DNA of 64,000 nucleotides from Blastocladiella emersonii ATCC 22665 (GCA_025594325.1 JANHCV010000009.1:186001-250000); one strand, 5' to 3'; counted from the first letter of the stretch, positions 1-64,000 are shown. Notes: generated from the sequence alone by a model not told the origin. Numbers and translations are program-made.

Positions 1-2
1 TG

Positions 3-461
3 CGTCCGCGCAAGGGTTTTGCGTTCCGCGACAGCGGCCGGATCGCGCTCGACCCGCACCCGGACCTCGCAGCGCGCCTGTGGCGGCAGCTCGCGGGCGT
101 GCTGCCGGCGTTCCCCGAGGGCACGCCCGTCGGGATGAACACGAATATCCGGCTGTACAAGTACGGCCGCGGGCAGAGCTTTGGGCAGCACTACGACGAG
201 AGCGTGCGGGTCGCTGGCGGGAGGACCGAGTTTACCCTGCTCGTGTACCTTTCCGGAGGAGGGGAGGGCGAGGACGACGAGGTGGGCGGCGGCGAGACCG
301 TGTTCTACGAGGGCCGGCGCAAGGTCGTCGCGGCCGTCGCGCCGGTCCGCGGCCGCGCCCTGATCCACCGCCACGGCGACGCGTGTCTCCTGCACGAGGG
401 CGCTGCCGTCACCAAGGGCGTCAAGTACCTGCTGCGCTCCGATCTCGTGTTTGCAACCTAG
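3..461 (+). CDS. 2OG-Fe(II) oxygenase (prolyl-4-hydroxylase-like), 5' partial
   Basis: Frame is open from the window edge (RPRKGFAFRDSGR...). It has RLYKY, the HYD and HEG iron ligands, GGETVF and KYLLRSDL. Stop at 459-461. Confidence 0.85.
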   Translation, partial: RPRKGFAFRDSGRIALDPHPDLAARLWRQLAGVLPAFPEGTPVGMNTNIRLYKYGRGQSFGQHYDESVRVAGGRTEFTLLVYLSGGGEGEDDEVGGGETVFYEGRRKVVAAVAPVRGRALIHRHGDACLLHEGAAVTKGVKYLLRSDLVFAT

Positions 462-468
462 CATACAT

Positions 469-1731
469 TTAGATCTTCTCCACCACGAACCACACCAGCT
501 GCCGCCCGTCGGCCAGCTCGACCGTCTCGTTGCGCAGCACCCGATACCCGGCGTCGCTTGTGAACCCCCACCCCCATTTCTCGGACACGACGGGCTCGGC
601 CATGACCTCGGCGTCTTTGAGGGACAGCAGCGCGCGGTCGAGCGGCCGCGTCAGCTCGCGCGGGTGCACGAGGTTGATGAACGACGACGGGCTCGCGTGC
701 CGCGTGGTCCATGCCGCAAAGTCGCCGCCCTCCGGCAACGCAAACGTCGACAGCAACATCCGCGCGCCGCTCTGCGCCAGTAACCGGTCATGGATCGCCG
801 AGACAAACGTGCGCGGCGGGAGGAACCGGTGCAGAAGGACCAGTTCAAACGGCCCCGTCACCTCGCCCCACGCGTCCCGCCCGCCCTCGCCGCGCAACTC
901 GCCTTGCTCGCCCGCCTTGGCGCGCACGAGCGTCACGCGGTCCCCGAAATGCAGCAGCGAGCAGACCGCGCGCGTCCGGTCGATGCTCCCCTTCCACGCG
1001 TCGACGGCGACCGCGGTGCACCCCGGGTAGTGGTGCAAAAGGTACGCCAGGTCGCGGCCCGCGCCGCACCCGAGGTCGAGGACGCGGAACGGGGTCGGGG
1101 AACCGGGTGCGCCGAAGAGTTGCGTCGCGGTCGCGGCGAGGACGGGTGCGGGGAGGAACGGGAGAGTCATGGTGCGCACGAGCGAGGCGCGGACGGTTGA
1201 CGGGGCGGGGTTGGAGGGGGCGGGGCGCGGGCTGCGGCTGCGGTCGCGACTTGGGGATGGTGAGACAGAACCGGGCCGGTCGCGGTCACGCTCGCCGTCC
1301 TCGTCCTCGACGGCGCTGCGGACATCCCACCCATCCTCCTTCGCGGCCACCCAGAACTGCGGCGTCGGAACGTACACCCCCTCGACACTCCACCCGCGGT
1401 CGTGGACATGCACCGCGAACCTCGCCGCCGTCGCGACTTGATTCCCCTCGACGGGCTCCCAGACCGCCGCGGGTTCCTTGACCGCTTCCGCGTAGCCCTC
1501 GCCGGGCGGGACGATCAGCGCGACGGGGACTGACCCGCGTTCGGGTAAGAGGAACCACGGGAAAGCGGTGCGCGAGGCGTAGTTGCACAGAGGGAGCGAG
1601 AAGGCGCCGGCCAGGTGCTGCGACTCGTACGCCGCGGCGGGGCGTAGGTCCAGGAGGATGGTGCCGGCGCGTGGTGGGGCCGTGAGCGTGTGCACGGGCG
1701 GCGGCGGGGCGTTCATTCGTTTGTCATGCAT
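469..1731 (-). CDS. Rhodanese-like domain + class I SAM methyltransferase (TehB-like) fusion
   Basis: N-terminal LLDLRPAAAYESQHLAGAFSLP is a rhodanese-type start. C-terminal VLDLGCGAGRD is the SAM-binding motif. An SR-rich linker lies between. Start is ATG 1731 or 1716. Confidence 0.7.
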   Translation of the reverse strand: MHDKRMNAPPPPVHTLTAPPRAGTILLDLRPAAAYESQHLAGAFSLPLCNYASRTAFPWFLLPERGSVPVALIVPPGEGYAEAVKEPAAVWEPVEGNQVATAARFAVHVHDRGWSVEGVYVPTPQFWVAAKEDGWDVRSAVEDEDGERDRDRPGSVSPSPSRDRSRSPRPAPSNPAPSTVRASLVRTMTLPFLPAPVLAATATQLFGAPGSPTPFRVLDLGCGAGRDLAYLLHHYPGCTAVAVDAWKGSIDRTRAVCSLLHFGDRVTLVRAKAGEQGELRGEGGRDAWGEVTGPFELVLLHRFLPPRTFVSAIHDRLLAQSGARMLLSTFALPEGGDFAAWTTRHASPSSFINLVHPRELTRPLDRALLSLKDAEVMAEPVVSEKWGWGFTSDAGYRVLRNETVELADGRQLVWFVVEKI

Positions 1732-1867
1732 CGTTGGTGAGGAGAGGGAGAGAGCAGCGGCGGCCGTGACGGCGGTGTTGATGGTGGCGACCACGCCGCC
1801 TTCGCCGACCTCTGACCGACCTCCACCACGCCGACGCCGGCGGCGCATGTAACCCACCGCAACAACC

Positions 1868-2638
1868 ATGGACCCATCATCGCCACCGTACACGGGCCCG
1901 TCGCTCGCCAAGCTGCGCGCGGGCCTCGACGCCTACTTCTCGTGGACCGCCGAAGAAGCGCGCCGGGCGCACCCACAGCTTCCGGCAGACCACCCGCTGG
2001 TCCGCCTGCCGCCGCCCCCTCCGGAACTCGCCCGGTTCGCGACGTTCGCGGGTCTCGGCGTCTTCTGGGGCTTCCTCCTCGGCGGCGCGATCGGCAGCCG
2101 CAGCGCGGGCCTCCAGTTCCTCGCCGAGCACGCGCACCAGCTGCCCGTCACGGTCCAGGGGTGGTACTTTTACCACAAGACGAAAAACTACCGTATGGCG
2201 TGGGGCGGGTTCCGCCGCGGGTTGCGTGAGGCCGGGCGGCTCGGGAGTGTCGTCGCCACGTTTGCAGCTGTCGAGACGGCCGTCGATCTTGCGCGCGAGA
2301 CGGAGGATGCGGCGAGTTCGGTCGTTGCGGGGATCTTTACGGCGGCGGCGTTTGCGGCTGTGAGTACGTTCGCCCCTGTCTTTCGAGAGCCTGCCTGCGT
2401 GTGCTGACACCTTCGTGTAGACCGCCTCCCGATCGCGTCAGCCAAGCGCACGCTCGTGTACGGCGCCGCGACGGGCGCCCTCGTTGGCGGGATCCAGGCC
2501 CTCGCCGCGCGCGCCCTCGGCCAGCCCGTCAAGTACGCCCCGCGCTCCAAGCCCGTGTGGTGGGAGTCCAAGCCCAACATCGAGGAGGCCGTGCCGGTGC
2601 CCGCGGGCAAGGCAGCGGTCGAGACGATTGATCTATAA
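1868..2638 (+). CDS. Tim17/Tim22-family-like membrane protein; join(1868..2363,2421..2638)
   Basis: Gly-rich TM helices (GFLLGGAIG; LAEHAHQLP...GWYFYHKTKNY). Phase-1 intron 2364..2420 (GTACGT...GCTGAC...TAG) joins AAFAAV-N-RLPIASAKR in frame. Confidence 0.65.
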
Positions 2639-2680
2639 ACTCTGTCTAGCTTTATTGATATGTACACACGATGGAGGAGA

Positions 2681-5110
2681 TCACAATGGCGCCGGCGCAC
2701 GCGCCCCGTTGCGCCCAAACACGGCGCCGAACCCGGCGGCCGCCGGCGGGAGGCCCGCCGAGTACGCGTCCACGTCCATGAACCGCGGGGTTGCGGCGGC
2801 CGAACCGCGCCGTCCCGGTGGGCGGTCCGACTCGAGCGTTGCCGCGGGCGACGGGAGCGCGACCACGACCGAGACTGCGGACGCCGACGACGGAGCCCGC
2901 CCCGCGGCCGCAAGCGAGTCGCTGCGCGGGTACCGGTCGCCCATCTGCCTCGCCCTTCGTTTCGGTGGAACCGGTCCCGCACTCACGGTATCTGCGGCCA
3001 CGAGCGCCGAACACAACCGCACCTCCCCCTGCTCCTCGGTGCACACGAGCGGAAACACGCCCTCCTTCCCGCCGCGCGTCAGGTTGACGCCGTCGGCCCA
3101 CGCGTCCTCGAACACGTACCGCACGTGCACGTAGTCGCCCTCGACCAGATCCAGCTCGTCGCCGTGCGCCGCCGTGTACGCGTACGTCACGCGGCGCGGC
3201 GGGCCGAGGTCCGCGAGGATTAGTGGTGGGGGAGGGAGGCGGTGGAGGGAGAGGCGCGGGATGGACGCGGTGGGTGAGGGAGCAGTTGGTGTGCGGGGGT
3301 GGTGGTGGTGGTAGAGCGTCTGGCTCGACGACGTCGCAGCGGGGTCGATCGGGATCGTCACGCTCGGCGGCGGCGGCGGCGACGGGCGTAGGGCGGACGC
3401 GTAGCCGGGGTCCGTTGTTGGCGTGGTCGGCGAGAACGGGGTCGGCGGCGGGGACACGGGCGAGAAGGGCGTCGGCGGCGGAGACGACACGTCCGTCGCC
3501 CGCCCCGACAACGCCAACGGCGGCGGCGGGTACGCGCCGAGCTGCGCGCCGAACGCGCCGTAGTGCAGCACGGGCCGCCCCGTCACCATCATGGGCGGGA
3601 CGCCCTGCTTCCCCGCTGCCACCGCCGCCTTCCCCCTCCCCCTCCGTCTCCTGCGACACCACCTGCGCTGCCGCACCCACGCGTACCCGTACCAGAACCG
3701 AAACACAGCGCGCTCGTGCGCGGGCATGCGGACGTCGGCGTTGCCCCACGGCATCAGGACGAGGGTGACGGCGACCAGCACGCCGAACGCGCCGAGCGCC
3801 GACGCCAGGATCGCGCCCCACGGCGGGCCCGCCGAGGTGGACGCGAAGGCGGAGCACGCGGAGCTCCCGCACCGGTGGCTGCACAGCGCCGCGAGGTTGT
3901 ACGAGGGTTCCGATGGGTCGGTTTGAGCGGCGGAGGTGTCGCGCGCGGAGAGGCGGAGAGCGGCACGTCCGCGCGCGCGGACGACGATCGACTCGCCTGA
4001 CGCCGCAGCGCCCGCGGCCGCTGGGCTCGTAACGACACTCGGTGCTGCATCGACGCGGAACTTGGGCGCGTGCAGGCCGCACCCCAGCACCTCGTGTTCG
4101 GTGAAGACGGGCGCGGCGGCGAGCAAGATGTCGGGGACGACGAGGTCGAGCACGGCGTTGCGCGGGACCGCGGCCGCCGCGTCATCATCGTCCACGGGTG
4201 CGGCGGCAGCGGGCGCGGAAGGCGAGCCGGACGTTGACGCCTGGCCCTCGAGGTACACTGCCGAGATGCGCGAGGCGAGGTCGAGCGACGGCGGGCACAC
4301 GCGCGGGAGCGCCGCGTGCACGATCTCGTGGTCCCACCGTGGCGAGAGCGGGGCGGGGGACGACGGGGAGGAGGTCGCGGCGATGGCTGTGTCCAGCACG
4401 CTCGCGGCGAAGGCGCGGCACAGCGAGTCGATGGCGCGCGAGTTGACGGGCAGTTTGCACGCGGGCGCCGGCGGTACGGGTGGTGGTGGGTCCGCGGGCG
4501 CCGTCTCGTTTCCGGCCACTTCACCGTCGCGTCGAACGAGCTGGCGCGACGTCGGCCGGGCGCCGATACACGCAAACTCGACGGTGGCATTCGCGATCTC
4601 GAGCGCGGTCTCGATACACGCGAGGGTGCGCACAAACCGCAGGTAGGTCGCCGCCCCATCGACGCGGGCGAACCCGATGCCCGGCTGCCCCGCGAGCGCG
4701 GTGCGCACGCGCGACCCGATGGCGTCGACGCGCGCATCGACCCAGTCCCCCGTCACCTCGGCCGACGACGCGTCGTACAGCAGCCCGGTCCCGCCCACGG
4801 CGTGCACGGACGGGACGCCGCAACCGAACGCGGACTCGGTCGTGATCAAGGGGGACTGGGTGGGAGGCGGCGGGTCCTCGCGCTGCGGGCGGACCGTGCC
4901 GACGCGCGCACCGGGACCCATCGGCGCGCGCCTCGCGTCGGCGGGCGTCGTCGGGCGCGTCATTGGGACCGGCTGCGTGAAGGCGCGGTACGCGCACAGG
5001 TGGCCGGGGAGCGGGCGGCACACGGCGGCGTTCGCGTCAGCGTGCACAAGCGCGGTGAAGAGCGCCAAGAGTAGCAAGATCATCGCGGGTGCATGCGATC
5101 CATGGTGCAT
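2681..5110 (-). CDS. Single-pass membrane protein: signal peptide, Cys-rich ectodomain, Pro-rich tail, SH3 domain
   Basis: MILLLLALFTALVHA signal (ATG 5083 or 5110). TM segment WGAILASALGAFGVLVAVTLVL. SH3 motifs YAYTAAHGDELDL...WADG...GVFP. Confidence 0.75.
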   Translation of the reverse strand: MHHGSHAPAMILLLLALFTALVHADANAAVCRPLPGHLCAYRAFTQPVPMTRPTTPADARRAPMGPGARVGTVRPQREDPPPPTQSPLITTESAFGCGVPSVHAVGGTGLLYDASSAEVTGDWVDARVDAIGSRVRTALAGQPGIGFARVDGAATYLRFVRTLACIETALEIANATVEFACIGARPTSRQLVRRDGEVAGNETAPADPPPPVPPAPACKLPVNSRAIDSLCRAFAASVLDTAIAATSSPSSPAPLSPRWDHEIVHAALPRVCPPSLDLASRISAVYLEGQASTSGSPSAPAAAAPVDDDDAAAAVPRNAVLDLVVPDILLAAAPVFTEHEVLGCGLHAPKFRVDAAPSVVTSPAAAGAAASGESIVVRARGRAALRLSARDTSAAQTDPSEPSYNLAALCSHRCGSSACSAFASTSAGPPWGAILASALGAFGVLVAVTLVLMPWGNADVRMPAHERAVFRFWYGYAWVRQRRWCRRRRRGRGKAAVAAGKQGVPPMMVTGRPVLHYGAFGAQLGAYPPPPLALSGRATDVSSPPPTPFSPVSPPPTPFSPTTPTTDPGYASALRPSPPPPPSVTIPIDPAATSSSQTLYHHHHPRTPTAPSPTASIPRLSLHRLPPPPLILADLGPPRRVTYAYTAAHGDELDLVEGDYVHVRYVFEDAWADGVNLTRGGKEGVFPLVCTEEQGEVRLCSALVAADTVSAGPVPPKRRARQMGDRYPRSDSLAAAGRAPSSASAVSVVVALPSPAATLESDRPPGRRGSAAATPRFMDVDAYSAGLPPAAAGFGAVFGRNGARAPAPL

Positions 5111-5914
5111 GGTGGAGGGCGAGCGTAGTGGCGGCGCCTCGCCATGCGGGGCGACAGGAGACGTGCAGGAGCGGGGAGAGCGGGAGCGAGAGCGCTGCAA
5201 CCCTCGCAGCAGAGTCGCCTCAAGGAGGATCCCCTGAGCGTCTGCATGTGCACGCGCGGGGCAGCGTCAAACTGCGAGGGCGAACAGGTCACAGGGTGAG
5301 GGAGGCGACCAATTCGGTGGACTGGGTGGGCCTCGCGCGGCCGGGGCGGTGGCGGCGGCGGCGGCGGCACAGGCGGTCCGGCCGGCGGGGTTGACAACAT
5401 CACGCGATGGCGCCCGTCACCGCAGGCACGACGCGGGCGCGCTGGCTCGCCACAGTGACGGCAGCACGACGGCGACCACGGCGACGGTGACGAGGGCGCG
5501 GTGGGGACGGCATAACGCTAGCAGTTGGGTCGCGTCGCGGCGCGTCGAGTCGACACGGTGACAGGTGTGACGTAGGAGCTGCATGTGTCATCGCGCACGA
5601 CGGCGCGGAGGACGACTACGTGGAGGGAACAGTCAGCAGCGACGGCGGCGACGCGCGGAGAGAAGCGGCGCGAGACGGCTGGAAAGCGCGAGACAAATTG
5701 TCACGTGTCCTGGGTGCCACGGCGGTCGGGCGAGCGATCGCGCGCGAACCGGTTGGAAGCGGCGCGCCGTTCGCCGGTGATCTGCGCCCTTCACTCCTCC
5801 GGAATCCGCGGGTTCCGCGCGTTTCGGCCGCCGTCACGCCTTTCAGCGCACGCCCGATGCGCCCCGCGTCGAGGCCTCGCCGGCCGCCGTGCCCCGCCGG
5901 CCGCGCCCGCGCCC

Positions 5915-5920
5915 TTATAA
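5915..5920 (+). promoter_or_regulatory. TATA-like box of hsp70
   Basis: TTATAA about 85 nt upstream of the ATG, in a GC-rich context. Confidence 0.5.
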
Positions 5921-6002
5921 CCGGCCCGCGCCCCCGCCCGCCCGTCCTCGCTCCCCTCAAGGATCTCTCGTATTTCCGCCCGCTACCCACACACGCACCA
6001 CC

Positions 6003-8121
6003 ATGACCACCAAGCTCGACTCGCCCGCCGTGGGCATTGGTACGGCCGCCGCCGCTGCTGCCCCGCGGTGCTGCTGCCGCCGCCGACCTCGTCCCCTGCG
6101 CTCGTCGCTGTCGCGGCGGACCCGATCGGCGGCGACAGCTGCACCCGCACCCGCCCTCTCGAGCGCGACGCTCACCCGCGATCCCCTCCCTCCCGCACCG
6201 TCTAGACCTCGGCACCACCTACTCGTGCGTCGGCGTGTGGCAGAACGACCGCGTCGAGATCATCGCCAACGACCAGGGCAACCGCACCACGCCCTCGTAC
6301 GTCGGCTTCACCGACTCGGAGCGTCTGATCGGCGATGCCGCCAAGAACCAGGTCGCCATGAACCCGCACAACACGGTCTTCGACGCCAAGCGCCTCATCG
6401 GCCGCCGCTTCGACGACGACGTTGTCCAGGCCGACATGAAGCACTGGTCCTTCACGGTCGTCAACAAGAACTCCAAGCCCCTCATCCAGGTCGAGTTCAA
6501 GGGCGAGACCAAGACCTTCACCCCCGAGGAGATCTCGTCCATGATCCTCACCAAAATGAAGGAGACGGCCGAGGCCTACCTCGGCACCAAGGTCAACCAC
6601 GCCGTCGTGACGGTGCCCGCCTACTTCAACGACTCGCAGCGCCAGGCCACCAAGGACGCCGGCGCCATTGCCGGCCTCAACGTGCTCCGCATCATCAACG
6701 AGCCCACGGCCGCCGCCATCGCCTACGGCCTCGACAAGAAGGCCGAGGCTGGCGAGAAGAACGTGCTCATCTTCGACCTCGGCGGCGGTACCTTCGACGT
6801 GTCGCTGCTCACCATCGAGGACGGCATCTTCGAGGTCAAGGCCACGGCCGGCGACACCCACCTCGGCGGCGAGGACTTCGACAACCGCCTCGTCAACCAC
6901 TTTGTCCAGGAGTTCAAGCGCAAGCACAAGAAGGACCTGTCGGGCAACGCCCGCGCCCTGCGCCGCCTCCGCACCGCCTGCGAGCGCGCCAAGCGCACCC
7001 TGTCGTCGTCGGCCCAGACGTCGATCGAGATCGACTCGCTGTTCGAGGGCATCGACTTCTACACGTCCATCACCCGCGCCCGCTTCGAGGAGCTGTGCGC
7101 CGACCTGTTCCGCTCGACGCTCGACCCCGTCGAGAAGGTGCTGCGCGACGCCAAGATGGCCAAGAACGAGGTGCACGAGATTGTCCTGGTCGGCGGCTCG
7201 ACCCGTATCCCCCGCATCCAGAAGCTCGTGTCCGACTTCTTCAACGGCAAGGAGCCCAACAAGTCGATCAACCCCGACGAGGCGGTCGCCTACGGTGCCG
7301 CCGTCCAGGCCGCCATTCTCGCCGGGGACCAGTCGGAGAAGGTGCAGGACCTGCTCCTCCTCGACGTCGCGCCGCTGTCGCTCGGTATCGAGACGGCCGG
7401 CGGTGTCATGACCCCGCTCATCAAGCGCAACACGACCATCCCCGCCAAGAAGTCGGAGACCTTCTCGACGTACGCCGACAACCAGCCCGGCGTCCTCATC
7501 CAGGTGTACGAGGGCGAGCGTGCCCGCACCAAGGACAACAACCTGCTCGGCAAGTTCGAGCTCACCGGCATCCCGCCCGCGCCCCGCGGCGTGCCCCAGA
7601 TCGAGGTCTCCTTCGACGTCGGTGCCGACGGTATCCTCAACGTGTCGGCCGTCGACAAGTCGACGAACCGGTCCAACAAGATCACCATCACCAACGACAA
7701 GGGCCGCCTGTCCAAGGAGGAGATTGAGCGCATGGTCGCCGAGGCCGAGAAGTACAAGAAGGAGGACGAGGAGGCGGCGTCGCGCATCCAGGCCAAGAAC
7801 GGCCTCGAGTCGTACGCGTACAACCTGCGCAACACGCTCAACGACGACAAGGTGGCCGGCAAGATGGACGCGGCCGACAAGGAGACGCTCAACAAGGCCA
7901 TTGACGAAACCATCTCGTGGCTCGACGGCAACCAGGAGGGCGCCAAGGACGAGTACGAGCACAAGCAGAAGGAGCTCGAGGGCGTCGCCAACCCCATCAT
8001 GACCAAGCTGTACTCGGCCGCCGGTGGCGCGCCCGGCGGCATGCCCGGCGGCTTCGACCCCTCGGGCGCCCCGCCCCCGGCTGCCGACACCACCGGCCCC
8101 ACCATCGAGGAGGTCGACTAA
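6003..8121 (+). CDS. hsp70: Cytosolic Hsp70; join(6003..6039,6206..8121)
   Basis: [19 protein letters not shown] is rebuilt across intron 6040..6205 (GTACGG...TCTAG). Hsp70 signatures are present and the protein ends in EEVD. Confidence 0.98.
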
Positions 8122-8459
8122 GTAGTTAGAGCTTCCTCATCATCCGCTGGTCTCCTCGCGGGATCGTAGGGCGTGTGTGGACTTTTTACCTACTTGGCTG
8201 CCTTTTTGTATCACGTAGCTGGAGTATCTTCTGTTAATATGCATCATCATTCAGTACCCATCGATCTCTTCTCTTGTCTACTTCGTGTGCGCTGCTCGAG
8301 CTTTTGAGCGAGCGACTCGAGCTGCTCGACTTGGTCCGTCGGCGCAAAGGACGCGGCCTTAAGTGTGCCGTTGTTCGTCGCGACTTGGGCCAGGCGGTGA
8401 AGCGAAGCGCGTGTGTTCTTCGCGCGCACGCCCGAGACGAGCTCACGCGGGATTCTCAG

Positions 8460-8506
8460 CAGCGTCGCGACGGAAGCAGAGCTGGCAGCGTCGCGACGGA
8501 AGCAGA
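8460..8506. repeat. Tandem duplication, period 26
   Basis: CAGCGTCGCGACGGAAGCAGA at 8460 and 8486. Confidence 0.85.
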
Positions 8507-10007
8507 CCTGACTGCGCGACGAACACGCTCTCAAGGAACTCGCGCGAACCGCCTGCGACGAGAACGACGCGCGCGGCGCACGTCGACCTATAGCGCACGG
8601 CGGCGACAGTCGTGTCGCGCGTACCGCCCGCGTTCACGGGCCGTGGCGGCGGACGCGATCTCTCAGCTCCCATCGCGGCCGGTGCGCGCGAGCTGCCCCG
8701 TTCGTCGGCACGGGGGTCGCGGCGAGCGGCGTGAAGAAGACGATCGATGGACAGCGCATCACCCGCAGTGCTACTGGCTGACGCGACGCTGAGGAGATCG
8801 AGCTGGCGAAGGCTCGATCGCGCAAGATGTCTGCGGGCGTTGACCGAGTGCCGCGCGGGCTGGCGGTGGATCGCGCGGCGCGCGTGGGGATGCCGTCGAC
8901 GCCCATCGCGAACCCGATCGCATCATGCAGAAGGCGTGCCCGAGATCGCAGAGGTGAGGGTGAGGAGCGAACAGGTTGAGCGAGCCACAGTCGGACGGCG
9001 CCGCCGCCGCCGACTTCGCGACGAGGCGACCTGTCCGTGCCAACGGCGACGTGCGGCGCGCACTCAGGTTCCACAAGAGCAGCGACAAGACACGACGGTG
9101 CTCATCGGGGGGCTGCGAGCCTGACCTTGGAGCAGCACTTGCCACGGCCGACATCAGCCTCTCGGCCGCTCCACTCCTGCTGCGGGCGCCCGCAGCGAGC
9201 CCGGTCCATGTCCGCGCAGCTATTGCGGCGAGTAAGCTTCTCTTCATGGATCGATTCATGGCTTAGGGGCACGGGTGACACTGCGAGCGAGAGGGCGGAG
9301 TAGAAGTCGCGTCGCTCACCGGTGCCGCCCACATGTGCGCTTCCCCGCCTTCAAGCCGCGGTCGTCGGCCGCGAGCGGTCCACGCTCTCCTGCTCTCTCG
9401 TCTTTTGAAAGTTGATCATGGAGCACTCGGCGCCCGTACCTTGTCGCCGCGCGCGTCCGTGACCGGCAACGACAAGGCGGGCTTCTGAGGATGACTGAGT
9501 GCTCGGCCATGGCCATGGGTCGCGCCGCGCGGGTTGACGACGAGGAATGACCAGCAGATGGTGTATACATGCTTCAAAGTACGCACGGTCGCGAAAGGAG
9601 CGCGTGAGGGAACAACACCCCAGCGCAGCGCTGGTGTACAGGCTCGCGCAGCGTTGTCTTGAGCCTCGACCAGAGCCTCCTCAGCGGAGCTACGAGGTCG
9701 CTAGCCTTGTTCGTGACGCGGGACGCGGGACGGACGCATATAGCATATATGCAGTCGGACGATCGGCCCACGGCATGAACGCAAACTATTCTCCCTCTCG
9801 CGACTACTGCCGCTCAACAGGCAGCGCTGTCACAGCGACCGCTTCCTATTGAATGGTGCGCACCCGTGAGCCCAGTCCGCGTCAGTGCAATCGTTGCAGC
9901 AAGTAAACATCCATTCAGGAATCGATACACGACTTACGTCGGGTGGTAACGTGCGCGAGAGGGCGAAAGTTCAGGTCGCATCGTCAGAACGCAAAGAGCC
10001 GCTGGAG

Positions 10008-10042
10008 GAGACGCGTCGCGATATCACGCCAGGGTCACCTGA
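10008..10042 (+). promoter_or_regulatory. Conserved upstream motif of family A genes
   Basis: GAGACGCGTCGCGATATCACG...GGTCA at 10008 and 12305, with a variant at 16487. Confidence 0.55.
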
Positions 10043-10121
10043 AGGGATGGATGGTCAAGGCCAAGTTTCAAGCCTGGCCAGCTCGCGCCTGTTCTCCCTC
10101 GTCCCACGACCAGCAGCCACC

Positions 10122-11683
10122 ATGGAATCCAATGAACTAGGAGACTTGATGCAACCTTCGCGCACACTTGCAGCGCTTCCTGCCGAACTACTTATGGGCG
10201 TCTTGAGCCTGGCCCGCCCGCACGTCGCGCTCGTCGCTGCATCGCGCGAGCTTTCGGTTTTCGCTCGCTCAACGTGCGTTACACATCCTTGGATCGAACG
10301 TATCCTTTCAAACTGCGGTCCCTCCAAACGCAAAAGGACCCAGCGTCGACATGGACGCCACCGCAGCGATCTCGTGGAGCTTTTGGAGCATACGGCCGAC
10401 CGTACCGCTTGGAAGAACGATTTTTACCGCATTGTTGCTCAAGATCACCCCGCGTATCATCTCTCCACCTCGCTTTATACCGTCCTCGCCAACTACTTGA
10501 CTGGTCGTGCGGTGCCCGTGCTGCAGCGATTTGGCGGTGATTTCGCGCGGCTTACAGCGTCTCTCACGAATGAAATTGAACGCTTTGTGCTAAAATGGAC
10601 CAGTTTTTGACAGTCGCTCAGCTTGGTACGGATTAACCCACACGGCGGCATCCCCAAACATCTCAAAAAATGCTGACCTTTTGTCGTTGCTCGTGGCATT
10701 TGATCTAATCCTCAAGCGATACACGGCTTGCTCGCCCCAGCTCGTCCTCAAGTTTGTTCAGCTGCACCGCAAGGACCTCGTTGGCAAACTTGTAAATGCT
10801 TTCGCAACTATTCTTTGCGACACAACGACTAGCCCGTAGGAAAATGTGCCTGTTTTTCTTCAGGGCATGCCTCGCCCAGAACCACAATCCTTGCCCGAAC
10901 GTTTCCTGAAAAACTTTCGCAGGCAAGCTTGATTCGGACTTGTGGGATTTCTTTCTGCTGGCCAACGCGACGCTTCTACGTGTCCCCATTTCCGAGTGCT
11001 CCGACCTTGCGAGGCTGCCTGTTGCTGTTATGCACGACGACGCGCTTCGCGACCGCGCGGGCGAGTTGATGCGCCGCACGGGCACAGTTCAACTGTTTCT
11101 TGGCAACATGATCTGCATTTCACTGGCTGGGTCGGCCAAGCTGTACAAAGTTTCCTTGGGCTTGCCGCACATTGTAACTTGCGCTACCTGTGATCTCTGC
11201 CACCGGCAATCGTGGCTGGACACCTTTGACATGCTTCTCGCGCTCGATCCAACGGGACTGCGCGGACTTCCAGAGCCTGCAACCACCAAGCTTGTCGAAA
11301 CCATCCAAGCCCTCGATTCACTTGACTCAAGCGGCAACGCTTCCGCTGACCCCGAATGTTGTCGCCTTATTCTCCATCCGCTTCGTGAGCTCGTGCGGTC
11401 GCTGATCTGGACCGATCTGGCCGCGGTGCTTGACTTTTATCAAGCAGCTGCCCTGGGCGACGAGATCTCGATTGCGTTCTGGCGAGCTGTTCCCGACGGC
11501 AAGCTTGATGGGGTCATGGACGTCGAATGGATTGCGAAGCAGGTCCTCTACGAGGTCCGGGAGCCGTTACCGCGACGTGCGTTCATTGACGAGATCTGCC
11601 GCGTCGCGCCCAAGACGGTTGCTTCGCGCGAGTACGCCGACTCCATGATTATGATCATGCACGATGTCGCGCGACGCGCGTGA
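10122..11683 (+). pseudogene. Family A paralog A1 (F-box-like N-terminus, CxxC C-terminal domain), inactivated
   Basis: Homologous to 12426..14764. Lesions: ~0.8 kb frameshifting deletion at ~10595, acceptor AG changed to GG at 10695, TAG at 10837, extra A at 10909-10913. Confidence 0.85.
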
Positions 11684-11985
11684 TGATCGGGTCACGCGCG
11701 CGCGCGTGCCGCTGATCGCGCCGCATTTCTCACCGCCGCGAACGTGGGCGTCCGCGCCCGGCCGCAGCTGGTGACTCGCCACCGCCCGCCCCTCGTCGCC
11801 CTCAAAAGGTGGCCGCACCCCCGCCGCGGACGTGAGCTCTCTTTAGCTCACGTTTCTGGATCATACAGGTGTGTGCGGCCTCCTTACCCTCCTTTTCCCT
11901 CTTGTTTCCTCCCCTCATCATTCTCCCGAATAAAGCTCACGTTTCCGGATCATACAGTTGTCTCGAGAATCGTGTGGGCTCGACA
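11665..11985 (+). mobile_element. Solo-LTR-like element
   Basis: TGTCGCGC...GCTCGACA termini, AATAAA near the 3' end, and an internal 24-nt direct repeat (AGCTCACGTTTCYGGATCATACAG). It replaces the normal A-gene 3' end. No TSD found. Confidence 0.45.
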
Positions 11986-12001
11986 CCACCAGCGCCGTGC
12001 T

Positions 12002-12020
12002 CCCCCCCCCCCCCCCCCCC
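12002..12020. repeat. C19 homopolymer
   Basis: Direct reading. Confidence 0.9.
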
Positions 12021-12425
12021 GCGGTGCTCTTCATGGTGGAGAGTCGGCACGAGTGCTGAATTTTTCTTTTCCGCTCAAGGTTGGGTTTTTATGTTTCCCT
12101 GTGTTTTTAATTTTTCCAGTTTCGCCAATACATGAACAGGTTCCCAAGAAATCCCGCGGGTTTCGTTGCACGTCTTGGTCGTTTGCCTTGCCGCCGCACA
12201 CGGTTTTGTAGGTGAGGCCTGGTACTCGCTTCTTACAGGCTTGACGCAGATTCAGCTACTATTTGCAGGCGGCCCAGCTTTTCCCGCAGCGTGGGCAGAC
12301 GTGTGAGACGCGTCGCGATATCACGTCTGGGTCAGGTGATGCTTGCGGTGCGAACGGCGGCTGAGTTTCCTGCCTCCCAGCTCGCTCTCAGCTCACCCTC
12401 CTTGAATTCCCATGTAACGCCCACC

Positions 12426-14764
12426 ATGGAAACCAATGAACTAAGCGACTCTATGCAATCTCTTGGATCGCTTGCGGATCTTCCTGTCGAGCTACTCGCG
12501 GGCGTTCTTCGCCTCGCGCGCCCGCGCGCCTTGGTCGCCGTTGCCTCGCGCGAACTCGATGCCGTAGCCCGCACCCCGCACACCACGCGCGCTTGGATCG
12601 AACACCTTCTCTTGCATTGTGTGCCCGCCAAGCGCCGTGAAATCTACGAGGCCAGGGACGGCTACTTGTGCGACGCCACGATGCTCCTCGAGTACATGGC
12701 CGAACTCAACTCTTCCTTGGGGGGCGGATATCGCCCAGTCTACCAGGAAGAACCAAAGTACCAGCTCACCGTGTCGCTGTACGCTTACTTGACCGAATAC
12801 CTGCTCGATTACGCGGCGCCCGTTCTGCAGCAGTTTGGTGGCGACACCACCCTGCTTGCCGCGGATCTCGCTGTCCAGTTTCAAGAGCCTCTACGGTTCC
12901 ACCGGTCTCGATTCCACCCGTTGCCCGCCATCTTAAAGCTGCTTATGATTGCCAGTTGCGAACTCACCCCGCCACACTCCATTCGCCTTGTCGCTTTGGT
13001 GAAGCGGCGTTTGATCGACCTCTTCTACGTGCGGCTCAGCTTCGAGCAGTGGGGCTCCCTGGCCCGGATGGATCCAATCGACACGCTCAACGAGGTGATT
13101 GGGGAAACATCTGACGGCGAGGATGACGAGGAACCCGAGCTTCCCCGCGTCCGTCTGATCGACTTTTTGTCGTTACTTGCCGTCTTCACGTGGAACCTGC
13201 CCACTTTGGACGAGCTGCTGCTTCACGCGTCGACCCTCGGTCTGGACGAGCAATGGCTCACTTCAACGCTCAACAACAACAAGGTCGTGGACGCGCTGCT
13301 CACAAATGCCTACAGTGCCCATGCTTCCTTGCGTAAGGGCGTGACTGCGGTCATCGAGCGCCTGCTGCGCGAGTACTGGTCGGCTGACCACCCGCTTATC
13401 TTTGGTGGCGTCCATCTTGCCATCCAATTGTGCACAACACCTCCAATTCTTCAACATATTGCGGCCATTGATCCCGATCGGATTCTCAACAAAGACATGG
13501 CTCACCACCGCGACGAAATCGCGAACTGTGCCGCTAGCGGCACTTTGCCCAACGAACCTGCTTCTTTTGGGATACTAGACGAACTCGGACTGCTCAATGA
13601 CGAAGCGTGGGCAGCGATCATCACCCACGCATTGCATTCTTACGGGAGCAGTCCCACCGGACCGGTCGCCTCGTTCGTGGCAACTACGCTTGATTCTGAC
13701 CAGTTTGTCGCAGTTGCAAAGCTCGGTACGGTCGCCTGCGCTGATATGCTCCTGGAGCAAACAAGCAACTTACTCGACGTTTTCTTGTAGCCTTCGCGCG
13801 ATCTCTCAATTACGGCGCGCATTGCTCGCCACAGCGCGTCTTGCGGTTCGTTCGGCTGCACCACGGCGAACTTGCGGACGAGCTTGTTCACGATTTTGCT
13901 ACAATCTTGTGCGACGCATCGACTGCTCGTGATGGCGGCGTTTGTTCTCATCTGCTTCCGTGCTCCCAGCCGGCGTTGTGCAAGCGTTTCGTGACCATGT
14001 TTTCGAGCAAGCTTGACGCGGATATGTGGGATCTCTTCATGCTGGCCAATTTCACGCTGCTTCACATTCCCATCACCATGTGTCCAGCTCTCGCGTGGCT
14101 GCCCGTCGCTGTCATGCACGACGAGTCGCTTCGCGACCGCGCAAGCGATCTGATGCGTCGCACGGGCACGGTTCAGCGATTTGCGGGCTGCATGATCCGC
14201 ACAACCTTCACGAATCAAGCCATGCTGCACGCTATCCCAATCGGATCGCCCAAAATCACGACGTGCAACACTTGCGACCTGCGCGGGCAGCAGGAGTGGT
14301 TTGATGCCCTCGGCATGTTGCTCTCGCTTGACCCTGCGGGACTCTATCGCCTTCCTCTTCTTGCAATCTCCCGTCTCCTTGAAGTGCTTAAGCCGGTCGA
14401 CTCACTTGATTCCAAGATCATGAGCAACAATCCTGCAAAGCGGAGCTGCTACTGCCGCTACGCGCACCGTCCGTTTTGCCAGCTCATCCGATTGCTGACC
14501 CGCGCCAACTTTTGCGCGATGCTTGACCTATTCAGCGAGGTTGTGAAGCCCGACGAGATTCCCATCTCGATCTGGCGCGCCGTGCCTGATGGAATGCTCA
14601 ACGGAGTCAAGGATGCCAAATGGATTGCGCGACTCGTGGTCGAGGAGGCCCGCAAGGAGTTGCCGCGGCGGGCCATGGTCGACGAGATCTGCCGTGTCGC
14701 TCCCAAGACGGTCGCGTCGCGCGAGTACGCGGACGCGATGGTCGCGATTCACCACACGTTTTGA
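12426..14764 (+). CDS. Family A paralog A2, apparently intact (~757 aa); join(12426..13725,13791..14764)
   Basis: METNEL...LADLPVELLAGVLRLARP is an F-box-like start. A phase-1 intron (GTACGG...TTGTAG) joins the two tracked ORFs in frame. Confidence 0.8.
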
Positions 14765-15192
14765 AGTCCCCTGTTGTTGTTCAATCTGTATTTCTGTGCC
14801 TTCTCCACGTGTTCGTTGAGGCATCCCGCGAGTAGCTGATGGCCGGATTCGTCCTGTCTAAGCGCGACGCGTCTACAGCTGCCCTCGCGACGACGCGTTT
14901 GTGGCGCAGCCTGTGGCGCTATCAGGAGCCGCTCATTGGTCGGTGTGTCGCAAGCGTGAGTGGCGCAGCTCGGATCGCCGGCGCGACCTGGACTTGCCGC
15001 TTTCCTGCGCGCGCGCGTGCACGCTCGAGCGACCAAGGTTAGTGCCCATATGGGCCGACCTTGTAAAATAGACGTCGCCGGCTTCCTCGTGCCCGCTTCC
15101 TGCAACGCCACCTCGTCGCCCGCGGGCGGTACAAAAGCTGCCATGCCCCCGCGGCGGCGCTTCCGCTCCCTCACAAGAGCAAACCGCCCGTC

Positions 15193-16313
15193 ATGCAACG
15201 TAACGCCTTGCTGCTCGTCGTCACCCTCGCGGCTGTTGCTCTACTCGCTCGTCCGGCTGCGGCCTACTGGCGCGAGGTCGAGTGCGTATCGGCACCTGCA
15301 ATGATCGCCACCTCGCCCGACATGAAGGACCGATCAGCCTCCCTCCCCGCTCACGATGTGTAGCACCCAGTTGTCGGTCACCGGCATGGCGCGCGCCTCG
15401 GACCTCGTCACGACGGGCCGCTGCGTCGACTTTGACGAGTCTACGGCGAGTACGTGCCGGGCATCACGCAAGTCGACTCGATCGGGCCGCTCACATCTCG
15501 CTCGCTTCGCTTTGATTAGACGGCATGTCGGCCACGGCGCAGCTGTGGGCGTGCAAGCTCACGTGGGACGGCACCGCGTCGCCGCACGACCACAAGATTG
15601 GCTTCGAGACGGCGAGCGGGTGGGCGTGGATCAAGCACAGCTACAACGGCGTCGACTACTGCCTCGACGTGGCCGAGGGCAAGGCGTATGCGGGCGCGCC
15701 CGTGCGCTGGTGGAAGTGGTGCGTTTGTTCGGGGCACTTACTCCCCGCCATGGTCGCTAACGACATGGCTCCTGCGCTAGCAACGGCTCTAAGGCGCAGG
15801 CCTGGTACCTGACCGGCAAGGGCGGCCGCGGCTCGATCCGCTCGGACCTCAACTACAACCTGTGTCTGGATCCCGTCCACGGTGCGCACGCTTCGCTCAT
15901 GCAGACGCCAAGGAGCCAAACTGACCCACTGCACTGCATCGATGCTAGGCTTCAATGGCGACCGCAACGGCCAGCCCCTCGAGCTGTGGAACTGCCATGG
16001 CGGGCGCGAGCAGGAGTTTGGGATTGGCAAGATGCACACGAACGGCATGTTCGACATGGAGCGCGAGTGCCGTGCCACGGCGCCAAGCGACAAGCACGGT
16101 TGCATGGTCACTTGCAAGTATAACAACGTGAACAAGGCCAAGAAGTACTACAATTACGACGGCGTGACCTACTCGTGCTGGTACCCATCCCTGGGTGACA
16201 CAGCTCGTTGTGTGTCGAGACTTAACCCCGCTGAATACTCTCACGACCGCTCGGGCAACCACGACGAGACTTGTCATTGCTTCTGCTTTATCAAGGCCGG
16301 CTCCGACTGGTAA
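15193..16313 (+). CDS. Family B paralog B1: secreted ricin-B lectin + Cys-rich domain (279 aa); join(15193..15281,15364..15449,15520..15718,15781..15881,15949..16313)
   Basis: Signal peptide and QxW-like repeats (AQLWAC, WWKCNGSKAQAW, LELWNCHGGREQEF). All four introns are canonical and the spliced length is 840 nt. AATAAA at 16385. Confidence 0.85.
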
Positions 16314-18635
16314 GTGTACCGTTGGTCGTCATCGGCCGCGAGCCGCTCGCCCGCTCGCGCAGTTCATTGTGTTTGCTCCGCGTCAATAAATCTACTTTCC
16401 ATCGAACCACGCCCTCGATTTATGAGTTCTGCGGAGGGAAGAACGTTTCGCGAAGGCAAAGAGCACGCAAACCGGCCAACTCGATGGACGCGTTGCGATA
16501 TGACGTCGGCATCAGGTGATGCGCGTCTCGTGTCTTGCACCGAGCCGCGCGGCGCGCAGCCGCTGGGAGTGCTTTTTCTCTCCCGAAAGAAAGTCGAATG
16601 CCTTTACTCTTGGTGGAAACGTGTGAGGTTTGAGACTTGATGCAACGCCATGTTGAAGGGGGCTTCAGTCAAACCTGTCCCCGAGGTGTCAGCATCACAT
16701 TGATGGTAGCGTTGAATGTGAAGTTTCAACGCGCGGACGGACAGTTGCGAACGATGGGACGCGCTCAGCCACGCGCGCGAGTCAGGTGCTTGTTTGCTCC
16801 CAAGCTTGTTTGACTGGCTCTGCCGGGCTTCCTCCCTCGACCCACCTCCAGCAGCCACCATGAAAACCAATGAAGTAGCCAACTTTGTGCAACCTTTGCG
16901 CACACTCGCGGCGCTTCCTGTCGAGCTCTTTCCGGCCGTCCTTCGCCTCACCCGCCCACACGCAGCTGTCGTCGCTGCTTCGCGCGAGCTTTCGGTCCTT
17001 GTTCGCTCGACGCATGTCACGCGCGCTTGGATCGAGCACGTCCTTGAACACCGTGCTCCTGGATGGCGCAAAAATCCTGTTTCTTCGCGTGGTAGTTACA
17101 AAAGCGATGTGGTGGTGCTCCTCGAAGATATGGAGGTTGTCGCCACCACCGTTCCGCACGGCGATCGAGCGACCCAAGTTATTGCCCAAAGTCACCCCGC
17201 TTACCATCACGTCACCTCGTTTTATGCCATCCTCGCCAACTATTTGGTCGATTGTGCCGCACCCGCGTTGCAGCATTTTGGCGGCGATTCCGAGCGCCTT
17301 GCGGCAGCTCTTACCGAGCAGTTTGACGTCCATGGCTACCACCAGGCGCGTTCCAACCCGCTGATACCTGTTCTCCAGCTGGTTATCAAGGCCATCCTCA
17401 TCCTTGATCCAACTCAACTCAGCAGCGTTCTCGTCACAATTCAGCAAGCTTTGCCTGACCTCTTCCACGTCCGCCTTACTTTGGAGCAGTGGTCCGGACT
17501 AGCTCGTGTGCACCGTATCGATACTGTCTTTAACGCGCTTGTTGAGTCTGAGGAGGGGCAAAACGAGCTTCCCAAACCGCGTCTGTTCGACTTTCTGGCG
17601 CTTCTCGCCGTCTTCATCTGGAACATGCCGGCTCTGGACGTGCTTCGCAAGGGGTCCCTTGGCCTGGACGAGCAGTGGCTCGCATCGACTTTGAACAACG
17701 AAGTTGTCGTTGATGTCCTGCTCTTTTACGCCAAGGACGTCAAACCCGACCCCAAACAATCCAACTCGGTCGTCTTGACGATTGAGCGCTTGATGCACGA
17801 GTTTTGGCCCATCGACCATTCGCTTCGCTTCCGAGGTAATCATCTCGTTGTGCAATTGGCTTGTGTGCCCGAAATTCTTCAGCACGTGGTGCGTTTCAAT
17901 CGCCATCGCGTCCTTGACAAAGGTCTACCAGCTCACTGCAAACGCATTATGCATCAAGCGGAGAGGGGACAGCTCCCGCGAGACCCGGCTTCGCTCGCGA
18001 TCCTGGACAAAATGGAGCTCCTCAATGACCACGCGTGGGCAGCCTTTCTTGTCCGTGCCTTGGGCAATTCGAGTGGTTTCACTGGGCCATGTGCTTCGTT
18101 TATCGCGTCAACCCTCAAAAAGGACCAGTTTGACACAGTCGCCTGGCTTTGTACGCATTAGTCTTTCACATCGAAAAGTTTCAAGATAGCGACTCAATGA
18201 TGTTGTCTGTAGCGCTCAAATGCTGCCTTGATCACGACTGGCGTTGCTCGCCGCTGGAAATCATGCGATTTGTACGCTTGCACCGCGGCGAACTGGCGGA
18301 CGACCTCGCTCACGAGATTGCCGCGGATTACTGTGACGCTAGGACTGCCTCGTCGAGCAACGTCTGCACCCACACTCTCCCATGCTCTCACCCAACGTTG
18401 TGCAAGCGCTTTCTCCGTGTGTTCTCAGTTCAAGTACACGTGACCGCGTTGCGCCACAGTCACCGGACGCGTGCGACCCCGCCCGCGTCACGCGCGTCAC
18501 GCGCACCGCGCCGATCTCCTTTGTCATCGCCGCGGACCGCCTCACCTCACCGAGCGACGCGTCGGCCCGCTCACATTGGACGACGCGCCTCTGCATCCCC
18601 TCTCTCTCTTGTTCCTTTAACCAGTTGCCAGTATT

Positions 18636-18890
18636 TGCTGTAGTGGGGGGTGCGTGCGAGACATGCGAGACACGCACGCGTTGAGGTCAGGTGTGGATCA
18701 CGCCACCCACCGACGCCGCCTCCCACGCCTCTGCCGCAGCCCAACGCACGGCGCACTCTCGCGCTCGGTTCCTGTTCAAGGATGAATGAAGCTGTTCCTG
18801 TTTGATACACTGGTTGATTTCCCCTGCAATACCATCCTGTCGCTGTACGTTGCGTGTATCCCGCTTCCCCCATGCCTGAGTAGAATAGCA
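18636..18890 (+). repeat. 5' LTR
   Basis: 250/255 identical to the 3' LTR. Confidence 0.97.
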
Positions 18891-18904
18891 GGTTATGAGC
18901 CCTG
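18891..18904 (+). other. Primer-binding site for half initiator tRNA-Met (Ty5/copia type)
   Basis: GGTTATGAGCCCTG is complementary to the tRNAiMet anticodon arm (CAGGGCUCAUAACC). Confidence 0.9.
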
Positions 18905-19039
18905 GTGCAGCCTCTCGCCGCAGCTCAAGAAGACACAGGAGATGTCTTCGACGTAACCAGCAACCTCGAGCTGTCATGAGGACAGCAGGGGTAGAAGGCT
19001 CCGCTGGAAGGCGTAGAGCATGATGGTCGCTTGCCCCAC

Positions 19040-19362
19040 GAGGGGGCTTGAGCACCAAAGCTCGCCCTTCAAGGGGGCTGGAGCACCAAGGAGCTTTGCT
19101 CGCCCCACAAGGGGGCTGGAGCACCAAGGAGCTTTGCTCGCCCCACAAGGGGGCTGGAGCACCAAGGAGCTTTGCTCGCCCCACGAGGGGGTTGGAGCAC
19201 CAAGGAGCTTTGCTCGCCCCACAAGGGGGCTGGAGCACCAAGGAGCTTTGCTTGCCCCACGAGGGGGCTGGAGCACCAAGGAGCTTTGCTTGCCCCACGA
19301 GGGAGCTGGAGCACCAAGGAGATTTGCTTGCCCCTCAAGGGAGCTGGAGCACCAAGGAGATG
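19040..19362 (+). repeat. 38-bp tandem array (~8.5 copies) in the copia leader
   Basis: Unit AAGGGGGCTGGAGCACCAAGGAGCTTTGCTCGCCCCAC. Confidence 0.95.
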
Positions 19363-19407
19363 ACCATGGACAAGAAGCTGACCTGACATGGCGTCACGCG
19401 CGCTACC

Positions 19408-22400
19408 AGATGACTGACGTTGACACGGGCAAGCAGAACAAGGCTGACGCGGTCATCGCTGACCTCCTCGAGGGCAAGATTGACAAGCCGACCGCCTGCC
19501 TGCAGATTGTCAACCTACAGATTGGTGACGCCATGTTCCAGTACTTCAACACAATCAACTTGGCGCCCGAGATCCCGCTGCGTCCACCGCCCGAGATGCC
19601 CACCGGCAGCGGCAGCAGCAGCGGTCCAATTGTGGCGACCATTGACCCGCAGCTGGCGGCCAAGCTCAGCATGTTGGTTGACGAGTTCAAGAAGACGCGC
19701 GAGTCGCTCTTCATGGCGTACATGCCGATCCCGGTCCCCAACCTCAAGATCCCTCGCTCACCGAGCTTGACACCCCTCACTGCATTGCCGTGGGCAAGTC
19801 GCAGACGGCGGTGTATGGGACCCACATTGGCAAGGTCGAGATCCAGCCCCTTGACGCTGAGGGTCGGCCCACCCGGATCATCCTACGTGACGTCCTGTAC
19901 GCGCCCGACCTGGCGCGTCGCCTGATCAGCACGACGCAGCTGCGGCGCGACGGCGTGACGTCGACGTTCCACGCCAACAAGACCACCTTCACGCTGGAGC
20001 TGGCCTGCGGCCGCAAGATCAAGGGCGCAATCCATGGGCGCCTCCCGACGCTCGTTGGCGCGCTGCCTGCTTGCGCGCAGGCGCGGGTGCCTGAGGCCAA
20101 GAAGGCCCACTTCCACCACCCAACGGAGGAGTTGGCCATGATGGTTGCCAATCTCGGCACATATGCGGGGCCGCACCCCGACGTCCGTTTCTGGGCGTGC
20201 CTGTCGGACGAGGACATGAAGAAGGCCGTCAACAAGGAGCGCGCCGTGGCCATCGAGGCCAACAAGCAGTTGTTCGCCAACATGATCAGCAAGGAGACTG
20301 ACGCGCAGCACACGGCGCTGGTGGCGCGCGCGACCGTCCCCGAGACCGGCGCGTGCGACGCTGCGTTCCACACGTTTGCCAACACGACGCTCAACTACTC
20401 GCTGCAGCACGTCGCGCACGTGCGGCTCAGTCACCCAGGCGCCCACGTCATCAAGGCAGTCCTCGCGGACCCAGCGTACAAGCTGGGCGACCTCGCCTGT
20501 CAATGCACCGGGAACCACGGCGACAAGAACGTGGGCGGCATCTGCGTGTTGTGCGTCACGGCCAACATCCAGCGCGGCCCGTCGGCGGGCCCCGCGGGCG
20601 AGAAGACCAAGGCGCGCCTCGAGTGCCTGCGCTTTGACCTCGCCATTGTCAACAAGGCCGCCGTCGAGGACAAGACGTGCATCCTGCTCGTGCTCAATGA
20701 CTACACGCGCAAGGCCTGGGCGTTTGCCCTTGAGGCCAAGTCTGACGCGCCCGAGTTCATCATGAAGCTCGTCAACTGCCTTGAGAACAAGACCGACACC
20801 ACCGTCAAGCGGTTCCGCTCGGACAACGGCGGCGAGTTCAAGAACAAGACGCTCACTGAGTGGGCCGCCGCCAAGGGCATTGAGTGGCATTTCTTGCCAC
20901 CAGGTAACCACCACGCCAACAGGCGCATCGAGCGGCTGGTGCAGGACGTGACTGTCAAGGCCCGCGCGTCGATCGCTGCCGCCGTTGACCTGCCTGAGAC
21001 GTACTGGCCGTACGCGTTCACGGCCGCGTGTTTTGTCCGCAACTGCCTCCCGAGCACCGCGCTCAAGCAGCCCGAGGGCTGCTACCACATCTTGCCACAC
21101 GAGGCGTGGTCAGGTGAGGCGCTGGATCTCGGCATCTTCCGCGCGTGGTCGGCTGACGTGGTTGTCCGTTCCCCGCGCAACAACATCAGCAAGATCCGCC
21201 CGCGTGGTTCCTTGATGCGCCTGCTCGGCTACACCAACAGCGGTGCCGCGTACATTGTCGTCGACCTCGAGACCCAGGAGATCCACACCACCAGCTGGGC
21301 CGTGTTCAATGAGACCCGCGTCATGGACCGGTCGTTCCGCCGGCCGTTGGTGGGGGTTGCCGCGCCCGAGTTGGCGGGAGCTGCCGAGCCCAAGTTGGCG
21401 GGAGCTGCCGAGCCCAAGTTGGCGGGAGCTGCCGCGCCCAGGTCGGCGGGAGCTATTGCGCCGCAGCTGGCGGAAGCTGCTGCGCCGCAGTCAGCGGGAG
21501 CTCTGGTTGCCATCTCCACTGCTGCGTGGCGGGAGGGTGCGGGTGGCAAAGCCGCCACAGCACCGCATTGCGATGTCGCCGGTCCCGATCGCGATTACGG
21601 CGCCACGGACCTGGTGCCCATCGGTGATCACGGCGTCACGGCTCGGAAACGTGTTGCATCTCCCGCGCCTGATCTGGAGCGCAAGCCGAAGCGCACCAAC
21701 CCGGCCCGCTTGAACCGCGGCCAGCTGCCGGCCAAGTTCAAGGACTTGGACACCACCATTGATCCGACGGACAACGCTGCGCGAAACAGCAGCGCGCGTG
21801 ACGAGTACACGCTCGACTACGGGTTCATCGTGGCGCTGCTGGACGACAAGGCCGCCGCGTTCCTCGGCGAGTTTGTCGACATCCTGACGCCTCGGACGTA
21901 TAAGGAGGCCATGTCCAGCGTGCAGTGGGCCGAGTGGGTCCAGGCCATCAAGGAGGAGCTCCAGTCCCTCATTGACAATGACACGTTCAAGATTGTCAAG
22001 TGGCCAGTGCGTGGCGACAGCCGCATGGCCCATGTCATCACGTCCATGTTTGTGTTCGCGCTCAAGCGCAACAACGAGGGCGAGGTGACCCGCTTCAAGG
22101 CGCGTCTTGTTGCGCACGGAAACCAGCAGATCGAGGGCCGCGACTTCAACGCGACGTTCGCGCCCGCCGTCGCCCACGGATCGGCGCGCACGCTGTTCGC
22201 CATCGCCGCCGCGCAGGGCCTGCCCGTCCATTCAATGGACGTGACAAGCGCGTACGTCCACGCGTCGTTGAAGGAGACGGTGTACATGCGCGCGCCTGAG
22301 GGCATGGACATCAAGGACGGCCACGTCCTGAACCTCAAGAAGTCGCTGTACAGTCTGCGCCAGGCTGGCCACAAGTGGTCAAACCACCTCGCCGCCATCC

Positions 22401-23405
22401 TCATCAAGAACGGGTTCATCGCCAGCGCCGCCGACTGCTGCGTGTACATTCGGCGTACGCGCACGTCTGTCATGTACCTGATCGCCTACGTCGACGACAT
22501 CCTGTTGCGGGCACCGACAAGAAGGAGGTCGCCGCTGTCAAGGCCGCGCTTGCGCGAGAGCTCAAGATCAAGGACCTGGGCCTGGCCTCGAAATACCTCA
22601 ACATGCAGGTGATCCAGACCAAGGACGGGATCTGGATTGGCCAGCCGCAGTACACGCGCAACCTGATCAAGGAGTTTGGCGGCGACTCGCCCAGAACGCG
22701 CAGCACGCCCATGGTCGCCACCAGCTTGGCCAAGGAGGCGGTGCCGCTCAACCCGGGCGAGCGCAAGCGGTTCCTGTCGCTGCTTGGCGGGCTGATGCAC
22801 CTCGCGACCGTGTCGCGCGTCAACATTGCGTACGCGACCAGCGTCGTGTTGCGGAACGCGGCCAACCCAACGACCATGGACATGGACGCGCTCATTGCAA
22901 TCGTCGAGTACCTCAAGGGCACCGTCTCGCTTGGCATCATGTACCACCGGTCCGCCGATGGGTCAGTTGATCTGTCCGCGTACGTGGACGCCGATTTCGC
23001 TGGTGACAAGGCGACGCGCAGATCGACCACGGGGTTTGTCACGCTGATCAACGGCAGCGCGACGACCTGGTGCACGCGCCGCCAGTTGTGGGTAGCGCTC
23101 TTGACGACCGAGGCCGAGCTCAACGCCGCCACCAAGGCAATCCGCAACGTGGCCTAGCTCAACACGCTCACGTCCGACCTGCTCAACAAGAAGATCGACA
23201 TGGTGCCGACGTTCATCGACAACGACGCGGCGCGCATCCTCGCCACCACGAGCGTCATGCGCCGGTCGGTCAAGCACGTCTCGGTGCGCGTGTTCTTCCT
23301 GCGCGAGCAGGTCAAGGAGAAGGTCGTCGAGCTCAATTCATTGAGCCGCTCAAGGCCATGGGCATGGTCAAGCTCGAGGACGTCGTCCCGGTCAAGACCA
23401 AGTAG
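19408..23405 (+). pseudogene. Copia gag-pol (integrase, RT, RNase H), broken
   Basis: Motifs HVRLSHPG, RSDNGGEF, FKARLVAHG, YVDDIL and AYVDADFAGD. Frameshifts near 19780, 22507 and 23340, and TAG at 23155. Gag and protease appear partly deleted. Confidence 0.9.
21362..21500 (+). repeat. 24-bp coding tandem repeat (~6 copies) in the IN-RT linker
   Basis: Translates as APELAGAA/EPKLAGAA/APRSAGAI. Confidence 0.85.
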
Positions 23406-23431
23406 TCCGGGTGCCGAGATCCATGCGGGAG

Positions 23432-23686
23432 TGCTGTAGTGGGGGGTGCGTGCGAGACATGCGAGACACGCACGCGTCGAGGTCAGGTGTGGATCACGCC
23501 ACCCACCGACGCCGCCTCCCACGCCTCCGCCGCAGCCCAACGCGCGGCGCACTCTCGCGCTCGGTTCCTGTTCGAGGATGAATGAAGCTGTTCCTGTTTG
23601 ATACACTGGTTGATTTCCCCTGCAATACCATCCTGTCGCTGTACGTTGCGTGTATCCCGCTTCCCCCGTGCCTGAGTAGAATAGCA
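23432..23686 (+). repeat. 3' LTR
   Basis: Matches the 5' LTR. Confidence 0.97.
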
Positions 23687-24754
23687 GTATTAGCCACCAC
23701 ATACAGCCTGTTGTCCTCTTGTGAACCTCCTCACCGTCTTCTCTTGTGAACCTCTTCACCGTCCCCTCTCGTGAACCTCTTCACCGCCTCGATCTTCATC
23801 TCCACCAAGATCGCACGTCCATCGTGCCGAGCTTCCTCCCAGCCAAGTACGCTTCAACTTTCTCAAGCAATCAAACCTCGGACGTGCGGGACTTATTTTC
23901 TCTGGCCAACGCGACGCTTTTGCGCGTTCCCGTCACCACGTGCCCAGCTCTCGCGTGGCTGCCCGTCGCTGTGGTGCGCGACGACACGCTTTGCGACCGC
24001 GCGAGCGAACTGATGCGTCGCTCGGGTACGATCCAGCGGTTCTTGGCGGCCATGATCCGCACCACCTTGATTCCGTCGCTCGAGCTGCACGCTGTTCCCT
24101 TGAGCTCGCCGCACGTCAGGACTTGCTCCAGTTGCGACCTCCGCGAACAGCAAGAGTGGTTTGACGCCATGGACATGCTTCTCGCCCTTGATCCGACGGG
24201 GCTGCGTCGGCTTCCCGCTCCTGCGATCAACCTCCTCCTTGAGGTTCTGAAATCTGTTGGGTCGCTCGATCATGTTCGCATGTGCAGCAAGCCTGCTGCT
24301 GCCAATTGTCACGGCAACCGCGCGGCTCACCCGGTCCGCCAGATGGTTCAGTCGCTGGTTCGGACCAACTTTGGCACAGTTCTTGACCTCCTCGAAGAGG
24401 CCGCCAAACCCGAGGGGATCCCGCTTTCGTTTTGGCGAGCGGTGCCCGACGGAGCGCTTGATGGGGTCAAGAGCCCCAAGTGGATCGCGGAGCATGTTTT
24501 CAACGAGCGCCAGAAGGAATTGCCGCTCTGGGCCTTGATCGACGAGATGCGTCGCATCGCTCCGAAGACGGTTGTCTCGCGCGAGTACGCCGATGCCTTT
24601 GTCACGATCATGCACACGCGCTGATCCTTCTCTAGTGTTGATGTTTGCTCCCTCCAGTTGTTTGTTATTGATCCTAGTTGTTAAATCAAATTAGTGTTTT
24701 CGCTTGAGGCCGCGGACTGTGATTCCAGGCGAACGACGCAGTTATTGACGGGAG

Positions 24755-24784
24755 AGGCGCGAGAACGAATTCGTTCTCGCGCCT
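24755..24784. repeat. Perfect 30-bp palindrome
   Basis: AGGCGCGAGAACGAA|TTCGTTCTCGCGCCT. Confidence 0.95.
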
Positions 24785-25382
24785 TCGAAAGCGCCTCGTT
24801 GCTGGCCCGATTGTGGCGCAGCGCGTCCAGTCGCGGTCAGCTGTTGCACACGGGTGATGAGCATCGCGTGGCACGGCAGGCGCCGTCCGCAGCTCTTGTC
24901 AGCTGCAGCGATACTGTCGCATCGTGGCAGTTGCTGATGCCATGAAGCGGTAACCTTACACGCGCCACGAATCCAAGCTCTTGATGAGGCACGGGTCATC
25001 ATCAGCCTCTCATGTCGAGTGTAGAGTGCCACGTCATATGCGCGTTGCCTTGTTCGCGCCGCAACGCGTCCATGGTCGGACCATGCGACGACGCGTTTGT
25101 GGCGCAGCCTGTGGCGTCGCCGAGAGTCAGTCATTGGTCGGAGGGTTGCAAACGTGAGTGGCGCAGCCCGCATAGCCGCCGCGACTTCGCCTCACCTCGT
25201 TCCTGCGTGCGCGTGCACGTTCGAGCGACCAGCGTCGGTGCCCCACATGGGCCGACCTTGTGCATCACTCGCCGCACGGTCAGCGGGTCCTGCAATGCCA
25301 CCAAGGCGCCCGCGGGCGGGTACAAGAGCCGTTGTGGCCCACCGCTTTGCCCCCGCTCCCTCGTAGCGACTACGTGCCCGCC

Positions 25383-26708
25383 ATGCCCAACAACACCATG
25401 CTACTCGCCACGCTCGCGGTTCTCGCCCTGCTCGCTCAGGCGTCGGCGGCCTACTGGCGTGAGGTCGAGTGCGTATCGTCGCCCGCAGTGATCGTCGCGC
25501 CCGAGATCCACGACTGACCAGCGTCGCCCTCCGCTCGCGATTTGTAGCACGCAGTTGTCGATCACCGGCATGGTGCACGGCCCCTTTGATTACGCCACGA
25601 CGGGTCGCTGCGTCGACTTTTCCGAGCGTTCGGCAAGTACGTGACGCGACAGCAGTTGCCCCAAGTCGACACGGTCGGGTCACTCACGTCGTGCTTCGCT
25701 AGACGGCATGTCGGCCAAGGCGCAGCTGTGGGCGTGCTCGGTCAAGTGGGACGGCTCCGCGTCGCCGCACGACCACAAGATCGGCTTCGAGACGGCGAGC
25801 GGGTGGGCGTGGATCAAGCACCGCCACAACGGCGTGGACTACTGCCTCGACGTGGCCGAGGGCAAGGCGTACGCGGGCGCGCCTGTGCGCTGGTGGAAGT
25901 GGTACGGTCAAGGCTGATTCGCGTTCGTCTCCGCGGCGGCTGACAACATTGAATGCGTGCTAGCAACGACACCAAGGCGCAGGCCTGGTACCTGACCGGC
26001 AAGGGCGGTCGCGGCGAGATCCGCAGCGACCTGGACTACAACCTGTGCCTGGATCCCGACAACGGTGCGTGTTACTTCACACCCATTCGCTCGCTCGCTC
26101 GCTCGCGTCGTAGAGATCAGCATCGCTCACCTGCCCTATCGACGTCGATAGGCTTCAACGGCGACCGCAACGGCCAGGCCCTCAAGCTCTGGCACTGCCA
26201 CGGCGGGCGCGAGCAGGAGTTCGGGATCGGCAAGATGAGCACCAACGGCATGTTCGACATGGAGCGCGAGTGCCGTGCCAAGGCGGACTGGCAGACCAGC
26301 TGCCGGATCGAATGCAAGAAGGACCCCAAGTGGAAGAACTTCTTCTACGACGGCGTCACGTACTCGTGCGGGCACCCGTACGGGCTCAACGCCAACCCCG
26401 TCTGCGTGTCAAGCCTAGCCCCCTGGGACCACGGGCACGACTTCAGCGGCGACGACCGACAGACGTGCAACTGCGCCTGCCGGTGGTCGGGCGGCGGCGG
26501 CGGGGCCGTGTCGCAGTCGGTCATCGGTGGCAAGGACCGGGTCGCCGAGTCAGTTGGTGGTGGCAAGGACCGAGTCGCCGAGTCGGCCGGCGAGGACAAG
26601 AACCAGGGCAAGCCCCGCGTCTACCCTCTCATCGGCACCGTGCGCGCGACCAAGGCGGCGACGCAGCAGGCCGCGGCGCCGACCCTCGTTGTCAGCGGTC
26701 GCCCGTAG
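25383..26708 (+). CDS. Family B paralog B2 (343 aa); join(25383..25468,25548..25636,25703..25901,25964..26064,26152..26708)
   Basis: Same four intron positions as B1. Spliced length 1032 nt, in frame. Has an extra low-complexity C-terminal tail. Confidence 0.85.
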
Positions 26709-26920
26709 CGGGCGCGTAGCTCATCCATAATCACGGCGTTTGCATCAAGTCTGCTGTATACATTTCTCTTCCATCCATGCGTGATTGCAGGGGTGGGAGG
26801 CGAAGAGAGCCCCCGTCCTTGCTCGGACACCCGACCGCGGTGCACCTTGAAACGGGCGCGGGTGACCGCGTCGGGTCCCTTCTCTCGCATCGTCGCGCCG
26901 CTTGATCAAATGTAAATCTA

Positions 26921-28646
26921 ATGAACATTTCGACCATCATTGAGGCTATTTTGGTCCACGCCATCTCCCTGCACGACGACCCGGATGATGTCCGCGGCCT
27001 CGCACAGTATGCGCGCGTCTTGCCGATGCGCGACATCCGCAAGGTTTACCGCGCGGTCTTGCGGCGAGCACCGTCCTTGAGCCCGGTGAAAGCAAGCGAG
27101 CGCGGTGCGACACGCGTCTTGAACTTGTGGGTTGCGTTAGGGCTTCCCGTTGTCGCCACGCTTGCTTGGATCGGCCCAGCTGAGCGAGGACGGCGCCTCG
27201 CCTCGTTTGACTGGTGGCGGACGTCGGGTCTCATCACTCCCGGCATGATCGGATCATTTGAGAGCCGCTTCGCAATTGCAGCACTTGCCTTCGCTCGCGG
27301 CTCGAAGGTGCGGAACAAGCGGGAACGAAGGAAGATGCGACGCAATCTCGTTGGTTTACCTGTACGCAACTTGACGCTCACTCACTCGTGGACATCAGTG
27401 CTTCGTGCGACCCGTGGACGCGGCGATCCGCGACGCTACGGCCGATAACGTCACCGGATCGGCCACCGAGCTCATGTTCTAGTGCGAGCCGATCATCGTT
27501 GACGGTATGCGGCTCCTCAGCGACGCTATGGCGAGCCCCGACGCCAAAGTTACTTCGTTGAGCTTCCACAAGTGCACCATCGACCTCGCGCGGCTTGGCG
27601 CGCTTCGCCTTCCTGCGTCGTTGACCAACCTGGTCATAGACCACGCGTGGCTCATGCACATGCCGCTGACCAGCGTTGTGATGGACGGCTTCGCCAATCT
27701 CGCGCACTTGAAGCTCTCGAACAGCCCCATGTCCACCGACCTCGCCGCACACCTAGCTCGTAGCTTACCACTCACCCTCGACACGCTGGAAATCGATGCG
27801 TGCAACTAGGGCGACGCCGTGTTCGAAGCGTTTACTCCGCTCCCTCCGTCGCAACTGGCCACTCTGTCAATCGCGCGCGACACTCTGACTGGCACCGGCC
27901 TTGCGACGGCGAGCTCTCTCTTGCCTCGATCGCTCAAGTGTCTGACATTGGAGGACGTCAAGCTTCACACGACGACGAACGGAATGCCGCTCAAGTTCTT
28001 ATTCCCGGCCACGTTGACTGTTCTGCGGCTTCGGCACGTCAATCTCGGCAAGAACGCGAGCGCGGCGCTTGTCAGAGCACTCCCCGCTTCGCTCAAGGAA
28101 TTGCTGATCTTCAACTCCGACTTTGTGCGCGACGCAGCGCACCTTCTCGCTTCAAGCCTGCCTCCAAAGCCGACCAAACTCAACCTCTACGAACATAACC
28201 ATCTTGACGCGGAAATCCGCACCACCCTGCTTCGTGCGGTGCCCCCTACCCTCGAATTGTTGACGCTTGTGGGTAACAACGAGTTGCTCACCGACTTTAC
28301 CTGTCTGGTTTCGCACGTCCCAAGCTCGCTTGAATCACTTAACCTCGCGCATGTGGATTGCGGGCCGGAAGGCGCGCGCGCGCTCGCGCAGCACATGCCG
28401 CCCGGGGTCAGGTGGTTGACTTTGGAGCGCGCGAACATTGACGACGACGCGATCCAATACCTTGCGCCTGCGATCCCGGCTAAAGCGGTTTGGATTATCT
28501 CGTCAAACAACCGCGCGATCACCGACACGGGTGCGCGGCTCCTCGCGCAGCATCTTCGCTGCAAGGCGTACGAGATCCACTTGCGCGGGACCAGCGTGAC
28601 GAAGGCGGGTGCAGACGCGGGTCGAACGGGGAGGTGCAGTATTTGA
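26921..28646 (+). pseudogene. Ankyrin-like/F-box-like N-terminus + LRR (RNI-like) gene with two in-frame TAG codons
   Basis: Intron 27308..27398. One continuous frame with TAG at 27480 and 27807. LxxLxL repeats; N-terminal AS..G...VL.LW and FDWW..SGL motifs. Confidence 0.7.
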
Positions 28647-29126
28647 GAGCTAGATGGCCGTTTGTGATGCGAAGTAATAGCAGATGATGGTGCGGCTGAC
28701 TTGTAACGTGAGATTCCAAGCGTCGAACTCCAAGCGAAGCTCAATGGACTCAAAGCGAAAGTCAGAGTCGGCGAGAGGAAAAAGTGTGGTCACAGTGAAG
28801 CGCGCGAGGAGGCAATACACTTGATGCGGGCCCGCCCACCAGGTTCTTGATGGTAAGCATTATTTGTGAGAGCACCGTGTTGACCTGGATCAACTCGTCG
28901 TGGCGCTGGCTGAGGTGAGATCACGACGCCGACGCACGCGATGGCCATCTGACATGATGGCAGCGGAAGCGTTCGCGAGCATGTTGTCGGGCGGTTGAGC
29001 ATACTCAATCAAGGCACACACGATGGGTTTCTAGCGCAGAGCGCAGGGCGAGCGAGCGAGCGAAATGTGAGTGGTCGGTCGTGTTCGCATGGGTGCGGGA
29101 TCCAGCGCGACACGTCCCAGGTTGAC

Positions 29127-29178
29127 GTTGACCGGCGACCCTGCCGCGTGACGTTGACCTGCGACCCTGCCGCGTGAC
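29127..29178. repeat. 26-bp tandem repeat x2
   Basis: GTTGACC(G/T)GCGACCCTGCCGCGTGAC. Confidence 0.85.
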
Positions 29179-32100
29179 GCTCGCCGCCAACTTGAGCTGG
29201 TGGTTCGCGTCGCGGCGCGTCGTGTCGTGGCTGGCCGGAGCTTGGTGGTCGTCGACTGACGGGGACGGCCACCGCGCGCGCGTGGCGTTGTTGCGGAAGT
29301 CGAGTCGCAGAAGCCGACTTGCAGTTCTTGATAGCACCGTGTTGAGCGTGAGCTTGTCCATGGACAGCGGTCGATGATCGAGATGGTAGCGGCGGTCGTT
29401 GCAGTCCTGGAACGACTGACGTCGAGGCGCCCTGCCGCTTGAAGTAGTCGAAGAAGCGGAAGTTGAGCTTCGACCACGACGGCGACGAGTACCTGAGGCT
29501 CAGCTCGGCCCGGCTCGACCCGGCGCCGCGCGTAGTGGCGGTCGGGTAGAAGTCGTGGTGTCGTACTCGCCCTAGCTCCGAGCGACGCGTCAGTCACGAT
29601 TCCGTGAATGGCAGCAAGCGCTTTGCGCACACCACATACGCTAGCCCTAGGCTCGGCATGAACTCGGTACGCGTGGTCTCGGGGAGGAACGACAATGGCC
29701 AGCTTGAATTGCTGCTCCTTCCTGGACGACCCGCGGCCCGAGCGGGTCATCGTAACCACGACCACGACCATGGCCGCGTGCTGGATCCCGAACAGCGAGC
29801 GAGTCCTCGAACCAGTGTGTGCGTGTCGAGCTTCTTGATGAACGCGAGCCGGCCCACGCCCGATGCTGCCGCCCTTGAACATGCACGCGTACCAATTCTC
29901 GGGTCGTCGTGTGTTGCCGGTGAGCATGAGTCGCCGGAATCGAGAGTCACGGCGAGGATCTGTAGAAAAGCAGCAACAGCAGGATGCGAGTGATCATCAG
30001 CGATGCTTTTCGTGGACGACCGATGACAAAGCGACGACACGTACCATCCATGCAGGGCAATGTACGCCGCCCGCCGGCTTGGACTCGCGCCGCGCTGCTG
30101 CGCGGTCAGTCGAGCGTCGAGCGTCATGCCGTACGTGGAACGTGAGCGTTGAGCGTTGAGCGTTGAGCGCGGCCGACTTGAGGCGTCGTCGCAGCGTGTT
30201 GCCGTAGTAGTCGAGCGACTCGGTCACTCGAACTTGCGCGCACAACCCCCGCCGCGGGCAGCCGCGCAACGGTTACTACGGGATCGGACGTGGGTAAGCG
30301 ACGGGTGCATGGCGGCCACGAACAGGCCATGGACACGTACTGCCGTTGTGTTTGAGGCAAACGTCGAAAGGAAGCGGTCTTGCTGCCGCGAGAACTGGGC
30401 GAGAAACACGAGGAGCAGTTGATGGTCGCGGAACAGCCCGTCGACGCAGCCGCGGCCAGCACAGCCGAGCGCGATCTTGAAGTCGTCGCTGCTACGCGGA
30501 AGCCGCCGACCCAGGTCAGTGACAAGCCGAACGATGGGTGTTGTGAAAACGCGCGTACCATCACCGAGCCGCTGCCGCCGCAATCTGGATCCACGCGATC
30601 CGCGCCGAGCTTGACCTGCATCTTGACGCATCGATCCCGGACGGCGACGCGTATCCGGGGAGTGCGCCACGAGTCGGAGCACGTACCAGCCGATTTTGAT
30701 GAGGAGTGCGGATCCCTGCCAGAAACGACGTGCGTCGCGTCAGCAGATGTCGCGTAGCCTGTCCTTGGCGTACCGGAAGTAGCAAAGCTGCCGAGCATGC
30801 CTGAGGACCCGCGGAGGCGAAGAGTGGGATGCGGAGGGCGCGTGGCGACGCTGGGTCGATATACACGGGTAGATGCGTGGGTCGGCATCGACGGCGACCC
30901 ATGGACTCGACCGTCTGCGTACCGGGCTTGATCGGAGCGGATGGCGCCGCACGGCGTTGCGAAGAGAGTGCCGCCACCCCATGTGTCCCGTGCGACGAGC
31001 AATAGTGGTACGCGGAGCTCTGGACGGTGACCGACCGCGTTGATCGAGCGGCCTGCTCGCGCGCGTCGACACGCGCGCACCTCGGTACGGGCGGCGTGTG
31101 CGTCGAGTAGTTGCGGGCAGCGTTGCAGCGGTGCGCGTGCGGAAGGGGGAGATTCGATGGCATCGCGGGGAATCAATAAGTGTGATGAGAGAGGAAGCTT
31201 GCTCGACGCGTCGGCGCGACGCGTTTCTGGATACAAGCGTGTGCGACGCGTCTTCGGTGGCTGCGAGACAATTTTGCGCGCGCACCTGACTCCCTGTGAC
31301 CGTGAAGCGAGGAGTTTTTCGCCTCGCATCGACGTGAAGAGCAACTGAACAAGTATCCACCAAGTCCTTTGCGTCGGTACTTGCGCCAATCGCAAGCACT
31401 CGATGGTGCCGCGAAAGGGTCCAAGGCCGCGTCTCAGCGCGAGCGCGTTGCGCCACAGCCGCACGGCACGCGCCATGGCGTCACCCCGCTTCTCACGCAC
31501 GCTCACCACGGCGGCCGTCCCGCCTCCAGCTCTCCGCCTCGCCGGCGCGTTCACAGGCGTCCCGCGGTATCATGGACCGCATCGAACCTGCGCGACTGCC
31601 CGCAACGGCGCTCCCGCGGCCGCCCCGACAGGCTACCGCCCTCTGCGCGTTCGGGACCCGCATTGCCGGTGTTGCGGGCACAGCGGCCTCGACCGGCACC
31701 CGTGAGCTTGAGAGACATTGTCCACGACGCGCTGGGGCAGTCATGCGAGCGAGGATCCGGCTCAGGGACGACCGACGTCCCGGACCTGCTCCGACCTGCC
31801 GATGCGCCCCATCGTTTCCGCCTCCAGCACTCGCACCGCAGACTCGCCGGCATCCACATAGCATCCCCATGGTCTTCATGGCGCTCACGAACGAGTCCGG
31901 CGGCCCGAGCCGTGTCGCGGCAACACGTCCGTCCCGGCCTGCAGCGGGCCACTTGCCTAACGGCTCCATCGCGTCGCCGCTGGGCTCGATGGCGGCCGTC
32001 TTCCATTTTGCTCCATGAGATCGAGGAGATTGAGGTGAGTTTGGATCGGCAAGCGCTGCAACTGCTTCCTGACGTCCGAGGACGCGTTCCGACGCAACAC

Positions 32101-32899
32101 GCACGCCCGCCCTTGCCTTCGCAAACACGCGTCGTCTCCGCGTCGCCTCACGCGATCCTCGCGTCTCGACTTTTTGATGCACTCGCCGACCATGCTTGAG
32201 CGTTGCTTGGCTGAAGCCTGGGCTGAAGTGCTGCCCGCGACGCTCACGGTGGGACGTCGGTGAGCCCGGGCCCGCCATGAACGCCGCCACGTCAAGCCGG
32301 CGGTCCCCGCTCTCCCCCTGATGCCGCTCTGCCGCGAACGCATCGAATGGAAATCTACAATCACTTGCTGCATTATGTCTCCCGAGTGTCCTCCATGCCC
32401 TGGCCGCCGTGGACCGGCTGGATCCGGCACTGGCAGCACTGAGCGTGTCGCGCGGCCGCACCGTGCCCCGCCTGAGCTCCGTGGCGTCAATCGTTACACG
32501 CACCGTGCTGACAGGCTCTCGCGCATCCGCGCGCCACGGTTTGAGGTCTGGATCGCCTTCGCGGTCGTCTTCCTGCGCTTGCGTGCGCGTGCGAGCCGAG
32601 GCCCTGCTCGTCCGCGTCGCTGTGTCGGTCTGGCGCATGGGCTTCAGCAGTCCACCGCCGCCTCGCGCGTGGACCTAGAGACACGTTTTGGACTCGGACG
32701 CGACACCTCCACGGCGGGGTGGACTGCGTGAGACGTTGCTGCGAGACGTCCCGTGTTAGTCACTCGCGTCGCTGACCAAGGTCTCGAACTCTTGCCGCTT
32801 CGGCCTGCTCTCGGCAACCACCGGACGACAGAGTACCGCATACATTCACCGTATCCGTGCACACCCTGCTCTTGTCGCCAAACTCACATATAAAACTCC

Positions 32900-33200
32900 G
32901 GACTCTCAAGCCGCCCACGCTGCTCCACCTTACCGTTCGCCACGGCGGCCGTGGTCGTTAATCTCCATGGAAATCAGCACGGGCCTGTCGCGGAGCACCG
33001 GCAGCACGTATATTATGGTCATCGTCGACTGATCCTTTATGATGACGCGCTTCATCCTGCTTGCTGTGCTTCCAAACCCAGTCACGACCGCCGACGCGTT
33101 CCTCGAGTACGCGGTGCGACCGCATGGGCTGCTCAACGACATCATGTCGGACCGCGGGCCGCAGTTCATGTCGCGGTTCTGGTCGGCCATGCGCGACGAC
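32900..33200 (+). mobile_element. Ty3/Gypsy integrase core relic
   Basis: Reads PWSLISMEISTGL...IMVIVD*SF...VRPHGLLNDIMSDRGPQFMSRFW. The CGA>TGA change at 33030 falls in the VDR motif. Confidence 0.8.
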
Positions 33201-33400
33201 CAAGCCTGCTGAAGCGGGCGGAGCCAACAGGCGCCACGATCGTGGGACGCGACGTGTCCTCGCTCTCCCTGACTTGGGTAAATAACTTGCGGCACGCACG
33301 CGGCGAAAAGAGATTCAGTGAACTGTAAGATTCTATGTCCTTTGATGAGGAGAAACGCAAGATCGAGGAGACCATAGCCGCACAAACGAAAGACGAGCGG

Positions 33401-34754
33401 TCAGTGACGGCTGCGGACCTCCAGGGTCGGCGCAGCCGTTGACTGCCGGCGAGGAGCAGCCGTCTTGGTGGCTGTCTTAGTGGCGTTGGGAGCGACGAAC
33501 CGACCATTCTCGCCCAGGCGCAGGATGATGACGGAACTCGCGCCCTCCGTGCCCTTGCCGCCTGCTTCGGCGGAACGAGCGGCAGCGCACGTACACTGGC
33601 ACGGGGCCCCGGGGCCCCAGTCGTGCGGGTACTGCGCCGGGTTGAGGCTCGAGATGCACTCGTCCATACCAGTCGAGGGGCGGCGCCGGCACGAGTACGT
33701 GACGCCGTCGTACCAGTACTGCTTCCACTTCTCGTTGGTCTTGCAGCTGAAGGTGCACTCTGGGTCTGTGCCCAGAGTGTACTCGCAGTCGTTGCGCATG
33801 TGCACCCAGCCGTCCGAGTACCCCTTGCCCATGGCCAAACCGAACAGTTGATAATCACTCACGTCGACGCAGGGCGCGAGCCGAAGACTGACACGGTTCC
33901 AATGCATCCTGAGGTAGTCTGCGACGTCTCCACTGGTTAGTAGGGCTCCCATTGATATAATGGGGGACGGAACCCGCACCTTCATACGTGTCAATACAAA
34001 GCGAGTAGTCGAGGTCCGTCCGGATCACACCAGTCTTGCCGCCAGTCGGAATGTACCATGCCTGGGCCCGCGAACCGTTGCTATATAGGCAGGTTTCGGG
34101 ATACATCAGGTGAGCGATCGCAACGGGAGGCGACCCGAGGACAATGACGAGCGTACCACTTCCACCATCGAATGAGCTTGCGCTCGGTGCCGTCGCCGTC
34201 AGTGACATCGAGGCAGTAGTCGACATTGTTGTGGCGGTGACGGATCCTGTTAGGCACAGCAAACCAAGCGTGAGTTCCAGTGTTTCGACAGCTTTTGCTT
34301 CGAGATGATGCGCACCAGGCCCAGCCCGACGTGTCCTCGTAGCCGACCGTGTGGTCGTGCGGCGACCGCTTCCCATCCCAGCGATTCGAGCAATCCCACA
34401 GCTGCGCATCGGCCGACTCGCCGTCTGGACGTTACGACAAATTCGTGTCAGCCTTCAGCCCCGTCTCGACTCGTCTTGTCCGCAGAATGTCAGTGAAACA
34501 TACTCGCCGTGGCCTCCGAGAAGTCGAGGCACGGGCCAGAAGTGCGGAATGAGGAATGGGTCCACTTGTTCAGCCCCGTCACGGTGACAGCGGTCCTATG
34601 ATTGACGAGCGACAGCCGAGGATCAGGCACGTTTGAATGAACAGCGGCGAGGGAAGCGACTCGACACTTACTGGACCTCGCGCCAGGCAGCGTCGGCGAG
34701 CTGGACGCCGACGGCGAGGGTGGCCAGCACGATGAAGAGCAGGCCCTTGGTCAT
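33401..34754 (-). CDS. Family B paralog B3 (6 exons), secreted ricin-B lectin + Cys-rich domain
   Basis: Starts MTKGLLFIVLATLAVGVQLADAAWREVQ. Shares the B1/B2 introns plus one extra (34247..34315). YDGVTYSC is conserved. Confidence 0.8.
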
Positions 34755-35246
34755 GGTCGATCGTGATGCGTGATGATTCGTTGCAAAAAGGTGTGCTTTG
34801 ACTGAGGAGAGGCGACTTTCTGCGACTCCGTCGCCCGTTTTATACTCTGCCGAGGTCGCTCGAAGCGGAGCGCTAGCGAAAACCCATGTGGGCGCTGCCG
34901 CGTTCCCCTCGCGCGCGTGGAGAACGGTGCGCGTGCACGCGAGCCGGATCTGCACCTGCTGACCGGCTCGTGCTGGGCCCGCGAGGGCCACCTCGCTAAA
35001 ACGTGGAGGCACCCGCCAGCTTGCTTTGGAAAGCCGGCTGACCCTACGGCGGCCAGCGCGAGACAGGAGACGCGTCGCGAAATGGCGTGACTGGCACGCG
35101 GGAGGCTTGAAACGTGCGACGCGCGCCTTCTCGGCCGGCGACCGGCGAAAGCACCCCCTGCCGGCGACTGGTCTTCCCTTGCAACGTTGGCCTTTCCCTT
35201 GAACGAATGAACGTCTCCATGCAATCGAATCCGGGCACGGTCGAGC

Positions 35247-36518
35247 ATGTCTGGACGCTCCCGCCTACCCGACATCCGGCGCCGCGGTGATCGCCAGCTT
35301 GCCCAATCCAGCGCCACGCCGTCGGTCAAGTGCGACTTGCTCTCCGAGCAGACCCTCCACATCGCCGAGCTTGGCCCGCTCGCCTCGTCCGCCACGACTG
35401 CCGCCTCGGCGCTCGCCCGCATGAAGGCGCCACCGGGTCTGGCCACGACCGCCACCGCTAGCGCGGTCGCGAGTGCGTTTCCTCGCCAACACGCTTCGTG
35501 CGCGATCACGGGGCCGGGTAAGCAGCAGCTCCTTGAGAGCTCATCGAGCCGTTGCCGCGGTCGCGCTCGTGCCGCAGTACCCGTCGCTGCCTGCGGCCGA
35601 GCTGAGTCTCTGCTCATGCTGCGGACGTCCAAGCTGCGGCACCTAAACTCGCCCGACTTCCTCGAGACCTTCATGCGCATCATGGGCGACCGCCCGAGCC
35701 CCGCATCCCGCTCGCGCACCTTCAACACCCAGTGGGTCCCGGAGCGCGCGCTCGCCCACGGCGCCAACCTCTGCGTCGAGGCGTACGTGCAGGCGCGCAG
35801 TCGCCGACGGGAGCCCGGGACCCGACAGCGCGCGCCGCGGCTAGGAGCTGCTCGCGTGCCTCGTCTCGTGCTTCCCGTCGTCGCACGCGTTCGAAGCGGG
35901 CCTGCGCGAGTTTGCGGTCGGCACGGCGGCGCTCTTCGACGTGGACGCTAAGCACGACGCGATCCCCGTGGTCGCGCTACGTCCTGCGCCGGCTCGACCG
36001 CACGCACACCAGCGGGCTGCACAGCACCCCCGCCGCCGCTGCCCGAGATCAAGCTCATGATCGACCCGCCCTTCTCGCCGTCCGTGTTCGGCGACACGCT
36101 CGACGAGATCATGCGCCGCTAGCGCCTCGGGCACCCGGCGTTCGAGTACCCGCGCGCCCTCGTGTTCCTGTGCCAGGCAGCGCTCGAGCTCGGCGGCGTC
36201 GCCGTCCTCCGCGTCCCCGGCGACGCCGATGCCGTCACGGAGCTTCGCCTCCACATCGACCACAACCGGTGCGACGCCACGGGAATCGCGGACCCGAGCG
36301 TGCCCACGGGCCTGCTCAAGTCCTGGCTGTGCGAGCTCGCAGACCCGCTCGTCCCGATGGGCGCGTACTACGCGTGTCTTGAGATCGGCAAGGTGGGCGA
36401 GGTGGTGGGCGCGGTCGCGATCCTCGACACGCTGCCCGACGCCGACCGGCGCGTCGCGCGGTACCTACTCTCCGAGGAGGCGGACGGGATCGACGTGTGC
36501 GAGGTGCTGTGGAGCTGA
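35247..36518 (+). pseudogene. MyTH4-RhoGAP (ARHGAP39-like) relic
   Basis: MRIMGDRP...EAYVQ is MyTH4-like. SVFGDTLDEIMRR*...LRVPGD...DPSVPTGLLKSWLCELADPLVP is RhoGAP. TAG at ~36120; domains are truncated. Confidence 0.7.
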
Positions 36519-38766
36519 GCGAGCTGGGCATGAGAGCGGGCGCTGGTGTAGGTCCAGGTACTGGGCTTTGAAGCAATAGAAGCCGTTATAGGAGAAATTG
36601 GTGAAGGACCGTTTGTCGAAGGGAAGGCCGGCGAGGATGGCTGACGGCCGCAGCGACGTGAGCCACGCGTGCGACGTGCCCGAGGTCACCCGCGTCGGTT
36701 ATCGCTCTCCACCCACACCAACGCAACTTCACCACTCCCATGAATCACACTCGTAGCTTCATGCAATCGACTACCCGCGACCCCGACGAGGCCCTGACGT
36801 CCGGGGCACCGGTGCATCGTCGTGCAGCTCGACGTGATCAGCGTCGCGATCACAGCTCCTCCCACGCCAGATGGATCGCTCGCGACGTTCGCGACGCTTG
36901 CGCGCGGCATGGGCGAGGCGCAGCAACTTCATGCGCAAGCGATCTCGATGTGTAAGAAGGCGCAGGAGGGCGGGCTCGAGGTCGGTGATGGGCGTGAGGC
37001 GACCATGCTGGCCGCGCGCGTCTCCGCCCTCACTGCTACCGGCGCTCGCCGTTTCGGCCGCCTCGGCAGCCTCGATTGACACGCGAGAGAGTCCGATGTG
37101 CAGTGAGACGATGAAGGGCGGTCTGTACAGCGAGGTCGGTCACCTTGCGCCCCGGCCGCGCGGCCCGCGCGTCACTACCCTCACGGTTACTACCGCTCGC
37201 CGCGTCGCCCGCCTCGACTGACCTGAGCTCTCGAAACCCGTCTCTACCGAAATTAGTGCTGGATGCGATAAGTCGGACAGCGCGTCGTCTTGCGCTCAAG
37301 GCTGGACGGGGTGCGTCGCGCGACCGGTCTTCTCCCGCGGGACACCGCGCTTACCGCTCGCGCTCCGTGTAGCACGACTCGTTGCTGGTGGTGGGGAAGG
37401 CGTTCAAGAGCGGCTGCGCCACGGGGGCGGTCGGTTCTCCTGACGTGGGCTCCCACGCGTCGACGCGCGCGCACGCGTTGCTCGGGCAGCGTGGGGTCGG
37501 CGGCGGCGCCACATCACGCGGTATGACCGACGCGCTCCTCCCGCTACCCTCGACGCACGCACTGACCCGATCCGCCCGCTCCCATGTATCTTCCTCGTCA
37601 GAACTTGCTGAAACTATGCCAGATCGGTGTTTTCGAGGGCCTCGTCGCGCGCTTCCCTCCCTCTACTGCCCCACTCGTACCTCGTACCGGATCGCCCCCT
37701 CCCTCGTACCTCATGGTGCCGCATCGCGTCTCCCGCTGCACGCGCTCCCGAATGCTCCTCGCCCTTGCCGAGACCATCCTCCCGATCGCCGCACGGGGGT
37801 TCTTGGACCCTCCTCCGCTGGCTCCCGCGCTCCCTCCCTCGCTCATACACTCGCGCACGTGCACGCTTCCCCGCCGCCAACCTGCCGCTCGAAGGGGAAG
37901 TATTTGAGGTGGTATCCGACCTGACCTGACCTGTTGCGAGAGAGCGGCTTCTCCGTCGGTGACCTTGCCTCCGCGCTCAGCTCGACTGGTGGCCGCGCGA
38001 TCGACGGCGTGCGCGGATTGGGCCTCTTTTTCGCTCGCCGATGTCGTCAGAGATGACGGCATGAAGCACCGCTGAAATGAAGATTAACCCGCTGGAGGAA
38101 GCTCTGCGCGGGCGCCAGCGATCTCGCTGATCTCGGGGCGAGGTGGCCGATCAGCGCGCGCCGTTGCAGCAGCTACGCGTCGCGCGGCGATGCCGAGGTG
38201 CGAGACATCACGTTTCCGGCTCAGCCTCCTGCATCACCCGCTTTCGTTTCGGCCGAGCCGTGAAAGCGAGGGTCAGCTTAGGTCAGGTGCGCGGCGCTCG
38301 ACTGAACATCGCGCTCGTTCGCCGGTCAGTCAGTCGTCGTGACCGGCCGTGAATCCTCGACTTCACCTCGCTCACTAGCCCCCTACACACTGCCCGCAGT
38401 ACAAAATGACTGCCCGCAACCCCGACAACCCCGCTCTCCCCTGCTCCTCATCCGCCAGCCTTTTGCACCCTCGTTAACACGACCCGCATCGACTCGACGG
38501 AGACCCCGGCGCAACGTTCTTCAAGGATTTTGCACCACCCCACTCGCCTGCATCCAGCGCACCCGGCTCTGCCCACCTGCTCCCGTTCAAGCTCGCCTTC
38601 GCCGTCGACGAACCACCTCGTCGTCATCGTCTTGACGCTCGTCCACGGCTCGACTTCTACGGCCCAGCACCCTCGGCACTGCCTCCTCCGCGCTTCCTGC
38701 ACGCACACCCGACCGACCAGCCTCGCCCCAGGCCAGTCCGTCGCCTTCGCTCCTGCCTCCCTCTCG

Positions 38767-38992
38767 CATGGTTACGGTACGCGCTGCGCGCTCGAATGGA
38801 CGGGCGGCGACCACTCACAGCGACCGACCCTCGACGTCCCCGTGTAGTCGTCGTTTCGACCAACCGCGCGTCTTCCCCCACGGTTACGGTACGCGTTTTG
38901 CGCTCGAAGAGACGAGCGGCAACCACTCACGACGTCCAGCTCTCGGCCTCCTTGTGTAGTCGTCGTTTCGACCAACCGCGCAACGTCTTCAC
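38767..38992 (+). repeat. ~112-bp imperfect tandem duplication immediately upstream of ATG 38994
   Basis: GGTTACGGTACGCG...TGTAGTCGTCGTTTCGACCAACCGCGC occurs twice. Confidence 0.9.
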
Positions 38993-38993
38993 C

Positions 38994-40707
38994 ATGGCCG
39001 TCCACGGTCAAGACCCCGTCCCGGCCTGGTTCACCCGCGACGCTCACCTCTTCCTCTCCGGGCATGTTCTCGAGATGCGCGACTGGTTCGAGATGAATCG
39101 CGTCATGGGCATGCCCGAGATCCAGTACGTCCCCGTCGGCCAACCGGCCACGGGCATCATTGCCGTCGAGACGCCCGAGCTCGAGGCCACACCGCTCGTG
39201 GCCGCTCCCGAGGCCACGTCGCTCGTGTCGGCAATCGAACCCGCGCCGCTCGTGCCCGCGCTCGCGATCGCGCCGCTCGTGTCGGCAATCGAGGCCGCGC
39301 CGCTCGTGTCGGCGCCCGACCGCGTCGCTCATTTCGGCGGCCTCGATCGACTCGGTGTCGGCCCTCGCCGCGACCGAGACCACCCCCACCTCCACCACCC
39401 CCGCTGCCGCCGACCTTGCTCCCGCTTTCTCTCACGAGGATGCGGTCGAGCACCTGGCGGCCGACCTCGCCGTCGCCGACTCGGGCTCGCAGGAGCACCT
39501 CGTGCCCGCGCCCTCGGCGGCCGCAACCTCGACCTCCAGGCCGCTGTCGTCGTTCTTCAACAAGTTCGCCGGCCAGGTCGTCGACGCGCTCGCGGCGCCC
39601 TTCAAGTGCCTCCGCGCCTCGGCGTCGCTGCTCAGCCTGTCTGGGGTACGTCCTCTCGACTCAATGGTTTTTCTCATGGTCCGCCATGCTAACGCACCCT
39701 CCTGTCGCATCGCCCAGACCCCCGTCGCTCCGCTCACGGTCCCCGAGCAGCAGCTGCACCTCGAGATCGACACCGCCGCTGTTAAGATCTCGACCTCCAT
39801 CACCTCGGCCTCGGCCGTCAAGCCGGCCAAGCCGCTCAAGGCGCCCAAGGACTCGAAGCTGCGTCGCGCCGCTCGCTTCGCCTTCAACAAGGTCGCGGGC
39901 ATCGTCACGCGCGCCGACGGTCTCGACCAGGGTGACGCGTCAACGGGCGCCCAGGCCGCCCGCGTCGTGCTCGAGGTCCCGTCGCGCGACCTCGCCAAGG
40001 CGCTGACCGCGCCCGCCGTGCCCGAGCTCGTCAAGACCGTCGACAACGTCCGCGCGGCCGCCCGCGGCGTCGGGTCGGCTGACTCCGAGGTGCTCGGGTC
40101 CGCCGTGGCCAAGGCCCTCGGGGAAAACAACAACATCACGGTACACAACGGGATTTACGACTTTGTCAAGATGTCGGTCAAGGGCGCCGCGTCGCTGGAC
40201 GATGCGGTCGTCCAGAAGTGGATCCGGGTGGCCGAGGTACTTCGCTCTCGCCTCAAGTCGCCCGCATCGAGAGCCCGCCCACTCACACACTCAACACGCG
40301 CGCGATACCAGCACTGCCTCCGGTCGAACTCGGATTTTTCGACGCTCAACGCGATCAGCCTCGCGCTCGAGTTCATCGACGCCGACAAGGCGTTCACGAT
40401 GGCGCCGCACGAGCGCCGCGCGCTGAAGCGCATCTTCGCGCTCAACAACGTGTGCGACAAGACCAAGGGCATCAAGATGCTCATGGAGAACAAGATGGTG
40501 GCCGCGTCGTCGGCCGAGTGCGCGCCCCGCATGGTGCCGCTCGTCGCGCCCGTGCTGGCGACGCTGTGCACGGCCGAGGTGTCGACCGCCGAGGGGTCGT
40601 ACGCCAAGAAGGTGGCCGAGGCGGTTGACTTCTTCGACCGCGTCGAGATGCCCGTGATCGCGCCCGCCCCGGAAGACGTGTTCGCGGCCGTGGCGGCGCT
40701 GATCTGA
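38994..40707 (+). CDS. Ala/Pro-rich protein with divergent RasGEF (CDC25)-like C-terminus; one +1 C frameshift at 39315-17
   Basis: HNGIYDFVKMSV...VQKWIRVAE-HCL..SDFSTLNAISLAL resembles the RasGEF core. Introns 39646..39717 and 40237..40311. Confidence 0.55.
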
Positions 40708-41743
40708 GGCAGGGAGAGAGGGATGGAGGGAGCGCGGGTGTGCGCTCCGAGTCGAGTGTGTTTCGGTTGTGTAAGTGTATGTATCGTTCGAGCCTAGTGT
40801 ATATGACATCTGTTTTGCTCTCAACTCGCCACTCTCGGCCGTTTTCCACGATCGGGACGCAGCTCGCGTCTCTTGGTCGCCTCTCACGCGTGTGAGGACG
40901 CGTCGCGAAAAGGCGTGACCGGCGCTCGCGGATGAAACGCGAGCCGCGAGACAAACTTTCCCTCCCGGCCACTTTGCGCACACGCCTCCCCTTCCCACGG
41001 GTCCCTGCCGACGCGGATGCAAGCAAATGGAAAGCAACTGGATGCAACGCGCAGCGCGCCGCAGCCGCCACGCATAGCTTCGCGAAAGTGGGGCTGCCCT
41101 CATGTCGGCGTCCCGGCGCCTCGCGGCTCGAGCGACTGGATCTAGCGCAGCGGCTATCGCTGGCGTCGAGATCGCGCCGCGTGCCCCTGCCGACGCATCG
41201 GGAAGGTGGCGTCTAGCTCCATACGCCAGCTGGCGCACGGAGCTAGGCGCCGCGCCGACCAGCGAGGGAGCCAACCTGCTCCGTGGTCGCGATCGGAGTC
41301 GCGGCGCTGCCGCACCGAAACCGGAGCTGCTGGCTATTTAGATCCTTCCGCGGCGCATCCCCTCTATCGTCGCGACGGTGACGGGTCCCTCCATCGATCG
41401 GCAAGGGAGGGAAGCTGCGTACCGCGGCCGAGCGCCGTGCCGCGGAAGTGAATCCACGCGCTTGCTTCGCGTCGCGCTCCGCGTCCTTCTCGCCGCCTTC
41501 CTCGCTGGATCTCGAGCTGCACGACCGCCGCTGCTCCCTGCTCGCCGTCTCCGCCCTCACCGTCCCCGCTCATGACCCGGCCCGCCCATAAATACCGGCC
41601 GCCGCCCCGCATCCCTTCCTCTCGATTCGACAGCGAGCACCTCCCAGTCCCCTCTCCCTCCCTTGCACCCTTGCACACCTCCGCCTGCGCCTTCGGTCGC
41701 ACAGCCTCCTCTCCCCTCCTCACCACCCACCCCCTCCTTCACC

Positions 41744-42232
41744 ATGTCCGGCTACGGCTACGGCGGCGACTAGTACGGCTCCTACGACTCCGGGTACTAC
41801 GGTGACGACTCGGGCTCCTACGACTCCGGGTACTACGGCGACGACTCGGGTTCCTACGACTCCGGGTACTACGGCTATGATTCCGGCTACGGCTCCTACG
41901 AATCGGGCTACTACGGCGACGATTCGTACGGCTCCTACGATTCCGGGTACTACGGCGACGATTCGTACGGCGGCTCCTACGACTCCGGGTACTACGGCGA
42001 CGATTCCGGCTACGGCGGCTACGATTCCGGCTCGTACGACTCCGGGTACTATGGCGACGAGTCGGGCTCGTACGACTCGGGTTATTACGGCTATGATTCC
42101 GGCTATGGCTCCTACGACTCGGGCTACTACGGCGACGACTCGTACGGCGGCGGCTACGATTCCGGGTACTACGGCGGCGACTCGGGCTACGGCGGCTACG
42201 ACTCGGGCTACTACGGCGACGGCTGCAGCTAA
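41744..42232 (+). CDS. Gly/Tyr/Asp/Ser repeat protein (SYDSGYYGDD)n with in-frame TAG at codon 10 (gene or recent pseudogene)
   Basis: CACCATG start, TATA-like CATAAATA at 41587, AATAAA at 42364. Repeat units differ mostly at synonymous positions. Confidence 0.7.
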
Positions 42233-42714
42233 GCCGCTCGCGACCGTCCGGCCGCCCTCGTCGCTCTACTTCCTCCTGTCGTTCCTTTGTCAATTTTCCC
42301 TCCCGCCTCGCTGCTCTCTCGCTCTCCCGCCCTCGCTCCTGTCGCCTATCGCCGCGTGTCGGTAATAAAGCTGCGGTTGAGCCTTCTTCATCTATGCGTT
42401 CTCTCGCTCGCGAGTGTTGGAGTTGATCGCTGAAGAAGCAGTTGCGCGTCGCGGACTTCGGCCTGGACTTCGGCCATGATCACGCCTTGGGCTCGCCCAT
42501 CATCAAGCTCGTGTTCTGGCCGCGCTTTCGGCCGTTGCCGCAAGCCAGTGTTGACCTGAAAGCCTCTGAGTAAGTCGCTCCGAGACCAGTTCGCGGTCGT
42601 TGACGAAGTCGCGCGCCGTTCATCCCCACGTGCGCGTCGCCAGCTGAACCCGATCCCAAAAGACGCCGCTCAACGAATAATACATCATACTGTCGCGTCT
42701 GCACACGACTCGAC

Positions 42715-44209
42715 CTAGTTGCTCTTGACCTCGCTCCGCGCCTTCCAGTGGTGCAGCGCGCGCACGCTGATGTTGAAGACGGGGTCGATCTCGCCGAGGC
42801 GCTGGATCGGGTCCTCGTCGGCGGCGGCGGGCGTCGCGTCGGGACTCGGCGACGCCGTCGTGGCGCTCGAGTCCGTTGTCGTCGCCGCGGCTTGCTGTTG
42901 CACCGGTGCGGGTCCGTTGGCGGCGGCGGTGGCGGACACGGAATCGTCAAAGGCGACCTCGGGCGCGTCCACGTCCTGCATCGGGTGGAGGGCGAGCGCC
43001 GCGAGCGCCATGTACGTGTGAAGAAGGTCTACACACCCCGCGCGCGTGAGTCAGTCCCACCGCGACCCACACCATCGCCCACGCTCTTGCGTACCAGGGA
43101 ACCCGTCGCCAGACTTGGTAAACCCGCCCATCTTGCTCTGCATGGTGCACAGGAACAGCTCGGACTTCTCGACGTCGATGAGGTGGAGCGCGCCGAGGAT
43201 CTTGAGCGCGGCGCCGATCCAGAACGAGTAGCACGAGTCGCTGACCTTACCAATGCGGCCGGCGAACCCGAGCTCCTGCTGGAACACGGCCCACTGGACG
43301 AGCCGGTCGCGGCGCGCGGGGGTGAGGGTGTCGAGCGCGCCGAGACACGCGAGCGACGCTACCGCGCAGTACGTGTACCCGCCGTGGCCCTCGGCGGTCG
43401 CGTGCAGCGCGAAGGCGCCGTCGTACGACTAGATGCGCTGGTCGGGTAAGCGCATCCCTAAACACCGCGCGGCAGCGCGCGTACCTGGGTCGAAAGGATA
43501 AACTCGACCGTCTTCTTCTGCATCTCGGGGGCGGCGGCGAGGTGGAGCAGGCGCGACACGACCACGGCGCAGTAGACGAAGCGCAGGTCCGACGCGTCGG
43601 GCGGGTGCGACAGCATCTGGCGGAACCCGCCGGCGGGCGTGTGCAGGGCGGCGAGGAAGTGGACCATGGCGTCGCGGTCGACGCGCGACAGGTCGTCGCC
43701 CAGGACCAGAAGGCAGATCAGCGCGCTGTACGTCGACGCGAGGTCGGCTTCGGGGAGCTACACGGCGGCGCGCGCGGGTGTGTGAGCGGGTAAAGCTGAC
43801 TGGAACGGATGGTGTGCGTACGCCAGTGGATCCAACGAAACCGCCTAGAACACAGAGGGGGCGTAAGCGATACACGCGTGGCACACGACAGCGGAGACGC
43901 AGCAGGTACCGTGCGGGTGCTGCAGCGAGTAGACAAACTCGACGAGGCGCGAGCGCTCGGTCGCGTCCACCTCCTCGTCGAGCACGCCCAGCAGGTCGAA
44001 CGACGAGAGGATGAACTGGATACAGCTCAGGCTACGCGTGTGGTTCGACGGCGGTTAGGCCTTGGAGGATCGCAACGCCGCGGGTGGTAGTCTCATGCTT
44101 ACCGCGAGTTGTGCTGCGACGCGTAGGGCGCCGGCAGCGCCATGGCGTGGCGCTCGAGGAATTTGCGCAGCGGCTCGACCTGGAAGCGTTGCGACGGCTG
44201 ATGGACCAT
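42715..44209 (-). CDS. CDC43: Geranylgeranyltransferase type I beta subunit (multi-exon)
   Basis: Motifs SDLRFVYCA, EGHGGYTYCAVASL, GRIGKVSDSCYSFWIGAAL and HTYMALAAL. Confidence 0.8.
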
Positions 44210-44381
44210 GGTAGTGCTTCGTGGGAGTGTGGCGGGTGGAGTGCGAGCGAGCGGCGTGGCGACGCGTCTCAAGAGAGGCGCGTTGAACTTCTCGCGGTCC
44301 CACCTCTTTGGACTCTCTCGGAACGGGCAGGTTAGGTTACTCGGTGTATTGGGCTCAGATAAACTGTAGACTCGGCGGCGC

Positions 44382-45017
44382 TCATTCCAACCGCGCGCGC
44401 TTAGCATCAGACGCGGCGGTCTCGTTGCCGCGTGTCCGCTCGTCATCGTCCTCCTCCTCCTCGGCCTCGTCGTCTCCTTCGGGCGCCCGCGCGCGCTTGA
44501 GCGGTGCCGCGGCACTCGCACCAGCAGCAGCCGCCGCGGTCGACCGTTTCGCGCTCTCGTTGAGCGCCGCGTGGTCGACGTCGAGGTCCTTGGCGGTCGC
44601 CTTGGACACGGTCCGGGCAAACTCGATCATCTACACACGCAGTATTCGATCAGTCCAGTGCACTGCGGGAGAGCGAGTGTCCAACGCACCATGGCCTTGC
44701 CAAAGAAGGTCTTGCCCGCGGCATCGCGGTGCGCGGCGGCGGCGGACGCGTGGTCCTGGAACACGACGAATGCCTGGCCGCGCATGCCCTTGGCCTTGAG
44801 CGCGACCACGTCGAGGACCTGGCCGTACGCGCTGAAGTACGAGTAGAGCGACTTGCGGAGCTCTGTGTGTTCGCGGGTTGGGTGCGGGTGAGGGACTGCG
44901 CGGCGGCGGCGGGAAGACGGCCAACGGGCCGGGTTACAGCGGAGCCGTACCCTGCTTGTTGAGCTTGCCGTCCAGGTTCTTGATGTACAGGGTGTTGATT
45001 GATGGGGATCCGGCCAT
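44382..45017 (-). CDS. U1A/U2B''-family RRM spliceosomal protein (3 exons)
   Basis: NTLYIKNL...ELRKSLYSYFSAYGQVLDVVALKAKGMRGQAFVVF. Confidence 0.9.
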
Positions 45018-45366
45018 GGTTGCGTTGCGGTGCGGGGTGTTGGAGCGGGCAGGTCGGTCGGGTCGCGAAGAACAGCGCGGCGAGGTCGTTGCAGTAAATG
45101 GCTCGCTCACGGCGTAATGAGATGCATGCGAAGCTTCGTGGGTTGCGGGAGAGCGAGGAGGGGACGCGAGAGCAGCGACGAAGCCGAGCACACGAAAAGG
45201 CGGCCGATCCGCATCAGGTGACGGCGACGCGCGCGAGACAGCCGGTCCGCGTTCGCGATGTCTCCTGCAGGAGACACTTTCCTCCCACACCATGCATCGC
45301 GCGCGGCCCGTCCGCTCTCCCCACTCCATGCAACGCTGAGCGGATCCCTCGCTTTCCCTCTTCACC

Positions 45367-46569
45367 ATGAGCCGCGCATTCAAACTCCTCGTCGACGCGC
45401 CGTACACGCGGTTCCTCGATGGTGCCGCCAAGAAGCTCAAGTACCCGGTGATCTCGAGCGCGGCGGTCGCGGGCTCGTACGTCGCGGCGATGCGGCCGGC
45501 CGATTTCGCGGGCAAGACGGTCATCGACATCAATGCGGGCGTCGGCGCCCTCGCCACCGCGCTCGTCGACCACGCGACACACCGCCCCGCACACATTGTC
45601 GCCATCGACCCGAGCGAACCGCTCGCGCAGTACCTGCGGTCACCCGACTCGCTGCTCGGCCGCGCCGTCGCCACGCACGGCACCCGGCTCACGGTCGGCG
45701 AGCAGGACCACATGAACCTGTCGTTCTTCAACGACCTGCTGTCGCCGAAGTACCTCGGCGCGGGCGAGGGGAAGGTGGAGCCTGACCCGAGCCTCGTCAC
45801 GCCGTGGGACGCGGACGACGCCAAGGTCACGGCGGTCGTGTGCTTGTCGACCAAGCTCGGCGATATGAACACGACGCACCTCCTGCGGTGGATGGGCGAC
45901 CGCGCCGGGATCCATAGCTTTGGACGCGTGCCGCTGTACCTGTTTACGCCGCGCGCGGTGAGCCGAGTACGCGTTTTCTACGCCGTTGGCGTGGATTGCA
46001 CCGAAGCTGACTTTCGTCATCGTAGCGCTTGACGGCACAACCAGGAGATACGCTGCGAGGTCGCGTCGCCGCGCTCACGCAGACGCTGGCCAAGGTCGAG
46101 GTGATCGCCGAGCACCACGAGCGCGACATCTTCCCCTTTGTGCGTTGACTCGCGGTTCGTTTCGCTGATTGCGGCCGACTGACGGGGTGACCGCGCTGTA
46201 GAAGGTAGAAATGGACCTCCTGCGCCTAGAACCGCTCAAGGAGTCTCCCCTCAAGACGGGTACGTCACGCTACACTCCGCACCGACCGCTCCTACTCACA
46301 CACGCGCCTCCCTTCGTGTAGCAACCCTGCTCGAGTACGAGTACGCGCTGCGCACGCTGTTCGTGCACAAGAAGCGGAAGGTCGGGACCGCCCTGCGCGC
46401 GCTCGACCCGACCGACGGCACGCTGGCCAAGAGGATCCCGCGCTCTCTCCGCGACGTACTCATCAACGACTGCTCCAACGAGCAGCTCGCCGCAATCGCC
46501 GACGCCTTCTCCGCGTGGCCGCTCAAGATGGAGTTTCACGCCGACCGCATCTTCACCGTGGCAGACTGA
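45367..46569 (+). CDS. MTF1: Mitochondrial transcription factor Mtf1 / KsgA-Dim1 family (multi-exon)
   Basis: VIDINAGVG motif; GRVPLYLF; LFVHKKRKVGTAL; ends FSAWPLK. Confidence 0.65.
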
Positions 46570-46734
46570 GCTCATACACATTTTTGATTGCTGCGACGAG
46601 TCCCTCTTTGAGCGCTCGCGCGGGAGGATCGAGTCACGACGCGTCGCTCAGTCCTCAAAGCCGCAGCTTCCCTCGCGCTGCACCCTCGCTCTCGCCCCCT
46701 TGCAACGAAACCCCATGCAACCGTAACCGAAACC

Positions 46735-49700
46735 ATGGACTCGGACATCCAGGACCTCGCGCTGACGCCCAAGCAGGAGTTCGTCCTCGTCGGCCTGCTG
46801 GGGCTCGGCTTCGACATCGTCGACGCGCGCGACGCCGTCGTCCACGGCGGCGTCGCCTCGGTCGAGCAGGGCACCGAGTGGATCATCGGGCTCAAGGAGC
46901 GGCTGCGCCGGTCTTCTTCGCCCACCGCGGCAGCGGCACCTGCGCCGGCTGCGCCGGCGCCCGTTGCACTCGCGCCCGCGAGCCCCAAGCGCAGCGCTCC
47001 CACGCCCGAGCCGGTCGCCGCCCCCGCTCCCGTTACTGCGGCATCCGCGAGCACGACGCCCGAGAAGTTGTCCCGCGTCGACTGCGAGGCCCTTGTCATC
47101 CGCGACCGCGTCGAGCAGGCCAAGCGGCACAAGAAGGCCCTGCGCGAGGTACTCCTCCCGGACTCTTTCGCGATGTTAAACCCTCACTCACGCCGATGCG
47201 CTCCCCGCTAGGACGCCGAAAACATCCGGCGCCAGATCGCCGACGACCGCCGCGCCCTCGCCGAGCGCCGCGCGCTGATGCAGCCCAACACCGCGTCGTC
47301 GTCCGCTGCTGCTGCTGCTGCCGCGTCTCCCGCTCCGGTACCCGCCACCGCTGCTGCTGCGCCCGTCACCTCCGCTGCCGCCGCCAGAATCCTGCGCATC
47401 CGCCTGCGCGGCCCGCGCGGCGAGACCGTGACGTTCGAGGCCGCCGGCGACGCCGCGGCGACTGCGACCGTCGGGCAGGTCATCCGGTTCGCCGCTGAGA
47501 AGTTCGCGCTCGATGCCGACCGCGTCGAAGCCGTGCTCCCGTTCCCGCGCCGCGTGTTCTCGATCGCGAGCGACGCGGACACGACGTGTGCGGTGGCCAG
47601 TCTTCACGGCGCGGCGCTCACGGTCCAGGGCGGGGTGCCTGTTGCTGTGGCTGCCCCCGCGCCTGCATCGGCAGCGGAGGCGCCCGCCGCAACTCCCGTT
47701 CCCGCGCCTGCGCCTGTTGTACCCGTGGAACTCGTGCATGATGCGGCCAATGGTGAGGAGGATGCGGATGACGGCGAGGAATCCGAGTACGACGGCAGCG
47801 AGTCGGACGGCGAGGACGAAGACGCCATGGACGTGGAGCCGCCCGTTCCCACCCCCGCGCCGCCTCGCCCCGTCATGTCAGCCGCGGACCGCGCCGCTGC
47901 CGCCGAAGCCGCCGCCGCCCGCATGACCGCCGCCGCAACCGCGCTCCCGGAGCCCGAGCCCATGGCAGTCGATGACGATCCCGTCGCCGAACTTGTCTAC
48001 TCGCGCGATGACGCGGTCCGCGCCATTGCGACGCGCGGCCAGGTAGCCTCGGAGCCCAGCGCCGTCGCTCCCGCGCCCGCCACGGCCCGCTCGCTCAGCA
48101 TCAAGTCGCTCGCCGAGCTGGTCGCGGAGCGCGTCGTCAAGCGCATCATGGACGCGACGGTCCCGCACGCCGAGTTCCGGCCGCTGAACCGCGCCACGAC
48201 GACGGTCGGCGACCGGCTCGCGGCGCTGCTGTTCCGGCGCGGGTGGCCGCCCAAGTACGCGCTGCAGCGGCTCGCGATCGCGGGCATCTCGACGCTGGTC
48301 GTGCCCGGGTCGCCGACCGTCACGGACGCGGCGCTCGCGACGCTCGCCACGACGACGCGCGTCGGCGCGTTCCTCACGCACCTGTCGGTCCCCGGCAGCT
48401 TCCTGACCAACGCCGTGGTCCGCACGCTCGCCTACTTCCCGCACCTCGAGCACCTCAACCTCGCGCAGGCCGAGCTCACGGACCTCAGCGCCGCCGACTG
48501 GCCGCCGCTCGACTCGCTCGCCCACCTCGACCTGTCGTCGACCAAGATCGGGCCCAACACGCTCCTGCACCTCGCCGACCAGGTGCGCGCGCTCGAGGTC
48601 CTCCGCCTGTGCAACTGCCCGCGGCTCGCCAACGGGAACGACGCGCCCGAGGTCCTCCTCGCCCTCAAGCGGTTCACGCGCCTCGCCGACCTGTCGCTCG
48701 CCGGCACCCCCGTCGCCGCGCCGCCGCGGACGATGGCGCGCATGCGCCACGTCGACACCGAGTGGGACCAGATCCAGGCGCTCGATCTCACGGGCACGGG
48801 GCTCCCAACGGCCGCCGTCGCCGGGTTGCTCGGAGTCCGCGGGCTCCCGACCCTCGTCTCGCTCGCGCTCCCCGAGGAGGCCGTCGTCAGCGAGCTCAGA
48901 CTCCTCGACAAGACGCCCGAGCTTGCCGAGCTACGGTACAGCGTCGCGCGCAACCCGCGCGTCCTCGAGCACGTCCTTGGACTCCCGCTCGCGCGCCTCG
49001 ATGCGGGGATCCTCCTCGAGTGGCGCGATGGCGCACTGGCGCCTGCCATCGCGCTGTCGTCGGCGGCGTCGACGTCGCCGGTCCCGCCCGCGCTCTTCGA
49101 GTCGCTGCAGCAGCTCACGCTCCGCCGGCACGTGTGCAAGCCGGACCCGCCGTCGCCGTCGCCCACGGCCCTCCCCGGCATCCCCATCCCGCCACCTTCC
49201 CACCGCCGCGCCGCCACCCCCGCCCCGCGCCCGAGCCCGGACACCCTGCACGTCCTGTCGCGGTGCACGCACCTGACGCACCTGACCGCATCGCGCGCGG
49301 GCCTGACGAACTCGGACCTCGCGTACCTGACGCGCACCGCGGGCCTCGCCCTCGTCGCCCTCGACGTCGCGCACTCGCGCGACATCTCGGCCGCGGGGCT
49401 CCGCGCCCTCCTCGACCCGCGCGGGCGCACACACCAGACCCTGCGCGACCTCGGCCTCGACGCGTGCCGCCGCATCCGCGACAACGCGGTCCAGGTCGTT
49501 CTCGCCGCCGCGCCCGCGATCGCGACGGTGCATGTCCGCGGGACGGGGGTCCGGAACCGCCGCGGGCGCGTTACGGCGGCGGTGCGTGCGACCGGGCGCG
49601 AGGTCGCGGTCGTTATGGATGCGAGGGCCGCGGCGAACGCGGTCGAGGTGTCGGTTGACGAGGCGCGCGCCGAGTGGGCCGAGAGCTCGGCTAGCGAGGA

Positions 49701-49872
49701 GGAGGAGGTGCCGGCGCCGGCTGCCGCGGCTGTGCATGGCGGGGATGGAGAGGAGGACGACGACGAGGACATGGATGACGATGAGGTGGACATGTGGTGG
49801 CACGGGCACCGCGGGCACCAGTGGCCGAGCGCCGGCGGGAACCGCCTTGGCGAGCTCGGCGAGGACGAGTGA
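46735..49872 (+). CDS. UBA-like + coiled coil + UBX-like + LRR protein; join(46735..47148,47212..49872)
   Basis: LLGLGF...A..A...EWI is UBA-like. LRIRLRG...PFPRRVF is UBX-like. Multiple LxxLxLS repeats follow. The 63-nt intron is in frame. Confidence 0.65.
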
Positions 49873-50821
49873 GAGCAGCAGAGCGCGCGTGTGATACACT
49901 TCCTTCCTTTTTGATCCTCCGCGGTGAGTGCCGAGCGAAGCTTGCGGGCTTCGTTGATCGTGTCCAAGACGCGTCGCGGCGGATCAGCGCGAGCATCAGG
50001 AAGTTGGTTGAGGGTAGCTTCGAGAAAGCGCACCATCATGTCCCATCCCACGAAGGTCGCTACGTTGTGTCGCTCCTCAGACACTGAACGCAGGGCGCGC
50101 GACGGTAGAACTCATCGTGACCCGATCACTCATACACGCCCGTCCGCCGCGAAACCCTTTCCACGCTGCGACACGCACTCGCCAGCGCGAGCAGCATTCG
50201 AAAACTTCAACTCCGCACGTCAGCGGTGCTCTAGGGGAGACTAAAGCGGCGAGCGCTCACACGCCGTGAGCGTGAGTAAACACTGATCACCTGCGAGTGA
50301 AGTCCCAAAGCGTCGACGGACACGGCTGGCTGGATCAAAGCGGATATCACGCGTGCGGGCGACGGCAGGTCGCTGAGCTCGCTGACCAGCTCGAGTACGG
50401 TTGGAATCGGGAGTGCAGGCTTCTTTCACTGAGCTCAATGGGCTCAGATCGATTCGAGTGCCCCGCGACGCTAAGCGGCATGATTCAGGGCGTCGGTCCT
50501 CTCCGTGAGCGCACCCACGGCTTCTGAGTATCGAACGCGTCCGGCCATCATAGCTGAAGCCGTGGAGACCTCGTCGCGCTCATGACGTAGACATCGCTCT
50601 AGGTGAGGGAGAACACCCAAAAAGACGTTCGCCTTGCTGGCACGGGATAGCGACGTAACGTGGGCGTAGCCACCCAGATTGTGCAGATGAGCTCGCGCGC
50701 AGTCATGACCCGCCAATAGATCCCCGCGAGCGTTGCTGCTACAACTCGGTCTTGACCACGAGTTCAGCCGAGCACAAACGGGCCATCACGAGCACCAGGG
50801 GCTACGCCAGGCCTGCGCCAG

Positions 50822-50909
50822 CTGGCGTCGAGCTGGCGTAACGGCGGCGTAACTGCGGCATCGGGCTGGCGTAACGGCGGCGTATGGGCGGCGTCGAGCT
50901 GGCGCATGG
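50822..50909. repeat. 11-bp minisatellite x8
   Basis: Units CTGGCGTCGAG, CTGGCGTAACG, GCGGCGTAACT and similar. Confidence 0.85.
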
Positions 50910-51089
50910 CGTGAGCGTGACGGCGGCCACCCAATTTCCAAGTCTGCGCGAGCCCACGACGCGTGCTTTCGTATGAGTTGATGAGGACGCGCTGGAGGCG
51001 AACAAGATCCGGTGGCAGGCGGCGTTGTGACGCGGGGTTGATGCGGGGTGTGATCGGCAACAGCCTGCACCAGGGGTGCCTGCACGCGC

Positions 51090-52407
51090 GTGTTTGTCGA
51101 GGACAAGCACCTCAGCGACAGGGCCGCCGAGGTCGAGGGCGACGACTCGAGCCTCGTCATGGACGCCGACTTCCAGGAGATGATCGACAAGGTCGTGCCA
51201 ACCACCGACGACACGACGCTCCCGTCGTTCACGCTCCGCGTCTGGATTATCGGCACCTTCTTCTGCTTCGTGATCGGCGGCACGGATCATTTTTTCTCGA
51301 TCGACTTGTTCGGGCTCTGGCGGCGCCGGAGTCGCGATCGCATCATGGTCGCGAGCACGACGCCCGCGCACCCCTCCTCGTCCATCGCTACTTTGCGACC
51401 CATGAGCAGCATCACTCACTCACATGTTTCTCTTCTCTTCCGCATCTAGCTATCAACACGGTCTTCGTTTTCCGTTCGAACACGTTCTCAGTCACCTCGT
51501 ACGTGGCCATCCTGCTGGCCTACCCTATGGGCAACTTCCTCGCGCGAGTGATGCCTTTGGTCAAGTTCTCGCTCTTCGGCTACGAAATGGACACGAACCC
51601 CGGCCCGTTCTCGATCAAGGAGCACGTCCTGGTACGGTCTACTCGCTCGCGTCGTTTCCATCGAGCAGAACCTGACGCGCTCGCCCGTCACCCCACACCT
51701 CCATCTTCGCCGGCACCGGCGCCTCGTCCATCTACGGCATCGACAACCTCGGCGTGCAGGAGATCTACTACGACCTCGACATTGGCCACTGGTGGGGCAT
51801 CGCGTTCCTGTTCTGCTCGGCCACGCTCGGTTTCGGTATCGCTGGCATGTGCCGCTCGTTCCTGATCCGCCCCAAGGCCATGATCTGGCCCTCGATCCTG
51901 CCGTCGGTCACCATGTTCATGGCGTTCCACCAGGGCGAGCTGCACTCGCAGATCGAGGCCGAGAACAAGGCCAGCGCCGCCGAGTCGGGCAACAATAAGG
52001 AGTGGTCGCAGCTCAAGAGGTTCGGCGTGTGGACCTTCTTCCCCGGCTTCATTGCCACGTCGCTCCGCTACCTCTCGGTCCTGTGCTGGATCACGCCGTC
52101 GGGCTCGCTCGGCCAGAAGCTCGGCTCGCCGACCTGGGGTCCCGGTATCCTCTCGCTCACGCTCGACTGGACCGTCGCCGGCTCGGGTCCCATGTCGATC
52201 CCCTTCTGGGTCGCCGTCAACCAGCTCCTCTCCACCATCATCTTCCTCTGGGTCCCGTCGCCGCTCGCCTGGCAGGACAACTGGTTTAACCAGCCCGCTA
52301 CCGAGATGGCCCTGAATACGACGAAACCGTTCAAGAAGGACGGGGAACCGTTTGCCGGTGCCATGATCATCGACAAGAAGACCAAAACGGTCGTCGACTC
52401 GCTCTAG
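51090..52407 (+). pseudogene. OPT oligopeptide transporter, truncated
   Basis: TDDTTLPSFTLRVW, NPGPFSIKEHVL and LIRPKAMIWPSILP motifs. First donor is GC (51280), second acceptor is AC (51695). The C-terminal half is missing. Confidence 0.8.
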
Positions 52408-52562
52408 CGAGTGGACGCGTCTGTAGCTCAGCCCCGCAAGTATCGAGCGACGAAAGTGACACGACGCGATGCACACGCAGGCAGGACAAGAACGGAAGGC
52501 GATGGTCCAACAAGACAAAATAAATAGCTAAGAAATTGAACAAATCATTCTACAAAACACCA

Positions 52563-53641
52563 TCACCGCTGATTGTCGAGCCCCATCTGCTGCATGAGCG
52601 AGCTCGCCAAATCGGTCTTTGTCACCAAATTCCCAAACCCAGAGTTCGGGTAGAGTGGGAGGAGGAGGGCGCGCTTGGACGCGGCGTTCGCCTCAAACAC
52701 CGCGAGCAGCTTCTCCTTGACGGCCGGGCCAAGTTCACGGCAAGCAACATCCGCCGCGCCAAAAGCCGTGGCGGCAGCAGGGCCGGCGAACGCAGAGCAG
52801 CAGTAGTCGAGATACTCGCGCACTGCTTCCCCAGCGCCGTCGGGAATCATGACATAGTCGGTGAGCTCGTGTCCGGGTAGCGGCCAATCCGCGGCGCTCT
52901 GAAACTCGGGCGGGATGACCAAGACGTTGGCCTCGAGAAGAGGCGTGGGCGCAAACGCCTTGTCGTGCGGCGAAAGCACTCGAAGCGCGTCCGGTAAGAT
53001 GGCGGCGATGGTCCGGCGCGAAGGCTGAAGTCGGACGAGATAGCACGATTTCGGACCGTCCAGCGTCGTTTCGAGGATGCCAGTAATCATCAATTTGAGA
53101 ATAAGCGCGTGCCACTGCGATGGGGCTTGGTCCGGCAGCGCCGCACTGCCAGGAGCGTTGCACGGTCCAGGACACGAACAGGCGAGGCCGTGTCGAGCCA
53201 GTCGTGGTTGACACAACTAGTCATCTGCGACGTCCAGTAATCAAGCACCTCCATCTTCAAGTGCGCCGAAAACCAAAGCTGCGCGACGAACGAAAGATCG
53301 GCGTCGGGATCCGTGCGGAGAGCGTGCAAGATCAAGAGCGAGCGGGCGACATGCTCGGGTCGAATATCGTTGAGCACGAACGACATGGTCGCGACCGGGC
53401 CCTTGCGCTGGGCATCGGCAAGCGTCTGCGCGACGGCGCGCAGGTCGTGGAACCCGCAGGGTACGGCATCGAGGTGATGGCCTGGCTCGCTGGCGTCGTG
53501 GTAGAGGAAGATGTCGCCGGCATAAGTGCTGCGGAACGGGTCGAGCGGCACGTCGTCGGCTTTGTCAGCGAGCCGGACCAGACACCTAAGGCGCGGCCGC
53601 GGCCGCAGTGGCATAATAGCATCAGGTGGTTGAATATTCAT
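52563..53641 (-). pseudogene. DUF4470-like gene fragment
   Basis: HDLRAVAQTL...FVLNDIRPEHVARSLLIL resembles DUF4470. Split over two frames with no clear start. Confidence 0.45.
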
Positions 53642-53861
53642 GTTTGCATGGAGTTATTTCATAGGTCTATGAGGCTTCATGGTACGAGGGGAGAGTTGCG
53701 GTCTTTCGTCCAAGACTCGAGGTGAAGAGACAACGACAGCGAAGGGTCACCTGACGCGGATCAGCGTTTCATCACGTCCGGCGTCCATCGCTGCGGCGAG
53801 AAGGCCGGCGGCGCTCCCAGTGCTTTCTCTCTCCCTTGCATGTCAACAACAACCGTCTACC

Positions 53862-55109
53862 ATGGAGCAAACTCAAAATGACTTGATGCAAGCGGCTCAG
53901 CGCCCGCTTCCGCGACTTCCTCGCGAGATCGTCGAACGAATTCTAATGCTCGCCCTGTTCGACTGCGACTGCGAAACCATCAGCTCTTGCGAAGACGTGT
54001 TGCACCTACTTCAAGTTGTGCCCTGGCTCTCAGGCGTTCGCCACTTTCTTCTCGAGGACCCGCGCGGCGAGGCCATTCGGGACGCCGCGCTGCTTCCCGC
54101 AAACGAGGAACTCCGCGACATGCTCTTGCAGCGGTTCGGGAAACCTCCAGCCATGGACGACTTTGCGGCGTCGGATCTTTACGTCAAGCTCGCCTCGATT
54201 GCCGGCTACACTGACATGCTCAGCAACTGGTACGGCCACGGCTCTAGCTGCATCATGGGCGCAACTGCCTACGACGCCTTTGATCTCGCAGTCGCTGCTG
54301 GGCAAGTCGATTCGCTCGATTGGTGGGCTTCTCGAAAGATCGAAGTCGTCAACTTTTCCCACACATTCGACCTTGCGGTTGATAACGATAGCGACGCATC
54401 CATCGCCTGGGTCCTGGACAACTATGACGCCGGCAGCGACGACGAGTTCGAGAATTACGATAGCGATGACGATAGCGACGATGATAGCGATGACGATGCT
54501 TTTGACGGACCGGTATCGAGCGAAACCAAGCTCAAACGGTTCATCCGCGCCAAGTCAGACGGTCTCGCTCAAGATGCCGTCGAGCGCGGCCTCGTGAACG
54601 TCCTCGACTGCCTTCCTCTTGACCACATCGATCGCTTTGCCGACTGGGCGCACGAAATTGATTGGGAGCAGGTCATCTTCAACGAGATTAAGCTCGACCG
54701 CTCCCACCTGCTCGAGTGGATGGCCGGCCCTCCTCGCGCATTCTACGGCCGACGCAATGACGCGGGCGACTTTGTCGAGACACGCAAGATTACTATTACG
54801 CCCTTCTGCGACCTGGAGGCCAAAAACATCTCGCTACTCGATTTGGCCACCAAGCACGGCGCAATCGGCTGCCTCAAGTGGCTCGAAGAACATCAGCAGT
54901 GGCAGCTGCGCTGCGGCGAAAACTCGTCGCTCCCCGGCTCCACCAGCTTCAAGATCCAGCCCATCATCCAGGCCGCGCGAGACGGGCATGCCGAGATCCT
55001 GAATTGGTGGGTGAACTCGGGCCGGCTCAGCGACAGGCAGATTGAAGATGCCATTGATACGCTCAAGATCACGTCCGGTGACATAACTGAGCTGAGCCAT
55101 ATTGTCTAA
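53862..55109 (+). CDS. F-box-like + ankyrin-like repeat protein (415 aa)
   Basis: LPRLPREIVERIL start; repeats GQVDSLDWW, GAIGCLKWL and GHAEILNWW; acidic insert. Confidence 0.65.
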   Translation: MEQTQNDLMQAAQRPLPRLPREIVERILMLALFDCDCETISSCEDVLHLLQVVPWLSGVRHFLLEDPRGEAIRDAALLPANEELRDMLLQRFGKPPAMDDFAASDLYVKLASIAGYTDMLSNWYGHGSSCIMGATAYDAFDLAVAAGQVDSLDWWASRKIEVVNFSHTFDLAVDNDSDASIAWVLDNYDAGSDDEFENYDSDDDSDDDSDDDAFDGPVSSETKLKRFIRAKSDGLAQDAVERGLVNVLDCLPLDHIDRFADWAHEIDWEQVIFNEIKLDRSHLLEWMAGPPRAFYGRRNDAGDFVETRKITITPFCDLEAKNISLLDLATKHGAIGCLKWLEEHQQWQLRCGENSSLPGSTSFKIQPIIQAARDGHAEILNWWVNSGRLSDRQIEDAIDTLKITSGDITELSHIV

Positions 55110-55440
55110 ACAAACTTGGGCTCGCGCTGAATATAATCTGATCTCACACTTACACGAATGCCCCTGCGAAGCTGGAGTAACCAACTAATTGCAGGGTCGG
55201 GACAGCTCTGAACGCGTGTCGCATAACGTCGCGATGCAGCGCATCCTTTCCGCAACAAGCAAGGCCGCAGCGGACGCGTCAAATAATCACGTGTTAGCTG
55301 TCTCACGCGCGAGACACGCGCTTAGACAGACGGAAACTCCAACTGTTTCACTCACAGCCAGAGAACAAAGGTCAAGAGCTGAGGTCATGTTCGCTCTGTT
55401 GTCAGAATAACAAGCATATATATTCATCAGCAGTTCGCGC

Positions 55441-55810
55441 TCAACTGACATGGCGCGTCGCCCGACCGGAAGCAAGAATCGCGCCGATGCCCGCTTTCTT
55501 CACGCCCGTTGCGCGCAAGTTAACCTCGTACACCTTGCCCGAGAGCTGATCAGCAAGAATGTGCGCGCCCACGTCAATGATCTTGTAACTGCCCGAAAGG
55601 TCAAGCCAGGTCAACTTGGCTGGAATAACAGGCGCCAGGTAGCCGATTGCCTCGTCATTGAGTTCAGCGTCCACGAGACACAGTGTCTCGAGCGCTGGTG
55701 GCGTGTGTTTCGCGAGCATCAGTGCGTCTTTGGGCTCGCAGACGAGGGACTGGAGCACCAGAACGTGCAGTGAGCACGGAAGTTATGGGTTCAGGGCGCC
55801 CCAATATGCG
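55441..55810 (-). pseudogene. LRR gene 3' fragment, paralog of the 27819..28646 region
   Basis: EAIGYLAPVIPAK...GAHILADQLSGKVYEVNLRATGVKKAG aligns with DAIQYLAPAIPAK...GARLLAQHLRCKAYEIHLRGTSVTKAG. Confidence 0.75.
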
Positions 55811-57570
55811 TCCTTGACGCCGTCGAGCGCACCCGTGGGCACGACGCGCCAAAAAGCAAGCGGAAGGGGTATGTCAGGCTCGAGGGCGTCGCCAAGTGCC
55901 TCGAGCAAGGCGTCCGGATCGGTGCAGAAAAGGAGTCGAACAAGATCGCGGTGTGGATGCGCCAGCGTGTCGCACGCGGTCAGACACGAGGCCTTCGATT
56001 TCTCGGCTGAATTCTTTCGCTGCGGTCCCACGTGCGAAAGATTGTCAACCGAAGCAAGAAAGCGCAATGGCTCCTTCCAAGCAACGACAGGAATGCGCTG
56101 GATGCGCCGTGGTTTGAGGAACAGGAGCTCGCCAACAGTCTCGAGCCATGCGTGCTGCCGAGTGATCGTGCACTCGCCGCAGGACCTCCTGTGAGGCAGC
56201 GCGAGTGAAAAGACGTGATGGCCGGCGCGGTCGGTCGCCTGAGCGCGGATCATGGCGCCGAGAAGCAAGTGGGCGGTGCCGCTATTTGTGATCAATGTGA
56301 TGGCGTCGTCGCGAAGCGCCGGGCCCTGCATTACGGCAACGACGGCCCGAGCAACTTCAGCACAAATCAGGCTTGCAGGTGGACGACGGTCGCATTCGCG
56401 AGAAGGAACAGATCCCAGAGTCCTGTCTTGCGCTCGCTCGAGAAGACCGCCGACATGATCCTCCTCGAGTTAGGCTTGAGGTGAAGGCCGCGGCCTTTGG
56501 AGCCGTGCTGCAAGAGCGCGTCGCGCAGGACCGAGGCAGAGGCGTGATAGAGCTCGGCTACAACTAATTCGCTCTTACGCCGTGCAAGTTCGAGGATTGA
56601 TTGCGGACAACATTGTCCATCACTAGAGTCGAGTGAGAGTCGGAACGCTACAGGGAGCAGGGCGTTTAGAAGGATATGAGCAGGTAGAGCGCAAGACATG
56701 ACAACAAACCTTGCAGCACGGCGCCCACGAATCGACCGCCCAGGCATTTCGCGACCAGGGTGGCGACAGATCCCGTCGGCCCGCCGCCCTTGTCGCTCAA
56801 CGCAAAGTTGAACGCAATGCCCCAATCCGAGTCGTTAAGCAGGTTTTGGTTGTGCAGTAAGACGAGGATGTCGGCGTTGGTCGCAAACGGGCGACCACCG
56901 AATTCGCTGCTAAAGAGACCACGCTTGCTTCGCGCAACCAAACTATCCGAGTCCTGGAAACGCTTCGCCAACTCGCGGAGGAGCGTAGGGCGTCGAACAA
57001 GGCGGGTGAAGAGAGGCAAGTTCTCGAAAAGTTGCGGAGGGTCCAGTCGACTGAGAACGAAAAAGATGAGCTGGCAGAGTGCCTCGACTGAGGAGGTGCT
57101 GCACCGGTGGTGACGGTTGGCAACGATCGATCGCTCGAGGGCCAAGGCCCACTTCGTGGTGATAGACTTGCAGCTTCGCAGGGTACTCGAAGTCACAGGA
57201 AGAATCCGCTCAAAGAGAGCGGAGCAAAGGGATACGAGAAGGTGGTGTCTCGCATCATCGGGCAACAGCCAAGCAACCTTGGCGGCATACCAGTATTCGA
57301 GGAGCGCCCGCTGCCCGAGGTGAGAACGTGATTGCCGTCGGTGTAATCGTCCAGCCAGCTTACAGGGGGAACTCGATTGAGAGCATCGCGAACCCACGTG
57401 GCGCTGACGGGAGAATCCAGCGAAGCCGCGTGCAACTCTTGCGCAGCAGAAGCGATGGTGGACCGAGGTCTCGCGAGCCGCAGTACGCGAATCAAGAGTT
57501 CAACAGGGAGCGTGGCGAGATTCATCCGTTCGTTCAGTTGCAGAGAGTTAGGTTCATTGGTTTCATTCAT
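55783..57570 (-). pseudogene. Family A paralog A4
   Basis: Conserved phase-1 intron 56648..56709. One-base losses at ~57308 and ~56373, a ~130-codon in-frame deletion relative to A5, and a 3' end replaced by the LRR fragment. Confidence 0.8.
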
Positions 57571-57875
57571 GGTGACTGGTGGTTGCGGAGGCGAAGTGAG
57601 GGCGAAGAGGCGGCTGCGTTTGGCGCCATGGGAACGGCGAGTGCGCACGCCGTCACGCGTGTGGCGCAACGCGAACCCAAGCCGCTCCTGCCCGCTACGA
57701 CCATGCAGGAAGTCACAGGTACCGTGCCTACGGGTCAAACCTGCATTTTCACTCGTTTTGTACCTCATGGTTGGTCATAGAACGTCTGGCAACTGTATCA
57801 ATCGGTCCTCCAAATCCTGTACTTTCGCGACGACCAAAACCCCTGACCCCGTTGAACGGTGACCACCCCATCAGC

Positions 57876-60176
57876 TTAATCGCGGTTTGCCACCAGCTTG
57901 GAAGCGGCACGACGAATTTCGCGAACTAATGCACACGCAACGTCGCCGCCGTTCCGCGTTGCCACGTCGACAGCTTGCTCGATCCAGTCCGCGTCTTTGA
58001 CACCTTCGAGCGCTCCTGTGGAGACAGCACGCCAGAAGCTGAGCGGGAGGGAAGTGTCGAAATCGACAGCATCGCCGAGTACGTCAAGCATGGCGGCCAG
58101 GCCGGCGCGGATCAGGAGCTGTACAAGGTTGCGGAGCGGATACGCCACGGTTTCGCACGCTGAGAGGCACCGAAGGATGCCACGTTTGTTGGTGCGCGTC
58201 GGCCAAGTGCGCAGTTTCGCAAGGTTGTCAACCAAGAAGAGGGCTTTCACAAGCTCCTCGGCGACAACAAGAGGGATGCGTTGAATGCACAGCGGATCAA
58301 GAGCCACGAGATCGCGGATAGTGTTGAGCCACGCGCGCTGATCCGAGATTGAGCATTCGCCACAAGTCTTGCCAAGAGGCGAAGCGAGCGGGAAGACGTG
58401 ACGACCAGCGCGGTCGGAGACCTGCGCCCAGACCATGGCGCCAAAGAGCGAGTGGGCTGTGTCGCTCTCCTTGATCAAAGCGATAGCATCGTTGCGAGTC
58501 GAACGACCTTGAACGGCAGCAACAACGACCCATGCGAGCTCGGCGCAGATTGGGCTCGTCAAGCAAAGAATGGTCGCGTTTGCAAGAAGAAACACGTCCC
58601 ACAGTTCCGTCGAGGGCTCGCTTGCAAACACGGCGGTCATAATCTTGCACGAGCTGGGGTTGAGAGAAGAGAGACCACCACCGTCATCACGCTGCAGAAC
58701 CGTTTCACGCAAGACCAAGGCAAGCTCGTGGCAAAGTCTCAGCGCCATTTCAGAGCGGTGCTGGCGCACAAACGCAAGAACGTCCCGCGGCCCACATTGA
58801 TCCAAGGCGAGATCGAGCGATGCACGGAAAGCTACACGCGTTATTGAGCGAGATCAGTCGACATTCGTTGTTTGTACCCGACGAGGAGAAAAGAGAAGAC
58901 CGCACCCCGCAGCACAGTGCGTTGAAAGGAATCACCAAGGAGTTGTGCGGACGTGACAGCAAGAGGACTGGCGGGCCCGCCGTCCGGTTTGCTCATCGCG
59001 TATCGAACAACAAAGCACCAGTCCGAGTCGTCGAGCAAGTTGTTATCATGAAGCAGGGTCAGGACCTCGCTGTTGATTGCAAACGGACGACCACCGAGCT
59101 TGCTGCTGAAGAGACCGCGGTCACCTTCCACGGTCGAACTATCCGTGTCATGAAGCAGCCTCGCTAATTGATGTAAAGCCGCTGGCACACGGACGAGATG
59201 GGTAATGAGGTGCACATTTTCGTAAAGCGGCGGCGAAGCCGTCCACGCCTCGTAAATAAGCCACTGGAGCATCTGCGCAGCTTGTTCAGTGAGATCGGGG
59301 TCATCTTGCGCGTCCCCAGGGAGACTCATCAAAAAGCGGGTGGAGAGTAACTTGTCTTTAAAGAAGCGAGCGGGCCAATGAGACTCGAGAGCAGATGCGG
59401 AAGCGGTAGTCAAAATGGAAAGTATTTCGACGTCCAGACAAAATACGGCAAAGACGCCCAAAAAATCAAGAAATCGCATTGGTTGCTCGGTCTTTTTCGC
59501 CGCCCAGGGCTCCACGTACTCAATAAGCACTTCGTAGAGGTCATAGTGCGATAGTATAAACCAAGTATGGACTGGCAGACGAATGGAAAAGACGTCGGGG
59601 AGTCGCTGGTGCGTCTTATCAAGTAGCCAAGTGAGGTTTTCCGGTTTCAGACGCACGGCAGCGAGGGTTAAGAGCTGACAGAGCGCTTCCACAGGAGAGT
59701 CCTTGCACTGGTGAGTATGGTCGGAACGAATCGAGTCCCCAAGTGCCGTAGTCTGCGTTTCTGGACTGGTACCGAGCGAGCGCAAGGCCAGCGATGCAAG
59801 CGGAAGAATGTGTTCAAAAAGCGCTGAAAAGAGCGACCGGAGAACTGCAGAAGCAGAACCACTGTCACCGTCGTGGCTGGGCAAGGTAGAGTAGCAGTAC
59901 TCGAGAAGCGCACCGCTATCCGACAGGAGAACGGAATCGCCAGCCTCGTATTCTTTCAGCCAGCCCGCAGGAGGGCCGTGGGGCAAGCAAGTGTCGGATC
60001 CATACGCCTTTGACGGGGGCGCTGTGTGAAAGGAAGTGAAGCTCGCGGGTCGCTGCACAGATAGCCAATTGGGGCTGGGCGAGCTGGAGCGCAAAAGTCA
60101 ACAGCTCGACGGGGAGCATGGCCAAAGTAGGGCGCTCGTTCGGTTGCAGCAAGTTTCTTTCATTCGCTTCGTTCAT
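57876..60176 (-). CDS. Family A paralog A5; a single +1 frameshift at 59980-83 (error or recent lesion)
   Basis: LAMLPVELLTFALQLAQP start; intron 58832..58905; C-terminal CGEC and FWRAVSTGALEGVKD. Confidence 0.7.
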
Positions 60177-60376
60177 GGTTGTTGCGGGCGAGAGCGAGAA
60201 GCTGAGGTGTTTCGATCGAGGCCAAGAGTTGATCGCTCGGGCGACATCACATCAACATCACGCGAGTGGCGCATCGCGGCGGATTCTTCACCACATTCCC
60301 CGACCCTCACTTTGTGGCAGCTCAAACTGTGATCCATTAAATCATACTCTCTGCGTGACCGCACAACTCACAGCGA

Positions 60377-61325
60377 CTACTCCTCGACCGCGCGCTTCTG
60401 CGCCTCGCCGCCAGCGGCCACGTCGCGCAGCTGCTTGGCGCCGCGGCCGAGCCGAAGCTCGCCCTTGTCCGTCTCGGGCGGCTGCCACGCCTTCTTCTCG
60501 TCGGAACCGACCTGCTGCCCGCCGCGGTGCATCGGGGCCGGGCCATGCGGGACCGCGCCGCGGCCAGCGCCAACCGTCGCGGTGCCGTGCGGGTCGGTCG
60601 CGTAGTGCGGGTGGCGCGCCTGCTTGCGGGCGGCGAGGATCTCGCGCAGGACGGCGTGAGCGCGACCCGCCGCGGCGGCGCACGCCTGGCAGTGCGCGTG
60701 CTCCGTGTGGCTGCCGCAGTGCGCGTGCACGCGCTCGGCCGACGACAGGACGAGCGCCAGGACGCCCGAGTAGTCGAGCGCGTCCGTGGCCAGGTGGTGC
60801 GCGCGGTCGCCGAGGTCCGACGGCGGCGCCATGGACTCGCCGGCCGGCGGCGGCGACGAGGTGACGGCGTGCTGGTGGATGCCAAGCGACTCGGAGCCCG
60901 CCGACACGAGGAGCCACGCGGCCTGGTGCGCGAGGTCTATGCAGCACGGCGGACGAGTTAGCGTCGTGTGGGCAGCGATTGAGTGAGGGAGAGGGAGCGT
61001 ACCGGCGTAGGTGCGGCAGCACTTGTAGCAGTCGACGCCCGCGCGCTCGGCTTTCTCGGCGCAGTACTTGGACAGCAGCGCCGACTCGTTGCTAAGCGGG
61101 AGAGCGCGCGGGTGCGTGCGTCAGCGCAGGCTCGCCGGGCGCAGGGTGAAGCGAGCGAGAGACGTACAGGATCATGGCCGCATCGAGATCCTACACACGA
61201 GCGACGAGCGACGCGTGAGTTAGCGATGGCCGCCGTGGCGATGACGAGGGCGCGGCGGGGAGACGCACCGCGTCGAGGATCTTGGAGAACGGCTGCTGCT
61301 CCTGCTCGGTGGTTGGCATCGACAT
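60377..61325 (-). CDS. Csp3/YhjQ (DUF326)-like four-helix-bundle protein, 242 aa; join(complement 61269..61325,61168..61190,61003..61091,60377..60936)
   Basis: Three canonical introns give 729 nt in frame. HCGSHTEHAHCQACAAA matches the ECGKH-DHDHCQACAKA-type motif of Csp3. Confidence 0.7.
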
Positions 61326-61514
61326 GGTGTGGTGTTTCGTTCCGTGGCGTGCCGTGGCGACGGTGGAGGAGAGCGGAAGGGCGGCGAGGAGGGGAGGCCG
61401 TGAAGGAAGGAGGGCCGACCCACCGAACGGCCGAGCGCCGAACGCGAAACGCGTCGGTCATCAGCGCGAGACCGAGACCGTGAGCAAAACTTCGCTATAT
61501 TCTTCACTCCACCA

Positions 61515-64000
61515 CTACGCGTCGGGCACGGGCGGCAGCACGACGCCGTCGACGCCGAGCATCGCGTACAGCTCGTCGCGGTGCGCCTTGACGTCTGCGA
61601 TGGGCAGAGTCCAGTCGACCTCGGTCAGGAGCGTCGTGACGCGGTCCACATCCCGCACCCCCGCATCACCGCCATCATCCTCGCACGCCTGCGCGTAGAT
61701 GGGCGCGCACGCGAGCAGCGTCTCGGCGGCGCCCTTGCGGACGCGCGGGTAGACGTGGCACGTCTGCTGCGCGAGGTACCGCGCCGCGCACGTCCGGGTC
61801 TCGCGGTGGGGCACGCCGGCGAGCCCGCCGAGCACCTTGAACGCGGCGAGAATCTTGTTCACGTCCTTGACCTTGGCGATCTCGCGGCGCACCGCGGCGT
61901 AGACGCCCGCGTGAAACGCGTCGGGCGCGTACAGGACCGACTGGTTCGCGTACAAAATATCGAGCGCGGTGAGGACGGGGAGAACGACGCGGTCCACGCG
62001 GTAGTTGGACGTCAGGGTCGCGAGAATGGCGTCGGTCGCCGCGGCGAGGGCAGCGTCGTCGTCCGCCAGCCCCTCGAGGTGGTCCATGAGCACCTGCCCC
62101 GCGGCCTTGACCAGCGACTCGGTCATGCCGCCCATGCACAGGAGGTACCCGAGGACCGCCGTCTCGCGGTAGAAGGGCTCGGCGAGGACGGGCGCGACGG
62201 CCGCGAGGACGCTGGCCGAGTTGGACCAGTCGAGCGACGGGCCGCCCGCAGCGGGCGCGACAACGCGCTGCAGCACGTCCACGGCCGGGATGTGCCCGGC
62301 AGCCTGCTGTGCCGCGAGCAGCCGCGCGAGGACGGGGCCCGCGACCTCGCGCACGCGGTCGATCTTGGACAGCGTCTGGTGGACGACGCCGCGCGCGATC
62401 GCGGGGACCACGGCCGCAGGATCCGCGAGCACCGCGTGCTCGACGACGAGCGCGAGCCCGGCCATGGCCTCCATGCGGACCCACGACCCGACGTCGCCGT
62501 GCGAGGTGGTCGTGTAGTCGTCGAGCGCACCCAAAAACGCGGCCACGATGCGCGCGACGGTCGCGGGCGGGAGCGCGGCGCCGTGCTGGACGACGTGTTT
62601 CCCGACAGCCTGCAGCGCGTTCTTCTTGGCCTCGGCGTCGATTTGGGGTTTCGCGAGGTTTTCGGTGGACGCGATCAGCGCCTCGACCGTCTGCACGCTG
62701 AGGTCGAGCGGCATCGCGACTTCGCCCAACGCGAGCGCGTACCCGCGGCGCGCGACCTGGTCGCCCGACGGCCGCGCGGCGTGGACCCACCACCCGACGA
62801 CGGCGGCGAGGCGCGCGGGGGAGACGCGGCGCAGGGCGGCGGCGGCCGTAGCCGCCGCTGCCTCCTGCAGGGGTACCTCCTTGCGCTCGACCGACGACTC
62901 GATGAGCGGGATGAGCAGGTCGATGGTGGCCTCGGGGACGGCGCACACGGTGGCGAGCGCGGCGACCAGCTTGAGCGCGCCCTGGCGCGTCAGCTCGGAC
63001 CCGAACGTCTGCAGGAACGCGGGCGCGATGGCGCGGAGCTGCGCGACGGCCGCGTCGGCGTGCGCGAGGGTAACCACCCCCGAACCGGCGGCGAGGATCA
63101 CCTCGGCGAGCGCGACGGCGGACCCGTGCCTCGTGCCGAGCTCGGTGCTGGTAATGGTCGGGAGGAGCGTGTCAAAGAGGTGCTGGAAGATATCGGGCTT
63201 GAGGTCCACAAGGACCCCCAACGCCTCGGCGGCGAGCACGCGCACGGCGGGGTCCCAGTGGAACACGCTGTTCTCGAGCAGGTACCGGACGCAGTACGGG
63301 TGGTACTCGTCGAACGCGGCGATGGCGCGGCCGGCGACGAGGAACGCGGACGCGCGGTTGCCGACGGTAAAGAAATCGGCCGCCGTCACGATATCGATGC
63401 CGTGCGGGAAGATCCCCTGGCGGCCGACATTCTCCTGGAACGCGGCCGAGGCCGCGCGGCGCACGTGCACCTCGCGGTCGTACATGGACACGCACACGAG
63501 CGACGGCGCGAGCCGGTGGACGTGCGGGCGCATGATATCCGGTGCATACGCGCGCGCAAACGACCAGCACACGTAGCAGGCGGCGTCGCGCACGGGGCTG
63601 CCGATCGAGTAGTTGCCGCGGCGAATGTCAAAGGTGAGGGCGAGCTGGATCCACGTCATGGCCGTGTCGAGGACCGCGGGCAGCAGCAGGCCGCGGCGCG
63701 CGAGCTCGGCGATCGACAGGCACGCGCCGTGCCACGTGTGCTCGGACACGCCCGAGATGTCGAGACTGTCCCCCGAAATCGAGGCGTGCACGTTCTCGTT
63801 GAACAAGTCAATGACCGACTGGACCACGTCGGCGGCGAGCTCCTCGGGCAGGCGGTACGTGATGCGGCCGACGCCCTTGGCGGCGGACCACCGCACGATG
63901 GTGTCGCGGTCGCGCAGCCCGGCGAGGACGACGTGCAGGACCTCCTCGATCTGCTCGGGGATCTCGTCATCTTCCTCCTCGTCCTCGTCGTGACGGGACG
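61515..64000 (-). CDS. TBCD: Tubulin-specific chaperone D (tubulin-folding cofactor D), 5' partial
   Basis: RWSAAKGVGRIT, WHGACLSIAELARRGLL, VRDAACYVCWSFARAY, RRAASAAFQENVGR and GDVGSWVR. Confidence 0.95.
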   Translation of the reverse strand, partial: SRHDEDEEEDDEIPEQIEEVLHVVLAGLRDRDTIVRWSAAKGVGRITYRLPEELAADVVQSVIDLFNENVHASISGDSLDISGVSEHTWHGACLSIAELARRGLLLPAVLDTAMTWIQLALTFDIRRGNYSIGSPVRDAACYVCWSFARAYAPDIMRPHVHRLAPSLVCVSMYDREVHVRRAASAAFQENVGRQGIFPHGIDIVTAADFFTVGNRASAFLVAGRAIAAFDEYHPYCVRYLLENSVFHWDPAVRVLAAEALGVLVDLKPDIFQHLFDTLLPTITSTELGTRHGSAVALAEVILAAGSGVVTLAHADAAVAQLRAIAPAFLQTFGSELTRQGALKLVAALATVCAVPEATIDLLIPLIESSVERKEVPLQEAAAATAAAALRRVSPARLAAVVGWWVHAARPSGDQVARRGYALALGEVAMPLDLSVQTVEALIASTENLAKPQIDAEAKKNALQAVGKHVVQHGAALPPATVARIVAAFLGALDDYTTTSHGDVGSWVRMEAMAGLALVVEHAVLADPAAVVPAIARGVVHQTLSKIDRVREVAGPVLARLLAAQQAAGHIPAVDVLQRVVAPAAGGPSLDWSNSASVLAAVAPVLAEPFYRETAVLGYLLCMGGMTESLVKAAGQVLMDHLEGLADDDAALAAATDAILATLTSNYRVDRVVLPVLTALDILYANQSVLYAPDAFHAGVYAAVRREIAKVKDVNKILAAFKVLGGLAGVPHRETRTCAARYLAQQTCHVYPRVRKGAAETLLACAPIYAQACEDDGGDAGVRDVDRVTTLLTEVDWTLPIADVKAHRDELYAMLGVDGVVLPPVPDA

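What the first reader, a model, noticed from the sequence alone, without database searches (positions are those of the whole stretch)
60377..61325. Intron-containing fungal homolog of bacterial copper-storage proteins (Csp3/DUF326) that has lost most core cysteines
Seen: the spliced protein contains ...LNESALLSKYCAEKAERAGVDCYKCCRTYADLAHQAAWLL...DYSGVLALVLSSAERVHAHCGSHTEHAHCQACAAAAGRAHAVLRE. Known: bacterial Csp3/YhjQ proteins are four-helix bundles lined by CxxxC/CxxC motifs that store Cu(I), with a His-rich loop of the form ECGKH..HCQACA. By eye, helices 2-4 align gap-free (AL...E...CG.H...HCQACA), but most core Cys are replaced by A/V/L/S. A ~45-aa insert and an ~75-aa tail have been added. 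Inference: an old horizontal acquisition, since domesticated (3 introns, host-like codons). It may keep only the His/Cys 'mouth' as a small metal site or sensor rather than a bulk Cu store. The ORF track misses the gene as a unit.
Basis: partly seen in the sequence, partly recalled or inferred. Interest (0 to 1): 0.75.

Follow-up and report, generated by a model that had tools for sequence, protein, structure and literature searches.

The report
Cysteine-depleted fungal copper-storage-protein relative
A small intron-containing gene of the water mould-like fungus Blastocladiella emersonii encodes a four-helix protein that looks like a stripped-down relative of bacterial copper-storage proteins: it keeps only the cysteine/histidine cluster at the open end of the bundle, so it probably binds a few metal ions instead of storing many.

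Summary
On the minus strand, 61325..60377, lies a four-exon gene with three GT..AG introns. Its product is identical to an annotated 242-aa hypothetical protein of Blastocladiella emersonii ATCC 22665.

Sequence searches found relatives only in Blastocladiomycota (Allomyces, Catenaria). Two intron positions are shared with Allomyces, so the gene is old and resident.

Pfam, NCBIfam and PDB sequence searches give no significant Csp hit. The profile-profile score against classical Csp3 (94.9 %) comes almost entirely from one 14-residue motif. Other evidence agrees, however:
- Two AlphaFold models were searched without sequence against 48,161 PDB chains.
- The motif sits exactly at the alpha3-loop-alpha4 turn, as in Csp3.
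- The N-terminal half aligns in the expected register.

By alignment, 14 of 19 core cysteines are replaced by Ser/Ala/Val/Leu/Tyr. The five mouth cysteines and three mouth histidines remain, and a new invariant Cys occupies the Asn58/Asp42 ligand position.

Best reading: a Csp3-derived, low-capacity metal site, probably Cu(I). Horizontal origin is plausible but not shown. This is a new variant of a known kind. The scan had already noted a paralogous copy of this gene (s1-256288).

The parts
61269..61325 (-). Exon 1 (codons 1-19, ATG at 61325-61323)
   Evidence: Read by hand. Translation. Present at the start of P0001. N-terminus is alignable with Allomyces and Catenaria.
61191..61268 (-). Intron 1 (78 nt, GTGCGT..TAG, phase 0)
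   Evidence: Absent in Allomyces. It is the only part of the gene that differs notably between the B. emersonii copies (14 of 78 columns).
61168..61190 (-). Exon 2 (23 nt, codons 20 to part of 27)
61092..61167 (-). Intron 2 (76 nt, GTACGT..TAG, phase 2 in codon 27)
   Evidence: The Allomyces gene has an intron in the same aligned codon and phase (codon 23).
61003..61091 (-). Exon 3 (89 nt): end of helix 1, the 1-2 loop and start of helix 2. Carries Cys37, Cys48, Cys51 and Cys52 (61016-61063).
   Evidence: The Allomyces exon is also 89 nt. Cys37, Cys48 and Cys52 are invariant in the family. Cys37 and Cys48 align with BsCsp3 Cys22 and Cys38; Cys52 aligns with Asp42 (Mt Asn58).
60937..61002 (-). 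Intron 3 (66 nt, GTACGC..TAG, phase 1 in codon 57)
   Evidence: The Allomyces gene has an intron in the same aligned codon and phase (codon 53).
60377..60936 (-). Exon 4 (codons 57-242 plus stop TAG)
60776..60904 (-). Variable insert in the helix 2-helix 3 connection (about residues 68-110), at the closed end of the bundle
   Evidence: Low pLDDT in both models. Forms a gap against all Csp3. Length and sequence vary between genera.
60677..60718 (-). Alpha3-loop-alpha4 mouth motif, Cys130 to Ala143 (C-G-x-H-x-x-H-x-H-C-Q-A-C-A)
   Evidence: Matches BsCsp3 Cys81, His84, His86, His88, Cys89 and Cys92. Lies at the predicted helix 3/helix 4 turn.
60380..60613 (-). C-terminal tail (residues 165-242): His/Pro/Gly-rich, predicted disordered, with a terminal helix at 221-241
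   Evidence: Not conserved in length: Allomyces has about 30 aa, Catenaria about 250 aa.

Best explanation
The gene encodes a cytosolic four-helix-bundle protein descended from a classical bacterial-type copper storage protein (Csp3, Pfam PF03860).

In classical Csp3, 18-19 cysteines line the bundle core and hold about 18-20 Cu(I) ions. Three histidines and five cysteines form the sites at the open 'mouth'. In this blastoclad family, 14 of the 19 core cysteine positions have become Ser, Ala, Val, Leu or Tyr, so the core is an ordinary packed one.

The mouth set is kept. In BsCsp3 numbering, Cys22, Cys38, Cys81, His84, His86, His88, Cys89 and Cys92 correspond to Cys37, Cys48, Cys130, His133, His136, His138, Cys139 and Cys142 here. 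The position of the gatekeeper ligand Asn58 (MtCsp3) / Asp42 (BsCsp3) has become an invariant Cys (Cys52).

All of these residues lie within seven residues of the 1-2 or 3-4 turns, that is, at one end of the bundle. The insert and the tail are at the other end.

I infer that the protein binds a small cluster of thiophilic metal ions there, most likely a few Cu(I), rather than storing bulk copper. It would then act as a low-capacity buffer, chaperone or sensor.

Shown: the gene model, its conservation, the fold prediction and the residue mapping. Inferred: homology (about 0.85), metal binding and the metal's identity, and horizontal origin.
For: Gene and family
- P0001 is identical to the spliced model.
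- Relatives were found only in Blastocladiomycota. These are Allomyces macrogynus (two), A. arbusculus, A. javanicus and Catenaria anguillulae, plus three B. emersonii loci.
- Two intron positions and phases and an 89-nt exon are shared with Allomyces.
- GC3 is host-like.

Fold
- The single-sequence AF2 model of P0001 has four long helices with pLDDT about 90.
- A sequence-free VIA search ranks SlCsp3 6q6b first: Z 14.1, rmsd 1.6 over 111 residues, 22 % identity. Csp1 5fjd, RkCsp3 6zif, BsCsp3 5fig and PA2107 3kav are also in the top 7 of 48,161 chains.
- An independent model of the Allomyces protein has helices at pLDDT 95-98. Csp-family chains take ranks 1-6 with Z 16.4-13.9, and the next unrelated chain scores 12.6.
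- The Foldseek top 15 for that model are all Csp3, with TM up to 0.83.

Sequence
- The only PDB hit of residues 96-170 is BsCsp3.
- BLASTP of Allomyces against B. subtilis Csp3 gives 33.9 bits, E 1e-7; P0001 gives 24.3 bits, E 4e-4.
- An HMM of 92 classical Csp3 scores Allomyces at 32.3 bits. Among 935 window ORFs it picks out only this gene.
- hhalign gives 94.9 %, E 4.7e-8, spanning the insert.
- With the motif removed, the N-terminal half still aligns in the expected register: P 0.008, reached by 1 of 200 shuffles.
- MAFFT of blastoclad plus Csp3 sequences gives the same register. Cys37, Cys48, Cys130, His133, His138, Cys139, Gln140 and Cys142 are invariant across all ten sequences.
- Language-model features put PF03860 clusters first.

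Ligand roles come from PMC5171941 and PMC10155185.
Against: - Pfam PF03860, NCBIfam and PDB sequence or profile searches give no significant Csp hit.
- The hhalign score is essentially the motif. Keeping residues 130-143 and shuffling the rest gives a mean of 47.8 against 49.3 observed.
- Chance bacterial ORFs carrying the 8-residue motif score up to 17 bits on my Csp3 HMM, about the same as P0001's 18.
- That Csp3 profile was built from sequences selected for the motif.
- Four-helix bundles are common, and Z values of 12-13 occur for unrelated bundles.
- The first His is Asn in two Allomyces paralogues, and the middle His is Cys in Catenaria.
- There is no expression data and no metal-binding data.
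- I could not read model coordinates to check ligand geometry.
Confidence: 0.6

Rival explanations
1. Unrelated, lineage-specific four-helix bundle. On this reading the 14-residue Cys/His motif resembles the Csp3 mouth by convergence or chance, and the structural matches reflect only the generic up-down bundle.
For: - No significant Pfam, PDB or NCBIfam sequence hit.
- The hhalign score is motif-driven.
- Chance ORFs with the motif exist in bacterial genomes.
- Unrelated bundles reach Z 12-13.
Against: - The motif sits exactly at the helix 3/helix 4 turn of a bundle with Csp topology.
- Every Csp-family representative outranks the unrelated bundles for the better model, with rmsd 1.6-2.5 over nearly the whole target.
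- The N-terminal half aligns in register independently of the motif.
- Former Cys positions are invariant Ser or Ala, and the remaining invariant Cys are the known mouth ligands.
Confidence: 0.12
2. A true Csp3 descendant that no longer binds metal. The clustered cysteines would instead act as a thiol/disulfide redox switch or as structural disulfides, or the protein would serve only as a scaffold.
For: - In apo-BsCsp3 crystals, Cys38 and Cys81 partly form a disulfide (PMC5171941). These are the equivalents of Cys48 and Cys130.
- The first and middle His are not strictly invariant.
Against: - Three His next to the Cys, plus the gain of a Cys at the Asn58/Asp42 ligand position, argue for a coordination site rather than a disulfide pair.
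- The protein has no signal peptide, so it is probably in the reducing cytosol (sequence).
Confidence: 0.13
3. A true Csp3 descendant whose mouth site now binds a different cofactor, such as Zn(II), Cd(II) or an iron-sulfur cluster, with a role unrelated to copper.
For: - Six invariant Cys plus His at one end of a bundle could hold Zn or an Fe-S cluster.
- The B. emersonii tail is His-rich.
- DUF326 proteins have been discussed as cadmium binders in one paper listed; I did not read it.
Against: Every characterised family member binds Cu(I), and the retained residues are exactly the Cu(I) ligands of sites Cu13, Cu18 and Cu19 in MtCsp3.
Confidence: 0.12

Closest known systems
Classical cytosolic copper storage proteins, Csp3 (BsCsp3/YhjQ 5FIG/6WKT, MtCsp3 5ARM/5NQM, SlCsp3 'Ccsp' 6EI0/6Q6B; Pfam PF03860)
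   Same: - Predicted four-helix bundle of the same topology. These are the best structural matches: Z 14-16, rmsd 1.6-2.0 over 99-111 residues.
- The same alpha3-loop-alpha4 motif with three His.
- The same mouth cysteines (Bs Cys22, 38, 81, 89, 92).
- No signal peptide.
   Different: - 14 of the 19 core Cys positions are Ser/Ala/Val/Leu/Tyr, so the three tetranuclear core clusters cannot form.
- Cys replaces Asn58/Asp42.
- A roughly 40-aa disordered insert sits in the 2-3 connection, and the C-terminal tail varies (30-250 aa).
- The host is eukaryotic and the gene has introns.
- It scores below every Pfam or HMMER threshold.
Non-classical Csp3 subgroup (RkCsp3, 6ZIF; PMC10155185)
   Same: A natural Csp3 variant in which one of the two regions (mouth or core) has been remodelled. 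The fold is the same (Z 11.8 and 14.5).
   Different: It is the reciprocal case. RkCsp3 keeps the Cys-lined core, loses Cys38/54/111 and the His motif, and has Met at the Asn58 position. The blastoclad proteins keep exactly those mouth residues and lose the core.
Exported Csp1 (MtCsp1, 5FJD)
   Same: Same fold (Z 11.8 and 14.8).
   Different: Csp1 is Tat-exported and has 13 core Cys. Its mouth uses Met and a single His, without the His-x-His-Cys motif.
Eukaryotic metallothioneins and Atx1-type copper chaperones
   Same: Cytosolic Cys-based Cu(I) handling in eukaryotes. The small number of predicted sites resembles a chaperone or buffer.
   Different: No sequence or fold relationship. Metallothioneins are unstructured without metal, and Atx1 has a ferredoxin-like fold with a single CxxC site.

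Membership tests
Csp / PF03860 (copper storage proteins) | Match to the Pfam PF03860 model at or above its gathering score | tested here: not met
   hmmscan at E up to 10 gave no PF03860 hit. This was so for P0001, for its parts, for the exon translations, and for the Allomyces and Catenaria proteins. All 119 bacterial and archaeal hits carry PF03860.
Csp / PF03860 (copper storage proteins) | Up-down four-helix bundle monomer superposable on solved Csps | tested here: met
   On predicted models only. Csp chains are the best matches in two independent models: Z 14.1 and 16.4, rmsd 1.6-2.0, covering 99-111 of 100-118 target residues. The Foldseek top 15 are all Csp3.
Csp / PF03860 (copper storage proteins) | Core lined by many Cys (13-21) in CxxxC/CxxC register pointing into the bundle | tested here: not met
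   P0001 has 7 Cys, of which 6 are family-invariant. By alignment, 14 of the 19 BsCsp3 Cys positions are Ser/Ala/Val/Leu/Tyr.
Classical Csp3 subgroup | Alpha3-loop-alpha4 motif with three His next to Cys (Mt His104/108/110-Cys111; Bs His84/86/88-Cys89) | tested here: met
   The motif Cys130-x-x-His133-x-x-His136-x-His138-Cys139-Gln-Ala-Cys142 lies at the predicted helix 3/4 turn. The first His is Asn in two Allomyces paralogues and the middle His is Cys in Catenaria.
Classical Csp3 subgroup | Mouth cysteines Cys38, Cys54 and Cys111 (MtCsp3 numbering), which are absent from non-classical Csp3 | tested here: met
   By alignment only. Cys37, Cys48 and Cys139 align with Bs Cys22, Cys38 and Cys89, which correspond to Mt Cys38, Cys54 and Cys111. 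hhalign and MAFFT give the same register, and the paper supplies the numbering offsets.
Csp / PF03860 (copper storage proteins) | Homotetramer of bundles | not testable with these tools
   No multimer prediction was available.
Csp / PF03860 (copper storage proteins) | High-capacity, high-affinity Cu(I) binding (about 18-20 Cu(I) per monomer for Csp3) | not testable with these tools
   Needs protein chemistry. The sequence predicts a much lower capacity.

The most novel reading that the evidence does not exclude
A bacterial Csp3 gene entered the ancestor of the Blastocladiomycota, acquired introns and was remodelled into a 'mouth-only' protein. It would be the first eukaryotic Csp descendant, and a natural experiment showing that the His/Cys mouth of Csp3 works as an autonomous few-atom Cu(I) site (chaperone, buffer or sensor) without the storage core. 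It is kept in three concerted copies in B. emersonii.
Probability: 0.4. Interest if true: 0.7.

Novelty: new variant of a known kind. Interest (0 to 1): 0.6.

Why it matters
In the papers I could search, Csps are described as a bacterial solution to cytosolic copper storage, while eukaryotes are said to rely on metallothioneins (PMC5171941, PMC10155185).

A conserved eukaryotic descendant that has dropped the storage core but kept the mouth ligands would extend the family to fungi. It would also be the natural reciprocal of the non-classical RkCsp3 subgroup, which keeps the core and loses the mouth. That makes a direct question testable: what does the conserved His/Cys mouth do on its own?

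It would also put a name on a set of 'hypothetical proteins' that no family model currently recognises.

Tried and rejected
Searches that found nothing useful
- Pfam, NCBIfam and PDB phmmer/hmmsearch on exons, the whole protein, parts and the family profile gave no Csp hit. The one exception was BsCsp3 at E 7.5.
- The Atlas feature search with P0001 gave no usable hit.
- The Atlas shape search with the full-length model was uninformative, because the disordered tail was included.
- The search for related loci in bacterial and archaeal genomes with P0001 found no relative.
- The look-up of sequencing runs listed no RNA run.

Searches that did not answer the question asked
- The last word search used a mixed blastoclad+Csp3 profile, in the hope of finding other eukaryotic or intermediate members. 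It was flooded by bacterial Csp3, and the top 120 hits showed no other eukaryote. This does not show that such members are absent.
- Donor lineage: the family HMM scores Paenibacillus Csp3 highest, but only about 20 bits and motif-driven. I built no tree because the alignable signal is too short.

Ideas rejected
- 'Not a real gene': rejected because the protein is conserved in three genera and intron positions are shared.
- Bacterial contamination: rejected because of the introns, the GC3 and the position on a 1.74-Mb contig next to TBCD.

Full report
**What is in the sequence**

Reading the reverse complement of 60300-61520 gives a four-exon gene on the minus strand. The exons are 61325..61269, 61190..61168, 61091..61003 and 60936..60377, and the stop TAG is at 60379-60377. 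The three introns are 78, 76 and 66 nt. All are GT..AG and have CTAAC/CTGAC-like branch sites.

The word search with exon 4 returned one protein, P0001. It is 242 aa, 100 % identical over the whole exon, and named hypothetical protein H9P43_007107 of Blastocladiella emersonii ATCC 22665. Its sequence holds the four exon translations in order. A script that threads P0001 through genomic DNA recovers exons of 57/23/89/557 nt. The window copy is base-for-base identical to that locus. The annotation was made with funannotate (PMC9730499).

No RNA run was listed, so the splice model rests on comparative evidence, given below.

**Family and age**

An exhaustive phmmer search of 1.84 billion representatives found only two other proteins. 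One is from Allomyces macrogynus (P0002, 189 aa, 39 % identity). The other is from Catenaria anguillulae (P0003, 416 aa, 43 % over the core). A profile word search added a second A. macrogynus copy, A. arbusculus and A. javanicus. All are Blastocladiomycota, and all are 'hypothetical' without any Pfam domain.

The alignment runs without gaps across all three B. emersonii splice junctions. B. emersonii introns 2 and 3 lie in the same aligned codons and phases as the two Allomyces introns: codon 27/23 in phase 2 and codon 57/53 in phase 1. The 89-nt exon between them has the same length in both. Catenaria lacks these introns.

GC3 of the gene is 0.947, against 0.937 for the adjacent TBCD gene. 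The gene is therefore real, resident and at least as old as the Allomyces-Blastocladiella split.

**Is it related to Csp3? Sequence evidence**

Standard family tests fail. There is no Pfam PF03860, NCBIfam or significant PDB sequence hit for the exons, the whole protein, its parts, the orthologues or the family profile.

The only PDB chain reported for residues 96-170 is B. subtilis Csp3 (5fig_A). Its E-value of 7.5 is not significant, but the alignment is striking. It covers Cys81-Gly-x-His84-x-His86-x-His88-Cys89-Gln-Ala-Cys92-Ala.

To build a comparison set, I scanned bacterial and archaeal genomes for the DNA pattern encoding the 8-residue core of that motif. From the hits I extracted 92 distinct ORFs of 100-136 aa with 14-21 Cys. 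These are classical Csp3: the equivalents found all carry PF03860 and NCBI's name 'four-helix bundle copper-binding protein'.

Results against that set:
- An HMM of the 92 ORFs scores Allomyces at 32.3 bits, P0001 at 18.0 and Catenaria at 10.9.
- Among all 935 six-frame ORFs of the window, only this gene stands out: 16.3 bits against 8.1 for the next.
- hhalign of the blastoclad core against the set gives probability 94.9 %, E 4.7e-8 and score 49.3. It covers residues 28-148 against Csp3 14-99 and bridges the insert. Column shuffles give 11.3 +/- 2.5, with a maximum of 18.6.
- Pairwise BLASTP against B. subtilis Csp3 (P0014) gives E 1e-7 for Allomyces and 4e-4 for P0001.

**Controls that temper this**

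If residues 130-143 stay in place and everything else is shuffled, hhalign still scores 47.8 +/- 2.0. The profile-profile result is therefore the motif and little else.

Five bacterial ORFs that carry the 8-residue motif by chance score 8-17 bits on my Csp3 HMM, as much as P0001 does. My Csp3 set was also selected for the motif.

Signals that do not depend on the motif exist but are weaker:
- With the motif region cut from both sides, the N-terminal half still aligns in the expected register, residues 28-67 to Csp3 14-58. P is 0.008, and 1 of 200 shuffles reaches that score.
- A plain MAFFT alignment of three blastoclad and seven Csp3 sequences reproduces the same register. Cys37, Cys48, Cys130, His133, His138, Cys139, Gln140 and Cys142 are invariant in all ten sequences.
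- Protein-language-model features of the Allomyces core put PF03860 clusters first. The score of 0.82 makes this a lead only.

**Structure evidence**

A single-sequence AlphaFold model of P0001 gives four long helices (7-43, 48-82, 96-131, 137-164) with pLDDT around 90. The 83-95 loop and the tail are disordered.

A sequence-free alignment of this model against 48,161 PDB representatives gave these ranks:

| Rank | Chain | Z | Detail |
|---|---|---|---|
| 1 | S. lividans Csp3, 6q6b_B | 14.1 | rmsd 1.6 over 111 of 118 residues, 22 % identity |
| 4 | Csp1, 5fjd | 11.8 | |
| 5 | RkCsp3, 6zif | 11.8 | |
| 6 | BsCsp3, 5fig | 11.5 | 99 of 100 residues, 23 % identity |
| 7 | DUF326 protein PA2107, 3kav | 11.2 | |

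As a replicate, I modelled the Allomyces protein with the six-sequence family alignment. Its helices reach pLDDT 95-98. There the Csp-family chains take ranks 1-6 with Z 16.4, 15.5, 14.8, 14.5, 14.2 and 13.9, and the next, unrelated chain scores 12.6. The top 15 Foldseek hits are all Csp3, with probability 1.00 and TM up to 0.83 to Cu(I)-BsCsp3 6wkt.

Helical bundles give middling Z values easily. Even so, every Csp representative in the library outranks every other bundle for the better model. In both models the motif lies at the helix 3/helix 4 turn, exactly as in Csp3.

I put homology at about 0.85.

**Anatomy relative to Csp3**

I took BsCsp3 numbering from the B. stercoris orthologue (L004) and the chain numbering printed. 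The MtCsp3/BsCsp3 offsets come from PMC5171941.

Retained positions:

| BsCsp3 residue | P0001 residue |
|---|---|
| Cys22 | Cys37 |
| Cys38 | Cys48 |
| Cys81 | Cys130 |
| His84 | His133 |
| His86 | His136 |
| His88 | His138 |
| Cys89 | Cys139 |
| Cys92 | Cys142 |

Lost core cysteines:

| BsCsp3 residue | P0001 residue |
|---|---|
| Cys8 | Ala23 |
| Cys12 | Leu27 |
| Cys15 | Ser30 |
| Cys19 | Ser34 |
| Cys26 | Ala41 |
| Cys45 | Tyr55 |
| Cys49 | Ala59 |
| Cys67 | Leu116 |
| Cys70 | Val119 |
| Cys74 | Ala123 |
| Cys77 | Val126 |
| Cys96 | Ala146 |
| Cys99 | Ala149 |
| Cys103 | Leu153 |

Ser30, Ser34 and Ala59 are invariant within the family.

The retained set matches what PMC10155185 describes as the mouth of classical Csp3: three His plus five Cys, including Mt Cys38, Cys54 and Cys111. 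In MtCsp3, His110 and Cys111 bind Cu18. Cys54, Cys111 and His104 bind Cu19. Cys101, Cys114 and Asn58 bind Cu13.

The Asn58/Asp42 position is an invariant Cys in the blastoclad proteins (Cys52). The Cu13-like site would therefore be all-thiolate.

All the conserved ligands lie within seven residues of the 1-2 or 3-4 turns, which are at the same end of an up-down bundle. The variable insert (about residues 68-110) and the variable tail are at the opposite, closed end.

The family is thus the reciprocal of the non-classical RkCsp3 subgroup, which keeps the core and lacks exactly these mouth residues.

**Mechanism proposed**

I propose a cytosolic bundle with an ordinary hydrophobic core and one Cys6/His3 pocket at its open end. 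The pocket would bind a small Cu(I) cluster. This would give low-capacity buffering, delivery or sensing rather than bulk storage.

This is inference from the ligand mapping. Rivals are a redox or disulfide role, another metal, or no homology at all. Each is scored in the rival list.

**Origin**

In the papers read, Csps are described as bacterial. My genome scan also found them in haloarchaea. Within reach of phmmer, the blastoclad family has no relatives outside the phylum. The mixed-profile search showed only prokaryotes in its top 120 hits.

Horizontal acquisition before the Allomyces/Blastocladiella/Catenaria split is therefore plausible. I could not test whether other eukaryotes hold classical Csp3, and I could not name a donor.

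**Copies**

The window corresponds to JANHCV010000009.1 186001-250000.
- The copy studied here lies at 246377-247325.
- A second, identical copy lies at 337400-338348. It sits inside a 4.3-kb, 98 % identical duplication that includes the 3' part of TBCD.
- A third copy (P0004, Arg218Gln) lies at 373370-374314. It is the locus of the earlier scan note s1-256288.

Between the third copy and this one, 725 of 726 coding bases and introns 2 and 3 are identical. Intron 1 differs in 14 of 78 columns, and the flanks are only about 78 % identical by my estimate from the 88 % overall figure. That pattern fits gene conversion.

**Verdict**

The cautions are that full-length sequence statistics are not significant, and that horizontal origin and metal binding remain inferences. 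I rate it a new variant of a known kind, with interest 0.6.

Noticed in passing
window 60377-63900, with L121 and L122 (JANHCV010000009.1): The gene plus about 2.9 kb of the 3' part of the upstream TBCD gene is duplicated at 98 % identity, about 91 kb away on the same contig. There the full TBCD (1185 aa) precedes the copy. In the window, the TBCD part belongs to an annotated 1761-aa chimeric model (sugar transporter-BTB-TBCD C-terminus).
   Followed up: partly
L125:7720-9565 (JANHCV010000009.1 373370-374314 for the gene): The third copy (P0004, Arg218Gln) has 725/726 identical coding bases and identical introns 2 and 3. Intron 1 differs in 14 of 78 columns and the flanks are roughly 78 % identical. 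This looks like gene conversion keeping the copies the same.
   Followed up: partly
window 58841-60094 (-): The 417-aa ORF directly downstream has GC 0.55 and GC3 0.59, far below the 0.94 of the two neighbouring genes. It is either not a normal host gene or lies in a compositionally foreign stretch.
   Followed up: no
P0006, P0007 (Allomyces macrogynus second copy, A. javanicus); P0003 (Catenaria): The first mouth histidine is Asn in two Allomyces paralogues, and the middle histidine is Cys in Catenaria. Only His138-Cys139-Gln-x-Cys142 is strictly invariant.
   Followed up: no
L040, L041, L047, L054, L066: Five bacterial ORFs carry the 8-residue H-D-H-C-Q-A-C-A string without being Csp3 (3-10 Cys, no bundle-like sequence). 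They look like chance or out-of-frame matches and served as a motif-only control.
   Followed up: yes
L124:6001-7475 (Catenaria anguillulae): The Catenaria orthologue carries a roughly 250-aa Gln/His/Glu/Gly-rich low-complexity tail. Its four annotated introns have weak GTC donors and sit at positions not shared with the other genera, so the model downstream of the bundle may be unreliable.
   Followed up: no
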